This document shows positions 1 through 64,000 of a stretch of 64,000 bases of DNA, piece after piece; within the stretch, counting starts at the first letter, position 1, and the number at the start of each line of letters is the position of its first letter. The translations under genes were made by a program, and so were the position numbers. Where the stretch lies: NCBI GenBank assembly GCA_002070505.1, contig MWDJ01000014.1, positions 4,371 to 68,370 of the forward strand, given 5' to 3'. The notes under the pieces were generated by a model, which did no database searches, was not told the DNA's origin, and worked only from the letters and a program-made list of their open reading frames with translations. This DNA is from Bacteroidetes bacterium ADurb.Bin145 (GTDB lineage: Bacteria; Bacteroidota; Bacteroidia; Bacteroidales; VadinHA17).

Positions 1-2
1 AG

Positions 3-1145
3 ACATCCAAAGCTGATGTTATAACGGGTGCATTTATGTTCCTGCGACGGGAGGCAGTGCTCAAAACCGGCCTGCTGGATGAGGACTTCTTCATGTACGG
101 TGAAGATATTGATTACAGCTACAGGCTTATTAAGTCCGGTTACACAAATTACTATTATCCTGAAACAAAGATTATCCACTATAAAGGTGAAAGCACAAAA
201 AAAGGTGACCTGAATGCCTTTGTACATTTTTATAAGGCAATGACAATTTTCGTGAAGAAGCATTTAAACAACGGAAATTCTAAAGCCTTCTTTTCAGCCG
301 TCAGGTTGGCTGTTTTCTTCAGAGCAGCGCTTTCTCTGCTTAAAAGGACTATCAGAAGACTATTCCTGCCTTTGACTGATGCTGCCATCATCTATCTACT
401 ATATTTCGCAATCAGTTCTTTCTGGCAGGCATACAAATTCGGACAGGGTTATACATATCCCGGAACATTGAAGGCAATCATTCTTCCGGTCTGCACGATG
501 ATAATGCTGACCTCTGTAACTTTTACCGGTGGTTATAAGATACCTTCAAAAATCCCCGATGTACTAAAAGGCCTGATAGCAGGAATTGTCGTCATACTTA
601 TAACTTATGCGCTGCTTCCGGCAGGACTAAGATTCTCAAGAGTTGTTGTTTTAACAGGAGGACTCCTCTCCCTGCCTGCCGTTGTACTATGGAGATTACT
701 GACTTCACTGACAGGAACCGGAATATCCGATAATCCCTTTGCCCGTTCAAAAAGAACGATAATAATTGCTGATAAGGAGGTCTATGTAGATATTAAAGGT
801 CTTATGGAGCGCTCCGGAATAAGCAACAGGATAGCCGGCAGAGTAAGCCTGAACACTTCTGACATGAGCAGTGAGGTTCTGGGAAGTATCGGACAACTTC
901 GCGAAGTGATAAGGGTGAACAGGATAAAAGAGGTTATCTTTTCCACAAGAGGCATGAGCGCTTCTCAGATAATCGATCTTATGAACCTTATCTCCGACCT
1001 CAACATAACGGCAAAAATCGCATCTGCCTGCGGTGAGTATATAATTGGCAGCAGATATATAAGCACACTGGAAGATAAGATACCGGTAAAAAAAGAACTA
1101 ATCAGGAAAAGATTTGCTAAAAGATTTCAGAAACTCTCTGAGTGA
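3..1145 (+). CDS. Glycosyltransferase family 2 protein, 5'-truncated by the window edge. The C-terminal part has several membrane helices and a cytoplasmic tail.
   Basis: The frame is open from nt 3, with no stop before the first Met at 36. It reads ...ITGAFMFLRREA..DEDFFMYGEDIDYSYR, typical of the end of a GT2 catalytic core, followed by hydrophobic helices. Confidence 0.7.
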   Translation, partial: TSKADVITGAFMFLRREAVLKTGLLDEDFFMYGEDIDYSYRLIKSGYTNYYYPETKIIHYKGESTKKGDLNAFVHFYKAMTIFVKKHLNNGNSKAFFSAVRLAVFFRAALSLLKRTIRRLFLPLTDAAIIYLLYFAISSFWQAYKFGQGYTYPGTLKAIILPVCTMIMLTSVTFTGGYKIPSKIPDVLKGLIAGIVVILITYALLPAGLRFSRVVVLTGGLLSLPAVVLWRLLTSLTGTGISDNPFARSKRTIIIADKEVYVDIKGLMERSGISNRIAGRVSLNTSDMSSEVLGSIGQLREVIRVNRIKEVIFSTRGMSASQIIDLMNLISDLNITAKIASACGEYIIGSRYISTLEDKIPVKKELIRKRFAKRFQKLSE

Positions 1146-1205
1146 TTCATTAAACTTTTTTAAAGATTCAATGTTATGAGATTATAAGTCAAAAATATCA
1201 GACTG

Positions 1206-2504
1206 ATGGCAAAGATGAACCTTATACTACCTGCAATGGGAGAAGGAGTAATAGAGGCGACTATCAATAAATGGCTGGTTGCCGAAGGAGCTGTCCTTAA
1301 GGAAGACCAGCCGCTTGTTGAGATTGCCACCGACAAGGTCGACACGGAGATCCCTTCACCGGCCGCGGGAAAGCTTGTTTCAATCCTTGCCCCGGAGGGA
1401 AGCGTAGCAAAAGTAGGTGATACAATTGCAGTAATTGAAATATCAGATTCACGGCAGGCTGGTGAAGAAGAAAAAATTGAAAAAGAGGTAGCAAGGATAC
1501 GCGAAACTATAGAAGAAACAAAAAAAGAAGAAAAAGAAGTTCAGGATATATCTGTAACCCTTAAGAGCAGAACACCTTCAGGTAAGTTCATCTCTCCGCT
1601 TGTAAAGAGCATAGTGGCCCGCGAAAACATAAGTTACGCAGAACTTGATTCGCTGACAGGGACCGGGATGGACGGCAGGATAACGAAAGATGATATACTG
1701 AAATTAATAGAGAAAAAGAAAAAAGACCAGGGATCTGCAGACTCTCTGAAAAAACAAAAGGCTGTTGAAGCGGTAAAGAAACCTGATGTTGCTACAACCG
1801 GTGATGAAATTGTGGAGATGGACCGGGTTCGCAAGCTAATTGCCGAGAATATGGTACTTTCAAAGAAAGTATCGGCTCATGTAACTTCTTTCATCGATGC
1901 CGATGTCACTAAACTTGTAAACTGGAGGAACTCGGTGAAGGACAAATTCCTGGCAACTGAGGGACAGAAGCTTACTCTTACCCCGCTCTTCATCAATGCA
2001 ACAGCAAAGGCATTGTACGATTTCCCGATGCTCAATATTTCAGTAGATGGAACAAAGATCATAAAGAAAAAGAACATAAATATAGGAATGGCTACTGCTC
2101 TTCCTGATGGAAATCTAATAGTTCCTGTTATTAAAAATGCTGATGAGAAAAGTCTTACGGGAATTGCAAGAAGCGTGAATGATCTTGCGGAAAGGGCCAG
2201 GAGCGGAAAGCTTAAACCCGATGAGATAACAGGCGGTACTTTTACCGTCACTAATTTCGGCAGCTATAATAACCTGTCAGGGACACCTATAATCAACCAG
2301 CCACAGGTAGCAATACTGGGCACAGGTGCTGTGAGAAAAGTCCCGGCAGTAATTGAAACCCCTGATGGGGATGTGATAGCAATAAGACAGGTAATGATAC
2401 TGTCGTTAAGCTATGACCATCGTGTAATTGACGGCGCTCTTGCGGGGAAATTCCTGAACAGGCTTAAGAAGATCCTGGAGAACTATTCGCCTGAGGAGCT
2501 CTGA
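1206..2504 (+). CDS. 2-oxoacid dehydrogenase E2 component (dihydrolipoamide acyltransferase)
   Basis: Lipoyl domain with the EIATDKVDTEIPSP lipoyl-lysine motif, a Glu/Lys-rich linker, a subunit-binding segment, and a catalytic domain with DHRVIDGA. Confidence 0.9.
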   Translation: MAKMNLILPAMGEGVIEATINKWLVAEGAVLKEDQPLVEIATDKVDTEIPSPAAGKLVSILAPEGSVAKVGDTIAVIEISDSRQAGEEEKIEKEVARIRETIEETKKEEKEVQDISVTLKSRTPSGKFISPLVKSIVARENISYAELDSLTGTGMDGRITKDDILKLIEKKKKDQGSADSLKKQKAVEAVKKPDVATTGDEIVEMDRVRKLIAENMVLSKKVSAHVTSFIDADVTKLVNWRNSVKDKFLATEGQKLTLTPLFINATAKALYDFPMLNISVDGTKIIKKKNINIGMATALPDGNLIVPVIKNADEKSLTGIARSVNDLAERARSGKLKPDEITGGTFTVTNFGSYNNLSGTPIINQPQVAILGTGAVRKVPAVIETPDGDVIAIRQVMILSLSYDHRVIDGALAGKFLNRLKKILENYSPEEL

Positions 2505-2732
2505 TCATAAGAACTGATGATTAAACAGTTAGCTCCTACCCGGGCAATGGTTTGAAATAATTAACATCCGGTTAATAAAAAGGGAAAAGTGCTCTTGCCC
2601 TTATCTTGTTATTTCTGTTATATTAGTAACTTTAACAGATGGATTATTAACTATAACCTTCCTGCCTGTGTTATATCATAAGGCTGATAGTATTTTTATT
2701 ATAGGGGTTTCTTACTATTTATCTTTAGTAAT

Positions 2733-4850
2733 ATGATAAAGAGATTTTTTATTCCTGCATTCCTTTTAGTTGTGCTGTCCGGTGCAGATCTTTCATCACA
2801 GAGCAGGGCCCAGAACAAGATGATCTTTTACGATGCGGAAAGCTGGGTTTTATTTGAAGATTACAAAGAGGCACTTCCTGAATATCTTCAGCTTCTTGAA
2901 TACTATCCTTCGAATGCCAATATCAAATACAGGATCGGACAGTGTTATATTAACATACCCGGTGAAAAGGAAAAAGCGATCAGCTATCTCGAAGATGCGG
3001 TTAAGAATATAAACCCTGCCTATAAGGAAGGACGGTTCAGAGAAACCGGGGCTCCATGGGATGCTTATTACCAGCTTGCTGATGCTTACAGGATAACGGG
3101 CCGGATCGACAAAGCACTGGAAACTTACAGACTTTTCAAGAAAAACCTCGATCCTGAAGTATATGACTCGGTCATTGTAAACCGACAGATAGAATCGTGC
3201 CTCAATGCAAAGGAACTGATGAATAAGCCATTATTTATAAAAGAAAGCAACCTTGGAAAAACTATAAACGGTAACAACTCGGAATATAATCCGGTTGTCT
3301 CAGATGATGAAAATATGCTGATTTTTTCTCAAAGTGAACCTTTCTATGAAGCATTGCTTTATTCCGTTAAAGCAAACGGCAACTGGCGCGAACCTGTCAA
3401 TATGAACGAGATCCTGAAAGTCGACAGGGATATCTATCCCTCAAGCCTCTCAAAAGACGGGAAGACACTGTTCCTTTATAACTCACAGGGTTATGACGGC
3501 AACATCTTCTCGACAGTCTTTTTAAACGGCAACTGGAACCCCATCGAAAAACTGAATGATAATATCAATACCAAATACTGGGAATCGCATGCTGTCATTT
3601 CTCACGATAACAGGAAACTCTATTTTACAAGCAACCGGAAGGGCAGTATAGGCGGCCTGGATATTTATGTTTCCACGCGCGATAATAACGGAGACTGGGG
3701 TCCGGCAGAGAACCTGGGACCTGTGATCAATACACCGTATAACGAAGATACCCCATTTTTGAGTGAAGATGATAAAACTCTCTACTTCAGCTCAAGAGGC
3801 CATTTCAACATAGGAGGATACGATATCTTTCGATCAACCCTTCTCGACAACGGCCAGTGGTCAGAGCCAGTGAATATCGGTTATCCGCTGAATACAACAG
3901 ACGACGATCATTTTTTCCAGCCGGTAAAGAACGGGTATGAAGGGTATTTTTCAAAATATAGTCCGACCGGTTTCGGAGGAGAGGACATTTACCGTATTGA
4001 AGTTTTTTCCGACGACCACCCGAGGAATTTATTTGTTATGGGACTGGCAAAAGGAGCAAACACCAACAATTCGGTTAAAGTGAGCGCCACCGACAGCAAG
4101 AGTCCTGATAAATCGCTTGTTGTTTTTACAAATCCAAAGACCGGGCAGTTCGAATTTAAGACGAGCCATGGAAATTATGACATTACATATGAATCTGCAG
4201 GTAGTGAAAAACTCAGGACAAATGTAACTCTGCCTTTGCTTAATCCTTCAGATACCTTCAGACTTCCTGACACATTCCTTGCAAAAAGTGACTTTACTGC
4301 AGATCTTGAAGTGAATTCAGAAAGTGAGATTAAGGCAGATAAGGATGAACAGTTAACTTTCCCGCTAAGAGTTGAACCAAATTCAATACTTGTGATTGAA
4401 CACAGGGTTGCTGACACCCTGGTTTCAACTGAGACCTATTCAGTGACCGATTCGACTTTTGCATATATCATGACCCCTCTTGAAGGAGTTAACAGGATAA
4501 CATTCAGGCTGACAGACCCTTATGGAAATCCAGCTGAATCGGAAGTTACCGTTACCAGGGAAAAACCCAGACTGAGAAGGACCCCTGATGAAGGATACAG
4601 AAAGCTCGTCGCAGAGAAAAAACAGGACGACGCAATTGCTGAAATGAAGAAAAGAAAAACCGATACAGCTGTTTCAAAACCTGAGACTGTTATAACTCCT
4701 GTAAAAGAAACGGATCAGACGCCTCCTGCACCGGCTGCCGGGAATAAGAGCAGAGATACCGGATTCCTTTGGTGGATTTTATTTGCTGCCGGCTTTATAC
4801 TGTTGATCATAATAATTCTAAGGAGGAGAAAAGATAAGGGGAAAAAATAA
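2733..4850 (+). CDS. TPR + PD40 (TolB-like beta-propeller) repeat envelope protein, paralogue 1, with a C-terminal TM anchor
   Basis: Signal peptide and a TPR-like N-terminus (YRIGQCYINIPGEKEKAISYLEDA). PD40-type repeats (LYFTSNRKGSIGGLDIYVS, NTPYNEDTPF, LYFSSRGH..GGYDIF). A Pro/Lys-rich linker, then FLWWILFAAGFILLIIIILRRRK. Confidence 0.8.
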   Translation: MIKRFFIPAFLLVVLSGADLSSQSRAQNKMIFYDAESWVLFEDYKEALPEYLQLLEYYPSNANIKYRIGQCYINIPGEKEKAISYLEDAVKNINPAYKEGRFRETGAPWDAYYQLADAYRITGRIDKALETYRLFKKNLDPEVYDSVIVNRQIESCLNAKELMNKPLFIKESNLGKTINGNNSEYNPVVSDDENMLIFSQSEPFYEALLYSVKANGNWREPVNMNEILKVDRDIYPSSLSKDGKTLFLYNSQGYDGNIFSTVFLNGNWNPIEKLNDNINTKYWESHAVISHDNRKLYFTSNRKGSIGGLDIYVSTRDNNGDWGPAENLGPVINTPYNEDTPFLSEDDKTLYFSSRGHFNIGGYDIFRSTLLDNGQWSEPVNIGYPLNTTDDDHFFQPVKNGYEGYFSKYSPTGFGGEDIYRIEVFSDDHPRNLFVMGLAKGANTNNSVKVSATDSKSPDKSLVVFTNPKTGQFEFKTSHGNYDITYESAGSEKLRTNVTLPLLNPSDTFRLPDTFLAKSDFTADLEVNSESEIKADKDEQLTFPLRVEPNSILVIEHRVADTLVSTETYSVTDSTFAYIMTPLEGVNRITFRLTDPYGNPAESEVTVTREKPRLRRTPDEGYRKLVAEKKQDDAIAEMKKRKTDTAVSKPETVITPVKETDQTPPAPAAGNKSRDTGFLWWILFAAGFILLIIIILRRRKDKGKK

Positions 4851-4941
4851 TAATCACCGCGCCAGCCGCATAAACTTATAATAAGTAATGAAATGGCATT
4901 TTAAGTTATTTTTCCTAAATTTGTTACAAAACGTGTAAGTC

Positions 4942-6222
4942 ATGCGTAAGCGGATTTTTGCCATTATTATAAGTTCAGCCATTCTGCTCTGCCCCCTGGC
5001 AGGCCAGGATATAATTAAGCTGCAGGAGGATTTTATCGAAGCTGAATATTTTTTCTTTAATGAGGATTACCAGGATGCCCTTCCCTACTACCTCCAATTG
5101 TATGAAAAGGTCCCGGACAATGCAAATATTGCCTACCGGATAGGCGCCTGCTATCTTAATATAACAGGCCAGAAGAATCTTTCAATCGATTACCTGGAAA
5201 CTGCGTCTAAAAATCTGTCCGCTAAACACAAAGAGGGAACAATAACCCAGTCATCTGCTCCTTATGATGCCCTGTACGATCTCGGCAAAGCTTATCTTAT
5301 TAATTACCAGTTCGATAAAGCAAAAGATGCGTTTACAAGATACTCCAAAACGCTTCTGCCAGATGACAGGGAGAATATTGATTTTATTAACCAGCAGATT
5401 AAATCATGCGACATCGCAAAGGATTATATAGCAAAACCTGTCTCATATACCGAGGAAAATATGGGTCCTCTCTTCAATGATGATAAATCAAACTTCAATC
5501 CTGTTATATCAGCTGACGGCAAATCATTCGCCTTCATGGTCTCATTGAAATTCTATGATGCCATAATGCTTTCAAAACTGAGCGGAGGAAAATGGAGCCC
5601 TCCTGTCAATATTACTCCTGAACTGCAGTCCGACGGCGATATGTATATCTCATGCCTTTCCGCCGACGGGAAAGTACTGTATCTGTCGAAGGATGATGAT
5701 TACAACAGTGATATTTTTACAAGTACATTCGACGGGATGACATGGAGGCAGACAGTAAAACTCAACAAGAACATAAATACAAGATACTGGGAATCGCATG
5801 GATTTGTAACCGAGAATGGTGAACAGCTTATTTTTGCTTCAGACAGACCGGGTGGATTCGGAGGACTGGATCTGTATATTTCAAAGAAAGTGAACGGTGA
5901 CTGGGGACCTCCAGTAAATCTTGGCCCGGAAATAAACACCCCATTTAATGAAGACAGGCCTTTTCTTATTAATAACGGGAAAATCCTTTTTTTCAGTTCA
6001 CAGGGTCACACTACAATGGGAGGCTATGATCTTTTCCGGTCAGAACTTCAGTCTAACAGTCTGTGGAGCAATCCTGTTAATCTGGGTTATCCGATTAATA
6101 CCCCGGACGATAACATATTTTTCATGCCGATAGATAATGGGAATGCCGGTTACTATTCAATAAGTAAAGATCAGGCCGGGGAAGGGAAAGAGGATATCTT
6201 CAGAATAACTTTTAAACATTAA
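4942..6222 (+). CDS. TPR + PD40 repeat envelope protein, paralogue 2 (short form, no C-terminal module)
   Basis: Same N-terminal architecture as 2733..4850 (YRIGACYLNITGQKNLSIDYLETA; INTRYWESHG; FASDRPGGFGGLDLYIS; NTPFNEDRPF). Confidence 0.8.
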   Translation: MRKRIFAIIISSAILLCPLAGQDIIKLQEDFIEAEYFFFNEDYQDALPYYLQLYEKVPDNANIAYRIGACYLNITGQKNLSIDYLETASKNLSAKHKEGTITQSSAPYDALYDLGKAYLINYQFDKAKDAFTRYSKTLLPDDRENIDFINQQIKSCDIAKDYIAKPVSYTEENMGPLFNDDKSNFNPVISADGKSFAFMVSLKFYDAIMLSKLSGGKWSPPVNITPELQSDGDMYISCLSADGKVLYLSKDDDYNSDIFTSTFDGMTWRQTVKLNKNINTRYWESHGFVTENGEQLIFASDRPGGFGGLDLYISKKVNGDWGPPVNLGPEINTPFNEDRPFLINNGKILFFSSQGHTTMGGYDLFRSELQSNSLWSNPVNLGYPINTPDDNIFFMPIDNGNAGYYSISKDQAGEGKEDIFRITFKH

Positions 6223-6265
6223 CGCACCGGAAAATGGGTAGTTCGTCATTTACAATACATATAAT

Positions 6266-8206
6266 ATGAAGAATCTCGGATTAAGAATGCCGCATCTCCT
6301 TTTATTGTTAATCCCTCTGATCATATTTTCAGCTGCATCATCCGCCCAGTCTCAGAAAGAGATGAAAGCTATATTTAAAGAAGCTGAATCACATTATGTC
6401 TATGAGGAATACGAACTGGCAAACCCGCTCTACCTTCTTCTTGAAGATGCCAGGAACATGAATATCTCCTACAAGATTGGAACCTGCTATCTTGGCATCC
6501 CCGACGAAAAAGAGAAAGCAATTCCTTATCTTGAAGCAGCAGTAAAAGATGCAAGCTATGATGCGAAAACAGGAACATTAAAGGAGAAACGCGCTCCCCT
6601 TGATGCCTGGTTTTTCCTTGCAAAAGCTTATATGATAAATAACGAACTCGAAAAAGCATTAAGCACTTTTCAGACATTCAAAAGACTCTCGGCAGATTAT
6701 GAAAGTGAAGGCGGGATGCAGAATATAGAGTTTGCAGATCAGCAGATAGAAGCCTGCAGGAACGCAATCGAATTCAAGAATAACCCAACCCTCATAACAA
6801 AAAAGATCCTTGCAAAAGAGTTTACTGACGGAGCAATAAATGAAAATCCTGCTGTGAGCTACGACGGGAATACACTCGTATACACCGAACGAAGGGGCCT
6901 TATAAACATCATCCTTTTCTCAAAAAAAATAAGAGGCAAATGGCAGCCTCCGGTAGACATTACCGGTCAGCTGAATGCGGGAGAAGACTGCTCTTCGTGT
7001 TCACTTAACAGTGATGGTACAAAATTGTTCCTGTACAAGACTGATAACTTCGACGGGAATATATATTCGTCTGATTACGTCAATGGCGCCTGGACCCCAA
7101 TAGTTAAACTCAACAAGAACATAAACACCAAGTACTATGAATCCCATGCTGCGATATCTGCAGATGGCAAGAAACTCTACTTTACCAGCAACCGGGAAGG
7201 CGGCATCGGCGGCCTGGATATATTCGTTTCAGAACTAAATGCATCCGGTGATTGGGGCATCCCGGTAAATCTCGGGACTAAGATCAATACTCCCTATAAC
7301 GAAGATAATCCGTTTATAACTGCTGATGAATCGCTGCTGTTTTTCTCTTCCGAAGGCCATAATTCAATGGGTGGATATGATATCTACAAAAGCAGTAAAA
7401 TCATATCAGGCTGGGATACGCCAAAAAACCTGGGCTTCCCGGTAAACACAACCGACGACAACAAGTTCCTTCAGCCGTATAATGACGGGATGAATGCGTT
7501 CTATTCGATGAAGACAGATTATAAGAAGAGGGATATATTCTATATAGGTCTCGAAGGTCCGGATGTTAACCAGATACACGAAATTGCGGGACAGTTCATG
7601 CTTAATGATACAGCTCTGTCGGTAAAAAAGATGTACCGGATAGAAGTAATGGATAAAAATTCAGGGGACACAGTATATAAAAGCGCTCCCGATACAAAAA
7701 CAGGCTTGTATAATGTTTCTGTGGCTCCGGGAAAATATAAACTTGTGTATTCAGGTGAAGGATATTTCCCGAAATCTGTCGATACAACAATTGTGTCTGA
7801 TGATCAGGAACTTATTGTAAATATCGACATCACCCTGGAAAGGGACTCTTCTCTAATCCCTATAAGATATGAAAAGATAAATCTGGATGAAATCCCGGTC
7901 GTTGCTGCAATTGATTCAAGCATCCTCATCAGGAATATGAAAGTTGATGATGTTACAGACCAGGATGAAACTGACTCAGGCATACTCTATTATACCGTTC
8001 AGGTAATGGCTCTATACAATCCTGTCGATGTAAGTTATTTCAAATACATCTCCGATATTAAAGTAATGTATAATGAGATAGACAAATTCTACAGGTATAC
8101 GACCGGCCGTTTTGCTACCAGGGCAGAAGCAACGGTCTGGAGACAGAATTTAATAAAAAGAGGATATCCAGATGATATCTTCATTAAAAAAGTATCTAAG
8201 CAATGA
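6266..8206 (+). CDS. TPR + PD40 repeat envelope protein, paralogue 3, with a C-terminal SPOR-like domain
   Basis: Conserved TPR/PD40 core. The C-terminus YYTVQVMALYNP...YRYTTGRFATRAEATVWRQNLIKRGYPDDIFI looks like a SPOR peptidoglycan-binding fold. Confidence 0.8.
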   Translation: MKNLGLRMPHLLLLLIPLIIFSAASSAQSQKEMKAIFKEAESHYVYEEYELANPLYLLLEDARNMNISYKIGTCYLGIPDEKEKAIPYLEAAVKDASYDAKTGTLKEKRAPLDAWFFLAKAYMINNELEKALSTFQTFKRLSADYESEGGMQNIEFADQQIEACRNAIEFKNNPTLITKKILAKEFTDGAINENPAVSYDGNTLVYTERRGLINIILFSKKIRGKWQPPVDITGQLNAGEDCSSCSLNSDGTKLFLYKTDNFDGNIYSSDYVNGAWTPIVKLNKNINTKYYESHAAISADGKKLYFTSNREGGIGGLDIFVSELNASGDWGIPVNLGTKINTPYNEDNPFITADESLLFFSSEGHNSMGGYDIYKSSKIISGWDTPKNLGFPVNTTDDNKFLQPYNDGMNAFYSMKTDYKKRDIFYIGLEGPDVNQIHEIAGQFMLNDTALSVKKMYRIEVMDKNSGDTVYKSAPDTKTGLYNVSVAPGKYKLVYSGEGYFPKSVDTTIVSDDQELIVNIDITLERDSSLIPIRYEKINLDEIPVVAAIDSSILIRNMKVDDVTDQDETDSGILYYTVQVMALYNPVDVSYFKYISDIKVMYNEIDKFYRYTTGRFATRAEATVWRQNLIKRGYPDDIFIKKVSKQ

Positions 8207-10473
8207 ATACACTGCTAAAAAGTATCCTGATCGTTTTCCTGATAATTAACAGTCTTGATCCCCTTCTTTCTCAGGAAACTGATAAGAAAGCGCTGAACAA
8301 GCAGATCCAGCAGGCAGATATATCCTTCTATTATGATAAGGATTATTTCAAAGCTGCCAGCCTTTATGAACCTCTTTACAATGCCTATCCCGAAAACAGT
8401 AATCTCGCTGCCAAACTCGGTATCTGTTATCTTAACATTGAAGGCAAAAAGAAGGATGCTCTTCTGCTTCTGGAGAAGGCATCGAAGAACATTGTCAGTG
8501 AGAGAAAAGAATATTCGGAATATGGCGAAAAAGCTTCGCTTGATACATACATGTACCTTGCTCTTGCCTATCATGCCAACGACAGTCTTGAAAAGGCAGT
8601 TTCACAGTACAACCTCGTTAAGAAAAGACTTACCGACAGTGAAGTTTTCACTGAAGAATATATCGATAACCAGATAAGGGATTGCAGATATGCGATGGAA
8701 ATGAAAAAGAAACCAGTCAGGGTCCTTTCTGATCTCTTCGCACCCTGGTTGAGCGAATACCCCGGAGCCTGCAACCCGGTCCTTGCAAAGAATGATTCTG
8801 TTTTTATTTTCACTCAGAAAACAGAAGGCAAAACAAGGATACTCTGTTCCTATAAAGGTAAAGAATGGGAAAAACCAAGGGATATAACACGGCAGCTCGG
8901 AGGATATGACAGGTTCTATTCGAACTCAATAACGGGTGACGGCAAAACTCTTGTTTTGTTTATGGATGACGGTGATGACGGAAACCTTTATTTCAGCCAG
9001 AGAAAGGATACTGTATGGTCAAGGATCAGAAGCGCTGGGCGGCCGATAAATACAATTTACTGGGAGTCTCATGGATTCATCACTCCTGACGGTAATTCAA
9101 TGTATATAGCCAGTAACAGGCCGGGAGGATATGGAGAACTTGACCTCTGGGTCTCTGAAAGAAAGGCAGACGGTTCATGGGGAGATCCGGTAAACCTCGG
9201 GGAAAGGATCAACACTCCATATAACGAAGATACTCCTTTCTTCGATCCTGCCAATGAAGCCCTTGTCTTCAGCTCCGACGGTCATATAAGCATGGGCAAT
9301 TACGATGTGTTCAGATCAGTTATAAGGGCTGGTAACTGGACAAACCCCGTGGGGATGCCTTACGCCTTCAATACTACTGACGCAAATATATCATTTATAC
9401 TAAATAATAATGCCCCGGGATTTGTGGCAAGTATTTATAATGCTAAAACCGGAGCCAGAAACATCTATGCAATTGTTGGTGTTGATCCGGCTGACGAGTT
9501 AACGACAGCTGAGGGATCGGTAACCCTTTCTGACGGTATGCAGGTTGATCCCTCAAAGGCTCAGATCAGGCTCACTGAAGCTGCTAAGGGAACCCTCATA
9601 AAGACAGTTCCTCTGAATAACGACGGGACATTTAAATTCGATTTTAAACCTGGTGAGTACATCCTTCACATTAGTCATGAAGGTTATGAAAGCGACACTA
9701 TCCATCTGAGCCTGCCGCTTTATTTCCTGAGCCAGTATATGGCTGTAAATTCAAATCTTGTACCTCTTAAGGTTGCCGGAGGAAGCTTCCTGTCGATCAC
9801 AAATATACTTTTCGAATTCGATAAATATGACCTTGACAGCGATGCACGGTCAGCTCTTGAAGCTGTAAAATCAATCCTTGTAAATTATCCGGATCTTAAA
9901 ATAGAGGTAGCAGGTTATACAGATGCAAAAGGATCAACTTCATACAACCTGAAGTTAGCTGATAAGAGAGCTCAGGCAGTTATCGACTATCTTACATCTG
10001 CTGCAATACCCGCTTCAAGATTTACTAAGAAGTCATTTGGAGAATCAAATTTTGCCGCTATAAATACGAACAGTGACGGATCTGATAATCCTGAAGGAAG
10101 GAAGTACAACCGCCGTGTGACATTTGGCATAATAGATCCTAAGACCGGGATAGTTCTGAGGCAGGATACCTATACGCCTGAGCATCTGAGAATGGCTTCA
10201 ACAACCCGCTACAGCGTCGTCCTTTCACAGAATACCCAAAGATTCAGTCCCGGATATTTTTCAAAACTGGACCTTGGCGGAGCGCTGTTCTTAAGAACCA
10301 TTGAAGATAAATCCCTATACGTTTACGCTGTCGGAGTCTTCTATAATAAAGCCGATGCAACACAGTTCCTGTCATATGCAAAGGATAAAGGATTTACAGA
10401 TGCCTATGTGATCAATCAGTCCGATCTTAATAATATCACTAAGTCTAAGAGAACTGAACCTGCTTTAAAATGA
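8203..10473 (+). CDS. TPR + PD40 repeat protein, paralogue 4, with OmpA-like and SPOR-like C-terminal domains
   Basis: Start overlaps the previous stop (ATGA). OmpA_C motif NILFEFDKYDL...IEVAGYTDAKGSTSYNLKLADKRAQAV...NRRVTF. Terminal YSVVLSQ...YAVGVFYNKADATQFLSYAKDKGFTDAYVI looks SPOR-like. Confidence 0.85.
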   Translation: MNTLLKSILIVFLIINSLDPLLSQETDKKALNKQIQQADISFYYDKDYFKAASLYEPLYNAYPENSNLAAKLGICYLNIEGKKKDALLLLEKASKNIVSERKEYSEYGEKASLDTYMYLALAYHANDSLEKAVSQYNLVKKRLTDSEVFTEEYIDNQIRDCRYAMEMKKKPVRVLSDLFAPWLSEYPGACNPVLAKNDSVFIFTQKTEGKTRILCSYKGKEWEKPRDITRQLGGYDRFYSNSITGDGKTLVLFMDDGDDGNLYFSQRKDTVWSRIRSAGRPINTIYWESHGFITPDGNSMYIASNRPGGYGELDLWVSERKADGSWGDPVNLGERINTPYNEDTPFFDPANEALVFSSDGHISMGNYDVFRSVIRAGNWTNPVGMPYAFNTTDANISFILNNNAPGFVASIYNAKTGARNIYAIVGVDPADELTTAEGSVTLSDGMQVDPSKAQIRLTEAAKGTLIKTVPLNNDGTFKFDFKPGEYILHISHEGYESDTIHLSLPLYFLSQYMAVNSNLVPLKVAGGSFLSITNILFEFDKYDLDSDARSALEAVKSILVNYPDLKIEVAGYTDAKGSTSYNLKLADKRAQAVIDYLTSAAIPASRFTKKSFGESNFAAINTNSDGSDNPEGRKYNRRVTFGIIDPKTGIVLRQDTYTPEHLRMASTTRYSVVLSQNTQRFSPGYFSKLDLGGALFLRTIEDKSLYVYAVGVFYNKADATQFLSYAKDKGFTDAYVINQSDLNNITKSKRTEPALK

Positions 10474-10489
10474 AAGGAGAATACGACTA

Positions 10490-11020
10490 ATGAAGTTTGA
10501 AGACATCAAACTCAGGGCGCTGGAACCTGAAGACCTTGAACTTCTGTATGAATGGGAGAATAATGATTCGTACTGGCTTATCAGTAATACTCTGTCTCCA
10601 TTTTCAAAATATACTCTGAAGAGGTACCTCGAGAATTCACATAAGAACGTCTATGAGACAGGACAGCTAAGGCTGATGATAGATCTGATAAAGGAGAAGA
10701 AGACTATCGGTACTATCGATATTTTCGACTTCGATCCCTTTCATAAAAGAGCCGGCCTTGGGATACTTATTGCTGACGAAGAAGAGAGAAGAAAAGGTTA
10801 TGCTTCCATGGCGCTTAAATGCCTTATAAATTACTGTTTTACAACTCTGCAGCTGCATCAGCTGTATTGCAACATACTGGAAAACAACAGTGAGAGCATG
10901 GATCTCTTCACCAAGCTGGGCTTTACACAGATCGGGATCAAGAAAGACTGGGTAAAAACTGTCGATGATTATCTTGATGAATACATGTTCCAGCTGATCA
11001 ATCCCGATGAAAAACTTTAG
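10490..11020 (+). CDS. GNAT family N-acetyltransferase
   Basis: 176 aa. The RKGYASMALKCLINYCF..L.L.V...N..S..L..KLGF pattern is typical of the acetyl-CoA binding core of RimJ/SpeG-like GNATs. Confidence 0.75.
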   Translation: MKFEDIKLRALEPEDLELLYEWENNDSYWLISNTLSPFSKYTLKRYLENSHKNVYETGQLRLMIDLIKEKKTIGTIDIFDFDPFHKRAGLGILIADEEERRKGYASMALKCLINYCFTTLQLHQLYCNILENNSESMDLFTKLGFTQIGIKKDWVKTVDDYLDEYMFQLINPDEKL

Positions 11021-12681
11021 GGATTAGCTGTTTTTCTTGTGTCCCTGTATTCACCTTTGAAGTAATTCAGATTCAGTGCCTCATACCTTGTCTTAAGGAC
11101 CTCAAGCCTGGCAAGGAAATCATCGAAATCTTTGAGCCGGTCTGGGGTCCATCCTGTTTCAGCTATAGCAAATGCCCGTGGGAAAGCCATATATTCAAGA
11201 TACTCCGGTGTGGATATGTATTCAGTCCAGACATTGCCCTGAACACCAAGAATATACTTTCGCTCTTCTGCTGTCAGTTCTTCCGGAAGGGGATTAAATG
11301 AATAAACTTTTTCAAGCGGCACATAGCCGCCAATTGCTAGTGGCTGGCCTGCCGGTTCAGTCTGATAATAATCGAGGTAGGCAAAGCTCGTGGGTGTCAT
11401 AATAACATCATGTTTCTGCCGTGCTGCAGCTATGCCACCTTCGGTACCTCGCCATGACATCACTGTTGCTTCCGGTGCAAGGCCTCCTTCAAGGATCTCA
11501 TCCCAGCCAATTATCTTCTTTCCTTTCGAAGTCACAAATGATTCAATCCGCCTGATAAAGTAACTCTGAAGTTCATTCTCATCTGCAAGTCCTTCATCCT
11601 TAATTCTTTTCTGACACAAGGGACATTTCTCCCACCTGATCTTAGGACATTCATCGCCGCCTATATGGATATATTTCCCGGGGAAAAGATCAATTACTTC
11701 GGTCAGTACATCCTGGATGAAAGTGAAAGTTTCTTCTTTACCAGCACATAATACATCACTGAAAACTCCCCATGTTGTTCCGACCTCGAAAGGACCTTTC
11801 GTGCAAGCAATATCCGGATAGGATGCCAATGCAGCCAGGGAATGGCCCGGCATCTCTATCTCAGGTATCACTGTTATGAATTTCGATCCTGCATAATCAA
11901 TAATTTCCCTGATTTGCTCCTGTGTATAGAATCCGCCATATGCTTCACCGTCGAAAATATTGGGTTTATTACGGGCATGACCGACAACAGTCTCTTTTCT
12001 ATAAGCTCCGGTTTTGGTTAGTTCGGGAAGCTTTTTGATCTCAATCCTCCAGCCCTGATCATCTGTCAGGTGCCAGTGGAAAGTATTCATTTTATGCATG
12101 GCAAGCATATCGATATATTTCTTTATCTCCTCAACCGGGAACATATGACGACATACATCGAGATGCATCCCACGGTAGGTAAAAGCCGGTTCATCAACTA
12201 TGTCACATGCCGGAAGTGAAAGCTGAATCCCTTCGATTACTGATTCTTTCTCAACATCCGGGGGCAGCAGCTGCCTGATTGTCTGAACAGCATAAAAAAG
12301 TCCGGCGGCTGTCCGGGCTCTTACTATTATTTTTTTTGGAGTTATCCTGAGGGTATAACCTTCATTGTTTTTTACAGCAGTATCGAGAGTCATGAAAACT
12401 GATCCCCTGCCGGCCTTTGTACCTTCAATAACAGGTATTTCCATCCCTGTCGGATTCTTTATGAGAAGTGCCAGTGTCTCAGCCGCCACTTTTGTATCGT
12501 CATCAAGAGCAGATACGACGATCCTGCATTTTTCAGAAAAAAGAAAATTGCCTTTCTGTATTGTCATTGATAACGGTGCCGGAATGATTGCCATGGCATT
12601 CTCAGGAATTGTAACATTTGTTACATTACAGCTGCTTATAAAGATCATGATGATCGCGGTGATTAGGAGGTTGGTTTTCAT
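11017..12681 (-). CDS. Beta-N-acetylhexosaminidase (GH20)
   Basis: Signal/lipoprotein N-terminus. YRGMHLDVCRHMF, MNTFHWHLTDDQGWRIEIKK and HIGGDE catalytic motifs of GH20. Confidence 0.9.
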   Translation of the reverse strand: MKTNLLITAIIMIFISSCNVTNVTIPENAMAIIPAPLSMTIQKGNFLFSEKCRIVVSALDDDTKVAAETLALLIKNPTGMEIPVIEGTKAGRGSVFMTLDTAVKNNEGYTLRITPKKIIVRARTAAGLFYAVQTIRQLLPPDVEKESVIEGIQLSLPACDIVDEPAFTYRGMHLDVCRHMFPVEEIKKYIDMLAMHKMNTFHWHLTDDQGWRIEIKKLPELTKTGAYRKETVVGHARNKPNIFDGEAYGGFYTQEQIREIIDYAGSKFITVIPEIEMPGHSLAALASYPDIACTKGPFEVGTTWGVFSDVLCAGKEETFTFIQDVLTEVIDLFPGKYIHIGGDECPKIRWEKCPLCQKRIKDEGLADENELQSYFIRRIESFVTSKGKKIIGWDEILEGGLAPEATVMSWRGTEGGIAAARQKHDVIMTPTSFAYLDYYQTEPAGQPLAIGGYVPLEKVYSFNPLPEELTAEERKYILGVQGNVWTEYISTPEYLEYMAFPRAFAIAETGWTPDRLKDFDDFLARLEVLKTRYEALNLNYFKGEYRDTRKTANP

Positions 12682-13146
12682 TTATCCGGTATTTTATTAC
12701 CTTATAAATATATAATATTTTACGGGGGAGAAAAAGAAAAGATCGGATGTGAGGAGGAAGATCCTTACGTCTCTTCTTAATCACTATTCTTTTATTGGTG
12801 GTTTATAACACAACGACAAACCCATCCCAAGATTCGAATCAACCCATCTCCAAACCCCTTCGCGTAAAAAATAACTACTCTTTATACACATCTTAAAACC
12901 GCGAAGCGGTATGCAGGTATATTAAGCCCCTTCAGGGCTTACATCAGGAGAGATACCTTTACCTCCGGTTGCACCGGAGGTTATTCATATTCAGTCATTT
13001 CATGACTGCTTTGTTAAGCCCTTATCAGGGCTTTGTATCCGGGTTAATTACCGTTTACTCAAGGTATCTACCCTTTATACACATCCTTTAATACACTTCT
13101 GTAATAGGCTGGAGATTCCTCATTTCGTCCCGCTGGAGCGTGACTT

Positions 13147-13290
13147 CATTCGGAATGACACGGTGTTTTTGTGTGTAGTAGGGGGAATGAGGCGGGGCGT
13201 TTTGCCAGAAGGCTGCTACAAGAAAAAAATTGTATCAAAACGCCCCGCCTCATTCCCCCTTATCTCAATGAAGACCGTGTCATCCCGAAC
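13147..13290. repeat. Nested long palindrome (REP/MITE-like element)
   Basis: Perfect 24-nt arms gggggaatgaggcggggcgttttg (13181-13204) and caaaacgccccgcctcattccccc (13236-13259) around a 31-nt loop. An outer 16-nt arm pair, ttcggaatgacacggt / accgtgtcatcccgaa, has one mismatch. Confidence 0.85.
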
Positions 13291-13462
13291 AAGTTAATCC
13301 TGAGTTTACGAAGGATTAACGAGTGAGGGATCTCCTCCTTTCGGCAGAGAATAAAAGAAAGATGTGTATAAAGGGCAGAGCCTTAATAGAAGGGGACTTG
13401 TGGATGAGTTCTTAAGCCAGAGAAAGGGTCAGGGTGATAATGTTATCGCTTAAAACTTGCTT

Positions 13463-14485
13463 TCAGACCTTTCGCAATCCCGCCGCCAGCAGTCCGCAGG
13501 CTGCATTTATATCTGCTCCTCTCGACCTTCTTACAGATGCTGATATCCCTGATATGATCAGATTGTGCTTAAAATACATCATCCTGTCATCCGGGGATGA
13601 AATATTATTGTCACCGGGTACAGGATGATAAGGTAGCAGATTGACCCGTATGCCGGAACCCTTTATCAGATCAATGAGCTCCGTCAGATGCCTGTCAGTG
13701 TCGTTGATACCTTTTATCATTATGTATGCAACGCTGAACCTTCTTTTCTTCTGAAGTGGATGATCCTTCATTATTGCGATAGTTTTCCTGGCTGGGAAGG
13801 CCTTTTCTGCAGGAATGACTTTTTCCCTCTCCTCCGGGAAGGGAGAATATAGGCTCAGTGTCAGATTACAGTCCGATCGGTTTATGAATTCAACTACTGC
13901 ATCGGTAATTCCGACTGTTGATACGGTAATATTCCGTCTTGCTATTGCGACGCCCCATTCTGAAGTCAGTATTTCACAGGCTTTCAGGACATTATCAAGA
14001 TTATCCATAGGTTCTCCCATCCCCATGAAAACAACATGTGTTACATTGACCTCAGTGTTTAAACTGATTACCTGATTAACTATCTCACCGGCGCTCAGGT
14101 CACCGTGGTAGCCATACCTGGCTGTCATGCAATACGAACAGCCCATCCTGCAACCCGACTGGGTTGAAACACAAACTGTATTGCGTTTTTTATCAGGAAT
14201 AAGAACTGTCTCAAACTGCCTGGTGTCTGGTGTTCTGAAAATGTATTTCGTGGTTCCGTCCGAAGATGATACAGAAGATACAGGAGGATAAAGCCCCGTT
14301 TCCGAAGTCTGAGAAAGAAAATCCCTGAGTTTTCGTGGCAGTCCTGATGATGAACAAAGATCCCGGATCCCCTTCTTATAAATTAGATGGGATATCTTTA
14401 AAGCATGACTTCTCGTGAAACCGCCAGGCTGAATTATCCCGAAGATCTCTTCAACAGTAAAACCGCACAAAGAAGTTTTATCCAT
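13463..14485 (-). CDS. rlmN: RlmN/Cfr-family radical SAM RNA adenine methyltransferase
   Basis: CRMGCSYC radical-SAM cluster motif, GMGEPMDN, and a C-terminal RRSRGADINAACGLL with the conserved Cys. Confidence 0.8.
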   Translation of the reverse strand: MDKTSLCGFTVEEIFGIIQPGGFTRSHALKISHLIYKKGIRDLCSSSGLPRKLRDFLSQTSETGLYPPVSSVSSSDGTTKYIFRTPDTRQFETVLIPDKKRNTVCVSTQSGCRMGCSYCMTARYGYHGDLSAGEIVNQVISLNTEVNVTHVVFMGMGEPMDNLDNVLKACEILTSEWGVAIARRNITVSTVGITDAVVEFINRSDCNLTLSLYSPFPEEREKVIPAEKAFPARKTIAIMKDHPLQKKRRFSVAYIMIKGINDTDRHLTELIDLIKGSGIRVNLLPYHPVPGDNNISSPDDRMMYFKHNLIISGISASVRRSRGADINAACGLLAAGLRKV

Positions 14486-14569
14486 AATACTTTCCCAGAG
14501 TGTAAAAATAAGCCGATTATAGATATCTTAGCAGGAATAAGTTTAATCCGATTAAAATCAAGTTTCAAA

Positions 14570-15679
14570 ATGACAGACCGGGATTCACTGTACATCTACT
14601 ACATATCAGGTACAGGTAATGCCCGGATATCGTCTCAATGGATCGCCGAACAGGCAATTAAAAAAGGCATGCGGACGGTAGTTCAGCAGATCGACAGGCT
14701 TGAGAATATTACAATGCCCCGGGCTGGTGAAAATACGCTTATCGGATTTGCCTTCCCCACTCATGGATTTAATGCAGCACCCATAATGCTGCGTTTTCTG
14801 GCAGGGTTTCCTGCAGGTTTATGCAGGGATGTTTTTCTTGTAAACACCCGTGCAGGGATGAAAATGTCAAAGATTTTCCTTCAGGGATTAAGCGGCCTGG
14901 CCCTGATACTTCCCGCCTTCATCCTGATGCTGAAGGGCTACAGATGCATCGGCTTCCGGCCGGTAGATCTTCCTTCAAACTGGATCCCCCTCCATCCCGG
15001 ACTTCGTGAAAAGATCATTAAATCGATCTTTGAGAGATGTGAACCGATAGTCAGGAATTTTGCTGACAGGATCCTGGCGGGAGAGAAAATCTACCGAGGA
15101 TTATACAGCCTTCCTGTCGACATCCTTATAAGTCCGATAGCAGTTGCTTATTATATCGGTGGGAGGTTTTTCCTTTCCAAGACTTTTATCGCAAGTAACA
15201 AATGCAATAATTGCGGAATATGTGTAAAGGAATGCCCTACATCATCAATAATCATGGTACGCGACAGACCCTATTGGAAACTAACATGCGAAAGCTGCAT
15301 GAGATGTCTTAATAACTGCCCTCAAAGGGCCATTGAGGCAACCCACGGGATGGCAACTTTATTCATCATAATCATTACTGCAATAAATGCAAGAATATTC
15401 CTCTTCATGACCGCTCTTCTGAACATCCATCCGGATGTCTGGTGGTGGAAAATATTATCGGATTTAATTGGGATTGCAGTCATGGTTGCAATAAGCGCAG
15501 GATTATATGTCTTTGTACACTACGCAGTGGGATTCAAACCCCTGAATTATCTTGTCCGTTTTACCTCACTTACCACTCTTCCATTCTGGAGAAGGTACAG
15601 GTATAATAAAGACAAGGAGAAGGAGAAAAAGAACAATAACCATGTCAGAACTTCTGCAGTTGTCAATCCATTCCGATGA
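14570..15679 (+). CDS. EFR1-like flavodoxin-fold / 4Fe-4S dicluster ferredoxin protein with C-terminal membrane helices
   Basis: I prefer the ATG at 14570 because the track start at 14405 overlaps rlmN. YIYYISGTGNA flavodoxin-like N-terminus. Two Cys clusters, CNNCGICVKECP and CESCMRCLNNCP. Hydrophobic helices near the C-terminus. Confidence 0.7.
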   Translation: MTDRDSLYIYYISGTGNARISSQWIAEQAIKKGMRTVVQQIDRLENITMPRAGENTLIGFAFPTHGFNAAPIMLRFLAGFPAGLCRDVFLVNTRAGMKMSKIFLQGLSGLALILPAFILMLKGYRCIGFRPVDLPSNWIPLHPGLREKIIKSIFERCEPIVRNFADRILAGEKIYRGLYSLPVDILISPIAVAYYIGGRFFLSKTFIASNKCNNCGICVKECPTSSIIMVRDRPYWKLTCESCMRCLNNCPQRAIEATHGMATLFIIIITAINARIFLFMTALLNIHPDVWWWKILSDLIGIAVMVAISAGLYVFVHYAVGFKPLNYLVRFTSLTTLPFWRRYRYNKDKEKEKKNNNHVRTSAVVNPFR

Positions 15680-15766
15680 TATGGACCTGACCAGAACATT
15701 GTCTTGTATTTATTTGAAAATGAACAACTAGTGGCCGGATCTGAAAAGAAATAAACATTATATTTT

Positions 15767-16915
15767 ATGACGCAAGACAGCATTCATCAATATGGTTATA
15801 ACCGGGATTTCCTGAGAAAGTATGTCCGGGTTATCGAATTAAAGAATGACAATTCTGCAATTGTCCTTGTACCAGCATGGCAGGGAAGGGTGATGACAAG
15901 CACCGCAGAAGGGGAAGAAGGGTTTAGTTTCGGTTGGATCAACCATAGCCTGATATCTTCAGGGAAGACGCAGCCACATATAAACGCTTATGGAGGAGAG
16001 GAAAGACTCTGGATCGGACCCGAAGGAGGACAGTTCTCGATTTTTAATAAAGCGGGAGCTGCTTTCAGATATGATAACTGGCAGACTCCGGCTTTTATCG
16101 ACACTGAACCCTTTAAGGTCACAAGGTTAACTGACTCTTCTGCCTCATTTGCCCGTGATGCTGAAACTGAAAATTATAGCGGAACAAAGTTCAGATTGGG
16201 ACTTGAAAGAGACGTGATACTTCTGGGGGCGAAAGAAATAAGCGCACGGACCGGCGTTGAAATTACAGGACTGAATGTCGCAGCATACAGGACAAAAAAC
16301 AGGATCATCAATAAAGGCATGCGTCAATGGAAGAAAGAGACCGGATTGCTTTCTATCTGGATGCTGGGTATGTTCAATATAACTCCTTCAGTAGTGGTCG
16401 TGATCCCATTCAGGCCGGGCAATGATAATCTGCTTGGTCCTCCGGTAAATGACGATTACTTCGGCAGGATGTCATCTGACCGTTTGATTGTAAAAGGCAA
16501 TCATATTTTTTTCAGGATCGATGGAAAGAACAGAAAGAAAATAGGACTCTCACCACTGAGAGCCACAGGTATAATGGGAAGCTATGATGCCGCCAACAAT
16601 ATCCTGAATATCGTAAAATGCGATCTTCCGGAGGGAGTCACAGACTACGTCAATAATTCATGGCACATACAGGATGATCCATATTCGGGTGATGCCCTGA
16701 ACTCATATAACGACGGACCGCTTGAAGACGGATCACAGATGGGTCCTTTTTACGAGCTGGAATCGCTTTCTCCGGCTTTTGAACTTAAACCTGGTGAGCA
16801 TCTTGAGCATAACCAGGTCACAATGCACCTCACAGGTGAAAGGAAGATTCTGGACCAGGTATCATTAAAAGTTCTGGGTGTATCTCTTGAAGAAATCGGA
16901 AAGGCTTTTCTTTAG
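15767..16915 (+). CDS. Conserved hypothetical protein (no family confidently recognised)
   Basis: Long uninterrupted ORF with an ATG start and normal composition. No catalytic motif recognised. Confidence 0.6.
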   Translation: MTQDSIHQYGYNRDFLRKYVRVIELKNDNSAIVLVPAWQGRVMTSTAEGEEGFSFGWINHSLISSGKTQPHINAYGGEERLWIGPEGGQFSIFNKAGAAFRYDNWQTPAFIDTEPFKVTRLTDSSASFARDAETENYSGTKFRLGLERDVILLGAKEISARTGVEITGLNVAAYRTKNRIINKGMRQWKKETGLLSIWMLGMFNITPSVVVVIPFRPGNDNLLGPPVNDDYFGRMSSDRLIVKGNHIFFRIDGKNRKKIGLSPLRATGIMGSYDAANNILNIVKCDLPEGVTDYVNNSWHIQDDPYSGDALNSYNDGPLEDGSQMGPFYELESLSPAFELKPGEHLEHNQVTMHLTGERKILDQVSLKVLGVSLEEIGKAFL

Positions 16916-16948
16916 CAAGAGTTGATCAAAAATATCCTGTGCTGCCTC

Positions 16949-19054
16949 CTAAAGAAATCCAAGGTTCCTGAGATATGGCTCAATACCCGGCTCATGACCC
17001 CGGAAATTGACATACATCTGCATCGGATCCATTATACCATTCTCCTGAAGTATGTTCTTACGGTATGAATCAGCCGTGCCTTTATCAAAGATCCCCTTCT
17101 CTTTGAATGCTTCGAAGGCATCATTATCCAGGACCGCTGCCCAGGTATAACTATAATAACCGGAATCATATCCGCCGGTAATATGTGTAAAGTAAGTACT
17201 TCTGTAACGAGATACTATTTCAGGTATCAGTCCCAGCCTGGTAAAATATTCCTTTTCGAAAGTCTGGACATCAATTTTTACAGGAGCTTCGAGGGTGTGA
17301 TAGGCCATATCGAGTAGTGATGCTGCATATATTTCAACATTGCTGAATCCCTGGTTGAAGAAACTGCTGTTCTTTATCTTATCGATGAGTTCCTTCGGCA
17401 TAGGTTCTCCTGTTTTATAATGTTTAGCATAAATGCTCAGCATTTCCGGTTCAGTAACCCAGTGTTCCATAAGCTGGGAAGGAAGTTCTACAAAATCCCA
17501 GGCTACATAGGTCTGATTGTAGCTGTTCTTGTTGCTCAGAGCGTCAAGCGCATGCCCGAATTCATGGAAAAGAGTAGAGACCTCTTCCATAGTTAAAAGA
17601 ACCGGATCGTTCCCGGCCGGAGGAGTAAAATTAAAGACTGTTGTTACAACCGGAGTGATGATTTTCTGATCGGCAGCGAGCTTATGAATCCTGTATGTCA
17701 GACACCATGCGCCCTGTCTTTTGCTGTCTCTCGGGAAGAAATCCATATACAGGACTCCAAGATGAGAGCCATCTGCATCTTTAACCTCAAATGCCTGAGC
17801 ATCAGGGTGAGGAAGAGGTATATCATTCATTGGCGAAAATGTCATACCAAAGAGTTTGCTGGCAAGAGTAAAGGCCCCTTCCCGTACATTATCGAGCTTA
17901 AAATATGGCTTCAGCTCCTCTTCATCCAAATCATATTTCTGCTTCCTGAGCTTCTCGGCATAATACCACCAGTCGCTGGGTTCAAGTTTAAATTTCCCTC
18001 CCTCCCTGTCTATTATCTTCTGCATTTCCACAACTTCTTTCTTAGCAACAGGAATTGCTTTTTCCCACAGGTTGTTCAGCAGATTAAAGACATTTTCAGG
18101 TTCCTTTGCCATCCTGGGTTCAAGAACAATATCAGAATGGTTCTTATAGCCAAGCAGTTTAGCTCTTTCTGCCCTGAGACTAATGATCTCAGCAAGTATC
18201 TTATTATTGTCGTATTCATTGCCATTATTACCTCTGTTGATATAGGCGTTGAAGATCTCATGGCGCAGCTCCCTGTTGGGAGAATACTGAATGAAAGGGA
18301 AAATACTCGGACGCTGTGTTGTAAACGCCCATTTATCTTCCTGTCCGGCTGCTTTCGCAACCTCGGCTGCTGAAGCGACAAGAGATTCCGGAAGACCTTT
18401 AAGATCATCCTTACCGACATAGAGTTTATAATTGTTCGTTTCAGCCAGAACATTCTGATCATACTTAACAGTCAGAACAGAAAGTTTCTGGTTTATCTTC
18501 TTCAGGGAATCCTGGTCTTCCTTTGAGAGATTTGCCCCCAGTCTGACATATTCCTTATACAGGTTTTCAAGAATAAAAAGCTGTTCCGGTGTCAGATTAC
18601 TTTCGGCTCTCTTTTCATAGACCTGTTTGATCCTTTTGAACAGTTCAGGATTAAGTTTCTTTTCGTCCTCGTATTCTGAAATTTTAGGTGATATTTCCAT
18701 CTCAATGGCCTGAAGTGAATCATTCGTATTAGCCTCAGCCTGGCCATAGAAAACGTCCCTGACAGTTATGAAAAGGTCATTGCATCTGTCGAGGGCTTCT
18801 ATAGTATTTGCGAAAGTTGGTTCCGCCCTATTCTTCACTATCTTTTCAATTTCTTTTCTTCCGTCAGCCATCCCTTTCTCGAATGCCGGCATATAGTGTT
18901 TTGCCATTATTTTTTCGAAGGGAGGAACATTGAAAGGAGTATTAAACTCACCGAAGAAAGGATTTGATTTATCAATTTCTTGCTTCGGTTTGCATGAATA
19001 TATTGTCATGACGCTTAAAGCGATAATAATGAGTAGTTTAAAATGATTTTTCAC
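16949..19054 (-). CDS. dcp: M3 family metallopeptidase (peptidyl-dipeptidase Dcp-like), probable lipoprotein
   Basis: HEFGHAL zinc motif with the downstream E of the M3 family. The track start at 19114 is a TTG. A GTG at 19054 gives a clean lipoprotein signal, (M)KNHFKLLIIIALSVMTIYSC. The start is uncertain (19114, 19054 or 19009). Confidence 0.85.
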   Translation of the reverse strand: MKNHFKLLIIIALSVMTIYSCKPKQEIDKSNPFFGEFNTPFNVPPFEKIMAKHYMPAFEKGMADGRKEIEKIVKNRAEPTFANTIEALDRCNDLFITVRDVFYGQAEANTNDSLQAIEMEISPKISEYEDEKKLNPELFKRIKQVYEKRAESNLTPEQLFILENLYKEYVRLGANLSKEDQDSLKKINQKLSVLTVKYDQNVLAETNNYKLYVGKDDLKGLPESLVASAAEVAKAAGQEDKWAFTTQRPSIFPFIQYSPNRELRHEIFNAYINRGNNGNEYDNNKILAEIISLRAERAKLLGYKNHSDIVLEPRMAKEPENVFNLLNNLWEKAIPVAKKEVVEMQKIIDREGGKFKLEPSDWWYYAEKLRKQKYDLDEEELKPYFKLDNVREGAFTLASKLFGMTFSPMNDIPLPHPDAQAFEVKDADGSHLGVLYMDFFPRDSKRQGAWCLTYRIHKLAADQKIITPVVTTVFNFTPPAGNDPVLLTMEEVSTLFHEFGHALDALSNKNSYNQTYVAWDFVELPSQLMEHWVTEPEMLSIYAKHYKTGEPMPKELIDKIKNSSFFNQGFSNVEIYAASLLDMAYHTLEAPVKIDVQTFEKEYFTRLGLIPEIVSRYRSTYFTHITGGYDSGYYSYTWAAVLDNDAFEAFKEKGIFDKGTADSYRKNILQENGIMDPMQMYVNFRGHEPGIEPYLRNLGFL

Positions 19055-19190
19055 TATCAGATGTATTAGAAGGTTAGTTGGTAAAAAATTTATACAAAAG
19101 TAGAATTTTCTCAAATATTTTAGGTGCTAAGGTAAATTTTAAATAAATTAGCATAGTGCTAAAAGGTTTAATAATTTAAATATCTGTACT

Positions 19191-19973
19191 ATGAAAACAT
19201 CGCTGCTTCTTTCCAGGTTGTCTGTCGCCATTTTTCTACTGAGTTTTACTCTGAACTCTTCCGGACAGACAGTTATTTTTTCTGAAGATTTTTCAGGTTT
19301 TACGACAGGATCACACACTTCGCCTTCAACGAGTGATATCTCAGGCTCGTTGGATTCAAGAACACATCAGCCCGGATGGTCGGGATATAAGGTTTATTCC
19401 GCAGGAGGGGAGATCAAGACCGGTACTTCCACAGTACCGGGATGGATAGAGACACCATCAATTGATTTCAGTGGTCACTCCTCGCAGCTATTCCTGAAAT
19501 TTGATATTTCAAGATGGCCCGATGATGAATGTACAGTGAAGATCCTACTTAATGGTGACCAGATAGGAGATATAATTTCTCCTGAGGATGAATTTAAAAC
19601 TATCATCATGGCTATAGGTCAAGGCATTACATCGGGTAAGATAAGGTTTGAATCGCAGGCTAAAAGGTACTTTCTCGACAATGTGATAATCGAAGCCGGA
19701 GAAGTGACTGCTGTCCAGCATATCAAGACTGATCATCATCTGCAGATAAGTGTATTCCCTAATCCGTCAGCAGATATTATTACAGTGAACAATATTGGAA
19801 GTTTCAGCCGGCTGGATATAATCAGTATTAGTGGTGAAATATGTAAGGTAGTTGTTCTGTCGCGTGAAGATAAGATTGAGATCACGACTGAAGGATTAAG
19901 GCCTGGTGTTTATTTTGTAAAAGTCTCAGGAATAGCAGGTTCCGTAACGAAGAAGTTCATCAAATACAGATAG
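19191..19973 (+). CDS. Secreted protein with a T9SS C-terminal sorting domain
   Basis: Signal peptide. The C-terminal ~80 aa (ISVFPNPSADIITVNN...GVYFVKVSG...KKFIKYR) match the type A Por secretion tail pattern. Confidence 0.75.
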   Translation: MKTSLLLSRLSVAIFLLSFTLNSSGQTVIFSEDFSGFTTGSHTSPSTSDISGSLDSRTHQPGWSGYKVYSAGGEIKTGTSTVPGWIETPSIDFSGHSSQLFLKFDISRWPDDECTVKILLNGDQIGDIISPEDEFKTIIMAIGQGITSGKIRFESQAKRYFLDNVIIEAGEVTAVQHIKTDHHLQISVFPNPSADIITVNNIGSFSRLDIISISGEICKVVVLSREDKIEITTEGLRPGVYFVKVSGIAGSVTKKFIKYR

Positions 19974-20064
19974 AACCAGAAAAATTATCTTCGATTTCAG
20001 GTTATAAACTGAATTCTTTGAATAAAATTCTTCATTTTTGCAGGGAGATTTACGAGATGAGATA

Positions 20065-20190
20065 TCCTCCTTCACCGCCTGATGGCAGTTACGGAGGACA
20101 GAGGTAAAGATAAATACAAGTCCTCCTTGTCTGAAGCAAGATGATTACGGAGGATATGGATGGTCCTCCTACGCCGAAGCTACGGAGGAC
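20065..20190 (+). promoter_or_regulatory. Three consecutive leader hairpins (CCTCC...TACGGAGG) immediately 5' of tRNA-Ser(CGA)
   Basis: Arm pairs tcctcc(20065-70)/ggagga(20093-98), gtcctcc(20120-26)/ggagga(20149-54) and gtcctcc(20163-69)/ggaggac(20184-90). Loops contain ctgaagc- or ccgaagc-like motifs. Confidence 0.6.
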
Positions 20191-20194
20191 GGAG

Positions 20195-20283
20195 GGAGAG
20201 ATGGCAGAGTGGTCGAATGCGGCGGTCTCGAAAACCGTTGTCCCGCTTCCGCGGGATCGGGGGTTCGAATCCCCCTCTCTCCG
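20195..20283 (+). tRNA. tRNA-Ser (anticodon CGA)
   Basis: Hand-folded cloverleaf. Acceptor GGAGAGA/TCTCTCC, anticodon stem GCGGT/ACCGT with loop CTCGAAA, a long variable arm (class II), T arm GGGGG-TTCGAAT-CCCCC, discriminator G. No encoded CCA. Confidence 0.9.
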
Positions 20284-20440
20284 CAACGACAATGACTTCC
20301 TCCGCCTTTTGGCGGAGGATTTTTGTTTTAAGGAAGGCCGTACAAAACTCGTTTTGTTAAGGCCTGACTTAAAACAAAAACCCAACGAGTGAAGCGAGTT
20401 GGGAGTCTTTGGAGTTGCAGGGAACCCTCCAAGGGGCTCA
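20258..20440. repeat. Left arm of a ~180-bp inverted repeat (tRNA-Ser 3' portion plus downstream sequence)
   Basis: Aligned by eye to the reverse complement of 31407-31584. About five substitutions and two indels, one of them 6 nt. Confidence 0.9.
20297..20329 (+). terminator. Intrinsic terminator after tRNA-Ser(CGA)
   Basis: cctccgcc-tttt-ggcggagg stem-loop followed by atttttgtttt. Confidence 0.8.
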
Positions 20441-20611
20441 CCGAAGGTAACCCTCCTCCGGTCATGGAAAGCGCATTTGAAGGGAAGGATGAAACGTTGA
20501 AGGGTTGATACGTTGAAGAGGGTTGAAGAATTATTCAGTTCCTGCCGGAGCTGACAATCGTGGTGCGGTTGCCTACCCCGGGCTGTGGGCCCGGGGTTAT
20601 TCACATATGGC

Positions 20612-20772
20612 TCCTTCAGAGCCGGATCGGCTAAGATGGTTTCATACTCAAGGCTCACTGTGCTTATTTATATAATGTCCTATCAGAACCGGATCATCTA
20701 TGATGGCTTCGTACTCACATTTCACTGTGCTTATTTATTTAATGTCTTTTCAGAGCCGGATCAGCCATGATT
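20612..20772. repeat. Tandem repeat, ~67-bp period, about 2.3 copies
   Basis: tcaga(g/a)ccggatc recurs at 20616, 20683 and 20750. Each unit also carries tcactgtgcttatttat. Confidence 0.85.
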
Positions 20773-20810
20773 CTTTAACAAGATCCCGATGTGAGATTTG
20801 TTGATGGGAT

Positions 20811-20874
20811 GGAGATCCCTCACTCGTAAATCCTTCTTAAACTCAGGATTTGCTCGATCGGGAGAGGGATCTCC
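20811..20874. repeat. REP-like palindromic element, same family as 13296-13335 in inverted orientation
   Basis: ggagatccctc...gagggatctcc terminal arms. The internal segment cactcgtaaatccttcttaaactcaggatt is the reverse complement, with a few changes, of aatcctgagtttacgaaggattaacgagtg at 13296. Confidence 0.8.
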
Positions 20875-21295
20875 TTCTGATATCAGAGAGTTATTACTAT
20901 CTCACAGAAAAAAGAATTTTTCATTTCAAAAGCAGACAGCACCGGCAGGTAACTAATGTGAATAACCCCGGATCAACAACCCAGGGTTAGGGATTGTAAA
21001 GAGATTGTGTCAGCTCCGAAGGTTCTGAAGAGTTTGTCAGAGCAAAGTAATCCTTCAATTAGAATCTGTTGATCATGTAACTTTCATTATCTTTGATTAA
21101 ATAGCTTAGATTGAAGGTTCCCGGCTTTGAACTCAGGATTTTTCTTGTTACTGATTTAACTTAAACAAGCATACCTGGTGAGCCTGACGGGAACATGATC
21201 ATTGATCCGGCCTCATAAAACAGCCGGCGCGCCTTTAGAATGAAATACCCTGACTTCAACAATATAGTATACCCCAACCTGCCAGAAAAAACTCC

Positions 21296-21835
21296 ATGAG
21301 CAAATACCGGATCTACCGAATAGATAATCCCGACCCGGCCCGGGTTGGTAAACGAAGAAGACGCTCAAATATATTAGTCGGCATACTGTCTTTTTCATTG
21401 TTTTTCATATATTTAATTGTCCGTGAAGTATTTAACATAAACTTTCCCCTGTTATACCCGATTACAATCCTGATAGTCCTGACTATCACTTTGTTCTTTC
21501 AAATGAAATTTAAATCAGAAAACAGGAAGATCATTGCTATAGGAGATATCGAATTTACAAGGACAAGCATTATAAAACACATTGCTGATTCTATTACTGA
21601 ATTCAGCTATGAATCTCTCAACTCAATTGAGTTAACAAAGCATATACCTGCTTTGAATGCTTCAGAAAGCAAATCAGGATTTTATACATATATACTATCG
21701 CTTAATTTTAAAGATGCTCATTCAGAAAAACTAGTTGTATCTGACAAACCATCTGAAAAAGGAATATATCTGAGTATTACCGAGACAGTGAAAACATTAA
21801 AGAAAATTTCAGCTGTTGAAGTGGCTTTAAACTGA
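21296..21835 (+). CDS. Hypothetical membrane protein (two predicted TM helices)
   Basis: ATG start, Arg-rich N-terminus, two hydrophobic helices, soluble C-terminal half. No recognisable family. Confidence 0.55.
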   Translation: MSKYRIYRIDNPDPARVGKRRRRSNILVGILSFSLFFIYLIVREVFNINFPLLYPITILIVLTITLFFQMKFKSENRKIIAIGDIEFTRTSIIKHIADSITEFSYESLNSIELTKHIPALNASESKSGFYTYILSLNFKDAHSEKLVVSDKPSEKGIYLSITETVKTLKKISAVEVALN

Positions 21836-21874
21836 TCCGGGGGAAAAAAGTAAACGCAAGAAAAAATCAGTATT

Positions 21875-24124
21875 ATGACTCATAAAGGCTTAATAACCAT
21901 AACCGTAGTTGTCCTCATCACCTTCTTTTCAACAGCATGTTCCCGGTCAGGCAAACAGTTTCCGGGAGAACAAATGTCTGTCTCAATATCCTGCAGCGAA
22001 AAAGACCCTAAGATAACTTTCGCCCTGGAGGAACTGAAATCTGCTTTCTCTGACATCGGGTATACAGTTAGTCTTACTGATTTCCGAAAGGCAGATGTAA
22101 TCCTGTTTCCTGCTTCAGCTTCATCACTTTTGAAAAGGATGAAAAACTCTCTGTCGGATTACAGTTACATCCTTAAGCCAGAAGGATTCAGTCTTCGAAG
22201 AGATAAAAAGGACAGGATATGGGTGGCAGGTGGTGATATCGCCGGACTGATGTACGGGATCCTCGAACTTGCCGAACAGATTAAGCTCCATGGCCCGGAT
22301 GGGGTAAAGGATACTGACCAGAATCCATACATAGAACTGAGAGGGATCAAATTCAATATCCCGCTTGATGTCCGTACGCCAAGCTATTCAGATATGAGCG
22401 ATGCCGGACAAATAAATATTCCTGAAGTCTGGAACTTTGATTTCTGGAAAGAAACTATCGATAATCTTGCAAAATACCGTTTCAACCTGATATCTCTCTG
22501 GAGCCTTCACCCCTTCCCTTCAATGGTAAAAGTGCCGGAGTATCCAGATATAGCACTTAATGATGTCAAGAGATCCCGTGCTAAATTTCCCGAATATTTC
22601 GACACCAGGGCTACCGGCTATGATACTAAGGAAATAACAGGCAACACAGAAACTCTTCTGACATTAACTATTGAAGAAAAAATAGATTTCTGGAAAAAAG
22701 TGATGCAATATGCCAGCGAAAGGAATATAAAGTTCTTTATAATGACCTGGAATATATATACATACGGAATCGACGGGAAATACGGTATAAATGACGATAT
22801 CAATAATGAAACAACCAAAGACTATTACCGTAAGAGCGTCAGGGAGTTGATTCTGACTTATCCGCTTCTGGCAGGGATTGGGGTGACTACCGGTGAGAAT
22901 ATGGGAGAAGGCGGTGGCGGTTTCGAGATAAAAGAGGATTGGATCTATGACACCTATGCTCAGGGTGTCCTTGATGCACTGCAAAAAGAGCCTGAACGTA
23001 AAATAATGTTTTTTCACCGGCAGCATGAGGCCGGTACAAAATACATCATCAGGAAGTTTGAACCCCTGTCGGATAATAAGGCGATCGAATTCCTTTACAG
23101 CTTCAAGTATGCCCAGGCACACGTTTACAGTTCATTGAAGCAATCGTTCCATAATAATTTCGTCAGAGAGATTGCCGGCAGGAAAACGATGTGGACACTT
23201 CGCAACGATGATAACTATTATTTCAGGTGGGGTGCTCCGGATTTTGTCCGCAGGTTCATTAAAAATATCCCATATGAAATATCAAAGGGATTTTATTTCG
23301 GTTCAGATAATTATATATGGGGAACTGATTTTCTCAGTCGGGACCGGCAAACACCACAGAGGACTGAGCTGGCAAGACAATGGTACCAGTGGATGTTATG
23401 GGGAAGACTCGGATATAATCCTGATATATCCGACAGTACATTTATAAAGATAATTGCTGATCGTCTTGATATTACCGATGCTTCCTCACTTTTTACAGCA
23501 TGGCAGAACGCATCAATGGTCTATCCGGTAACCACCGGATTCCACTGGGGGGATCTTGATTTCAGATGGTATATCGAAGGGTGCAGGAGCCGACCGGAAC
23601 CGGCACAGACTGCATCAGGCTTTCATGATGTGAACAGGTTCATCACTCTCCGGCCACATCCTGAATCAGGCTACAGGTCGATCCCGGATTATGTAAGTTA
23701 CCGGACTGACCAGATTATAAGAACCGTTGATACTCTGCTCAATCCTCCTGATGTGGCTCAAATGATCTTTAATCATGCTGATACGGCTTTATCACTTATC
23801 AGCAGCATTGATACATCAGAGAGCCAGGAATTAGCTGAAACCGTCAATGATATCAGGTCGATGGCATACTTGGGTATATATTATGCAAATAAGATTAGCG
23901 GAGCAACCAGCCTGGCCATGTTCAGGCATACTAAAAACAGATCAGAAAAGGATAATGCTGTTAAACAACTAACAGAAGCCCTTGAGTACTGGAAACTTTA
24001 TAGCTCCTCGGCAATGAAGCAATACAAGAATCCGCTCTGGACTAACAGGGTGGGTAAGGTTGACTGGGTAAAACTTACTGATGAAGCAGCAAAAGATATA
24101 GAACTGGCAAAACAGGCAAAATAG
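21875..24124 (+). CDS. Large lipoprotein, possibly a glycoside-hydrolase-like enzyme (family not recognised)
   Basis: Lipoprotein signal (FFSTACS). The N-terminal IWVAGGDIAGLMYGILELAEQI resembles N-domains of GH20/GH67/GH115-type enzymes, and the following region looks TIM-barrel-like. The functional call is weak. Confidence 0.5.
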   Translation: MTHKGLITITVVVLITFFSTACSRSGKQFPGEQMSVSISCSEKDPKITFALEELKSAFSDIGYTVSLTDFRKADVILFPASASSLLKRMKNSLSDYSYILKPEGFSLRRDKKDRIWVAGGDIAGLMYGILELAEQIKLHGPDGVKDTDQNPYIELRGIKFNIPLDVRTPSYSDMSDAGQINIPEVWNFDFWKETIDNLAKYRFNLISLWSLHPFPSMVKVPEYPDIALNDVKRSRAKFPEYFDTRATGYDTKEITGNTETLLTLTIEEKIDFWKKVMQYASERNIKFFIMTWNIYTYGIDGKYGINDDINNETTKDYYRKSVRELILTYPLLAGIGVTTGENMGEGGGGFEIKEDWIYDTYAQGVLDALQKEPERKIMFFHRQHEAGTKYIIRKFEPLSDNKAIEFLYSFKYAQAHVYSSLKQSFHNNFVREIAGRKTMWTLRNDDNYYFRWGAPDFVRRFIKNIPYEISKGFYFGSDNYIWGTDFLSRDRQTPQRTELARQWYQWMLWGRLGYNPDISDSTFIKIIADRLDITDASSLFTAWQNASMVYPVTTGFHWGDLDFRWYIEGCRSRPEPAQTASGFHDVNRFITLRPHPESGYRSIPDYVSYRTDQIIRTVDTLLNPPDVAQMIFNHADTALSLISSIDTSESQELAETVNDIRSMAYLGIYYANKISGATSLAMFRHTKNRSEKDNAVKQLTEALEYWKLYSSSAMKQYKNPLWTNRVGKVDWVKLTDEAAKDIELAKQAK

Positions 24125-24132
24125 CTTAATAT

Positions 24133-25410
24133 CTACATCAATATCCCGGCTAAAGATGCTGATATATAAGAAGCCATCGTTCCGCAGATCATTGCTTTGA
24201 ATCCGAGTCTTGCAAGATCAGCTTTACGTTCAGGTACCATTGCTCCTATTCCCCCAAGTTGTATGGCTATCGAGCTGAAGTTGGCAAAACCGCAAAGGGC
24301 AAAGCTTGCAATCACTATCGATTTTGCACTTAACGTGCCCTGGGCAATCATCGGAGATAGATCGGAATAAGCTACAAACTCATTAATGACCATTTTGGTA
24401 CCCATGAGCGAACCTACATCAAACGATTCTGATACGGGAACTCCCATAACGATGGCGAACAGCGAAAAGAAAGCTCCGAATACATCTTTGAGACCCAAAT
24501 TATTGACATCCAGGCCAATGAAATCCAGAGATATTCCTGTCCAGCCGAGAAAGAGTCCGAAATATCCAAGAAGTGCATCCACAAGGGCTACCAAAGCAAT
24601 GACTCCTATCAGCATGGCAATAACGTTTATGGAAATCTTCATTCCGTCTGAAGCTCCATGAGATATAGCATCCATAATGTTGGCATGTTCTTTTTTGACA
24701 TCCAGCTTCACCTTACCTTTAGTTTCAGATTCCTGTGTTTCCGGGAAGACGATCTTCGATATAACCAGTGCCCCCGGAGCAGCCATAAGGCTTGCGGCAA
24801 GCAGATAAGATGCCGGCACACCCATTGATATATACACTGCCATGACACCGCCTGCAATACACGCCATACTTCCTGTCATGGAAGCGAGTAGTTCCGACAT
24901 AGTCATACCTGAGAGATAAGGACGTATCATTATCTGAGCCTCAACCTGCCCTACGAATGCACTGGCTACATTTGAGAGAGCCTCGCTTCCGCTTACCCTC
25001 ATTACCCAGTGTACAAACCTTGCAAGAACTGCTATCACTCTCTGCATCAAGCCAACGTGATAAGCCATTGCCACAAGCACACAGACAAAAATAATTGTCG
25101 GGATCAGAATGAACAGGAAAACACCTCCGGATACTATCTGTGGAGGTAGGATATTCTGAACTTCCATCAGATCGCCGAATACGAAACGACCCCCCTCCTG
25201 CGAGAAATCAAGAAGCTTGTTGATCCCTTTGCCAAGCCAGGCGAAAATAGCCTGCCCAACAGGAACCTTCAGTATAAAGATCGCAAGAGCCAGCTGCAAA
25301 AGAAGACCTGTGATCACGAGCCTGAGATTAATTGCTTTCCTGTTATTTGACCAGAGAAATGCCAGACCGAGAATTATAATTATCCCGATTATACCAGTAA
25401 ATCTTGCCAT
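24133..25410 (-). CDS. nupC: NupC/CNT family concentrative nucleoside transporter
   Basis: Polytopic protein. N-terminal GIIGIIIILGLAFLWSNNRKAINLRLVITGLLLQLALAIFILK and C-terminal FALCGFANFSSIAIQLGG are typical of NupC/CNT. Confidence 0.85.
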   Translation of the reverse strand: MARFTGIIGIIIILGLAFLWSNNRKAINLRLVITGLLLQLALAIFILKVPVGQAIFAWLGKGINKLLDFSQEGGRFVFGDLMEVQNILPPQIVSGGVFLFILIPTIIFVCVLVAMAYHVGLMQRVIAVLARFVHWVMRVSGSEALSNVASAFVGQVEAQIMIRPYLSGMTMSELLASMTGSMACIAGGVMAVYISMGVPASYLLAASLMAAPGALVISKIVFPETQESETKGKVKLDVKKEHANIMDAISHGASDGMKISINVIAMLIGVIALVALVDALLGYFGLFLGWTGISLDFIGLDVNNLGLKDVFGAFFSLFAIVMGVPVSESFDVGSLMGTKMVINEFVAYSDLSPMIAQGTLSAKSIVIASFALCGFANFSSIAIQLGGIGAMVPERKADLARLGFKAMICGTMASYISASLAGILM

Positions 25411-25490
25411 CTGAATCAGATTAGAATAAAGAGATCATAAACTTACATCTTTTTTTATTTGCAAGTTATGATCTTCCTAAAAGAATTCAA

Positions 25491-26291
25491 TTATCTGAAA
25501 AGCGCCACCTGCCCGTTCTTTGGCATAGCCCGGTAAATGATCTTGGCATCGCTTCTTGGCAGTCTGATTTTAATATATGGGTGGTAATCTGGAACTTTGA
25601 AAACAAGTACGCTCCTGAGTGTCTCAATAAAAGCTGCCAGCCTGTAGCGAAAATCAAATGTAATACGGTGAAAATGGTCACCCGGATTTAATTTATTTTC
25701 ATCCTGATAAATAAATAACCTGATCCCGTTATCCATTTCCATGATATAATTAACAGGTTCAAAATCAGCTGTATCAGGAATGATATCAGGCTGGTACTCA
25801 GATGTGTCCTTAGGTGCCATTTTGATCATGAGAGGTTCCTTGGGAATCGAGGAATAGTCTTTTTGAATTGTAAAGGGACGTGAGAGAAAAGAAGAAATTA
25901 CATATTCATTGCCTTTTTTTATGATCCTGCTGAGTTCATAATGTTTTATCGGTGCGGTATGAACCGATACACCGCTGATCTCAAGATTGACCGTACTATC
26001 GGGAAGACTGATAGTCAGATAGATGGAATCTGTATTAGCCATTATGACCCTTGACTCAAGATATGATTTTTGTTTCAGAAGGCTCAGATAAGCTGAATCA
26101 GTTGTGAAATCTCTGTTGTTTTCTTTCTTGTCGTCCTGGATGAATCCGAACTCCGTTTCAAGAGCATCCCGTTTTATGACAGGGGCAAGCATCGCCATAA
26201 TAGTATAATAAACCAGGAAGGCCAGTATTAAGATCTCAACAATCAGAATCGCGATGCCGGGCTGCTTTTTCTTGTCAGTGTCTGTTGCCAT
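25491..26291 (-). CDS. Hypothetical membrane-anchored protein, last gene of the L,D-transpeptidase cluster
   Basis: N-terminal TM anchor. 18-nt gap to the upstream gene. No motif recognised. Confidence 0.55.
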   Translation of the reverse strand: MATDTDKKKQPGIAILIVEILILAFLVYYTIMAMLAPVIKRDALETEFGFIQDDKKENNRDFTTDSAYLSLLKQKSYLESRVIMANTDSIYLTISLPDSTVNLEISGVSVHTAPIKHYELSRIIKKGNEYVISSFLSRPFTIQKDYSSIPKEPLMIKMAPKDTSEYQPDIIPDTADFEPVNYIMEMDNGIRLFIYQDENKLNPGDHFHRITFDFRYRLAAFIETLRSVLVFKVPDYHPYIKIRLPRSDAKIIYRAMPKNGQVALFR

Positions 26292-26309
26292 TGCTGTTCA
26301 TTCAGGTGA

Positions 26310-27098
26310 TCAGTAAATATATACCGAGGATCCGATTGTAAGTGAATGGAATATTGCCTCGAGATCTTCATCATTAAGCCGGACGCATCCATGAGTCACC
26401 GGCATTCCCAGAAAACGCTTATAGAGGGTGCCATGAATGAGGTAACCATCACCAAGTGCCATTGCATAATCGCCCAGTACCCCGTATTCATACCTTGAAG
26501 GATCATCCTGGGAAGGTATGGGAAGGCCTTCTTCAACAAAAGCCCAGTCAGGTCTTCTCCATGTCGGATTTGTAATTTTCCCCTGTATCCAGAATTTGCC
26601 CTTTGGCGTCTTGAATATCCAGCTTCTGCCTTCCTCTGTCTTCAGCATTTTGTAACTACCTGAGCTGCAATGCCCTTCTCTTATAAGCTTTTTGTTCTTG
26701 TAAAGATAGAAGAGATTATCTGTAGTATTGATAACCAGGTATGACTGTCCCGTAGTGTAGCTGTTGTATTTTCCGGTAAGACGCTGGATATCTTTTGTGA
26801 TCTGGGCAATCTGCTTTTTGTATTCCGGATCATTTTTCATTTCTACCGAATTGGTGATACGTGTTCTCTCTCCTGTCGGTATCTCCTGGATGGCCGGTAT
26901 GAGCCAGGTAAAGAAGACTATAAGAACAAAAAGGGTTATAACTCCGATCAACGAGATTAGGATGTTCTGAAACACCTTTGCAAACCAGCTATGCTTAGGT
27001 ATTTCCTGATCTGCCGGGTGCTTGTCAATAGCACCTCCACTCATCCCTTCATTGGTTTGATCCTTATACAGTTCGTTATTTGGTTTGTCAAATTCCAT
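26310..27098 (-). CDS. L,D-transpeptidase (YkuD domain) protein, membrane anchored
   Basis: C-terminal YLIHGT...GMPVTHGCVRLNDEDLEAIF contains the catalytic His/Cys signature of YkuD domains. Confidence 0.85.
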   Translation of the reverse strand: MEFDKPNNELYKDQTNEGMSGGAIDKHPADQEIPKHSWFAKVFQNILISLIGVITLFVLIVFFTWLIPAIQEIPTGERTRITNSVEMKNDPEYKKQIAQITKDIQRLTGKYNSYTTGQSYLVINTTDNLFYLYKNKKLIREGHCSSGSYKMLKTEEGRSWIFKTPKGKFWIQGKITNPTWRRPDWAFVEEGLPIPSQDDPSRYEYGVLGDYAMALGDGYLIHGTLYKRFLGMPVTHGCVRLNDEDLEAIFHSLTIGSSVYIY

Positions 27099-27107
27099 CC
27101 TGGCAGT

Positions 27108-28220
27108 CTAGTTTCTTAAAATCTGTCTTAGGCTTTGCATTGATCCCACAATCGTGACTGGTGTCCCAACCTTAACGATATTGAACAGATTATCCATATC
27201 GTTGTTGGTGAGGGCAATACATCCCTCGGTCCAGTCTATCCCTTTTCCTCCATGACCATGAATTTCTATCATCCCGCCGATCTTCGCCGATTGTGGAAGT
27301 GCTCCCCTTGCTTTCGCTCTTTCAAAATTTGCACTATCTTCTTCATTCGGATAGTTAAGGAGCAGAGCTTTATAATACTTTGTGCTGTCGCTTCTGAATT
27401 TCCTGGTTATTTTGTACATACCCTCTGGTGTAGCTTTATCACCCCGGACTCTTTTATCACCCACCCAATTCTGGCTGAGCTCTGCAGAATACTCCCGGAA
27501 TTTCTTTCCGTCGTTATAAACTATAAGTTTACGAGAATATTTATCGATTATTATTGAATAATCGTTTGTGGAGTCGGAGACGGTAATTGTACTGTCTATC
27601 CAAATTTTCCACTGAGGATACAGTCTGAAATAGTTCCTCAGGTGGGTATGGGCATACTCATATGAAGAGGCCAGAAGGTGCTCTGATTCTCTGATCTTTG
27701 AGTCTGCCTTGAGGTAATCCCCTATTCGGTATGCTATAGCTCCTTCTTCAAGCAGGAAACCTCCTTTTGATATCCTGTCTCGTATTTCGGCATCCAGGGG
27801 ATAGTCCTCAAATCTCCGGGATATTTCATGAACAATCTCCTTGAGAGCAGACAGTTTCTGTGATAAATTGATCCTCAGATCAGAAATATTGGACTGCGAT
27901 GCCTGGATAGAAAGGTATGCCTTTTTCATTGTGAGATCGGCATACTTTAGTACCGAATCGAAATTCCTCCTGTAAATGAACTTCATATTTTCCCGTTGCC
28001 AGGCTTTCATTGCAGAATCATAATAAATCTTCGCATCATAATAAAGATTTTCGGCATATAAATCTGCATTGTTTTTACGGGCAGAAGAGAGAGCCATGCG
28101 GGCGTACCTGACTGCAGATTCGGGTGGCGTGGGTACCGGATAGAAAATCAATACCCCTGCAAAGGTTATTAAGAGGGTCAGGAGTGAGATAAACAGTATA
28201 TGTTTCCGGTACTTCCCCAT
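27108..28220 (-). CDS. L,D-transpeptidase family protein with an N-terminal helical domain
   Basis: IEIHGHGGKGIDWTEGCIALTNNDMDNLF is a YkuD-type H...C motif. The N-terminal half is helical and Tyr/Ala-rich. Confidence 0.8.
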   Translation of the reverse strand: MGKYRKHILFISLLTLLITFAGVLIFYPVPTPPESAVRYARMALSSARKNNADLYAENLYYDAKIYYDSAMKAWQRENMKFIYRRNFDSVLKYADLTMKKAYLSIQASQSNISDLRINLSQKLSALKEIVHEISRRFEDYPLDAEIRDRISKGGFLLEEGAIAYRIGDYLKADSKIRESEHLLASSYEYAHTHLRNYFRLYPQWKIWIDSTITVSDSTNDYSIIIDKYSRKLIVYNDGKKFREYSAELSQNWVGDKRVRGDKATPEGMYKITRKFRSDSTKYYKALLLNYPNEEDSANFERAKARGALPQSAKIGGMIEIHGHGGKGIDWTEGCIALTNNDMDNLFNIVKVGTPVTIVGSMQSLRQILRN

Positions 28221-28239
28221 AAATAAAACAGCGGTGGTT

Positions 28240-28269
28240 AAAAAAAACCCCGGGATAGTAAACCCGGGG
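28240..28269 (-). terminator. Intrinsic terminator after the 28297..28893 lipoprotein gene
   Basis: On the minus strand: ccccggg-tttactat-cccgggg followed by T8. Confidence 0.8.
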
Positions 28270-28296
28270 ATTTCTTTATTTCATCAATAAGGAAAA

Positions 28297-28893
28297 TTAG
28301 AACCTTATTCTTGCTTTGGTTAATACCTCTTTAATTTCGGTATTGATTGCTGTAGCTTTTTCCTGAGCAGCTTTTGCTTTGTTAAGAGCGTCCATGAAAG
28401 CACCCTTGTCGAACATACCCTGAGCTTCTGCAACTGAACCGTCAACTGTTGCCATGTCTGCTTTGATAGCTTCGATAACAGCAGCACCTTCTTTACCTCT
28501 CGGGAGTTTTACTACGAGTTTAGCGTTTTCAGCAACTACTGATTTGATGCCGTTAAGTATGGTGTCAGCTTCTTTCTTAACTTCTTCCTTCTTTGCGGCA
28601 ACGTTTGCAGCTACCTGATTTGCCTGAGCTAAAGTAGTGGCAAGTTGTTCTTTAACAGTTCCGAATTTCTTGAATAATTTGCCTTTCTGAACTTCAACAG
28701 CTGCTGTAATAGCATTCATTGAATCCTGGAGAGCAGTAAATTCAGCGGGGAGATAAACATTTGCTTCAGCTGCCTGAGCAGCAGCAATAGCTGCATTGGT
28801 AGCATCGATTTCAGCCTGCGGAACTTTACCGCAGCTGCTAAGCATTGCAACAATTGCAAGAGTTGCTAATCCAAATAATACTTTGTTCTTCAT
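28297..28893 (-). CDS. Ala-rich all-helical lipoprotein
   Basis: Lipobox LSSCGK. Strongly Ala/Lys/Glu-rich helical sequence. Own terminator, and strong-looking expression signals. Confidence 0.7.
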   Translation of the reverse strand: MKNKVLFGLATLAIVAMLSSCGKVPQAEIDATNAAIAAAQAAEANVYLPAEFTALQDSMNAITAAVEVQKGKLFKKFGTVKEQLATTLAQANQVAANVAAKKEEVKKEADTILNGIKSVVAENAKLVVKLPRGKEGAAVIEAIKADMATVDGSVAEAQGMFDKGAFMDALNKAKAAQEKATAINTEIKEVLTKARIRF

Positions 28894-29136
28894 TTTACTA
28901 ACCTTTTTAATACTTTGTTTGTGAAATAATTATCGATTTTTTTAATAATCGTTTCGGTTCAAAAAATAACGGGGCGAAGTTAATAAAATTTAAGAACATA
29001 CAATAAAAAAATACTATAATTATCAACAAAAATAAAAAGTCTGATTGTGTTGGAGTCTTGGAGTCTGATAGTCTTGGAGTCTGATAAATGTGCCCATTGC
29101 TCTGCTTAGACGCAAAATAACCTCAGGTCAAAGATC

Positions 29137-29715
29137 TTAAGAACTTTTCCTGTCATAAACAAATGATGTTCTTGTCTCTGTTCCGGTAGCAGTTCTGAGA
29201 ACAGACGTCCTTGACAGAGTATTTTTATTTATGAGCGTCCATTCCTCAGTGGTTTTGGTTTCACCGTTCCCTATTGTTTTGGTAACTATTCTGAGAGTCT
29301 TACCATCGTCTGACCATCTGGCATATGAAGTGCTGGGAATTCCAGGTTGTCCATCTCTGCCAACTGCAAAATTTACAGATGGCTTAAAGTCCAGAGTATA
29401 TTTCAGTTCTCTGACAGTCGGATTCCCATCCTGACTTATGGTTGTTGTTGAAACTTTAAGAAGGTTAGCTTCCTGCGTAACAACAAGATCGCCATTTGTA
29501 CCAGCATTTCTGCCGGTTAATCCTCCTGTACCACCTACAGGAGCAGTACCCGGACTACTTTTTGACACATTCAAAACCCAATTACCTGAAAAATTAGTTT
29601 TCCCCTCCTGAGCTTTTAGCATAACCGGCATTATAAAAGCCAGAATAACTGTTAAAGCAACAAGCTTCAGAAGAATTCTATTGTTATTTTGGTATATTTT
29701 TAAATTTCTTCTCAT
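29137..29715 (-). CDS. Secreted hypothetical protein (beta-rich, Thr/Gly-rich)
   Basis: Signal peptide ending MLKAQE. No motif recognised. Confidence 0.55.
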   Translation of the reverse strand: MRRNLKIYQNNNRILLKLVALTVILAFIMPVMLKAQEGKTNFSGNWVLNVSKSSPGTAPVGGTGGLTGRNAGTNGDLVVTQEANLLKVSTTTISQDGNPTVRELKYTLDFKPSVNFAVGRDGQPGIPSTSYARWSDDGKTLRIVTKTIGNGETKTTEEWTLINKNTLSRTSVLRTATGTETRTSFVYDRKSS

Positions 29716-29818
29716 ACTAATTTTATTTTTAACGAATAAATTGATAATTAACCACTTGTGAATAATGATATACCTTTAAGATTTATTTACTCTGTTTTTC
29801 GCAACGTATCATTTAATC

Positions 29819-30901
29819 TCAAGATTGACGTATAAATTTTTGCACTCTGGTGTTCATACCTACTTCGGAAGCATAGACATTACCATTTCGATCTACTGCT
29901 ATTCCATGTATCTCACCAAATTCTCCGGGCAGATCTCCCTGAGTGAATGTCCAGATAAGCAGCACTCTTCCCTGCGGATTAAACTTAACAATGAGGTTAT
30001 CATTAGAGCGGGGCAGGTTAGCATATTCAGCTTTTGTTCTCAGGGGTCCGTAACCGCATGCCCAGACATTATCCTCACTGTCGATCCACAGGTCAAACGG
30101 GACAATTATGTCAGGCCATTGATCGATAAACTTACCATTCTGATCAAAGATCTGAATCCTCGTATTACCACGGTCAGCTACATAAAGCAGCCCCTTTGAG
30201 TCAGAAACAATAGCATGAGGACATACGAACTCACCTGGTCCTTTACCTTCCTTGCCCCATGCTTTTATAAATTTACCCTGAGGGTCAAAATGCACTATCC
30301 GGAAATTAACTTCACCGTCAGCAACAAAAATATCACCAGATGGCACTACTAAGACATCATTTGGATCTCCAAAGTGAGTCTCATCAGTACCTCGCTCATT
30401 ATATTTACCCAGAACCATGAGCACTTTGCCCTCAGGAGAGCATTTGTACACAACACCAAGACGCCAGGTTACAACCCATACGTTACCTTCATGATCGACC
30501 TTGATCTGGTGGATCCCGGGATCAGGCATTGAAAATGTGAGGTCAACGGGTCCGTTTTCTACGGAAGTAACTACGGGACCCTGAGTTCCAAAAGCCTTGA
30601 TAAATTTACCATCAGGAGTATATTCATGTACAAGCGGCAGAGAACGGGTGATGAACCAGATATTACCTTGTGCGTCGATGTCGACACCGGGTATTCCGCC
30701 GCTCCAGACAATATCTTCAGGCTTTTGCGGCCACCAGGGATCGTCTGCAAAAAAAGTCACTGATCCCCAATTTTCAGGTTTCTTCTCACCCGGAGATCTC
30801 AGGTTACATCCTCCAAGAGCCGGGAGGATAGTTAATCCTAGTCCCGTGGCTGCTGTCCGGGACAAAAATTTCCGTCTGTTCAATTTACTAGATATTCCCA
30901 T
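29819..30901 (-). CDS. Tat-signal NHL-repeat six-bladed beta-propeller protein (peptidyl-alpha-hydroxyglycine lyase-like)
   Basis: Twin-arginine leader NRRKFLSRTAATGLGL. Repeated G..F..P..I.VD..GN.(Y/W)V.D NHL-type blades. Confidence 0.7.
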   Translation of the reverse strand: MGISSKLNRRKFLSRTAATGLGLTILPALGGCNLRSPGEKKPENWGSVTFFADDPWWPQKPEDIVWSGGIPGVDIDAQGNIWFITRSLPLVHEYTPDGKFIKAFGTQGPVVTSVENGPVDLTFSMPDPGIHQIKVDHEGNVWVVTWRLGVVYKCSPEGKVLMVLGKYNERGTDETHFGDPNDVLVVPSGDIFVADGEVNFRIVHFDPQGKFIKAWGKEGKGPGEFVCPHAIVSDSKGLLYVADRGNTRIQIFDQNGKFIDQWPDIIVPFDLWIDSEDNVWACGYGPLRTKAEYANLPRSNDNLIVKFNPQGRVLLIWTFTQGDLPGEFGEIHGIAVDRNGNVYASEVGMNTRVQKFIRQS

Positions 30902-31406
30902 TTTTTTGATTTAGTATTAAATAAGTATTCATCGTAATATTAATAGAAAGGCTAAACGATACTTTTAATTTATATAATGTCTATATATATATTATTGAAT
31001 ATCTCGATGTTCCTTCCGACAGACTTCTATCCAATTTCGATTTTGTAGTGGTTGAATGATAATTCATTTTCAGGATATGAAGATTTTTTCATTAAATATT
31101 ATTTCTAAGGTAATAAATATTGAGAGACCAACTCTTTCATAGGCGGGCATTTAACATTTATTAAGAATTTTTGATCAGCGACCCGTCTTATTGGATAACT
31201 GAGAACCTCAGGCTTTTGCTTTCCCGGTTTTTTCCAGGCTTATCCATAAGCTTATGATTTACAATTGAAATTATTATGCTGATCAGATTATATGAGTCTC
31301 TCCACCATGGTATTAAGCTTTTTCAACGTTTCGACGTTTCAACCCATCAGTTAACCACCTGTTTACCATGCAGACGGGGGGAGAGGTAGATTATTCGTTT
31401 CACTCA

Positions 31407-31645
<239 letters not shown>

Positions 31646-32191
31646 CTCTATCCTCCCTGGCTTCAGTAAAGGAGAACTTATATAAATGAACTACGGCAGT
31701 TTAGTCCCGATGCTTCGGGACTGGTTTAAGCCACTCACCCATCTCTCCCTCTATCCTCCCTGGCTTCAGTAAAGGAGAACTTATATAAATGAACTACGGC
31801 AGTTTAGTCCCGATGCTTCGGGACTGGTTTAAGCCACTCACCCATCTCTCCCTCTATCCTCCCTGGCTTCAGTAAAGGAGAACTTATATAAATGAACTAC
31901 GGCAGTTTAGTCCCGATGCTTCGGGACTGGTTTAAGCCACTCACCCATCTCTCCCTCTATCCTCCCTGGCTTCAGTAAAGGAGAACTTATATAAATGAAC
32001 TACGGCAGTTTAGTCCCGATGCTTCGGGACTGGTTTAAGCCACTCACCCATCTCTCCCTCTATCCTCCCTGGCTTCAGTAAAGAAGAACTTATATAAATG
32101 AACTACGGCAGTTTAGTCCCGATCCATCGGGAATGGTTTAAGCCACCCTCGCCCTCCGTAGCTTCAGCGCAGGAGGGTCACCCATCTCTCC
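31646..32191 (-). repeat. Tandem array of four identical 103-bp units plus one 134-bp variant, each with a rearranged 5' fragment of tRNA-Ser(GCU) and a leader hairpin
   Basis: ctcacccatctctcc recurs at 31631, 31734, 31837, 31940 and 32043, an exact 103-nt period. Unit boundaries are 31646/31749/31852/31955/32058/32191. Each unit holds tRNA nt 1-27 and 35-47, but nt 28-34 are replaced by the hairpin TCCCGAAGCATCGGGA, and the T arm and 3' acceptor strand are missing. Confidence 0.9.
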
Positions 32192-32210
32192 ATCACTTTC
32201 CTGAGCGCGA

Positions 32211-32241
32211 CAAAAATAGGAAAACGGATACTAAGTGCAAA
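32211..32241 (-). promoter_or_regulatory. Bacteroidetes-type sigma-A promoter (TTTG-N19-TAnnTTTG) in front of the array
   Basis: Minus strand reads TTTG (32241-32238), 19 nt, then TATTTTTG (32218-32211). The first tRNA-like fragment starts 19 nt downstream of the -7 element. Confidence 0.65.
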
Positions 32242-32253
32242 AAAAATGTGAAC

Positions 32254-34539
32254 TTATTTCACCCCCTTTAAAACATCAATCAATAGCCTGAAGTTCTCCT
32301 GTGATTCCTCGTCGAAGTTTGATAATTTCAGATTCCCCGATGTGACCTCCGTAAGAAATCTTGAGAAGAGGAAACCCCTCGCGATCTTCTTGTCCCTAAC
32401 ATATTCTGAATTAGCTACTGTGATCCCCTCACGGGTCTTAAGTATATGGTTCTTGAAATCGAGAGTCGATAAGAGATCCTCAGCATTGTAAAACGTCTCA
32501 GGCATCCTTATTATAAGGTCCCTCCCGCTGTTGTCAGTCCTGAAGATCGTATCCTTCAGCAAACCAGCCACCTGGTTCTCCTTGTCATTTTCAAAAAGAA
32601 GAACGGCGAACTCGAGTCCCCATCCCATAAGAACATTGCAGAGTAGCGGAATGGATGAGACATTTGTTGATGGTATCACACTGATCTTTGTGGTCGAACC
32701 CATCAGATGAATTATGGCGTTAAGCAGGTAATAGGATCCGGTATCGTTAACTATCAGGTTGAATTTCTTCGATGAGAAACCCTCACCGGCTACCGGGTTC
32801 CCCAGTATGCTCTGAAGAGGTGTCAGAGTATCGGGCGATGCAGCAGAAAGACGCAGAGGATCAAGGATCCTTGTCGTACTTCTCAGGCTGTCGAGATCAT
32901 CCCGCTGAACTGCAAGGATGCGGTGCAACTTATTTATTTCAACCAGATGGGGTGAGTGCGTTGTATAGATTACCTGTATCTTGTCCTTGATATCTTCAAA
33001 AACTTTAAGCACGTCTTCCTGAGCCCTTGCATGCAGACTAACTCCTGGTTCATCAATAAGAAGCACCATATTCCTGTTGTTGAGATTTGCTGCTGCCTTA
33101 AGCTCCATATAAAATGACAGGAACCATCTTACTCCCCTGCTCCTCTGCTTAGGATAAAGCCGTTCTCCCTCATCTTTTATCCAAAATTCCAGGTAAGGTT
33201 TTCCGGCCTTATCACCACAGGAAGCATTGTAATGATCAAGCTCAAATTGAATATGTATCTTGTTGTTCCTCCCTATCGACTGCTGCCAGAAATCCTGGAA
33301 ATTTGTAGTCAGGGTGTAATTAAGGTTCTCTATTTTTTGTTTCAATATACGGCTCGACGGCTGCTGGAAAAATGAATAATCGAGCGCTGCTATAGTAAGA
33401 AAATTACGGGCTGCTTTGTACCCTTCAACCTTATCATTCCCGGAAATGATATCATCCATATCGATGCGATTGGGCAGCAGGCTGCCAAAGTCTTCAAATA
33501 CTTCAAACACAGGGCAGTATTCAAAATACTTCTTCCCAAGTATCTCGCTGTTATACTGTGATTTATATGACTGAATTATTTCATTGACCTTGGCATTGGC
33601 ATCTCTTTCATTATAACCATCCATTATGTAGCCTGAAAGTGCTATATGCCTGTCAAGATCAGCTTTTGTAAGATCTCTGTCCCTTCTGGTGATCCTGTAA
33701 TCATTCAGGACATTCTTCCAGGCCAGGTCATCTTCATCATCCTGTCTCATTAGGAAGGTCATCTGCTGATGCCTTTCCTCAAGTTTTAAGGATAGTTCTC
33801 CAAGGTGGTTTTCAAGTGCTGTGCATTTATCAAGAAGAGTTTTCCAGGTTTCACCCGTTTTCTTCATCAGTTGTTTAGCCGAGAGCTCTTTGCTGAGCTT
33901 CTCCTTTTGCTTCAGGATCTCATTAAGCTCGACAATAAGAGCAGGATCTTCAGCAATCAAAGGAACTTCCTCAGCCGGGTTTTTCTTGAACAGCGATTTG
34001 ATCCCTTTTTTCTTCGGATCCAGGTTCGGTAATTTTGTCCTGATCTGAGCCTCTTTGAGATTTACATTCTCCAAAGCTTTTTCGAGACTCGAGATATTTT
34101 CCAGCTCCTCTTCCATTTTCACAGTTACATCCCCCAGATAGATCCGCCAGGCATCTTCAAGTGAATCAAGATACTGGCTGATAGCTCCACTCACCTTAAG
34201 AACAGATGAAAGATCCGGGAGCCAGCTCCTCGTAAGCTCTATATGAGAGGTTCCCGAAAGCAGCTCTTTTAATTCGGTTCCGGGATTATCAGTTATCTTA
34301 AGCAGCCATCCTTCCGGGACACTGAAGCGGCAGCTTACATCCGGAAGTGAGAGATCGCTCCGCAGCACATCTTCAGATATTGTCTCGGTATAAAATACCC
34401 TTAAGGCTTCCAGGATGGAAGTCTTGCCTGACTCATTCTGCCCTATAAGACAGGTTATGTTATCAGGAGACAGGGACTGCCATCCCGTATCGATTATCGA
34501 CCGGAAATTTCTTATCCTGAAAGCAGTGAGTTTCATCAT
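32254..34539 (-). CDS. ABC/OLD-like (AAA_15/21-type) ATPase with a coiled-coil insertion and a TOPRIM-like C-terminal domain
   Basis: FRIRNFRSI...LIGQNESGKTSILEAL (Walker A). A ~170-aa heptad-rich insert. RGVRWFLSFYMEL (signature-like). MVLLIDEPGVSLH (Walker B/D-loop). TTHSPHLV (H-loop). The last 171 aa start with NLIVNDTGS. Confidence 0.75.
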   Translation of the reverse strand: MMKLTAFRIRNFRSIIDTGWQSLSPDNITCLIGQNESGKTSILEALRVFYTETISEDVLRSDLSLPDVSCRFSVPEGWLLKITDNPGTELKELLSGTSHIELTRSWLPDLSSVLKVSGAISQYLDSLEDAWRIYLGDVTVKMEEELENISSLEKALENVNLKEAQIRTKLPNLDPKKKGIKSLFKKNPAEEVPLIAEDPALIVELNEILKQKEKLSKELSAKQLMKKTGETWKTLLDKCTALENHLGELSLKLEERHQQMTFLMRQDDEDDLAWKNVLNDYRITRRDRDLTKADLDRHIALSGYIMDGYNERDANAKVNEIIQSYKSQYNSEILGKKYFEYCPVFEVFEDFGSLLPNRIDMDDIISGNDKVEGYKAARNFLTIAALDYSFFQQPSSRILKQKIENLNYTLTTNFQDFWQQSIGRNNKIHIQFELDHYNASCGDKAGKPYLEFWIKDEGERLYPKQRSRGVRWFLSFYMELKAAANLNNRNMVLLIDEPGVSLHARAQEDVLKVFEDIKDKIQVIYTTHSPHLVEINKLHRILAVQRDDLDSLRSTTRILDPLRLSAASPDTLTPLQSILGNPVAGEGFSSKKFNLIVNDTGSYYLLNAIIHLMGSTTKISVIPSTNVSSIPLLCNVLMGWGLEFAVLLFENDKENQVAGLLKDTIFRTDNSGRDLIIRMPETFYNAEDLLSTLDFKNHILKTREGITVANSEYVRDKKIARGFLFSRFLTEVTSGNLKLSNFDEESQENFRLLIDVLKGVK

Positions 34540-34551
34540 ACCCGCATGCAG

Positions 34552-35367
34552 TTATATCTGAAAACCAAATATCAGGACATCGTCGATCTGCTGGCAGTTA
34601 CCCTTCCACTGGTAAAATGTCTCTTTGAGGAATGATTTCTGCCTTGACATTGATAATCCTGACATCGATTCTATTAGCTTTTTTAATTGTTTCTGTTTGA
34701 ATTTCTTGTCGGATATTTCGCCAAACTGGTCTGAAAACCCATCGGAATACAGATAAAATGTATCGCCAGGCATTATATCCAGGACCTGGTTTGTAAAAGG
34801 CTGTTCCCTGAGAGGAGCCACGCCGATTGTCATTTTATCAGGTTTGAACTCCGAAAGCACCCCCTGTCTCATCCTTATTAATGGCCTGTTAGCCCCCGAG
34901 AACTGCAGCTTCCCGTTTGCCGGATCGACTATACACAGACCAATGTCAATACTGTCTTTTGTTTCAGCTTTTTCACCTGTCTGGTGAAGCGCCTTCATGA
35001 CTTTCTCCCTCATGAGGTTAAGTATCCTGTTGGCTTTCGGATCGCTTTTAAGCTGCAGTATGTCATTAAGGAAGCTTATACCGAGAATGCTTAGAAGAGC
35101 TCCCGGAACACCATGCCCTGTGCAATCTCCGGCAGCAACGCATATGTACTGATTACGGCTGAAAACATAGTAAAAATCACCGCTTACAATATCCCTCGGC
35201 AGGAACAGAACAAAATAATCCTTGAACAAACCCTTCATAATTTCAGGTTCCGGAAGGAGGGCTTTCTGGATCATCCTGGCATACTGAAGACTTGCCAGAT
35301 GATCCTCAATCTTCTGATTCTGAACCAGATTGACAAGGTCAAGGTTATTATGATTCCTATACACCAT
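34552..35367 (-). CDS. Stand-alone PP2C-family (SpoIIE/RsbU-type) serine/threonine phosphatase
   Basis: ARMIQKALLP, VSGDFYYV, GDCTGHGVPGALLS, YLYSDGFSDQ and IDDVLIFGF, the metal-binding Asp motifs of SpoIIE-type PP2C. The ATG at 35367 is preferred over the TTG at 35370. The stop lies 12 nt before the ATPase start. Confidence 0.85.
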   Translation of the reverse strand: MVYRNHNNLDLVNLVQNQKIEDHLASLQYARMIQKALLPEPEIMKGLFKDYFVLFLPRDIVSGDFYYVFSRNQYICVAAGDCTGHGVPGALLSILGISFLNDILQLKSDPKANRILNLMREKVMKALHQTGEKAETKDSIDIGLCIVDPANGKLQFSGANRPLIRMRQGVLSEFKPDKMTIGVAPLREQPFTNQVLDIMPGDTFYLYSDGFSDQFGEISDKKFKQKQLKKLIESMSGLSMSRQKSFLKETFYQWKGNCQQIDDVLIFGFQI

Positions 35368-35438
35368 CAACTAAACAATGTGTGTAAAAGCTAAAGATAC
35401 ATTAATTTTGAAATAAAAAAATACCCCGATATTAACCA

Positions 35439-36863
35439 TCATAGCTGGGACCTGTTCATAAGTACTACATTTTCAACATGATGAGTATGTGGAAACATAT
35501 CCACAGGCTGCACTCTGCCAACATAATACCTGCCTGAAAGCAGCTGCAGATCACGCGCCTGTGTAGCAGGATTACAGCTGATATAAACTATCCTCGAAGG
35601 AAGTAATGACAGTATCTTTTCAACAACATCCTGATGCATGCCTGCCCTGGGAGGATCAGTAATTATTACATCCGGCCGGCCGTTCATTTCAACAAATCTC
35701 TCCGATAACACATCCTTTATATCACCTGAAAAGAAACTTGTATTTGTGATATTATTGATCCGTGAATTTTCAACAGCATCCCTGACTGCTTCTTCGATGT
35801 ACTCTATCCCGATCACCTTTCGTGACATGGATGCAACAAAATTCGCTATAGTTCCTGTACCTGTGTAGAGGTCATATACAATCTCATTCCCGGTCAGTTC
35901 TGCGAAATTCCTGGCTGTTCTGTACAGCTGAACAGCCTGTGCGGTATTCGTCTGGCTGAAAGATTTCGGTCCTATTCTGAACTTAAGTCCATCCATTGTT
36001 TCAGTCAGATAATCTTCTCCTTTATATAAGACAGGGGTCTGGTCAGCGAGGGAATCGTTTCTTTTATTGTTAATAATATAGAACAATGAAGTGATCTGCG
36101 GGAATTCTGAAGCAAGGAAATCAAGCAGATCTTCTCTCCTCTCCTTTTCATCGAGGAAGAAGACCACGATCACCATAAGCTGCCCGTCAAGTGTATTCCG
36201 TATTATAAGATTACGGAGAAAACCGCTTTGCTGCCTGAGATTGAAGAACTGAAGTCCTTTCCTGTGTGCGTATCGCCTTACGGCGTTCCTTATCGAATCG
36301 GATGGTTCAGGCTGCAAATGACATTCAAGAATATCCATCACCTTATCAAATTTTCCGGGTATGTGGAAACCGAGCGCATCATTGTTCCCGGTCTCATTTC
36401 CGGAATTCATCTCTTCATTTGTAAGCCACCGTTTTTCCGAAAAAGTGAATTCAAGCTTATTCCTGTAACCGAATATCCGGGAAGATCCTATGATCGGATC
36501 TATCGAAGGAAGTTCCAGTCTGCCTATTCTTTCAAGGCTGTCTTTTACCTGTTTCTCTTTGAACTGAAGCTGGAGATGATATGGAAGATGCTGCCATTTG
36601 CAGCCTCCGCACTCCCCGAAATGCCTGCACAAAGGTTTTACCCTGTCTTTCGAATATTCGTGAAACCTGACGACACTGCCTTCAAGATAATTCTTCCTTT
36701 TCTTCCTGACCCTCACATCTACGACATCACCAGGGATAAGCATCGGTATAAAAAGAACCTTATTATCCACCCTGGCCAGGGCATTGCCTTCTGCGCCAAT
36801 ATCTGTTATAGTTATCTTTTCAAGCAACTGCAAATCCTTCTTCCTGCTCACGTTCTGAATCAT
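35439..36863 (-). CDS. rlmD: 23S rRNA (uracil-C5)-methyltransferase RlmD/RumA family
   Basis: N-terminal TRAM-like domain, Fe-S Cys cluster CRHFGECGGCKWQH, SAM motif DLYTGTGTI, DPPRAG, and a catalytic Cys in YISCNP. Confidence 0.9.
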   Translation of the reverse strand: MIQNVSRKKDLQLLEKITITDIGAEGNALARVDNKVLFIPMLIPGDVVDVRVRKKRKNYLEGSVVRFHEYSKDRVKPLCRHFGECGGCKWQHLPYHLQLQFKEKQVKDSLERIGRLELPSIDPIIGSSRIFGYRNKLEFTFSEKRWLTNEEMNSGNETGNNDALGFHIPGKFDKVMDILECHLQPEPSDSIRNAVRRYAHRKGLQFFNLRQQSGFLRNLIIRNTLDGQLMVIVVFFLDEKERREDLLDFLASEFPQITSLFYIINNKRNDSLADQTPVLYKGEDYLTETMDGLKFRIGPKSFSQTNTAQAVQLYRTARNFAELTGNEIVYDLYTGTGTIANFVASMSRKVIGIEYIEEAVRDAVENSRINNITNTSFFSGDIKDVLSERFVEMNGRPDVIITDPPRAGMHQDVVEKILSLLPSRIVYISCNPATQARDLQLLSGRYYVGRVQPVDMFPHTHHVENVVLMNRSQL

Positions 36864-36889
36864 TAATTTTTAAGTGATCTGCCACCGAC

Positions 36890-38122
36890 CTAATTATCTC
36901 TTAGATCAAGCAGGAACAGAAGGCCATCCCTGATACACGGTACTATTGCACCACCATGGTCCAATCCGGGGTAAATGGTTTTTGTACATATATTAGGCGA
37001 TGTTCCTGCATCGATCATCCTTTCGTACATAAGCTCAGTTGCGGTTACGCTCACATCAGTATCCGCATCGCCATGACCAAGGAAAAGTGGCACTGAGGTA
37101 TTCCATGCAGTTATGCTGTTATTCGTCATAGCTTCGCGGACAGTTGAATAAGCGGGTGAAGAAGCATATCCTGAAAGAAACTCCGGAGTAAACAGGTCTG
37201 ATAGTGTTGTTGTTAACTGACCGTTTATTTCACCAAGGCTGAAAGTGCCATTATAGTAGTTGTGCAGATTTGAAGCATATGGTTCTTTCAGTAATTCCGG
37301 CAATGAATTTGTGAACTGATCGTAAAAGGAGTAAGCATTTATTATATACCCTATATAGGATGGCATCGGGTATTCTGACAGGCTCAGCATCTGAACAAAA
37401 AGATCATAGATATTGTAAGGTCCTGCACCACAGAAACTTCCTGCAAGATTGAATTCACCAGGATAATCAAGCTCAAGTGCCTTATGAGTCGCAAGAGTGG
37501 CCCATCCCCCCTGGGAATATCCGAACAAATAAAATTCATCTTTTATTTTTTTCCCTTCGAATTCAGAATGTGACGATGTCTCTTTAACAGCTCTGAGCAT
37601 ATCGACAACCGATTGAACCGTCGGTTCCTTGATGAGGTAAGGATGAGGTATCTGCGCAGACTCGCCAAAACCAGGATAATCAGGTATCACAATAATAAAA
37701 CCCATCGATGCAATAAGTTCAACAAGCTGATTGTTCAACTCAACAGGGTTTTCGCTTGGAGCAGTTGAATTATCTGTGATCGTCCCATGCTGGAAACTCA
37801 GAACGGGATAATCACCATCAGCATCAGGTGTGCACACAAGACCTGAAACTTTTATTTTCTCACCATCGACAGTTGTATTATAAATAACCTTATAGACATC
37901 AATTCCTGAATTAATGTAGGATTTTAACCCGTTCAGATCCGGGTAATAATTTTCAAGTCCACTGATGATGCCGTCAATAGCGCTTTTTGAAAAGGAGAAA
38001 GTATGATCTTTGGAAACGAAATATTCATATTCACCTTCATGATCTTTCTTACATGAATTAATTGTCAGACTTACAAGTATCGGAATGAATAACGCTGCGG
38101 TTAAATATCTTTTCTTTTTCAT
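36890..38122 (-). CDS. Alpha/beta hydrolase lipoprotein (lipase/esterase-like)
   Basis: The ATG at 38122 gives the lipoprotein signal MKKKRYLTAALFIPILVSLTINSC and avoids overlap with the divergent ABC-F gene. GYSQGG nucleophile elbow, with a later D and H (GLDHGG). Confidence 0.75.
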   Translation of the reverse strand: MKKKRYLTAALFIPILVSLTINSCKKDHEGEYEYFVSKDHTFSFSKSAIDGIISGLENYYPDLNGLKSYINSGIDVYKVIYNTTVDGEKIKVSGLVCTPDADGDYPVLSFQHGTITDNSTAPSENPVELNNQLVELIASMGFIIVIPDYPGFGESAQIPHPYLIKEPTVQSVVDMLRAVKETSSHSEFEGKKIKDEFYLFGYSQGGWATLATHKALELDYPGEFNLAGSFCGAGPYNIYDLFVQMLSLSEYPMPSYIGYIINAYSFYDQFTNSLPELLKEPYASNLHNYYNGTFSLGEINGQLTTTLSDLFTPEFLSGYASSPAYSTVREAMTNNSITAWNTSVPLFLGHGDADTDVSVTATELMYERMIDAGTSPNICTKTIYPGLDHGGAIVPCIRDGLLFLLDLRDN

Positions 38123-38249
38123 CTTATTTGAAACCTCAACAATAAACGATTCTTTATCAGATACCGGCAACAAAGATAAATCATAATGAGGAATCATCCC
38201 AAATCCCGCCTGAGATACTTTTTCTATCTTTGCACCAGTTTTAATAAAA

Positions 38250-40196
38250 ATGGTTTCGGTAAAGAACATATGCGTTTCATTTGGCAGCTTCGATCTGCTG
38301 AATGATATTTCTTTCCTGATAAATGATCAGGACCGGATAGGCCTTGCCGGGAAGAACGGATCAGGCAAGTCGACTCTATTAAGGATCATTGCCGGTATCC
38401 AGGCTCCCTCTTCAGGTCAGGTTGATATGTCGAAAGAAATAACAATTGGCTATCTGCCTCAGCAGATGAAAATCGATGATTCGACGACAATCATTAATGA
38501 AGTACTGACCTCATTCGCAGAAATAACAGGGCTCTCTGAGGAAATTGAAAGATGCAGCACTGAAATCTCAGGCAGGAAGGATTATTCATCGGATGAATAT
38601 CTTAAATTATGCGATCATCTTACTATTATTGAAGAAAGATACAGGATCCTCGGAGGCAACAACTATATTGCTGAAGCGGAGAAGGCCCTCGTGGGTCTTG
38701 GCTTTGAAAGGAGTGATTTCAACAAGCTGACGAAAGAACTTAGCGGCGGCTGGAGGATGAGGATTGAACTGGCAAAGATACTCCTGAAAAAACCTTCCCT
38801 GTTTCTTCTTGACGAACCGACAAATCACCTTGATATTGAATCGATCCAGTGGCTTGAGAGTTTTCTCACAACATATAACGGGGCTGTAGTTCTGGTTTCT
38901 CATGACAGGGCATTCCTAGATAATGTGACTACACGGACAATTGAGATATCAATGGGCAGAATTTATGACTATAAAGTATCCTGGTCAAAATTCACAGAAC
39001 TAAGGAAAGAGAGGAGGGAACAACAGATAGCTGCTTTCAGGAATCAGCAGAAGCTGATAGATGATACGGAGAAGTTCATTGAAAGATTCAGGTATAAACC
39101 CACAAAAGCCATACAGGTCCAGTCGAAGATCAAAATGCTTAATAAAATTGAAAGGATAGAGGTTGATGATCTGGATAGCAGTTCAATTAATCTCAGATTT
39201 CCACCGGCTCCGCGATCCGGCACCACAGTCATTGAAGCTGAGGGCCTTTCAAAAAGTTACGGGGCTCATGAGGTATTAAGATCAATCGATTTCAAGCTCC
39301 ACCGCGGTGAGAAAGTCGCATTTGTCGGTCGTAATGGAGAAGGGAAAACAACTCTGGCAAAAATAATTATAGGGGAACTTGGTTACGAAGGCTCCCTGAA
39401 GAAAGGGCATAATGTATGTACCGGATATTTCGCACAGAACCAGGACGAACTGCTTAATGAAGACCGTACTGTATTTGAAACTATTGATTACATAGCCAAA
39501 GGAGAGATCAGAACAAAAATGAGAGATATCCTTGGAGCCTTCCTTTTCCAGGGAGAGGATATCGATAAAAAAGTAAAGGTCCTTTCCGGAGGTGAACGCT
39601 CAAGACTGTCACTTGTCAGGCTCCTTCTCGAACCACATAACCTGCTTGTTCTTGATGAGCCGACCAACCATCTCGACATGAGGTCCAAGGATATCCTGAA
39701 ACAGGCACTTAATAAATATGATGGCACATTAATTGTGGTTTCTCACGACAGGGATTTCATTGATGGTCTTGTAGAAAAGGTGTATGAGTTCAGGAACAAG
39801 ACTATAAAGGAAAATATAGGAGGGATCTATGATTTCCTGAGAAAGAAGAAAATAGACAGTCTGAGGGAGATTGAGAGGAAGGAAATATCACTCAAATCGC
39901 CTTCCCCGGGTAATGTCAATTCATCTAATAAACAAAGGTATCTTGAAAAGAAAGAATATGACCGTAACCTGAGGAGGCTCAGGAAGCGGCTTGAAGATTC
40001 GGAAAAGGAAATAGAAAAGATCGAGAAGGAGCTGTCGCTCCTCGATGCATTGCTGAGTTCTTCGGTCCATTCAGCGGATGATACACACGAGATCTATGAA
40101 AGATATGAGGAGCTCAAGGCAAAGCATAATGAAGAAATGATACGCTGGGAACAATATACGAACGATGTGGAAGTTTTCATTCAGAATAGTGATTAA
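38250..40196 (+). CDS. ABC-F family ATPase (two ABC domains, no TMD, C-terminal coiled coil)
   Basis: Two Walker A motifs (GKNGSGKST, GRNGEGKTT), two signatures (LSGGWRMR, LSGGERSR), an inter-domain linker and a Lys/Glu-rich tail. Confidence 0.9.
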   Translation: MVSVKNICVSFGSFDLLNDISFLINDQDRIGLAGKNGSGKSTLLRIIAGIQAPSSGQVDMSKEITIGYLPQQMKIDDSTTIINEVLTSFAEITGLSEEIERCSTEISGRKDYSSDEYLKLCDHLTIIEERYRILGGNNYIAEAEKALVGLGFERSDFNKLTKELSGGWRMRIELAKILLKKPSLFLLDEPTNHLDIESIQWLESFLTTYNGAVVLVSHDRAFLDNVTTRTIEISMGRIYDYKVSWSKFTELRKERREQQIAAFRNQQKLIDDTEKFIERFRYKPTKAIQVQSKIKMLNKIERIEVDDLDSSSINLRFPPAPRSGTTVIEAEGLSKSYGAHEVLRSIDFKLHRGEKVAFVGRNGEGKTTLAKIIIGELGYEGSLKKGHNVCTGYFAQNQDELLNEDRTVFETIDYIAKGEIRTKMRDILGAFLFQGEDIDKKVKVLSGGERSRLSLVRLLLEPHNLLVLDEPTNHLDMRSKDILKQALNKYDGTLIVVSHDRDFIDGLVEKVYEFRNKTIKENIGGIYDFLRKKKIDSLREIERKEISLKSPSPGNVNSSNKQRYLEKKEYDRNLRRLRKRLEDSEKEIEKIEKELSLLDALLSSSVHSADDTHEIYERYEELKAKHNEEMIRWEQYTNDVEVFIQNSD

Positions 40197-40198
40197 AA

Positions 40199-40966
40199 AT
40201 GGCTGTCCAGGAACTTATTAATACTTATACGGTTCATGTTTATGAGACCGGTCCTGACGGGAGGATCAGTCTGCATGCTCTTTTCGATTTCATGCAGGAT
40301 GCTGCTTCGGAGCATGCTGTAAAGCTGGGATACGGCCGTGATGACCTGTTGAAGAAAAATCATTTCTGGGTCTTATCCCGCATGTACGCCGAAATAACTG
40401 AACAGCCGGTATGGAATGATAATGTGATGGTTAAAACATGGCCGAGCGGTACTGATAAGATGTTTGCAATGAGAAATTACGATATCCGTTTCAGTGATGG
40501 CGGGCATATAGCATCTGCGTCATCATCGTGGCTTATCATAGACCGCATAACAAAAAAGATCCAGCGGCCTGATGAATTCCTTATCAGATACAATAACGAG
40601 AACGATAATGTTACTCCTCTCCTGAGAGGTGCCGTGAAATTGCCCGGAACATCTGACGGATCTCCTTCTCCTGCGTTCAGAGTCTCAGTGAACGACCTCG
40701 ATGTCAATCTGCACACAAATAACGTGAACTACCTGAGATGGATATGCAATACATATGACCTGAATTTCATTATGAACCATTATCCTTCTTCAGTGGAAAT
40801 AAACTATCTTGCAGAATCTGTTTTTGGAGATGAGATTATTATCAGAACTTCATGGGATGAAGAAAATGAAAGTTGTTTCAATCATTCTGTCTTCAGACTG
40901 AATGACGATAAAGAATTATGCAGGGTCAGACTATGTTGGAAAAATAAAAAAGCTCTTAAAAAGTAA
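40199..40966 (+). CDS. Acyl-ACP thioesterase (FatA/FatB-like double hotdog)
   Basis: YETGPDGRISLHALFDFMQDAASEHA...HFWVLSR and a second-half DLDVNLHTNNVNYLRW motif. Confidence 0.8.
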   Translation: MAVQELINTYTVHVYETGPDGRISLHALFDFMQDAASEHAVKLGYGRDDLLKKNHFWVLSRMYAEITEQPVWNDNVMVKTWPSGTDKMFAMRNYDIRFSDGGHIASASSSWLIIDRITKKIQRPDEFLIRYNNENDNVTPLLRGAVKLPGTSDGSPSPAFRVSVNDLDVNLHTNNVNYLRWICNTYDLNFIMNHYPSSVEINYLAESVFGDEIIIRTSWDEENESCFNHSVFRLNDDKELCRVRLCWKNKKALKK

Positions 40967-40977
40967 ATGAAAAAACC

Positions 40978-42315
40978 ATGAACAGGGGGTATTTTTTAAG
41001 AAGGGTTCCGGGCTCAGTTACAGTAATTCTGATACTGGCATTACTGAGCTCCTGCACCTCATCGCGCATAGTTATCGATCCCAAGGATCTTTCGTATTTA
41101 TATAATCCCACGAAGAATGTTTTCAGTCCGCGTTACAACGTTATCAATGCGTCGGATGACAGGTCAGAACTGTCGGTGAAATTCTTTGCCAACCAGCTTT
41201 TCTTCTCGGAAGCTAATCCGCAGGGTATACCTCAGTCGGAAATGCTTATTACCGTTAAACTGTACAATATAACGGCCGGGAGGATGCTTGCCGATACTGC
41301 ATTTTATAATATAACAATAACCAGGGAGGAGAGCCGGCAGGAATATGTTTACAGCGTCCCCCTGAAAGTGGCCCCGGGAAAGGAATATATGGCTGAAGTT
41401 AAGATTGTCGACCGGCTGCGCAGGGAAGTAGTTCAGGCATTTGTCCCCTTCAATACCCTCTCATATAATAACAGATACAATTTCAGGGCTCTTGGACATT
41501 TTGCACGGAATCCTCTTTTCAATCCTGTGGTGAAGTCGAATGAATTTATTAACCTGGTCTATATTAAAAATCCGCCAGATTCAATATATATTTCTTATTA
41601 TAAGCCCTTTATACCTATCCCTGATCCGCCTTCGATGATCCTTCCGGAAAAGACGATAGATTACGGCCCCGATACAATAATTCCCCTGCCGTATTCTGAT
41701 ACTCTTCCAATGAATTTCAGGGAGAAAGGAATATACCAGGTTACACTTAAAAAAGATATTGCAGACGGGTATACAATTCTTAATCTGGGTGATACGTATC
41801 CGGAGCTTACATCTCCCCAAACAATGATAGAGCCTCTTGCTTATCTTGCAGGCCCAAGTGAACTTGATTCCTTGCTTAAAGCAGCAAGGCCGAAGGCAGC
41901 TCTCGATGAATTCTGGATCAAATGCGGTGGTAATATAGAAAAGGCCAGGGAACTGATCAGGATATATTATACAAGGGTATTATACGCTAATTACTATTTC
42001 ACTTCATACAAAGAGGGTTGGAGAACAGAGCGGGGTATGATATATATTATCTACGGACCTCCCGACAAAGTCTATAAAACCAATGACGGGGAAAGCTGGG
42101 GTTACCGGAAACCTGTCATCAGATCACGCTGGGGAACCAGGTTTACCGTGCAGGATGATTACCTGTTCTTTACATTCAAAAAGAAGGAAAGCATATTTTC
42201 TGATAATGATTTTTACCTCAGCCGGAATGAATCCCTTATTACATTCTGGGCTCAGGCTGTTGCCAGCTGGAGAAGGGGAATAGTTTTCCGTCTCGATAAT
42301 CCCGAAGGAATTTAA
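40978..42315 (+). CDS. GWxTD domain-containing protein
   Basis: Lipoprotein-like signal (LLSSC). C-terminal EGWRTERGMIYIIYGPPD matches the GWxTD signature. Confidence 0.75.
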   Translation: MNRGYFLRRVPGSVTVILILALLSSCTSSRIVIDPKDLSYLYNPTKNVFSPRYNVINASDDRSELSVKFFANQLFFSEANPQGIPQSEMLITVKLYNITAGRMLADTAFYNITITREESRQEYVYSVPLKVAPGKEYMAEVKIVDRLRREVVQAFVPFNTLSYNNRYNFRALGHFARNPLFNPVVKSNEFINLVYIKNPPDSIYISYYKPFIPIPDPPSMILPEKTIDYGPDTIIPLPYSDTLPMNFREKGIYQVTLKKDIADGYTILNLGDTYPELTSPQTMIEPLAYLAGPSELDSLLKAARPKAALDEFWIKCGGNIEKARELIRIYYTRVLYANYYFTSYKEGWRTERGMIYIIYGPPDKVYKTNDGESWGYRKPVIRSRWGTRFTVQDDYLFFTFKKKESIFSDNDFYLSRNESLITFWAQAVASWRRGIVFRLDNPEGI

Positions 42316-42317
42316 TC

Positions 42318-43064
42318 ATGCAAAAGGAATCTGATTGCATTTTTGGCCTGAGGCCGGTCATTGAAGCTGTTAAAGCGGGCAAACAAATCGACCGCCTTCT
42401 TATAAAGCAAGGCCTTCAGGGGGCTTTATATCATGAACTTATGACGCTTGTAAGAACTCATGGGATTGTTTATCAGATAGTCCCCGTCGAAAGGATTGAA
42501 CTTGTTACAAGAAAAAATCACCAGGGTGTCCTCGCCTGGCTGTCATTAATTGAATATCAACATATTTCCAATCTCCTTCCCGGTCTATTCGAAAGCGGAG
42601 AGGATCCTCTCATCATGGCACTTGATGGTGTTTCCGATGTAAGGAACTTTGGTGCAATTGCCCGTACTGCCGTCTGTTTCGGAGTGCACGCAGTGGTGAT
42701 ACCTGAAAAAGGATCGGCAAGAATAACTGCTGATGCTGTCAAGACGTCTGCAGGAGCTCTCCATACTTTACCGGTTTGCAGGGAAAAATCTATCACAAAG
42801 TCTGTTGAATATCTAAAAGCATCTGGCCTGAGAGTGATCTGTGCTGCGGAAAGATCAGGAAAAACAATATCTGAAACTGATATGACCGGGCCTCTGACAC
42901 TTATTCTGGGTTCTGAAGATAAGGGCATAAGCAGGGAACTTATAAATATGGCTGATGATGTAATAAGGATCCCGACGAAAGGAAGTATCAGCTCACTGAA
43001 CGTATCAGTTGCTGCGGGTGTACTTATCTATGAGGTTTTCCGGCAGAGATCTGACCCTAAATAG
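42318..43064 (+). CDS. rlmB: 23S rRNA (guanosine-2'-O)-methyltransferase RlmB (SpoU/TrmH family)
   Basis: N-terminal substrate-binding domain (FGLRPVIEAVKAGK) and SPOUT motifs (LDGVSDVRNFGAIARTA; LILGSEDKGIS; IPTKGSISSLNVSVAAG). Confidence 0.9.
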   Translation: MQKESDCIFGLRPVIEAVKAGKQIDRLLIKQGLQGALYHELMTLVRTHGIVYQIVPVERIELVTRKNHQGVLAWLSLIEYQHISNLLPGLFESGEDPLIMALDGVSDVRNFGAIARTAVCFGVHAVVIPEKGSARITADAVKTSAGALHTLPVCREKSITKSVEYLKASGLRVICAAERSGKTISETDMTGPLTLILGSEDKGISRELINMADDVIRIPTKGSISSLNVSVAAGVLIYEVFRQRSDPK

Positions 43065-44277
43065 AGATAATGCTAAGGATCCTTTCGTCAAGCTGTTTCT
43101 GATCGGATGTAAATGAAGCCAGTCCTGCAAGTGTAAGCAACGTATCAGGAGCAATTTTACCTTCTTTTATCTTTTGTGCCCAGCGTGAGAACACCGGGAT
43201 TTTCCCATCAGAGACAATGAATGATTTCTCCTCTCTGGAAAGAGAAGGAAAAAGATCACCGCATTTTTCCTCGTGTGCTATCTCTATGAGCTCGGACGCT
43301 GATGCTGGAACCCTTGAAGAAAGCCTCTCAGCAAGATTCAGGATACCGTCATCGATCCGCCAGAATTTTTCGATATGTGCTTCTTTTGCGGATTGATAGG
43401 TATTTATTTCATAGTTCTCATGCATCCTGGAAGAGAACTCAGTCTTGAGGTTTTGCTTTGCAGCTTTTGCCACGGAGGGGGGTATTGTAAAAACGTCGGT
43501 CCCGGCAAGAAGATTAAGCTGGTTATAATGTCTGAGACTTGCTGCTATGAGTTTTGTCTGCCAGGGATTCTTTGATGAGAAGGCAGTCACCCAGTTCTGA
43601 GAGGCGATTACTGCCATTTCGCCAATACCGCTTCCGTCACCGAGTTTATTATTCATCACAAAGTCCCCTATCCTCCCAAGGAACACATTCAGATAGTCGG
43701 GCCGGGAGACGAGTGTCACAAGAATATTCTGCCTGGCGCTGAATTCAAGGGTGAAATTGATCTTAACACCTGAATCCTTCAGCCTTCTTGCTCCAATCAG
43801 GCCCTCCGGTGTGAATGGCACTTTTATTACGAAATGCTCCGGGCATATTTCATGGAGCCTTCTGCCGTAATACTCTATGCCTTTAATATCATGTGCAGTA
43901 TCCGTGTGCAGCTCAACACTCACGAGACCGCCGAATTTTGAAGCGAGCCTTAGACCATGCCGGGCATTAACAATAAAAGACATCTCCCGTACCCTGTCTT
44001 CAAAAGGTAATTCCCTTACAAGATGTTTTGCTTCAGAGATGAAAACATCGTAGATACCTTTCTGTATTTCATCATTAATTGATGTATTATTTGTTGTAAG
44101 AGCGCTCATCTCTGCCGACCAGTTCGCCTCAGCTTCATTCATATCACCTGTATCAAGCCATATTTCCGTACCTGTCTTTCGCAAAGACTCCCAGAAAGGG
44201 TCTTTCTTCCCCTGAAAATGCCTCTCATCAAGATTTTTCCAAACAAAATCGCTGATTCTGGTATTAAGGTCTGCCAT
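43057..44277 (-). CDS. Transaldolase-family protein (long form)
   Basis: TTNNTSIN, VSVELHTD and VIKVPFTPEGL..RRL...G.K.NFTLEFS, where the Lys-containing strand is typical of the transaldolase fold. The extra C-terminal region is not assigned. Confidence 0.65.
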   Translation of the reverse strand: MADLNTRISDFVWKNLDERHFQGKKDPFWESLRKTGTEIWLDTGDMNEAEANWSAEMSALTTNNTSINDEIQKGIYDVFISEAKHLVRELPFEDRVREMSFIVNARHGLRLASKFGGLVSVELHTDTAHDIKGIEYYGRRLHEICPEHFVIKVPFTPEGLIGARRLKDSGVKINFTLEFSARQNILVTLVSRPDYLNVFLGRIGDFVMNNKLGDGSGIGEMAVIASQNWVTAFSSKNPWQTKLIAASLRHYNQLNLLAGTDVFTIPPSVAKAAKQNLKTEFSSRMHENYEINTYQSAKEAHIEKFWRIDDGILNLAERLSSRVPASASELIEIAHEEKCGDLFPSLSREEKSFIVSDGKIPVFSRWAQKIKEGKIAPDTLLTLAGLASFTSDQKQLDERILSIISI

Positions 44278-44368
44278 AATATTTTTATTTCCGGCAAAAT
44301 TAAGTAAATTATTAATCTGAGTCGATGTTATTTTTTAGCTTTACGATTAATAATTTATCTGAAGCCAT

Positions 44369-45643
44369 ATGCGAAAATCATTTATAATACTGCTTTACTG
44401 CCTTCCTTTCAGTCTTGCCGCACAGGTTAATTTTGACAGATATTTCACTGATAAAGTTCTGCGGTTTGATTTTATGTTTGCCGGCAACAACAGCAAAATC
44501 ACTGTTTATCCGGTTGGAATGAAGGAAGAACCATATTTTTCAGGGTCCAGGACTCAGCTGGTCGATCCCTTCAATTATGGTAATTTCAAATTTGAAATAT
44601 ATGATGCAGCTGAAAATAAGCTGTTATATTCAAGAGGTTTCTCAACTCTTTTTCAGGAATGGCAGACGACAGCTGAGGCTAAGGTCATGGAAAGAAGCTT
44701 TTACGAAGTTGCAACAATGCCCTTCCCCAGGAACAAGATAAGGTTTGTCCTGAGCGCAAGGGAACGCAATGGAACATTTTACAAGCTGTATGAAACACAA
44801 ATTGACCCGTCAGACTACTTCATAAGGAAAGAGAAACCCGTCAGGGCAAATGTCACAAATATCCTCTCTTCAGGAGATCCGGCTACCTGTGTCGATCTGG
44901 TGTTCATTGCAGAAGGGTATACTGAAAATGAAATGGAAAAATTCAGGAATGATGTTAAGCGTCTTAGCGATATACTGTTGAATGAACCGCCTTATAACGA
45001 TTACAGGAATAAGTTCAATATCAGTGCAGTTGAAGCTGTTTCTTCAGAATCCGGAACTGATGTCCCTGGTGAGAGTATCTACGTCAATACTGCCCTCAAT
45101 TCAAGCTTTTATACTTTCGGTACTGCCAGATACCTTACAACTCAGGACATGCGGTCAGTGAATGATTATGCGGCTCTGGCCCCTCACGATAATATTATAG
45201 TCCTGATGAACAGTCCAAGGTATGGCGGAGGCGGTGTTTATAATTATTACAGCGGCATAACGTCAGACAACAACCGGGCAAAGTATCTGCTGATCCATGA
45301 ATTCGGCCACGGATTTGCGGGACTTGCTGATGAATATTATTCGAAAGATGTTGCATACGAGGAATTCTATCCTCTTGATGTAGAGCCCTGGGAACCTAAT
45401 ATTACAACCCTTGTTAGTTTTGATTCAAAATGGAAGAAAATGATACCGGCAGGAACGCCCGTTCCGACTCCGGTTGAAGATAAATATATGAATGTGACAG
45501 GATTGTTTGAGGGTGGCGGTTATGTTGAAAAAGGTATTTATCGCCCCAGGATTGAATGCCTTATGAATATGAGCACTGCCCCCGGATTATGTCCTGTCTG
45601 CAGGCAGGCCATCAGGGATATGATCGGTTACTATACTAAGTGA
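44369..45643 (+). CDS. M64 family (IgA peptidase-like) metallopeptidase
   Basis: Signal peptide. HEFGHGFAGLADEY zinc motif in the expected context. Confidence 0.85.
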   Translation: MRKSFIILLYCLPFSLAAQVNFDRYFTDKVLRFDFMFAGNNSKITVYPVGMKEEPYFSGSRTQLVDPFNYGNFKFEIYDAAENKLLYSRGFSTLFQEWQTTAEAKVMERSFYEVATMPFPRNKIRFVLSARERNGTFYKLYETQIDPSDYFIRKEKPVRANVTNILSSGDPATCVDLVFIAEGYTENEMEKFRNDVKRLSDILLNEPPYNDYRNKFNISAVEAVSSESGTDVPGESIYVNTALNSSFYTFGTARYLTTQDMRSVNDYAALAPHDNIIVLMNSPRYGGGGVYNYYSGITSDNNRAKYLLIHEFGHGFAGLADEYYSKDVAYEEFYPLDVEPWEPNITTLVSFDSKWKKMIPAGTPVPTPVEDKYMNVTGLFEGGGYVEKGIYRPRIECLMNMSTAPGLCPVCRQAIRDMIGYYTK

Positions 45644-45908
45644 TAACTCTGGATGTCAGTCCTCTCTCATTCAGAGATCTGCTCATGGAAGTAAGAACCT
45701 CAGCAGAACCCCGTTTTATTTCATAGCTCCCGTGGTAATGTACTATCATGGCGCATTGTTCAGCCTGAACAAAATCATGACCGCACACCTCGACAAGTGA
45801 TTTTATTACATGATCAAAAGTGTTGTAATCATCATTATAAAGGATAAGTGAACTTGTCTCCTCACCCTTCTTAAGATCCCTCTTTTTATGTAAAGTCCTC
45901 TCTTTCAT
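45636..45908 (-). CDS. clpS: ATP-dependent Clp protease adaptor ClpS
   Basis: 90 aa. LILYNDDYNTFDHVIKSLVEVCGH....AEQCAMIVHYHG matches the ClpS core. Confidence 0.9.
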   Translation of the reverse strand: MKERTLHKKRDLKKGEETSSLILYNDDYNTFDHVIKSLVEVCGHDFVQAEQCAMIVHYHGSYEIKRGSAEVLTSMSRSLNERGLTSRVIT

Positions 45909-47494
45909 TCCAGTTTTTCAAATAATTGTCTTGCTGTTTCCAAAGGTATCTCTTTCTTTCCCAGCCATGCTCCTACCTTTGCATCACGGTAACCGTTCCT
46001 GGCTACCAGGCTGGCATAGTCCTCGGCACTTTCAAAAGTAATGAATTTTCCTATCAGATATACAATAGTTCCGTCGCTGAGTTGCCATATGTCGAGTCCC
46101 CTTCCTGTAGCAAGCTTCCTTATATTTTCTTCTGCCTCAGCACCTAAGGGTTTCTCTGACCTGGCGATCTCGACCCTGAAGGAGAGAGTCGGAGGGATTG
46201 TATCCACTGCAGTGCTTCCTGTTCCCTGAGTGTCATCTATAAAGAATTTTTTACCCCACTCCTTTTCGAGTACTGCTGCCCGGTCGGCAGAGATTATCTT
46301 ATTCCCTGAAAATGCAACAATGAAAGCATCCTTGAATCCTTTCTGCCTCACCTGCAACAGGGCTTTGGATGCATCGGCTTTCGTTCGGAACATGCCTGCA
46401 TAATAGTTAGTCCTGTCACTTCCATCTGTCCTGAAGCCGTATACCGGAGTAATTCCCTTGAAATATGAAGGAGCCACTTCGTTACGGAATACAGCTACCT
46501 GTATCCTGTAGATCAGTCCCTGAGGTACCGGTGGGTTGATCTGAACCTTTTCGTTAAGGTCATAAACAGGCTTTTCAGCTACCCTGAAACTTGACAGCAC
46601 CCCTGCTGAAACCATAGAAACCGGATTATTTTCTTTTGTTACTTTCTGCCGGTTTTCACCTATTGTATCTTTCTGTGGAACAGGAGTTGCCTGAACTGAC
46701 ATTCCATCAGCGACAGCATGAGCTTCATTATATTTCTCATCGGCTTTTTTCTGGAAGGATGCTGCAATGGTCTCTGCATCAATGATCTTCTTTTTGGCAT
46801 CAACGGTTCCTGCTTCCCCTGAAGCGGCTGGTGTTTTTTTCATATTATCAGCAATTCTGCTGGCTGAATCGGCTTTATTTTGGAGGACAAGCGCCTCGGA
46901 CAATATCCTGTCATATTTTTCCGGCAGGGGCTTTTCGGGCTCTTTTCTCTCATCGTTTTTCTTTATTTCTGTGGCAGCAAGAGCCCCGCGCCCCTCATTG
47001 CATTCTTTTATGTATTGAGGAACGTTCAGTTCCCTGGCTTTTCTTTTTCCTGCAGCTTCGGAGTAGCTGTTGAATGACGATATTGCCTTATTGTAATCTC
47101 CGGCCTGCTGGTATGCCCGGGCCAGCCAGAATAATCCGTCGGGAGGTACTGTACGGACAATATTTGCCCCCCTGATGGCATCTTCAAGGAGAGTCACTGC
47201 AGTGAGTGGATCACGTTTTAATTGCACCAGGCAAACGCCTGAATAATATTTATAGAGAGGATCTTTTGAATAAGTATTCAACAGATCGCTGAAGCCGTTG
47301 TATGCTTTTTCAAAGTCGCCGCGTGAGAATGCTTCAAGTGCCTGCTGTCTAACAGGTCTGGACTGAAGATCCTGGGAAAATAAAGAAGTATCCTGAAGGG
47401 ATGAGATGATAGCCATCAGGGAAAATGCCAGGAGGTATTTCCCCGGCCGGAATATATTTTTTTCACATCTCCTGATCTTCAACAATCCAATCAC
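45905..47494 (-). CDS. TPR plus tandem SPOR-domain protein
   Basis: TPR-like N-terminus. YRIQVAVFRNEV...YYAGMFRTKADASKALLQVRQKGFKDAFIVAF (SPOR) and a second SPOR-like repeat at the C-terminus. GTG start at 47494, with an alternative ATG at 47416. Stop overlaps the clpS start (ATGA). Confidence 0.75.
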   Translation of the reverse strand: MIGLLKIRRCEKNIFRPGKYLLAFSLMAIISSLQDTSLFSQDLQSRPVRQQALEAFSRGDFEKAYNGFSDLLNTYSKDPLYKYYSGVCLVQLKRDPLTAVTLLEDAIRGANIVRTVPPDGLFWLARAYQQAGDYNKAISSFNSYSEAAGKRKARELNVPQYIKECNEGRGALAATEIKKNDERKEPEKPLPEKYDRILSEALVLQNKADSASRIADNMKKTPAASGEAGTVDAKKKIIDAETIAASFQKKADEKYNEAHAVADGMSVQATPVPQKDTIGENRQKVTKENNPVSMVSAGVLSSFRVAEKPVYDLNEKVQINPPVPQGLIYRIQVAVFRNEVAPSYFKGITPVYGFRTDGSDRTNYYAGMFRTKADASKALLQVRQKGFKDAFIVAFSGNKIISADRAAVLEKEWGKKFFIDDTQGTGSTAVDTIPPTLSFRVEIARSEKPLGAEAEENIRKLATGRGLDIWQLSDGTIVYLIGKFITFESAEDYASLVARNGYRDAKVGAWLGKKEIPLETARQLFEKLE

Positions 47495-47617
47495 TCTTAT
47501 GATGTTTTATGATATCTCAAACAACATATTCAGGGCAAATATAAACACAAAATATTTATTAGTGATTTTGTGTCATCAGAGATTGTAAACATGGATGAGA
47601 ATAGTTTCTTCCCGGCC

Positions 47618-47745
47618 TGATCAGGCTCTGGAAGAGATTGATGTGAATAACCACGGGCCAAACCAGGGATTAGCAGCCTCTTTTATTGATCAGGCTCTGA
47701 AGGAGCCTAATATGAATAACCCAGGGCCAACAGCCCTGGGTATGC
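47618..47745. repeat. Two tandem ~69-bp copies of a dispersed repeat, inverted relative to the copy at 20575-20630
   Basis: tgatcaggctctg occurs at 47618 and 47687. gatcaggctctgaaggagcctaatatgaataacccagggccaacagccctggg is close to the reverse complement of 20575-20630. Confidence 0.8.
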
Positions 47746-48047
47746 GATGCCTTACCCCGGTTCATCCCTGAAAAGGGTGAAAAAAATCACTCAATTCAAA
47801 AACTTTTGTATCTTAGTACTTTCTCGCTGTACAGTATTTAATATTCTTATCTATGTCAGGTTATCATAAACTTATATATCATTTTGTCGTAAGGATGAAA
47901 GATAATCGCCAAACAATTGATCCTAAACAGTGCAAACAGATTAGGCACCTGCCGGTGCTATATTAGAAGTAAAATCATTAATGAACAGAACTAAAGTATG
48001 AATGTAAATTTTTGTAAATTTACCCATAATAAAATCCTGAAAATACA

Positions 48048-48509
48048 ATGGCACAACTAAAAGAAGGTATGAAAGCACCTGATTTTGAAGGTGTGGATCA
48101 GAATGGAAAAACGATAAAACTAAGTGATTTCAAAGGTAAAAAACTGGTACTCTATTTCTATCCGAAAGATAATACCCCGGGATGCACTGCCGAAGCATGT
48201 AACCTCCGCGATAATTATGATGAGATACTGAAAAAAGGGTTTGCCGTCGTCGGCGTAAGCATGGACAGCGAGAAATCCCATAAAGGTTTTGCAGATAAAT
48301 ACTCTCTGCCATTTCCTCTTATCGCCGATACTTCAAAAAAGATCCTTAATGATTACGGAGTATGGAAAGAAAAAAGCCTCTACGGAAGGACATTTCTCGG
48401 TACCGTGCGAACCACTTTCATCATCGACGGAAAAGGAATTATAGAAAAGATCATCTCAAAGGTCGAGACCAAGTCACACTCTGAACAAATATTCAAGATT
48501 TATAAATAA
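48048..48509 (+). CDS. bcp: Thioredoxin-dependent peroxiredoxin Bcp
   Basis: [16 protein letters not shown] active-site motif. 153 aa. Confidence 0.9.
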
Positions 48510-48519
48510 TACCACTAAT

Positions 48520-49530
48520 ATGAGCAAAGAAAAACCGGAGATCAATAAAGAGAAACTGAAAGCTCTTGAAGTTACCCTGGGAAAGATTGAGAAAGATTTC
48601 GGTAAGGGGACAATAATGAAACTTGGCGATCATGCCATTGAAAATATCCAGGTGATATCGACCGGATCAATAGGACTTGACGCAGCACTCGGAATAGGAG
48701 GCTTGCCGCGGGGCAGGGTGATCGAGATCTATGGCCCTGAAGCATCCGGAAAAACGACCCTGGCAATACATGCCATTGCAGAAGCCCAGAAAAACGGAGG
48801 TATAGCCGCAATAATAGACGCTGAACACACTTTTGACCGTAATTACGCTGAGAAACTCGGAGTGGACGTTGAGAACCTTCTTATATCACAACCTGACAAT
48901 GGCGAACAGGCGCTCGAGATAACAGATAACCTTATAAGATCCGGTGCACTTGACATCATAGTTATTGACTCAGTTGCTGCACTGACCCCGAAAGCCGAGA
49001 TAGAAGGCGAAATGGGTGATTCCAAAATGGGACTCCAGGCAAGACTCATGTCTCAAGCCCTGAGAAAACTCACCGCTAACATCAGCAAGACAAATACTTC
49101 CTGCGTATTCATCAATCAGCTCAGGGAAAAAATAGGCGTTATGTTCGGTAATCCTGAAACTACAACCGGGGGAAATGCACTTAAATTTTACTCGTCAGTA
49201 AGACTCGATATCAGAAAAACAAACCAGATAAAGGAAGGTGAAGAGATCGTCGGCAACAGAACCCGTGTTAAGATCGTGAAAAATAAACTTGCACCACCAT
49301 TCAAAAAAGCTGATTTCGATATCCTCTATGGAGAAGGTATTTCTCAACTCGGGGAAATAGTTGATCTCGGTACCGATTTCAATATCATCAAGAAAAGCGG
49401 CTCATGGTTCAGCTATGGAGATACCAAGATCGGACAAGGACGCGATGCCGTTAAACAAATACTTAAAGATAATCCGGAATTGCTCGAAGAGCTAAAGGCT
49501 AAAGTGCAGGAAGCTCTCAAAAAACAATGA
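48520..49530 (+). CDS. recA: Recombinase RecA
   Basis: [11 protein letters not shown] Walker [11 protein letters not shown] and [28 protein letters not shown] are unmistakable RecA motifs. Confidence 0.97.
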
Positions 49531-49549
49531 CAATACAAACATAATCATT

Positions 49550-51604
49550 ATGAAAAGATATCTTTTACCGGTAGCTCTTCTGGCTCTCTTTTTCTCTGTT
49601 TCCTGTAAAAAAGAAACGAAAAGCGTCACCACCCCGGCAGTAGCAATCAACAATCAACTAGAAGAAAAGGCAGGAGGTGTAATGACACCTGAGATACTCT
49701 GGAAATTCAACCGGTTAGGCTCTGTAGCTCTCTCTCCCAACGGTTCCGAATTGCTTTATACTGTTACCGGGATCGATGCCCAGACTGAAGCAAGACTTAC
49801 CAATATCTTCAGGATACCATCATCAGGAGGTGATCCGGTCAGAATGACTCCTGAAGAAGGAAGCTCTCCCCAATGGTTCAATAATGGCCAGTCAGTTGCT
49901 TTCATTAAGGGTGGCACCCTTATGACAATGAATGCTGACGGATCAGGAATTACAGAAGTAAAAGGACTCGATAACTTTGAAGCCTGGAGAATATCTCCGG
50001 CAGGCAACAGTATCTTTTTTACAAGGAGAGTGAAACTGGATCAGACAGCAAACGAAAAATACAACCTGCCCAAAGCAAAAGTCAGGATCATAGACGATCT
50101 GATGTACCGCCACTGGAACTACTGGAGCGATTATTCCTACAGTCATATTTTTGTAGCATCATTTGACGGGAAAACCGTTTCCGGCGAAAAAGATATAATG
50201 CAAGGACAGAAATTCGAGTCACCTACAGCACCTTATTTCGATGAAAATGAGATATCCTGGAGCCCTGATGGGAAATATATCGCATATACAACTAAAAGAC
50301 TGAGAGGAAGAGATGATGCGAGAAGCACTAATACTGATATCTTCCTATATGAGATCTCATCGGGTAAAGAAATAAACATCAGTGAAGGCAACAGGGGATA
50401 CGACAAGTATCCTGTTTTCTCTCCCGATGGTTCCAAAATTGCATACCAGAGCATGGAAAGAAATGGTTATGAATCCGATCTCGACAGGCTCATGGTGTAT
50501 GATCTTGGAACACGTAAAAATACATGGGTTACAAAAGGCTGGGACTTCGATGTTGAGAACATAGTATGGGCTGATAATTCAAGGATCTATTTTACATGCG
50601 CCTACCTGGGAACTGCTCAGGTCTTCCGTACTGACATTACGGGAAAAGGTGTTGACAAGGTAACTGAAGGTATTCACGACCTGGGCCCGCTGAATCTGAG
50701 GTCAGGTGTGTTGATTTCCACTATTCAGTCTATGTCGATGGCGCCCGAGATTGCCCTTATCGATATGTCGACGGGCGAAATAAAGCAGATAAGTAATATC
50801 AATAAGGGAATATACGAATCGGTCAAAATGGGAAGGACTGAGGAGAGATATATAAAGACCAGGGACGGGAAGAATATGCAGATGTGGATAATCTACCCTC
50901 CTGATTTTGATGCATCAAAGAAATACCCGGCACTGCTCTTCTGCAAGGGCGGGCCACAGGGGCCTTTGAGTCAGAGCTGGTCGTACAGATGGAACTACCA
51001 GCTGATGGCAGCCAACGGATACATAGTCATTGCACCCAACCGGCGCGGCAGTTCAGGATTCGGTCAGGCCTGGAAAGAACAAATATCAGGTGATTATGGC
51101 GGGGCAAATATCCAGGATTACCTGGATGCCACTGATGCAATGGCCAGGGAGCCTTTTGTTGATAAGGAAAGACTTGCAGCCGTCGGCGCCAGCTATGGAG
51201 GTTCGTCGGTCTTCTACCTGGCTGGTATGCATGGCGGCCGTTTCAAGGCATTTATAGCTCACTGCGGAGTATATAACCTTATCAGCTGGTACGGATCAAC
51301 GGAAGAACTGTGGTATCCTGACTGGGATATTGAGGGCCCTTACTGGAACCTGCCGAAAAGCTATAAGTTTTCACCGCATCTGATGGCCGACAACTGGGAT
51401 ACTCCCATACTTATTATCACCGGGGCCAATGATTTCAGGATACCGTACACACAGAGCATGGAGGCATTCCAGAATGCACAGCTGCATGATATACCAAGCA
51501 AGCTCTTATTCTTTGAGGATGAAGGTCATTGGGTACTGAAACCTCAGAATTCATTGATCTGGCAGAAGGAGTTTTTCAGCTGGCTGGAAACCTATCTGCA
51601 ATAA
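49550..51604 (+). CDS. S9 family serine peptidase (prolyl oligopeptidase/dipeptidyl peptidase-like) with an N-terminal beta-propeller
   Basis: Lipoprotein-like signal (FFSVSC), PD40-like propeller repeats, and a GASYGG nucleophile motif with a downstream D and H (EDEGHW). Confidence 0.85.
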   Translation: MKRYLLPVALLALFFSVSCKKETKSVTTPAVAINNQLEEKAGGVMTPEILWKFNRLGSVALSPNGSELLYTVTGIDAQTEARLTNIFRIPSSGGDPVRMTPEEGSSPQWFNNGQSVAFIKGGTLMTMNADGSGITEVKGLDNFEAWRISPAGNSIFFTRRVKLDQTANEKYNLPKAKVRIIDDLMYRHWNYWSDYSYSHIFVASFDGKTVSGEKDIMQGQKFESPTAPYFDENEISWSPDGKYIAYTTKRLRGRDDARSTNTDIFLYEISSGKEINISEGNRGYDKYPVFSPDGSKIAYQSMERNGYESDLDRLMVYDLGTRKNTWVTKGWDFDVENIVWADNSRIYFTCAYLGTAQVFRTDITGKGVDKVTEGIHDLGPLNLRSGVLISTIQSMSMAPEIALIDMSTGEIKQISNINKGIYESVKMGRTEERYIKTRDGKNMQMWIIYPPDFDASKKYPALLFCKGGPQGPLSQSWSYRWNYQLMAANGYIVIAPNRRGSSGFGQAWKEQISGDYGGANIQDYLDATDAMAREPFVDKERLAAVGASYGGSSVFYLAGMHGGRFKAFIAHCGVYNLISWYGSTEELWYPDWDIEGPYWNLPKSYKFSPHLMADNWDTPILIITGANDFRIPYTQSMEAFQNAQLHDIPSKLLFFEDEGHWVLKPQNSLIWQKEFFSWLETYLQ

Positions 51605-52522
51605 CTTAAGGACTTCTGCTACTTTCTCATCTTTTGGAAGACGTTCATCTATCCAATGGATAACTGTACCTTTCCGCTCCATTCCCCTAAACCAGGTCAT
51701 CTGTCGTTTTGCAAACTGATGAATGGCTGTTTCCAGCTCACTGACCATTGTTTCGTAACTTATTACTCCGGTAAGATATAATGTAATGTATTTGTATTCA
51801 AGCCCATAGTATATCAAAGTTTCTTTATTCACACCACTGTCCAGCAAGCCTCTGACTTCATCAACCATTCCGGTTCTCAAACGCTCCAGAAGTCTTTCAC
51901 TTATACGTTTTCGTCTGACCTCCCTGTCAACCATAATGCCTATGACAAGAGGCTTCAGTGGAGGGAATTTTTTTTGCTTCCGTACTGACACATGGTTGAA
52001 ATGCTCAATTTCAATAGCCCTGATAACCCGTTTTTTGGTATCAATATCTGTTACATTATGAAGTTTCTTATATGTCGACAGAATGTTAATAAGCTCTTCC
52101 ATCGACTTTTTTTCAAGCCTTGCCCTGAGACCGCTGTCAGGAGGCACCTCAAACATCTCGTAACCCTTTACAATACTGTCGATGTACATTCCGGACCCTC
52201 CGCACACAACCGGGAAGATGTCCTTTTCCTTAAGCTTCCTGTATATCTCAATAAAATCGCGCTGATACTCAAACAGGTTATACTTATATCCAGGGTCAGC
52301 TATATCGATAAGATGACAAGGGATCCTCCGGCCGGAAATAAAATATTCGTCATAATCCTTGCCCGTCCCCAGATCCATCCCGCGATACACCTGCCTTGAA
52401 TCAGCACTAATGATCTCGCCATCCAGAAGGTCGGCAAGAGCTACTGCCAGTGATGTCTTTCCGGAAGCTGTTGGTCCGGTCACAACCAGAAGATCATATG
52501 AGGATATTGATTTTTCTGACAT
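51551..52522 (-). CDS. miaA: tRNA dimethylallyltransferase MiaA
   Basis: GPTASGKTSLAV P-loop, ISADSRQVYRGMDLGTGK, and RQMTWFR near the C-terminus. Confidence 0.9.
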   Translation of the reverse strand: MSEKSISSYDLLVVTGPTASGKTSLAVALADLLDGEIISADSRQVYRGMDLGTGKDYDEYFISGRRIPCHLIDIADPGYKYNLFEYQRDFIEIYRKLKEKDIFPVVCGGSGMYIDSIVKGYEMFEVPPDSGLRARLEKKSMEELINILSTYKKLHNVTDIDTKKRVIRAIEIEHFNHVSVRKQKKFPPLKPLVIGIMVDREVRRKRISERLLERLRTGMVDEVRGLLDSGVNKETLIYYGLEYKYITLYLTGVISYETMVSELETAIHQFAKRQMTWFRGMERKGTVIHWIDERLPKDEKVAEVLKLLQIGFQPAEKLLLPDQ

Positions 52523-52606
52523 AACCGCTTTAAAAGACGGCTGAACGGCAATTTACCATAAAATTATTAATTTTACCGGTCTTTGAATCTGCTTTTTTTA
52601 AAACCT

Positions 52607-53065
52607 ATGAAAGGTGGTTCCAGTGATATTGTGATAAGAAACAAAAAAGCTTCTCATGATTATGAGTTCCTCGACAAGTTTATTGCTGGGATACAACTAA
52701 GAGGAACTGAAATAAAATCCATCAGGGAAGGCAAAGCTGCACTAACAGATTCATACTGTTTTTTCAGTGAAGGGGAACTGTTTGTCAAAGGCATGCACAT
52801 TGCAGAATACTGGTGGGGCAATCTGAATAACCACGACCCTCTGAGGGAAAGAAAACTTCTTCTTACAAAACGTGAACTTCGTAAACTTGACAGGAAAGTA
52901 AAGGAAACCGGACTGACTATCATAGTATTGAAGGTTTTTGTGAATGAACGCGGCCTTGCAAAAGCAGAAATTGCATTAGCAAAAGGCAAGAAGGAATATG
53001 ATAAACGGCAAACCCTCCGGAAGAAAGACACCGAAAGGGAAATGGCCCGCCACAGAAAGAAATAA
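52607..53065 (+). CDS. smpB: SsrA-binding protein SmpB
   Basis: NKKASHDYEF..K..AGI.L.GTEIKS motif. The ATG at 52607 is preferred over the TTG at 52583. Confidence 0.9.
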   Translation: MKGGSSDIVIRNKKASHDYEFLDKFIAGIQLRGTEIKSIREGKAALTDSYCFFSEGELFVKGMHIAEYWWGNLNNHDPLRERKLLLTKRELRKLDRKVKETGLTIIVLKVFVNERGLAKAEIALAKGKKEYDKRQTLRKKDTEREMARHRKK

Positions 53066-53072
53066 ACTGCGA

Positions 53073-53792
53073 TCAGAAATTCGGGCTCAGGAGGTAACGC
53101 GAATAGAACTCAACAATACGTTCTACAGCTTCATCAGATGTATCAACTATTGTAAACAGATCTAGATCACCCGGAGAAATTGTATGCTCTTCGGCCAGCA
53201 TTTCCTCCTTTATCCAGTCAAGAAGTCCACTCCAGTATTTCTTGCCGACAAGAATTATCGGGAATTTTCCTATTTTCCTTGTCTGGATCAGTGTTATAGC
53301 TTCAAACAGCTCGTCGAAAGTTCCGAAACCACCTGGTAAAACAATAAAACCCTGGGCATATTTCATGAACATAACCTTTCTGACAAAGAAATGGTCAAAA
53401 GTAATGAGCTTATCAGCATCGATATACGGATTCGGTCTCTGTTCAAAAGGCAGGTCAATATTTATTCCGACAGATTTACCGTTGCCCTTCCTTGCTCCCT
53501 TGTTCGCTGCTTCCATTATTCCGGGCCCTCCGCCTGTTATCACTCCGTATCCCTTCTGGGTGAGCTTGAAAGCAATATCCTCAGCCAGGCGATAATACTT
53601 ATCATTATGATGAGTACGTGCAGAACCAAATATCGAAACACACGGACCTATACGGGCAAGTTTTTCAAAACCTTCAACAAGTTCGGAAATTATTTTAAAT
53701 ACTCTCCATGAATCGGTTGTATGGATCTCATGCCATGTCTTCTCTTTAAAAGCATCAACTATCAGATCAGCAGGTTTATCGTGTTTGCCCAT
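53073..53792 (-). CDS. LOG family (TIGR00730) nucleotide phosphoribohydrolase
   Basis: GGGPGIMEA and PGGFGTFDELFE signature motifs. Confidence 0.85.
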   Translation of the reverse strand: MGKHDKPADLIVDAFKEKTWHEIHTTDSWRVFKIISELVEGFEKLARIGPCVSIFGSARTHHNDKYYRLAEDIAFKLTQKGYGVITGGGPGIMEAANKGARKGNGKSVGINIDLPFEQRPNPYIDADKLITFDHFFVRKVMFMKYAQGFIVLPGGFGTFDELFEAITLIQTRKIGKFPIILVGKKYWSGLLDWIKEEMLAEEHTISPGDLDLFTIVDTSDEAVERIVEFYSRYLLSPNF

Positions 53793-53829
53793 AACGAATT
53801 GGTTTTAAGTCTCAAATATAATTATTTTC

Positions 53830-56649
53830 TTATGCCTGCAATTCAGCTTTAAGGAATAATCCGGTATAAGTGTCTTTACGTTCTGCCAGTTCCTCGGGCA
53901 ATCCGGCAAAAACAATATTACCTCCTTCCCTGCCCCCTTCCTTACCAAGGTCGACGATATAATCAGCCATTTTAATGACATCCATATTATGCTCGATGAC
54001 GATGACAGTATTTCCTCTGTCGACAAGCTTGTTCAAAACATCAAGCAGTACGCGTACATCTTCAAAATGAAGTCCGGTCGTCGGCTCATCAAGAATATAG
54101 AGTGTCTTGCCTGTATCACGTCGTGCAAGCTCTGTCGCAAGCTTAACTCTCTGTGCTTCTCCGCCCGAGAGAGTCGTTGATTGCTGTCCAAGCCTGATAT
54201 AGCCAAGTCCCACATCCTTAAGGGTTTTTATCTTATGATGAATTGAAGGAATGTTCTCGAAGAAATCGACCGCAATATTGACTGTCATATCGAGTACATC
54301 GCTGATCGACTTGCCTTTGAATTTCACTTCAAGTGTTTCCCGGTTGTATCTTTTCCCGTTGCATTCCGGACAATTCACATATACATCAGGCAGAAAATTC
54401 ATCTCAATTGTTTTTACTCCTGCCCCTTCGCATCCTTCGCATCTCCCACCCTTTACGTTGAATGAGAATCTGCCGGCCGAGAATCCTCTTATTTTGGCTT
54501 CGGTAGTCTGCTCAAAAAGTTTCCTTATGTCAGTGAATACGCCGGTATAAGTTGCCGGATTTGACCTGGGTGTCTTTCCTATTGGTGACTGGTCGACTTC
54601 GACGACCTTATCGATATTTTCAATTCCGACTATCTCCCTGTAAGGAAGGGGTGTCTTGCCTGAATGATAAAACCGCCTGGCCAGTGCCGGATGCAATGTC
54701 TGATTGATCAGTGATGATTTGCCACTGCCTGAAACTCCGGTAATGCATATGAGTGTTCCAAGCGGCAGCAACAGATCAACATTGTTCAGGTTATGCCCTG
54801 TCGCCCCTTTCAGGGAAAGGAATTTACCGTTTCCTTTTCTGCGCTGAGAAGGGATATTGAATACTTTTTTTCTGTTAAGGTATGCAGATGTGAGAGTATC
54901 GAGTTTCATGAATTCCTGAGGAGAGCCCTGTGCCACAACGAGTCCTCCATGGACACCTGCTCCGGGTCCCATATCGACAATATGATCAGCCGACATGATC
55001 ATCTCCTTATCATGTTCAACAACTATTATTGAATTACCTGAATCGCGCAGTTTCTTCAATGCACCGATAAGACGGCGGTTGTCTCTCTGATGAAGTCCGA
55101 TGCTTGGTTCATCAAGGATATAAAGCACATTTACGAGTTTTGATCCTATTTGTGTCGCCAACCTTATACGCTGACTCTCACCTCCCGACAGGGTTCTTGC
55201 GCCCCTGTTCAGTGAGAGGTAATCAAGCCCTACTTCCAGAAGGAACCCCAGTCTTGACCTTATCTCCTTCAGGATCTCTGAAGCTATCTGATTCTGCCTC
55301 GGAGTCATATCTTTCTCAATATTTCCGAGAAATGTGGTTAGTTCCCTTATATCCATCGAAGACAGCTCCCCGATATTCCTGCCTGCAATCCTGAACCACA
55401 AAGATTCTTTTTTTAATCGTGTCCCGTTGCATTCCGGACAGACATCATATTGAACATACTGATCCCGCAGCTTGCCCCCGTTTTTCTTTCCATTCATTGC
55501 TTCGATGTTCCCGACAAAATTTACAACTCCTTCAAATGTCAGGAAGTAATTTGATGTCATCCCGAGGGGTGTATTTGATAATTTAAGTACCTCATCAGAG
55601 CCATATAGCACTTTATTAAGAGCATCAGGAGGTATATCTTTTATTGGTGTATCAAGTGTAAATCCATTCTTTTCAGCAATAGCTTCGATCTGCCAGAATA
55701 TCCAGGCATTCCTGTATTTCCCGAGAGGTTCAATCCCTCCTTTTCTGATGCTGAGATCAGGATCCGGGATCAGTTTCTTCTCGTTTATATTTGAAATTTC
55801 ACCGAGACCGTTGCAGTGAGGGCAGGCTCCCTGTGGTGAATTGAACGAAAAAGTATGAGGAGCAGGTTCATTATATGACAATCCGGTAACAGGGCACATT
55901 AGATGACGGCTGAAGTATCTTGTTTCGTTTGTTTCTGCATCAAGGATCATCATCACGCCGTCGCCCTGATCGAGTGACATCCTTACAGCGTCACCAAGCC
56001 TTTTATCAGTCACCTCGCCTGTCCGGAACTTATCAATTATCAGTTCAATGAAATGGCTCTTGTATCTGTCGAGCTTCAAACCCGAAACAAGTTGTTTTAT
56101 TTCATTATCCACCCGTACTGAGAGGAAACCTTTTCTCCTTAACTGCTCGAAAAGCTCCTTATAATGACCTTTACGTCCTTTTACAACAGGTGCGAGGAAG
56201 TAGACTTTCTTTCCGGCGAAACGTTCTTTAATCAGATCAATTATCTGATCGTCGGTGTATTTAACCATTTTCTCGCCCGACTCATATGAATATGCATCGG
56301 CAGCCCTTGCATAGAGCAACCTGAGAAAGTCGTAGATCTCAGTTATCGTACCGACTGTTGAACGGGGATTCTTGTTTGTGCTCTTCTGTTCGATTGAAAT
56401 GACAGGACTTAATCCAGTTATCTTATCAACGTCAGGCCGTTCCATTCCGCCAAGGAACTGGCGGGCATACGCTGAGAGAGTTTCCATATATCTTCTCTGT
56501 CCTTCCGCATAGATCGTATCAAAAGCAAGGGAAGACTTTCCGCTCCCGCTCAATCCTGTAATTACGACAAGCTTATTCCGGGGGATAGTAACATCAATAT
56601 CCTTTAAATTATGTACCCTGGTTCCAAGTACCTGAATCTGTTCACTCAT
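53830..56649 (-). CDS. uvrA: Excinuclease ABC subunit UvrA
   Basis: 939 aa. Two ABC modules (GLSGSGKSSLAFDT, GVSGSGKSSLI), zinc-finger Cys clusters (CPHCNG, CPECNG, CEGCEG...CPECNG) and LSGGE signatures. Confidence 0.97.
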   Translation of the reverse strand: MSEQIQVLGTRVHNLKDIDVTIPRNKLVVITGLSGSGKSSLAFDTIYAEGQRRYMETLSAYARQFLGGMERPDVDKITGLSPVISIEQKSTNKNPRSTVGTITEIYDFLRLLYARAADAYSYESGEKMVKYTDDQIIDLIKERFAGKKVYFLAPVVKGRKGHYKELFEQLRRKGFLSVRVDNEIKQLVSGLKLDRYKSHFIELIIDKFRTGEVTDKRLGDAVRMSLDQGDGVMMILDAETNETRYFSRHLMCPVTGLSYNEPAPHTFSFNSPQGACPHCNGLGEISNINEKKLIPDPDLSIRKGGIEPLGKYRNAWIFWQIEAIAEKNGFTLDTPIKDIPPDALNKVLYGSDEVLKLSNTPLGMTSNYFLTFEGVVNFVGNIEAMNGKKNGGKLRDQYVQYDVCPECNGTRLKKESLWFRIAGRNIGELSSMDIRELTTFLGNIEKDMTPRQNQIASEILKEIRSRLGFLLEVGLDYLSLNRGARTLSGGESQRIRLATQIGSKLVNVLYILDEPSIGLHQRDNRRLIGALKKLRDSGNSIIVVEHDKEMIMSADHIVDMGPGAGVHGGLVVAQGSPQEFMKLDTLTSAYLNRKKVFNIPSQRRKGNGKFLSLKGATGHNLNNVDLLLPLGTLICITGVSGSGKSSLINQTLHPALARRFYHSGKTPLPYREIVGIENIDKVVEVDQSPIGKTPRSNPATYTGVFTDIRKLFEQTTEAKIRGFSAGRFSFNVKGGRCEGCEGAGVKTIEMNFLPDVYVNCPECNGKRYNRETLEVKFKGKSISDVLDMTVNIAVDFFENIPSIHHKIKTLKDVGLGYIRLGQQSTTLSGGEAQRVKLATELARRDTGKTLYILDEPTTGLHFEDVRVLLDVLNKLVDRGNTVIVIEHNMDVIKMADYIVDLGKEGGREGGNIVFAGLPEELAERKDTYTGLFLKAELQA

Positions 56650-56670
56650 TTTGCCAAACCCTGCAGGTAA

Positions 56671-57630
56671 TCAGTATGCTTCAGATTGCTCTATTTTCCT
56701 CATCCCGTCAGCCGGGATCTTTATTATATATTTCTTATTCTGGCGGTTACTCAGATAAGGTTTTCTGAGCCAGGGATTCAGGAATTTGAGCAGCTTATAA
56801 TTTGTTCCAAATTTCTGTGCAAACTGAGAGAAATCGGTTACAGCCGTATCAACTTCTACCTCAAAGTATTTTAGCTCGGGATAGAGTTCATCGCTCTTCA
56901 GTGTGAATCCGTATTCTCCCGGGTCAGTTATAATAAGCTTATAGGCAAGAGCCCTGAAAATATACCTGGCAGTCTCTTCAGCCAGTAAAAGATCATAGTA
57001 ATTGTTCTGCTTCTGGATCATGATCTGCTCGTTTAGAGCGGCTCTGCCTCCGTTATATGAAGCAGCGGCGAGAGTCCAGTTACCATATTTCTCATATGAT
57101 TTTCTGAAATAGTCACAGGCAAACTTTGTCGATCTTTCAAGACTGTACCTTTCATCAACTTCCTCATTGATCTCCATACCTTCCTCCCTGCCGGTAGCCT
57201 TCATTATCTGCCAGAAACCGGTAGCGCCTGCCGGCGATATCATATTGCTGTATTCACTTTCTGCAGCTGCGAGGTATTTAAAATCATCAGGGATATTATT
57301 CTCAGCAAGGATCTTTTCAATTACAGGGAGGTACCTGTTAGCCCTTTTAATAATGAGTATCGTTGAAGAATGCCTGTAAGCGCTAGTAAGCAGCTCACGA
57401 TCAAGACTTTCCCTTGTATCAAAATTATCCAGCGGCACCTCTTCACCTGCAAAAGTCAATTTCTCAGGAAGCTTATAGGGCATGTTTGAACGGATAGTAT
57501 CTTTTTCAGCAATTTCTTCCGTTCCTGGTGCACTGAATCCCTTTGATCCTCCTGCAATTGACAGAATTATTATTATAATGCTTACCAGGATAACCGATGC
57601 CAGCAATGTTCTCCTGAATGGTTGTGTCAT
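56671..57630 (-). CDS. Lytic transglycosylase (SLT domain), membrane anchored
   Basis: AAESEYSNMISPAGATGFWQIM contains the catalytic Glu context of SLT/MltD-like enzymes, followed by AAASYNGG. Confidence 0.8.
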   Translation of the reverse strand: MTQPFRRTLLASVILVSIIIIILSIAGGSKGFSAPGTEEIAEKDTIRSNMPYKLPEKLTFAGEEVPLDNFDTRESLDRELLTSAYRHSSTILIIKRANRYLPVIEKILAENNIPDDFKYLAAAESEYSNMISPAGATGFWQIMKATGREEGMEINEEVDERYSLERSTKFACDYFRKSYEKYGNWTLAAASYNGGRAALNEQIMIQKQNNYYDLLLAEETARYIFRALAYKLIITDPGEYGFTLKSDELYPELKYFEVEVDTAVTDFSQFAQKFGTNYKLLKFLNPWLRKPYLSNRQNKKYIIKIPADGMRKIEQSEAY

Positions 57631-57740
57631 TGTGAATACGGGTAAATAGAAACAAAGTGCAAAGGTAATACATTTACATCTTATAAATTACTTAAGGTAT
57701 GTCAAAAACCAATGTAAGGAAAAAATAGTATCTGAAAGGA

Positions 57741-59060
57741 TCAGAACCTGTATGTCAGGCCTGAGAACAGGCCGAATGAATAAGGATGTATTTTGATCCC
57801 CGAAACGGGGCTGAAAGGATTGATATAGTATCTCAAAGTCGGTTCAAGGTTAAGTGAAAAGTTGCCTGACAGGTTGTACTCCATACCCATTCCCACCGAG
57901 CTGCTGAATGATATCATATTAAGGCCGTCGGTTTTGCCTACTTCATATTTCTGGCCGTCGATCGATGCATATACAGAATTCGCCACAAGGACATTAGAGG
58001 ATATCCCTCCTATTATGTTTACATCGATGCTTTTATCTATAACCTTGTATCTCAATATGACCGGCAGTTCAAGATAGCCGAAATTCTGACGGAGCGAATT
58101 ATCAAGGTACTTAAGGTTAGCTTTTGCAGGATCAAAAATATCATTTGTATACATTGTGATGATCCTGTTGCCTGTGGCATTATCTCTAAGAAAGACGTCA
58201 GGATTGTTTGTATAGACCATTCCGTTAGCTGTCCTGATTGCAAAATTGCGTCCGCCTTTTGAATAATCGTACTGGCTGAATCCGCCGAATGCTGAGATAC
58301 CTGGCAGTTCCTGCCCAATTGATGAGTAATAAAGACCTGATTGTACGCTGAATCTCTTATTCACCTTATAAGATACAGCCAAACCGCCTGTGTATGCAAA
58401 GGCAGGCTGCTGCCCCGATGTCATTGAAGATGCTATATCGGCATTTCCGGAGACGATCCGTGAATAATATGCCGGTGAGGCAAGTGCAGCTACAGACCAT
58501 CTTGGTACAGCCGGTCTCACAGGATTTTCGTTTACTGCCAGTTCAGTATTATCAGTTAAATCGAAAGACCGGATACGGGTTTCATTGAAAACAGGTATTC
58601 TCTCCCGCGGCCTGTAATATCCCTCGCCCGTATTCACGTCTGATAGTGTCGGATAGAGGATATTTTCGATCGATGTTATTCCGGCATCTGAAACAACAGT
58701 GTTTCTCATCTCAGTGGGTCGTGCATCAGCAATTGCAATCAGCGGGATACCGGCTGCAGTCTGATCTGCCCTGTTCACCTCCGTGGCGGGAGTTATTACC
58801 CCGGGTAATGTTGTCAGTTGGCCGGTTGCAACAGCATTGTTTTCAGAAAGTGATGAGATCTGCAAGCCATATCTGTATGCAATGACACTGACGGACAGCA
58901 ATACTGCTATTGTTGCAGCCACTCTCAGTATTATTACGAACGGCCTTCGTCTGCTGATGATAGGACGCAGGTTGGTCCATGTTTCTTTCGGCAGGAGAAC
59001 CTCGTAGTCTTTTAGCCCGTTCCTGAAAAGCAGATCAATATTTGCCCCCTGCTTATCCAT
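57741..59060 (-). CDS. Membrane protein partnered with the ECF sigma factor. N-terminal cytoplasmic segment, one TM helix, and a C-terminal beta-barrel-like domain.
   Basis: Start overlaps the sigma gene stop by 8 nt. TM helix FVIILRVAATIAVLLSVSVIAY. Alternating-hydrophobic C-terminal half ending in ...GLTYRF, an OMP-like terminal Phe. Confidence 0.55.
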   Translation of the reverse strand: MDKQGANIDLLFRNGLKDYEVLLPKETWTNLRPIISRRRPFVIILRVAATIAVLLSVSVIAYRYGLQISSLSENNAVATGQLTTLPGVITPATEVNRADQTAAGIPLIAIADARPTEMRNTVVSDAGITSIENILYPTLSDVNTGEGYYRPRERIPVFNETRIRSFDLTDNTELAVNENPVRPAVPRWSVAALASPAYYSRIVSGNADIASSMTSGQQPAFAYTGGLAVSYKVNKRFSVQSGLYYSSIGQELPGISAFGGFSQYDYSKGGRNFAIRTANGMVYTNNPDVFLRDNATGNRIITMYTNDIFDPAKANLKYLDNSLRQNFGYLELPVILRYKVIDKSIDVNIIGGISSNVLVANSVYASIDGQKYEVGKTDGLNMISFSSSVGMGMEYNLSGNFSLNLEPTLRYYINPFSPVSGIKIHPYSFGLFSGLTYRF

Positions 59061-59613
59061 TTGATATTTTCTTTTTCAACCCCGTATATGATCCAACTCT
59101 CCTCTGGAGTATTATCCTTGCACGTGCCAGGTTCGATTTTGATGTTCCTTCAGATATATTGACCATCTGGCTGATCTCCTTATGGGAGTATCCTTCGATG
59201 GCAAACAGGTTAAATACCATCCTGTATTTAGGCGGCAGTTCCCTTATAATCTCAAGAAGATCGCCCGCCTCAAGCCCTGCATAATCTTCATTATCGGGTT
59301 CCGCATCAGGTTCCGGTATCGTCTCTATATCGTCAACCCTGTAAAGATTATGCTTGCTCCTGTATTTCTCAAGGGCGGTATTAACCATTATCTTTCGTAT
59401 CCATCCTTCAAAAGAACCTTCATGCTTGTAATGACAAAGGTTTTCAAATATCTTAATGAATCCTTCCTGAAGGATATCACGTGCTTCCTCATCATTACCC
59501 GAATATTGAAGGCATACAGCATATAATTTTGCTGCATGGCGACGATAAAGGATCTCCTGATCCTTCCTGTTACCTTTAAGACAACCGCTTATTATATTTT
59601 TAATATCGGCCAA
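59053..59613 (-). CDS. ECF-type RNA polymerase sigma-70 factor
   Basis: Region 2 (ILQEGFIKIFENL..Y....SFEGWIRKIMVNTALEKYR) and region 4 (ELPPKYRMVFNLFAIEGYSHKEISQMVNISEGTSKSNLARAR). The annotated start is a TTG. Confidence 0.85.
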   Translation of the reverse strand: MADIKNIISGCLKGNRKDQEILYRRHAAKLYAVCLQYSGNDEEARDILQEGFIKIFENLCHYKHEGSFEGWIRKIMVNTALEKYRSKHNLYRVDDIETIPEPDAEPDNEDYAGLEAGDLLEIIRELPPKYRMVFNLFAIEGYSHKEISQMVNISEGTSKSNLARARIILQRRVGSYTGLKKKISNG

Positions 59614-59719
59614 GGATCAAACCTCTATAAAAATATAAATATACAAACAATTTGTCTTAAATCCTACAACATTGCTATAAGATTGATGTAAAAATGCCGG
59701 AAAAGGTTGCTTTATGAAA

Positions 59720-59823
59720 GGCGTTACGGCATTATGGCGTTACGGCATTACGGCATTACGGCGGTATGGTATTAGGGCGTTACTGCCTTAAAGCCTTAAA
59801 GCCCTAAAGCCTTAACGCCTTAA
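59720..59823. repeat. 8-nt-period microsatellite, about 13 units in two phases
   Basis: The sequence reads ggcgttac ggcattat ggcgttac ggcattac ggcattac ggcggtat ggtattag ggcgttac, then tgccttaa agccttaa agccctaa agccttaa cgccttaa. The last unit overlaps the lpd stop codon. Confidence 0.85.
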
Positions 59824-61211
59824 ATATGTATTACCTCCCCGTAGGCAGCTGCTGCTGCTTCCATTATAGCTTCCGACATTGTCGGATGGGGATGAACCGA
59901 CCTGATTATCTCATGAGCGGTAGTTTCCAGTTTCCTGGCCACAACGATCTCAGATATCATCTCCGTAACATTGGCCCCTATCATATGCGCACCCAGAAGT
60001 TCTCCATATGAGGCATCAAATATTAACTTGATGAATCCATCCCTTGACCCTGATGCAGTCGCTTTACCTGAAGCGGTGAATGGGAATTTTCCCACCTTAA
60101 TTTCGCGGCCAGCTTCTTTAGCAGCTGCTTCCGTAAGGCCGACAGAAGCGATCTCAGGGTTAGTATAAGTACATGCCGCGATGTTACCGTAATCAAGAGG
60201 TCTGACGTCCATCCCTGCTATCTTCTCAACACATAGGATCCCCTCAGCTGATGCTACATGAGCCAGAGCCGGTCCCGGAACTATATCTCCGATCGCATAA
60301 ATCCCCGGAACTGAGGTCTCATAGAACTCGTTCACCAAAACTTTCCCTTTGCCGGTCTTTACCCCGGCTTTCTCAAGACCAATATCTTCAATATTTGGAG
60401 TTATTCCTACAGCTGAAAGGACCACGTCAACATTTACAGTCTGATTTCCAGAAGGAGTCTTAACTGACACACTGCACTTTTCTCCCGACAGATCAACTGA
60501 TTCAACAGCTGAACCGGTCATAATCTTCATTTTCTTCTTTTTAAAAGATCTCTCAAGCTGTTTCGAGACCTCTTCATCCTCATTGGGCACTATCCTTGGA
60601 AGGAATTCAACAAGTGTCACTTCGGTCCCTATGGTCTGGTAGAAATCAGCAAACTCGCTGCCTATCGCCCCTGCTCCCACAACGAGCATCGACCGGGGTT
60701 GTTCAGGCAAGGTCATTGCTTCCCTGTAGCCGATTATTTTCTTCCCATCCTGCTTCAGACCCGGAAGATCCCTTGAGCGTGCTCCTGTGGCAAGTATAAT
60801 ATTCTTCGCGGTGAACAGCTTCCTGCTGCCATCCTGATCCTCAACCTCAACATTGTTTCCCCCTGCAAGCCTACCATATCCTTTAATATGAGTTATTCCA
60901 TTCTTTCTGAAAAGGAATTGTATACCCTTGCTCATTCCTTCCGCCACATTGCGGCTTCTGGCAATGACAGCCCCAAAATCAGCTTTCACTTCACCCCCGA
61001 CTGAAATCCCGTAATCAGATGCGTGGTTCAGATATTCGAAGACCTGTGCGCTTTTTAGTAACGATTTTGTGGGTATACAACCCCAGTTGAGACAGATACC
61101 TCCTACCTCAGCTTTCTCAATTACAGCCACTTTCATTTTAAGCTGTGAGGCTCTGATTGCTGCCACGTAGCCTCCCGGGCCGCTGCCGATTATTATAAGA
61201 TCGTAATCCAT
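59820..61211 (-). CDS. lpdA: Dihydrolipoyl dehydrogenase (E3)
   Basis: GSGPGGY FAD motif, redox-active disulfide GGICLNWGCIPTK, NAD motif VVGAGAIGSEF, and C-terminal HPHPTMSE. Confidence 0.95.
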   Translation of the reverse strand: MDYDLIIIGSGPGGYVAAIRASQLKMKVAVIEKAEVGGICLNWGCIPTKSLLKSAQVFEYLNHASDYGISVGGEVKADFGAVIARSRNVAEGMSKGIQFLFRKNGITHIKGYGRLAGGNNVEVEDQDGSRKLFTAKNIILATGARSRDLPGLKQDGKKIIGYREAMTLPEQPRSMLVVGAGAIGSEFADFYQTIGTEVTLVEFLPRIVPNEDEEVSKQLERSFKKKKMKIMTGSAVESVDLSGEKCSVSVKTPSGNQTVNVDVVLSAVGITPNIEDIGLEKAGVKTGKGKVLVNEFYETSVPGIYAIGDIVPGPALAHVASAEGILCVEKIAGMDVRPLDYGNIAACTYTNPEIASVGLTEAAAKEAGREIKVGKFPFTASGKATASGSRDGFIKLIFDASYGELLGAHMIGANVTEMISEIVVARKLETTAHEIIRSVHPHPTMSEAIMEAAAAAYGEVIHI

Positions 61212-61235
61212 TGTATATTATTTAGTAGTGATTGG

Positions 61236-62093
61236 TTACTGGTGACTGGTTATTGGTGACTGGTTATTGGTATCTGGTCTCTTAAAATATCTCATTAAAT
61301 AATTAAGAAGTTTTACCATTACCCATAATATTACCAGAGTGAAAATTATAGTAGCTCCGACGGGTACACCCAAAAAATAGGAAATTATATATCCGGCTGC
61401 TGTTCCTATGAATCCTGCAAGGATTGACAGGATTATGATCTTTGAATATACCCTTGTCAGAATCATTGCGATGTTAGGAGGGATTGTCAGCAGCGAAAGC
61501 ACAAGCACCACTCCTGCCATCCTGATGTTTAATACAATAGTGAGTGCCACAAGGGAAGTTGTGATATATTTAAAAGTATCTACATATGATGAATAGGTCC
61601 GTGCAAATGTCTCATCATAAGATATATATAGTATTGTCCTGTAGAAGGCTGCAAAATAGAAGGTCAAAAGAACTGACATTATCCCAAGGGCAATTATATC
61701 GGCATATGTCACTGTCAGAATGCTTCCGAAGAGATATCCCATAAGATTTGGTGCATAACCGGGTGTCAGGTAAATGAAGATAATACCTGTTGCCATCCCA
61801 AATGCCCAGAGTATGCCAATCGCAGAATCTTCCCTTATCTTCTGCCTTACTGACAGATATTCAACGCCAAGTGCAGAAAGAATACCGAAAATTGCTGCTC
61901 CCAGCACCGGATTGATACCAAGGAAATATCCGATCCCTATTCCACCGAATGAAGCATGTGTTATCCCGCCGCTGAGAAAAACCATCCGTCTGCTGACAAT
62001 GTATGTTCCCACAAGGCCGGCCGTAATACTTGCAAAAACCGCACCCAGCAGTCCTTTGACAATGAATTCATATTGTAAAATATTACCTTCCAT
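61236..62093 (-). CDS. znuB: Metal (Zn/Mn) ABC transporter permease
   Basis: Polytopic 285-aa protein of the ZnuB/MntB type. Overlaps the upstream ATPase gene by 11 nt. Confidence 0.8.
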   Translation of the reverse strand: MEGNILQYEFIVKGLLGAVFASITAGLVGTYIVSRRMVFLSGGITHASFGGIGIGYFLGINPVLGAAIFGILSALGVEYLSVRQKIREDSAIGILWAFGMATGIIFIYLTPGYAPNLMGYLFGSILTVTYADIIALGIMSVLLTFYFAAFYRTILYISYDETFARTYSSYVDTFKYITTSLVALTIVLNIRMAGVVLVLSLLTIPPNIAMILTRVYSKIIILSILAGFIGTAAGYIISYFLGVPVGATIIFTLVILWVMVKLLNYLMRYFKRPDTNNQSPITSHQ

Positions 62094-62841
62094 CCAGGCT
62101 GTGGCTTCTTAATACTGTATGTGGCACCTCCCCGTGCGTAATAAGCTGAATAGGACAGCCGTAAGCAAGAAGCTGCTCGTTTGAGATCTCCGACGAAGGA
62201 TGATAACGGAGATTCCTGTTAACACAAGCATACGACTTGACATGAGACGATATCATGCCAATATCGTGCGAGACCATCAGGATCGCCATCCTTTTATTGA
62301 GGTCCTTCAGTTTTTCGTAAAAGTCATTCTCAAAAGTAGAGTCAACAAAATTCCCCGGTTCATCAAGAAGCAGCAGCACCGGGTTGCCGATTATAGCCCG
62401 CCCCAGGAATACGCGCTGAAGCTGGCCTCCGGAAAGCTCGTTCAGGGATGAGTGGGCCATTGCTGCAAGACCAAGTTCATCAATCACCTCTGCCGCTCTT
62501 TTTTTGTCGGAGGCTGACATGCGGGTGATTATCTTTTTACGGATCATCATCCCGGAAAGGATCACATCAGTAACAGTGACAGGATAGTTATTGTCTCCGG
62601 TCGATATCTGAGGCAAATAGCCTATTGTGTTTGCACTGATAAGATCGCTGTTGAAGACAATACTGCCGGCTGAAGGCCTGATGAGCCCGAGGATCACCTT
62701 CAGCAGGGTTGTTTTTCCGCCGCCATTCGGACCTATCACTCCTATGAAATCATTTTCATTTACCTTAAAATCAATATTCTGCAACACCACATTGTTTTCA
62801 TATGATGCCGACAATGATTTTATTTCAATAAGATAAGCCAT
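62083..62841 (-). CDS. znuC: Metal ABC transporter ATP-binding protein
   Basis: GPNGGGKTTLL Walker A, LSGGQLQRV signature, LLLLDEP Walker B. Confidence 0.85.
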   Translation of the reverse strand: MAYLIEIKSLSASYENNVVLQNIDFKVNENDFIGVIGPNGGGKTTLLKVILGLIRPSAGSIVFNSDLISANTIGYLPQISTGDNNYPVTVTDVILSGMMIRKKIITRMSASDKKRAAEVIDELGLAAMAHSSLNELSGGQLQRVFLGRAIIGNPVLLLLDEPGNFVDSTFENDFYEKLKDLNKRMAILMVSHDIGMISSHVKSYACVNRNLRYHPSSEISNEQLLAYGCPIQLITHGEVPHTVLRSHSLDGR

Positions 62842-62851
62842 AGTCTGTAAC

Positions 62852-63724
62852 TTATTTTTTGCTCGACAGAAAACTGTCGTGCAAAGAAGTTATTATATCC
62901 GTAGTAGCAGCCATCCAGTCTTCTGACAAAGGATCGATAATCTTAAGCTCTGCTCCTATCTCATGAGCGATAACCCTTGCATTCTTGTTATCATATTCCT
63001 TCTGTACAAATATAACCCTTATATTTTCCTTCCGGGCGATATCGATCAGTTCCTTCATCCTGGAAGGCGGCGGTTCCTTACCTTCGTATTCAACAGGAAT
63101 CTCTTTCAGACCATAATCCCTGGCCAGATATGCAAGGTTCGGATGATAGATCATAAAAGCCTTATCCTTAAAATCCGAAAAAAATGATACGGCCTGTTTA
63201 TCGGCCGCGTCAATTTTATCAAGCAAAACAGAGTATCTTAATTTATATTCCGCTTCAGATCCCGGATTAAGGCCCGATAAGAGTTCATATACCGATGATG
63301 CTATTACTTTAGCACACCTCGGAGATACCCAGTAGTGAGGATCTGCTCCTTCAGTATGCTCTCCGTGATGATCATGCCCGGCGGCAATAAGATCGATCTT
63401 TTCTCCTATAGATAATTTTATCATCTGCTTGTTGATCTCATAGAACCTGCCGAGCCAGGTAAGTTCGAATCCCAGGTATCCGTCACCGATATATGCTTCC
63501 GATAATCTAAGCTTATTTATCTGGTCAGGTACAGGCTCATAAATATGTGGATTTGAACCGGCAGGAACCATCACATTAACCCTGAAATCATCTCCTGCAA
63601 TAGCCTCCACAAAATACTTGAACGGAGCTATACTTACAGTAATTATTCGTTCCCTTTTACCTGAAGGATTGAGATTGCAGGAGAACAGTGATGCAAGTGA
63701 CAGCAGGATAATTATTCTTTTCAT
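62852..63724 (-). CDS. znuA: Metal ABC transporter substrate-binding lipoprotein (ZnuA/TroA cluster 9)
   Basis: Lipobox LFSC. NPHIYEP and DPHYW metal-ligand motifs. A His-rich loop, AAGHDHHGEHTEGA, is typical of zinc-specific ZnuA. Confidence 0.85.
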   Translation of the reverse strand: MKRIIILLSLASLFSCNLNPSGKRERIITVSIAPFKYFVEAIAGDDFRVNVMVPAGSNPHIYEPVPDQINKLRLSEAYIGDGYLGFELTWLGRFYEINKQMIKLSIGEKIDLIAAGHDHHGEHTEGADPHYWVSPRCAKVIASSVYELLSGLNPGSEAEYKLRYSVLLDKIDAADKQAVSFFSDFKDKAFMIYHPNLAYLARDYGLKEIPVEYEGKEPPPSRMKELIDIARKENIRVIFVQKEYDNKNARVIAHEIGAELKIIDPLSEDWMAATTDIITSLHDSFLSSKK

Positions 63725-63839
63725 TATTTAAGAATTCCGCGATGTATGCAAATTTAACATATAACATTACAAAAGGTTTACCTCTTGCATATAAAATAAT
63801 ATCAGCTATTTTTGATATAGAAAAACCCTCTCCTTACTG

Positions 63840-64000
63840 ATGAAAAACAAGGGTGAGATACTTGCATCTGTGCTCAGAAAATATGACGACTGCCTTTTCT
63901 TTCTTCATAATACAAGGGAATTCAGCATTGTAGAAAAAATAATGAATGAAGGATTCATTTTTGAAAACCAGCTGCTTCAATCCACCGACCAGGTAAATCC
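63840..64000 (+). CDS. Hypothetical protein, 3'-truncated by the window edge
   Basis: An ATG at 63840 opens a frame (MKNKGEILASVLRKYDDCLFFLHNTREFSIVEKIMNEGFIFENQLLQSTDQVN) that runs to the end of the window. Only 53 codons are visible. Confidence 0.3.
   Translation, partial: MKNKGEILASVLRKYDDCLFFLHNTREFSIVEKIMNEGFIFENQLLQSTDQVN

Follow-up and report, generated by a model that had tools for sequence, protein, structure and literature searches.

Known systems related to the locus

OLD-family ATPase-nucleases are central to several anti-phage systems, including Gabija, retron Eco8, PARIS and Class 1 OLD. The window analysed here, a 64-kb stretch of the genome of Bacteroidetes bacterium ADurb.Bin145, encodes an ATPase of 761 aa that resembles Class 1 OLD proteins, such as P2 Old and the OLD of Thermus scotoductus (6p74), by an ABC head, an insert within this head and a C-terminal Toprim fold carried by one polypeptide. 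Among solved proteins, 6p74 is its best sequence match and its second-best fold match. However, the insert is expanded to a coiled coil of ~220 aa, much longer than that of 6p74 or GajA, the Toprim Glu and DxD are gone and the protein has an obligate partner gene encoding a PP2C phosphatase. Class 1 OLD is by definition a single-gene class (PMC10568477), whereas the window ATPase does not stand alone, as its PP2C partner is conserved.

The ATPase also resembles GajA, the Class 2 OLD protein of Gabija, whose structure (8u7i_A) is its top full-length Foldseek match and several PADLOC profiles of which match it. Nevertheless, the window pair lacks GajB, its ATPase has an apparently dead nuclease site, and no GajB/UvrD/PcrA-like helicase was found in the window flanks or in any relative examined. 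The best PADLOC match of the ATPase is the AriA profile of PARIS (3.5e-32), which is a general AAA_15-like model. At the conceptual level, both systems combine an ABC ATPase with a separate small effector enzyme, but the partner in the window is a PP2C (Pfam SpoIIE only) and not a DUF4435/Toprim AriB, and the ATPase bears its own, probably dead, Toprim domain. PARIS is usually found on mobile elements, whereas the window pair appears to be fixed in the chromosome. The locus also differs from Septu and retron PtuAB by the lack of an HNH (PtuB) neighbour and by a score of 35 bits against NCBIfam PtuA, for a cut-off of 500.

Assignment to a named defence system was rejected, as the ATPase only has generic ABC-ATPase matches in PADLOC (AriA, Old, GajA and PtuA), the PP2C does not match any PADLOC profile and both proteins miss every NCBIfam equivalog cut-off. 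RecF, RecN and SbcC were also rejected, since their matches are restricted to a short N-terminal P-loop region and lie far under the cut-offs, whereas the full-length fold is OLD/GajA-like. The initial annotation had placed the ATPase in the neighbourhood of GajA, OLD, AriA and PtuA and had considered that a PP2C partner belongs to no known system; the PADLOC, Foldseek and profile matches bear out the former, and the latter agrees with the absence of PADLOC matches for the PP2C and of any description of a system associating a PP2C with an OLD or ABC ATPase in the literature searched. A preprint by Payne et al. refers to a multi-gene candidate that includes a PP2C, but its supplements list no PP2C or SpoIIE entry.

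The PP2C shares its catalytic domain and an N-terminal linker helix with SiaA, RsbU and SpoIIE, but it is devoid of a sensor and has an OLD-type ATPase as its conserved neighbour. The locus differs from SiaABCD in that the PP2C misses the SiaA equivalog cut-off and that no SiaC homologue was detected in the window by tblastn.

At the family level, the archaeal protein Cran1 (clade U11, Sulfolobales) provides a functional precedent for the window pair, as it belongs to a vertically inherited clade of OLD-family proteins. This clade is taxonomically homogeneous, and Cran1 is essential for the cell cycle, is apparently not antiviral and has a potent nickase activity (PMC12796447). Cran1 differs from the window pair by its archaeal origin, its active nickase and the lack of a PP2C partner.

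Organization of the locus

Both genes are located on the minus strand. The PP2C gene (34552..35367) precedes the ATPase gene (32254..34539, stop codon included), and the stop codon of the former is separated from the start codon of the latter by a spacer of 12 nt (34540..34551, minus strand), an operon-like arrangement. The two genes and their spacing had been reported in the initial annotation and were recovered here. Upstream and outside of the module, a minus-strand gene (35439..36863) was identified by synteny and by its Pfam domains TRAM and tRNA_U5-meth_tr as rlmD, encoding the 23S rRNA U1939 methyltransferase. Downstream of the ATPase gene, ARAGORN and Rfam identify a tRNA-Ser(GCT) gene (31558..31645, minus strand), just past which lies a terminator-like hairpin of 9 bp, including 7 G-C pairs, followed by a T-run (31529..31550, minus strand). 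This is the sole strong terminator-like hairpin from rlmD down to that point. A scan for sigma-70 promoters only gave background-level signals; Bacteroidota promoters differ from this consensus.

A tandem array of 5–6 copies of a 103-nt unit (31618..32249) is located outside of the module. Its unit carries the 5' part of the tRNA-Ser gene, and the array stretches the spacer between the ATPase and tRNA genes to 608 nt in the window.

TerY-P modules are composed of a TerY vWA protein, a PP2C and a Ser/Thr kinase. No vWA or kinase Pfam domain was found, directly or through syntenic homologues, in the flanking ORFs checked. More generally, no kinase, STAS or SiaC protein is encoded by the eleven flanking ORFs checked (Pfam, directly or via syntenic homologues), as the initial annotation had noted for kinases and STAS proteins. 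In PADLOC, these flanks only gave a generic methyltransferase match (rlmD to mad2) and an ABC-domain match (ABC-F to mad3). Both were judged to be domain-level matches of conserved housekeeping genes that give no evidence of a MADS system.

The PP2C phosphatase

The ORF of the PP2C (34552-35370, minus strand) begins with a TTG directly followed by an ATG at 35367, which gives a protein of 271 aa, the length found in nearly all homologues. ORF, Pfam and structure matches identify it as a PPM Ser/Thr phosphatase of the SpoIIE/RsbU type (Pfam SpoIIE, 1.3e-19, 71.3 bits for a cut-off of 25), in which a helical linker of ~60 aa precedes the catalytic domain at the N-terminus. It carries the metal-binding motifs of PPM/PP2C phosphatases (SGDFY, DCTGHG, SDG and DD), and conservation among 84 ATPase-linked partners reaches at least 98% for the catalytic residues D64, D81, G84-H85-G86, D209-G210 and D262-D263. 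The minimal SpoIIE-type phosphatase with its Asp motifs that had been recognized previously is thus confirmed, and this conservation suggests that its active site is intact. Its nearest solved structure is the PP2C domain of SiaA (6k4e, 6.2e-29), and it matches NCBIfam SiaA over the PP2C domain only (1e-48), with 166 bits for an equivalog cut-off of 700.

The ATPase and its Toprim domain

The ORF, Pfam (AAA_15, 2.5e-31; AAA_21, 3.1e-17) and the AlphaFold2 model (pLDDT 85.7) agree with the earlier description of a 761-aa ATPase with a Walker A motif, a coiled-coil insertion and a Walker B/H-loop region. All parts of the protein are encoded on the minus strand. The N-terminal lobe of the head (residues 1–118; 34186..34539) carries the Walker A motif GQNESGKTS, with K39. 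The C-terminal lobe (residues ~341–585; 32785..33519) carries the signature-like segment QRSRGVRWFLSF, with the motif QRSRGVRWF expected of an OLD-family ABC head, the Walker B motif LLIDEPGVSLH and the H-loop TTHSPH. Walker A and Walker B are nearly invariant among ~160 homologues. The H-loop is nearly invariant as well, and R466, S467, G469, W472, D496, E497, H503, T527 and H528 are invariant columns of the homologue alignment.

As expected for OLD proteins, the model shows helices (119–327) that interrupt the head between its two lobes. They belong to the coiled-coil insert, delineated by the predicted secondary structure and the alignment (residues ~119–340; 33520..34185), which includes three long helices (119–169, 199–263 and 271–327) and a Lys-rich disordered loop (170–198). 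According to the alignment and to the comparison of protein length with PP2C presence, this insert is missing in the short homologues, which have no partner PP2C.

The C-terminal part of the protein (residues ~586–761; 32257..32784) has a Toprim fold that had been overlooked in the initial annotation, so that the view of a bare sensor ATPase working with a separate nuclease does not hold. This fold was detected both by Foldseek, with full-length best matches to GajA (8u7i_A, 2.7e-11) then to Thermus OLD (6p74, 4.7e-11), and by a profile alignment to 6p74 that spans its Toprim region, including its Glu and DxD. From this sequence and model evidence, the window ATPase is an OLD-type ATPase-Toprim protein.

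However, the catalytic Toprim Glu and DxD of the OLD family are absent from it. Compared with relatives, the window ATPase shows IVND instead of LEE or VED, LLFENDKEN instead of DDDxxGR and AEDLL instead of GIEDxF. In the short relatives, the Toprim residues E442, E443, D493 and E531 are invariant, whereas members of the window clade carry N/D and F-x-N at the acidic positions and vary freely between species (FEN, FDN, FGN, FRN, YNN and FSQ). This residue loss suggests that the Toprim active site is dead in the window lineage. An intact site is kept by several PP2C-linked relatives (L074, L079, L139, L144, L146, L147, L151-153, L157 and L162); therefore, the nuclease may remain the output in these relatives, with the PP2C as a regulator.

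Conservation of the pairing

The genome and metagenome loci compared were selected by pattern scans limited to 80 loci, all genomes being MAGs, and the counts apply to the loci listed. A same-strand PP2C gene lies immediately upstream of the ATPase gene in all 79 listed genome loci with readable upstream sequence, which cover ATPase identities from 97% to 42%. The gap is mostly 5–15 nt, or is replaced by a small overlap. Among the metagenome loci listed, an upstream PP2C was found for 17 of the 20 long forms and for none of the 42 short homologues with an intact Toprim and room upstream. The synteny check proposed by the initial annotation therefore succeeds in all relatives examined down to 42% identity and fails only in distant short homologues, which have no PP2C. 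One syntenic relative, L160, lacks the PP2C. The PP2C-linked proteins group into one clade of a neighbour-joining tree, without support values, for which the columns of the insert were left out.

The pair occurs in at least five flanking contexts, such as ABC-F, (LIP) and rlmD, or ABC-F without rlmD. As a single syntenic lineage, in which the whole neighbourhood is conserved, accounts for most of the loci sampled, the PP2C and the ATPase could be functionally unrelated neighbours only held together by lineage-wide synteny. This appears very improbable, as their adjacency, their orientation and the spacer of ~10 nt survive the replacement of all other neighbours, including in metagenome loci, as the presence of the PP2C tracks that of the coiled-coil insert among the loci listed and as the divergences of both proteins are correlated (r=0.92). 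These sequence comparisons support the view that the PP2C and the ATPase are a conserved functional pair.

Another context, found at ~43% identity, successively includes Ank, a Reg_prop/Y_Y_Y/SpoIIE sensor, the PP2C, the ATPase, Peptidase_C26, SiaC and tsaD. The presence of a sensor PP2C before the pair and of a SiaC-family gene (PF09345, 4.5e-31) ~1 kb downstream, together with the closeness of the window PP2C to the SiaA PP2C domain, would fit a Sia/Rsb-type partner-switching cascade, whose substrate (SiaC or STAS) and kinase would be encoded elsewhere and for which the ATPase would only be a downstream target or an accessory. We consider this improbable. The SiaC gene was seen in a single lineage-specific context, beside tsaD; SiaC was not detected in the whole window, nor were kinase and STAS genes among the flanking ORFs checked, none of these genes was found in the other flanking contexts, and the SiaA equivalog cut-off is widely missed. 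Furthermore, the strict adjacency of the PP2C and the ATPase across contexts suggests that the ATPase is the primary partner.

Vertical inheritance and the question of defence

The order rlmD, PP2C, ATPase and tRNA-Ser(GCT) is conserved across the lineage, with a same-strand tRNA-Ser(GCT) gene located 56–400 nt past the ATPase gene in ~50 related loci. The pair is present in all six loci sampled starting from rlmD. The identity of the ATPases to that of the window is correlated with that of rlmD (r=0.86, means of 71.6 and 70.1%), ABC-F (r=0.93) and the PP2C (r=0.92). Searches in plasmid and phage records only gave partial matches with at most 33% identity and no relative above this value. Mobile-looking contexts are limited to the short relatives, which are found in variable surroundings, i.e. 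between type III restriction-modification Mod and Res genes, near an integrase or HsdS gene, or on plasmids.

The initial interpretation of the pair as an accessory insertion between rlmD and a tRNA gene is contradicted by this conserved gene order and by a divergence in step with rlmD and ABC-F. Insertion at the tRNA gene was rejected, as tRNA-Ser and rlmD are conserved with the pair and the variable region begins downstream of the tRNA gene. Altogether, the gene comparisons suggest that the pair is a chromosomally fixed, vertically inherited operon, contrary to the usual hallmarks of mobile defence. Such a mode of inheritance is in favour of a role that is domesticated and non-mobile. The loss of the nuclease site of the ATPase likewise makes the pair look domesticated rather than part of a mobile defence island.

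The pair could still be a new type of anti-phage abortive infection system fixed in the lineage, in which the OLD-like ATPase would sense a phage protein or DNA structure and release or activate the PP2C, which would replace the Toprim as effector by dephosphorylating essential host or phage phosphoproteins. The nearest characterized relatives of the ATPase are all defence proteins, both by PADLOC (AriA, Old, GajA and PtuA) and by fold (GajA and OLD), and the settings of the short relatives (type III restriction-modification, integrase/HsdS and plasmids) are those described above. PARIS offers a precedent of an ABC ATPase that holds then releases an effector. Immune sensors are expected to turn over and diversify rapidly, whereas the evolution of the pair is as slow as that of rlmD and ABC-F. 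Defence modules with a phosphatase exist, e.g. KKP (PMC11341870), but the window PP2C has no PADLOC match, and neither mobility, nor a defence-island context, nor presence/absence polymorphism was seen in the loci examined. We therefore regard an abortive infection system as rather unlikely, although vertical inheritance may be compatible with an immune role.

A model for the evolution and functioning of the pair

With moderate confidence, we propose that the locus is a domesticated, vertically inherited operon of Bacteroidales and related Bacteroidia, encoding a PP2C and a nuclease-dead OLD ATPase. For this domesticated pair, the following scenario can be drawn. Sequence comparison traces it back to short ATPase-Toprim proteins whose nuclease site was intact and whose genes were located in variable contexts of the restriction-modification, integrase or plasmid type. 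One branch gained the coiled-coil insert and, later, the PP2C partner. Within this branch, the acidic residues of the Toprim decayed at least twice, one of these losses having occurred in the ancestor of the clade of the window, and the pair settled stably beside housekeeping genes.

In the cell, a dimer of the ATPase would act as an ATP-driven sensor or scaffold. PP2Cs of the RsbU/SpoIIE type are normally activated by a partner that acts on their N-terminal linker. The sensor-less PP2C might dock on the ATPase, most plausibly through contacts of its N-terminal linker helix with the coiled coil, and its activity would be gated by ATP binding and hydrolysis, or by ligand binding, of the ATPase. 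The catalytic output of the pair in the window lineage is likely dephosphorylation, and protein dephosphorylation instead of DNA cleavage would be the sole catalytic output left. The pair could serve in resident immunity or in signalling related to stress, the chromosome or the cell cycle.

Significance for the OLD family and Bacteroidales

To our knowledge, a bacterial OLD clade that is vertically inherited, has lost its nuclease site and is tied to a PP2C has not been described previously. We tentatively suggest that the coiled-coil OLD proteins coupled to a PP2C form a new OLD class, in which an immune-type ATPase sensor would have been rewired from DNA cleavage to protein dephosphorylation as a core Bacteroidales pair. 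The role of this pair would be that of an immune sensor, resident and non-mobile, or else that of a Cran1-like regulator of the state of the chromosome or cell cycle. If this is true, the metagenome intermediates that associate a PP2C with an intact Toprim would document a stepwise effector hand-over. The short intact forms, the PP2C-associated long forms whose Toprim is intact and those whose Toprim is putatively dead would offer a natural series for the change of output of an immune sensor. Sensor-less PP2C phosphatases are common in Bacteroidota and mostly unexplained, and the OLD-type ATPase would be a candidate activating partner for such phosphatases. The pair would also be a bacterial counterpart to the archaeal Cran1, i.e. 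another case of OLD proteins recruited to cellular functions.

The phosphatase-ATPase pair and its surroundings

On the minus strand, a gene for a 761-aa ATPase (32254-34539; Pfam AAA_15 and AAA_21) follows, after a 12-nt spacer, a gene for a small PP2C phosphatase (34552-35370 including a TTG; Pfam SpoIIE, 1.3e-19). The TTG immediately precedes the ATG at 35367, from which a protein of 271 aa, the length typical of the family, would be translated. The ATPase carries Walker A (K39), Walker B and H-loop motifs, and the catalytic motifs of both proteins appear intact. The pair lies between rlmD (35439-36863, identified by Pfam) upstream and tRNA-Ser(GCT) downstream, with a tandem array of 103-nt units (31618-32249) between the ATPase gene and the tRNA; the single strong terminator-like hairpin of this stretch is located past tRNA-Ser. 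On all these points (positions and spacing of both ORFs, ATPase motifs, SpoIIE-type assignment, flanking genes and nearby repeats), the initial annotation was accurate.

The array consists of 5-6 near-identical units directly upstream of tRNA-Ser(GCT), each comprising the 5' acceptor strand and D arm of this tRNA, then a GTCCCGAAGCATCGGGAC hairpin that replaces the anticodon stem. Tandem repeats are also found just downstream of the ATPase gene in related loci (L028, L027, L010, L002/L003, L004, L039, L049 and L051), and several related species show shorter duplications of the 28-nt tRNA 5' end with periods of 73, 82 and 95 nt. Short-read contigs often end at this repeat site by tRNA-Ser.

An OLD-family ATPase with a degenerate Toprim domain

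PADLOC, which the initial annotation had proposed to run, returned for the ATPase 126 overlapping, generic ABC-ATPase profiles (AriA, Old, GajA, PtuA, AbiLi and others) but no specific named system, and nothing for the PP2C; no NCBIfam equivalog cut-off was reached. A homologue search covering 1.84 billion representative proteins gave three tiers: a single cluster with more than 50% identity; proteins near 775 aa in length that are 37-44% identical; and numerous proteins of ~600 aa in which residues ~120-340 are missing. In an alignment of the homologues (A1), the C-terminal 170 residues form a conserved domain with the consensus NNVxLEE ... PATG ... GWGLxFxVxxDDDxxGR ... GIEDxF. E442, E443, D493 and E531 are invariant in an alignment of the short tier (A2), whose profile matches Thermus OLD (6p74; 1.7e-11) over a stretch that starts at Walker B and takes in both the Toprim Glu (LEE versus VEG) and the DxD (vvDDD versus VVHDED). 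The AlphaFold2 model of the window ATPase (pLDDT 85.7, pTM 0.74) matches GajA (8u7i_A) and Thermus OLD best over the full length in Foldseek, ahead of PtuA, SMC and Rad50 heads, and its coiled-coil insert comprises helices 119-169, 199-263 and 271-327. The profile alignment to 6p74 and the Foldseek matches to GajA and Thermus OLD identify the C-terminal domain as Toprim. The window protein thus belongs to the ATPase-Toprim proteins of the OLD family and differs by its long coiled-coil insert.

At the Toprim Glu and DxD positions, the window ATPase has IVND and F-E-N. Among its close relatives (the window clade), both sets of positions drift freely (FDN, FGN, FRN, YNN, FSQ) while the ATPase motifs remain invariant. 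Given this drift, the predicted nuclease site of the window ATPase is almost certainly dead.

PP2C as the partner of long ATPases

A scan with A1 of one genome per GTDB species yielded at least 80 pattern-selected loci, all from Bacteroidia MAGs, with ATPases from 97% to 42% identity. A PP2C gene (263-282 aa) lies directly 5' of the ATPase gene, on the same strand, in 79/79 loci with a readable upstream region (counting the related loci L001-L003), usually with a gap of 5-15 nt. In all 84 ATPase-linked PP2Cs compared, conservation of the active site is 98% or higher. The coupling is strictly operonic and the two genes co-evolve.

The flanks of the pair fall into several types: ABC-F, (LIP), rlmD, pair, tRNA-Ser; ABC-F, pair; and, for relatives whose ATPases are about 43% identical to that of the window (the 43% group), ankyrin protein, 1100-aa Reg_prop/Y_Y_Y/SpoIIE sensor phosphatase, pair, Peptidase_C26, SiaC-family gene, tsaD, TamB. 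At least two further types exist. In the 43% group (L072, L075-L078, L080-L083; e.g. L077:1834-10810), the sensor phosphatase stop overlaps the small PP2C start, and the SiaC-family phosphoprotein gene, 78-93% identical, adjoins tsaD after Peptidase_C26.

A metagenome scan was seeded with the intact-Toprim tier. Among its pattern-selected loci with room upstream, none of the 42 short forms (~600 aa, no insert) has a PP2C neighbour, versus 17 of the 20 long forms. PP2C presence therefore correlates with the coiled-coil insert, and the conserved adjacency that the initial annotation proposed to check holds for the genome loci and most long forms but not for short forms. The long forms without PP2C are L131, L135 and L160; the last represents a loss, because this locus is syntenic with the PP2C-bearing L147.

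A neighbour-joining tree of the non-insert columns, built without support values, places the PP2C-linked ATPases in a single clade, with L131 and L135 branching just outside. This clade includes proteins that keep VED, DDD and ED (L074, L079, L139, L144, L146, L147, L151-153, L157, L162), others with a partly degenerate Toprim (L150, L154, L155, L159, L161, L163) and, with a fully degenerate one, the window clade and the 43% group. The position of L131 and L135 and the three Toprim states within the clade indicate that the PP2C link arose no earlier than the insert and preceded the decay of Toprim, which occurred at least twice.

A resident pair beside a variable site

The initial annotation saw the locus as an accessory insertion context, a view that the data contradict. 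The entire neighbourhood is syntenic in relatives, and tRNA-Ser(GCT) lies 56-400 nt past the ATPase gene, on the same strand, in about 50 loci; the 608 nt of the window is this usual arrangement enlarged by the tandem array. Across relatives, identity to the window varies together for the ATPase and its neighbours: rlmD (r=0.86; means of 71.6% for the ATPase and 70.1% for rlmD), ABC-F (r=0.93) and PP2C (r=0.92). The pair is under as much constraint as the housekeeping genes beside it and diverges along with them. When loci were instead chosen by rlmD, independently of the pair, 6/6 rlmD homologues (73-83% identity) had the pair after them. Plasmid and phage collections gave partial matches only, at 33% identity or less. 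The main rival explanation, that the pair is a defence system, agrees with the ancestry of the OLD family but is at odds with this inheritance pattern.

Gene content just past tRNA-Ser differs among close relatives (DDE transposase, Peptidase_M28 or CYTH in loci L164-L169), and the variable spot looks like the 3' side of the tRNA rather than the pair. In the window, two proteins are encoded on this side (29137-30901), one of NHL/beta-propeller type and one of 192 aa that has no Pfam match.

On the flanking genes, PADLOC gave only generic methyltransferase and ABC-domain matches. ABC-F (38250-40196) matches the 'mad3' profile (4e-50) and rlmD the 'mad2' profile (2.4e-18); judged by the domains of the two proteins and by their conserved synteny, housekeeping genes seem here to cross-match at domain level, and automated annotation of defence genes could wrongly call MADS from such matches.

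In contrast to the pair, the short intact-Toprim relatives have variable contexts. Five to six are enclosed by a Mod-like and a Res-like gene that resemble, in their sequence motifs, those of type III restriction-modification, and others lie near integrase or HsdS-like genes. Embedding inside restriction-modification-type genes has been used elsewhere for nominating defence genes. In L084-L092 and similar loci (e.g. L084:742-2676, L085:2000-4477), several short, intact-Toprim homologues have a DNA methylase-like gene on one side and, on the other, a large helicase-like gene whose motifs resemble those of a type III Res subunit. Distant relatives of the ATPase occur on plasmids of many phyla.

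Possible function and relation to known systems

Activation of RsbU/SpoIIE-type PP2Cs generally depends on a partner, either a protein or a domain, that acts through their N-terminal linker. In the pair, the ATPase would control the sensor-less PP2C, its coiled coil being the obvious candidate dock. As the nuclease site is almost certainly dead, dephosphorylation would be the sole catalytic output remaining. A role of the PP2C in partner switching is suggested by its SiaA-like character and by the SiaC gene near the pair in the 43% group, where sensor phosphatase, pair and SiaC-family gene might point to a common phospho-signalling network; nothing inside the window supports such a role.

The pair lacks the defining partners of Gabija, PARIS and Septu and, by having a partner gene at all, departs from Class 1 OLD; the window ATPase lacks the catalytic residues of an active OLD nuclease. 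In the literature searched, no OLD or ABC ATPase is described as having a PP2C partner, in line with the initial claim that such a partner falls outside known systems. The closest parallel in concept is Cran1 of Sulfolobales, an OLD clade with vertical inheritance and a cell-cycle role (PMC12796447). Taken together, the pair is best classed as a new variant, or a candidate new class, of the OLD family.
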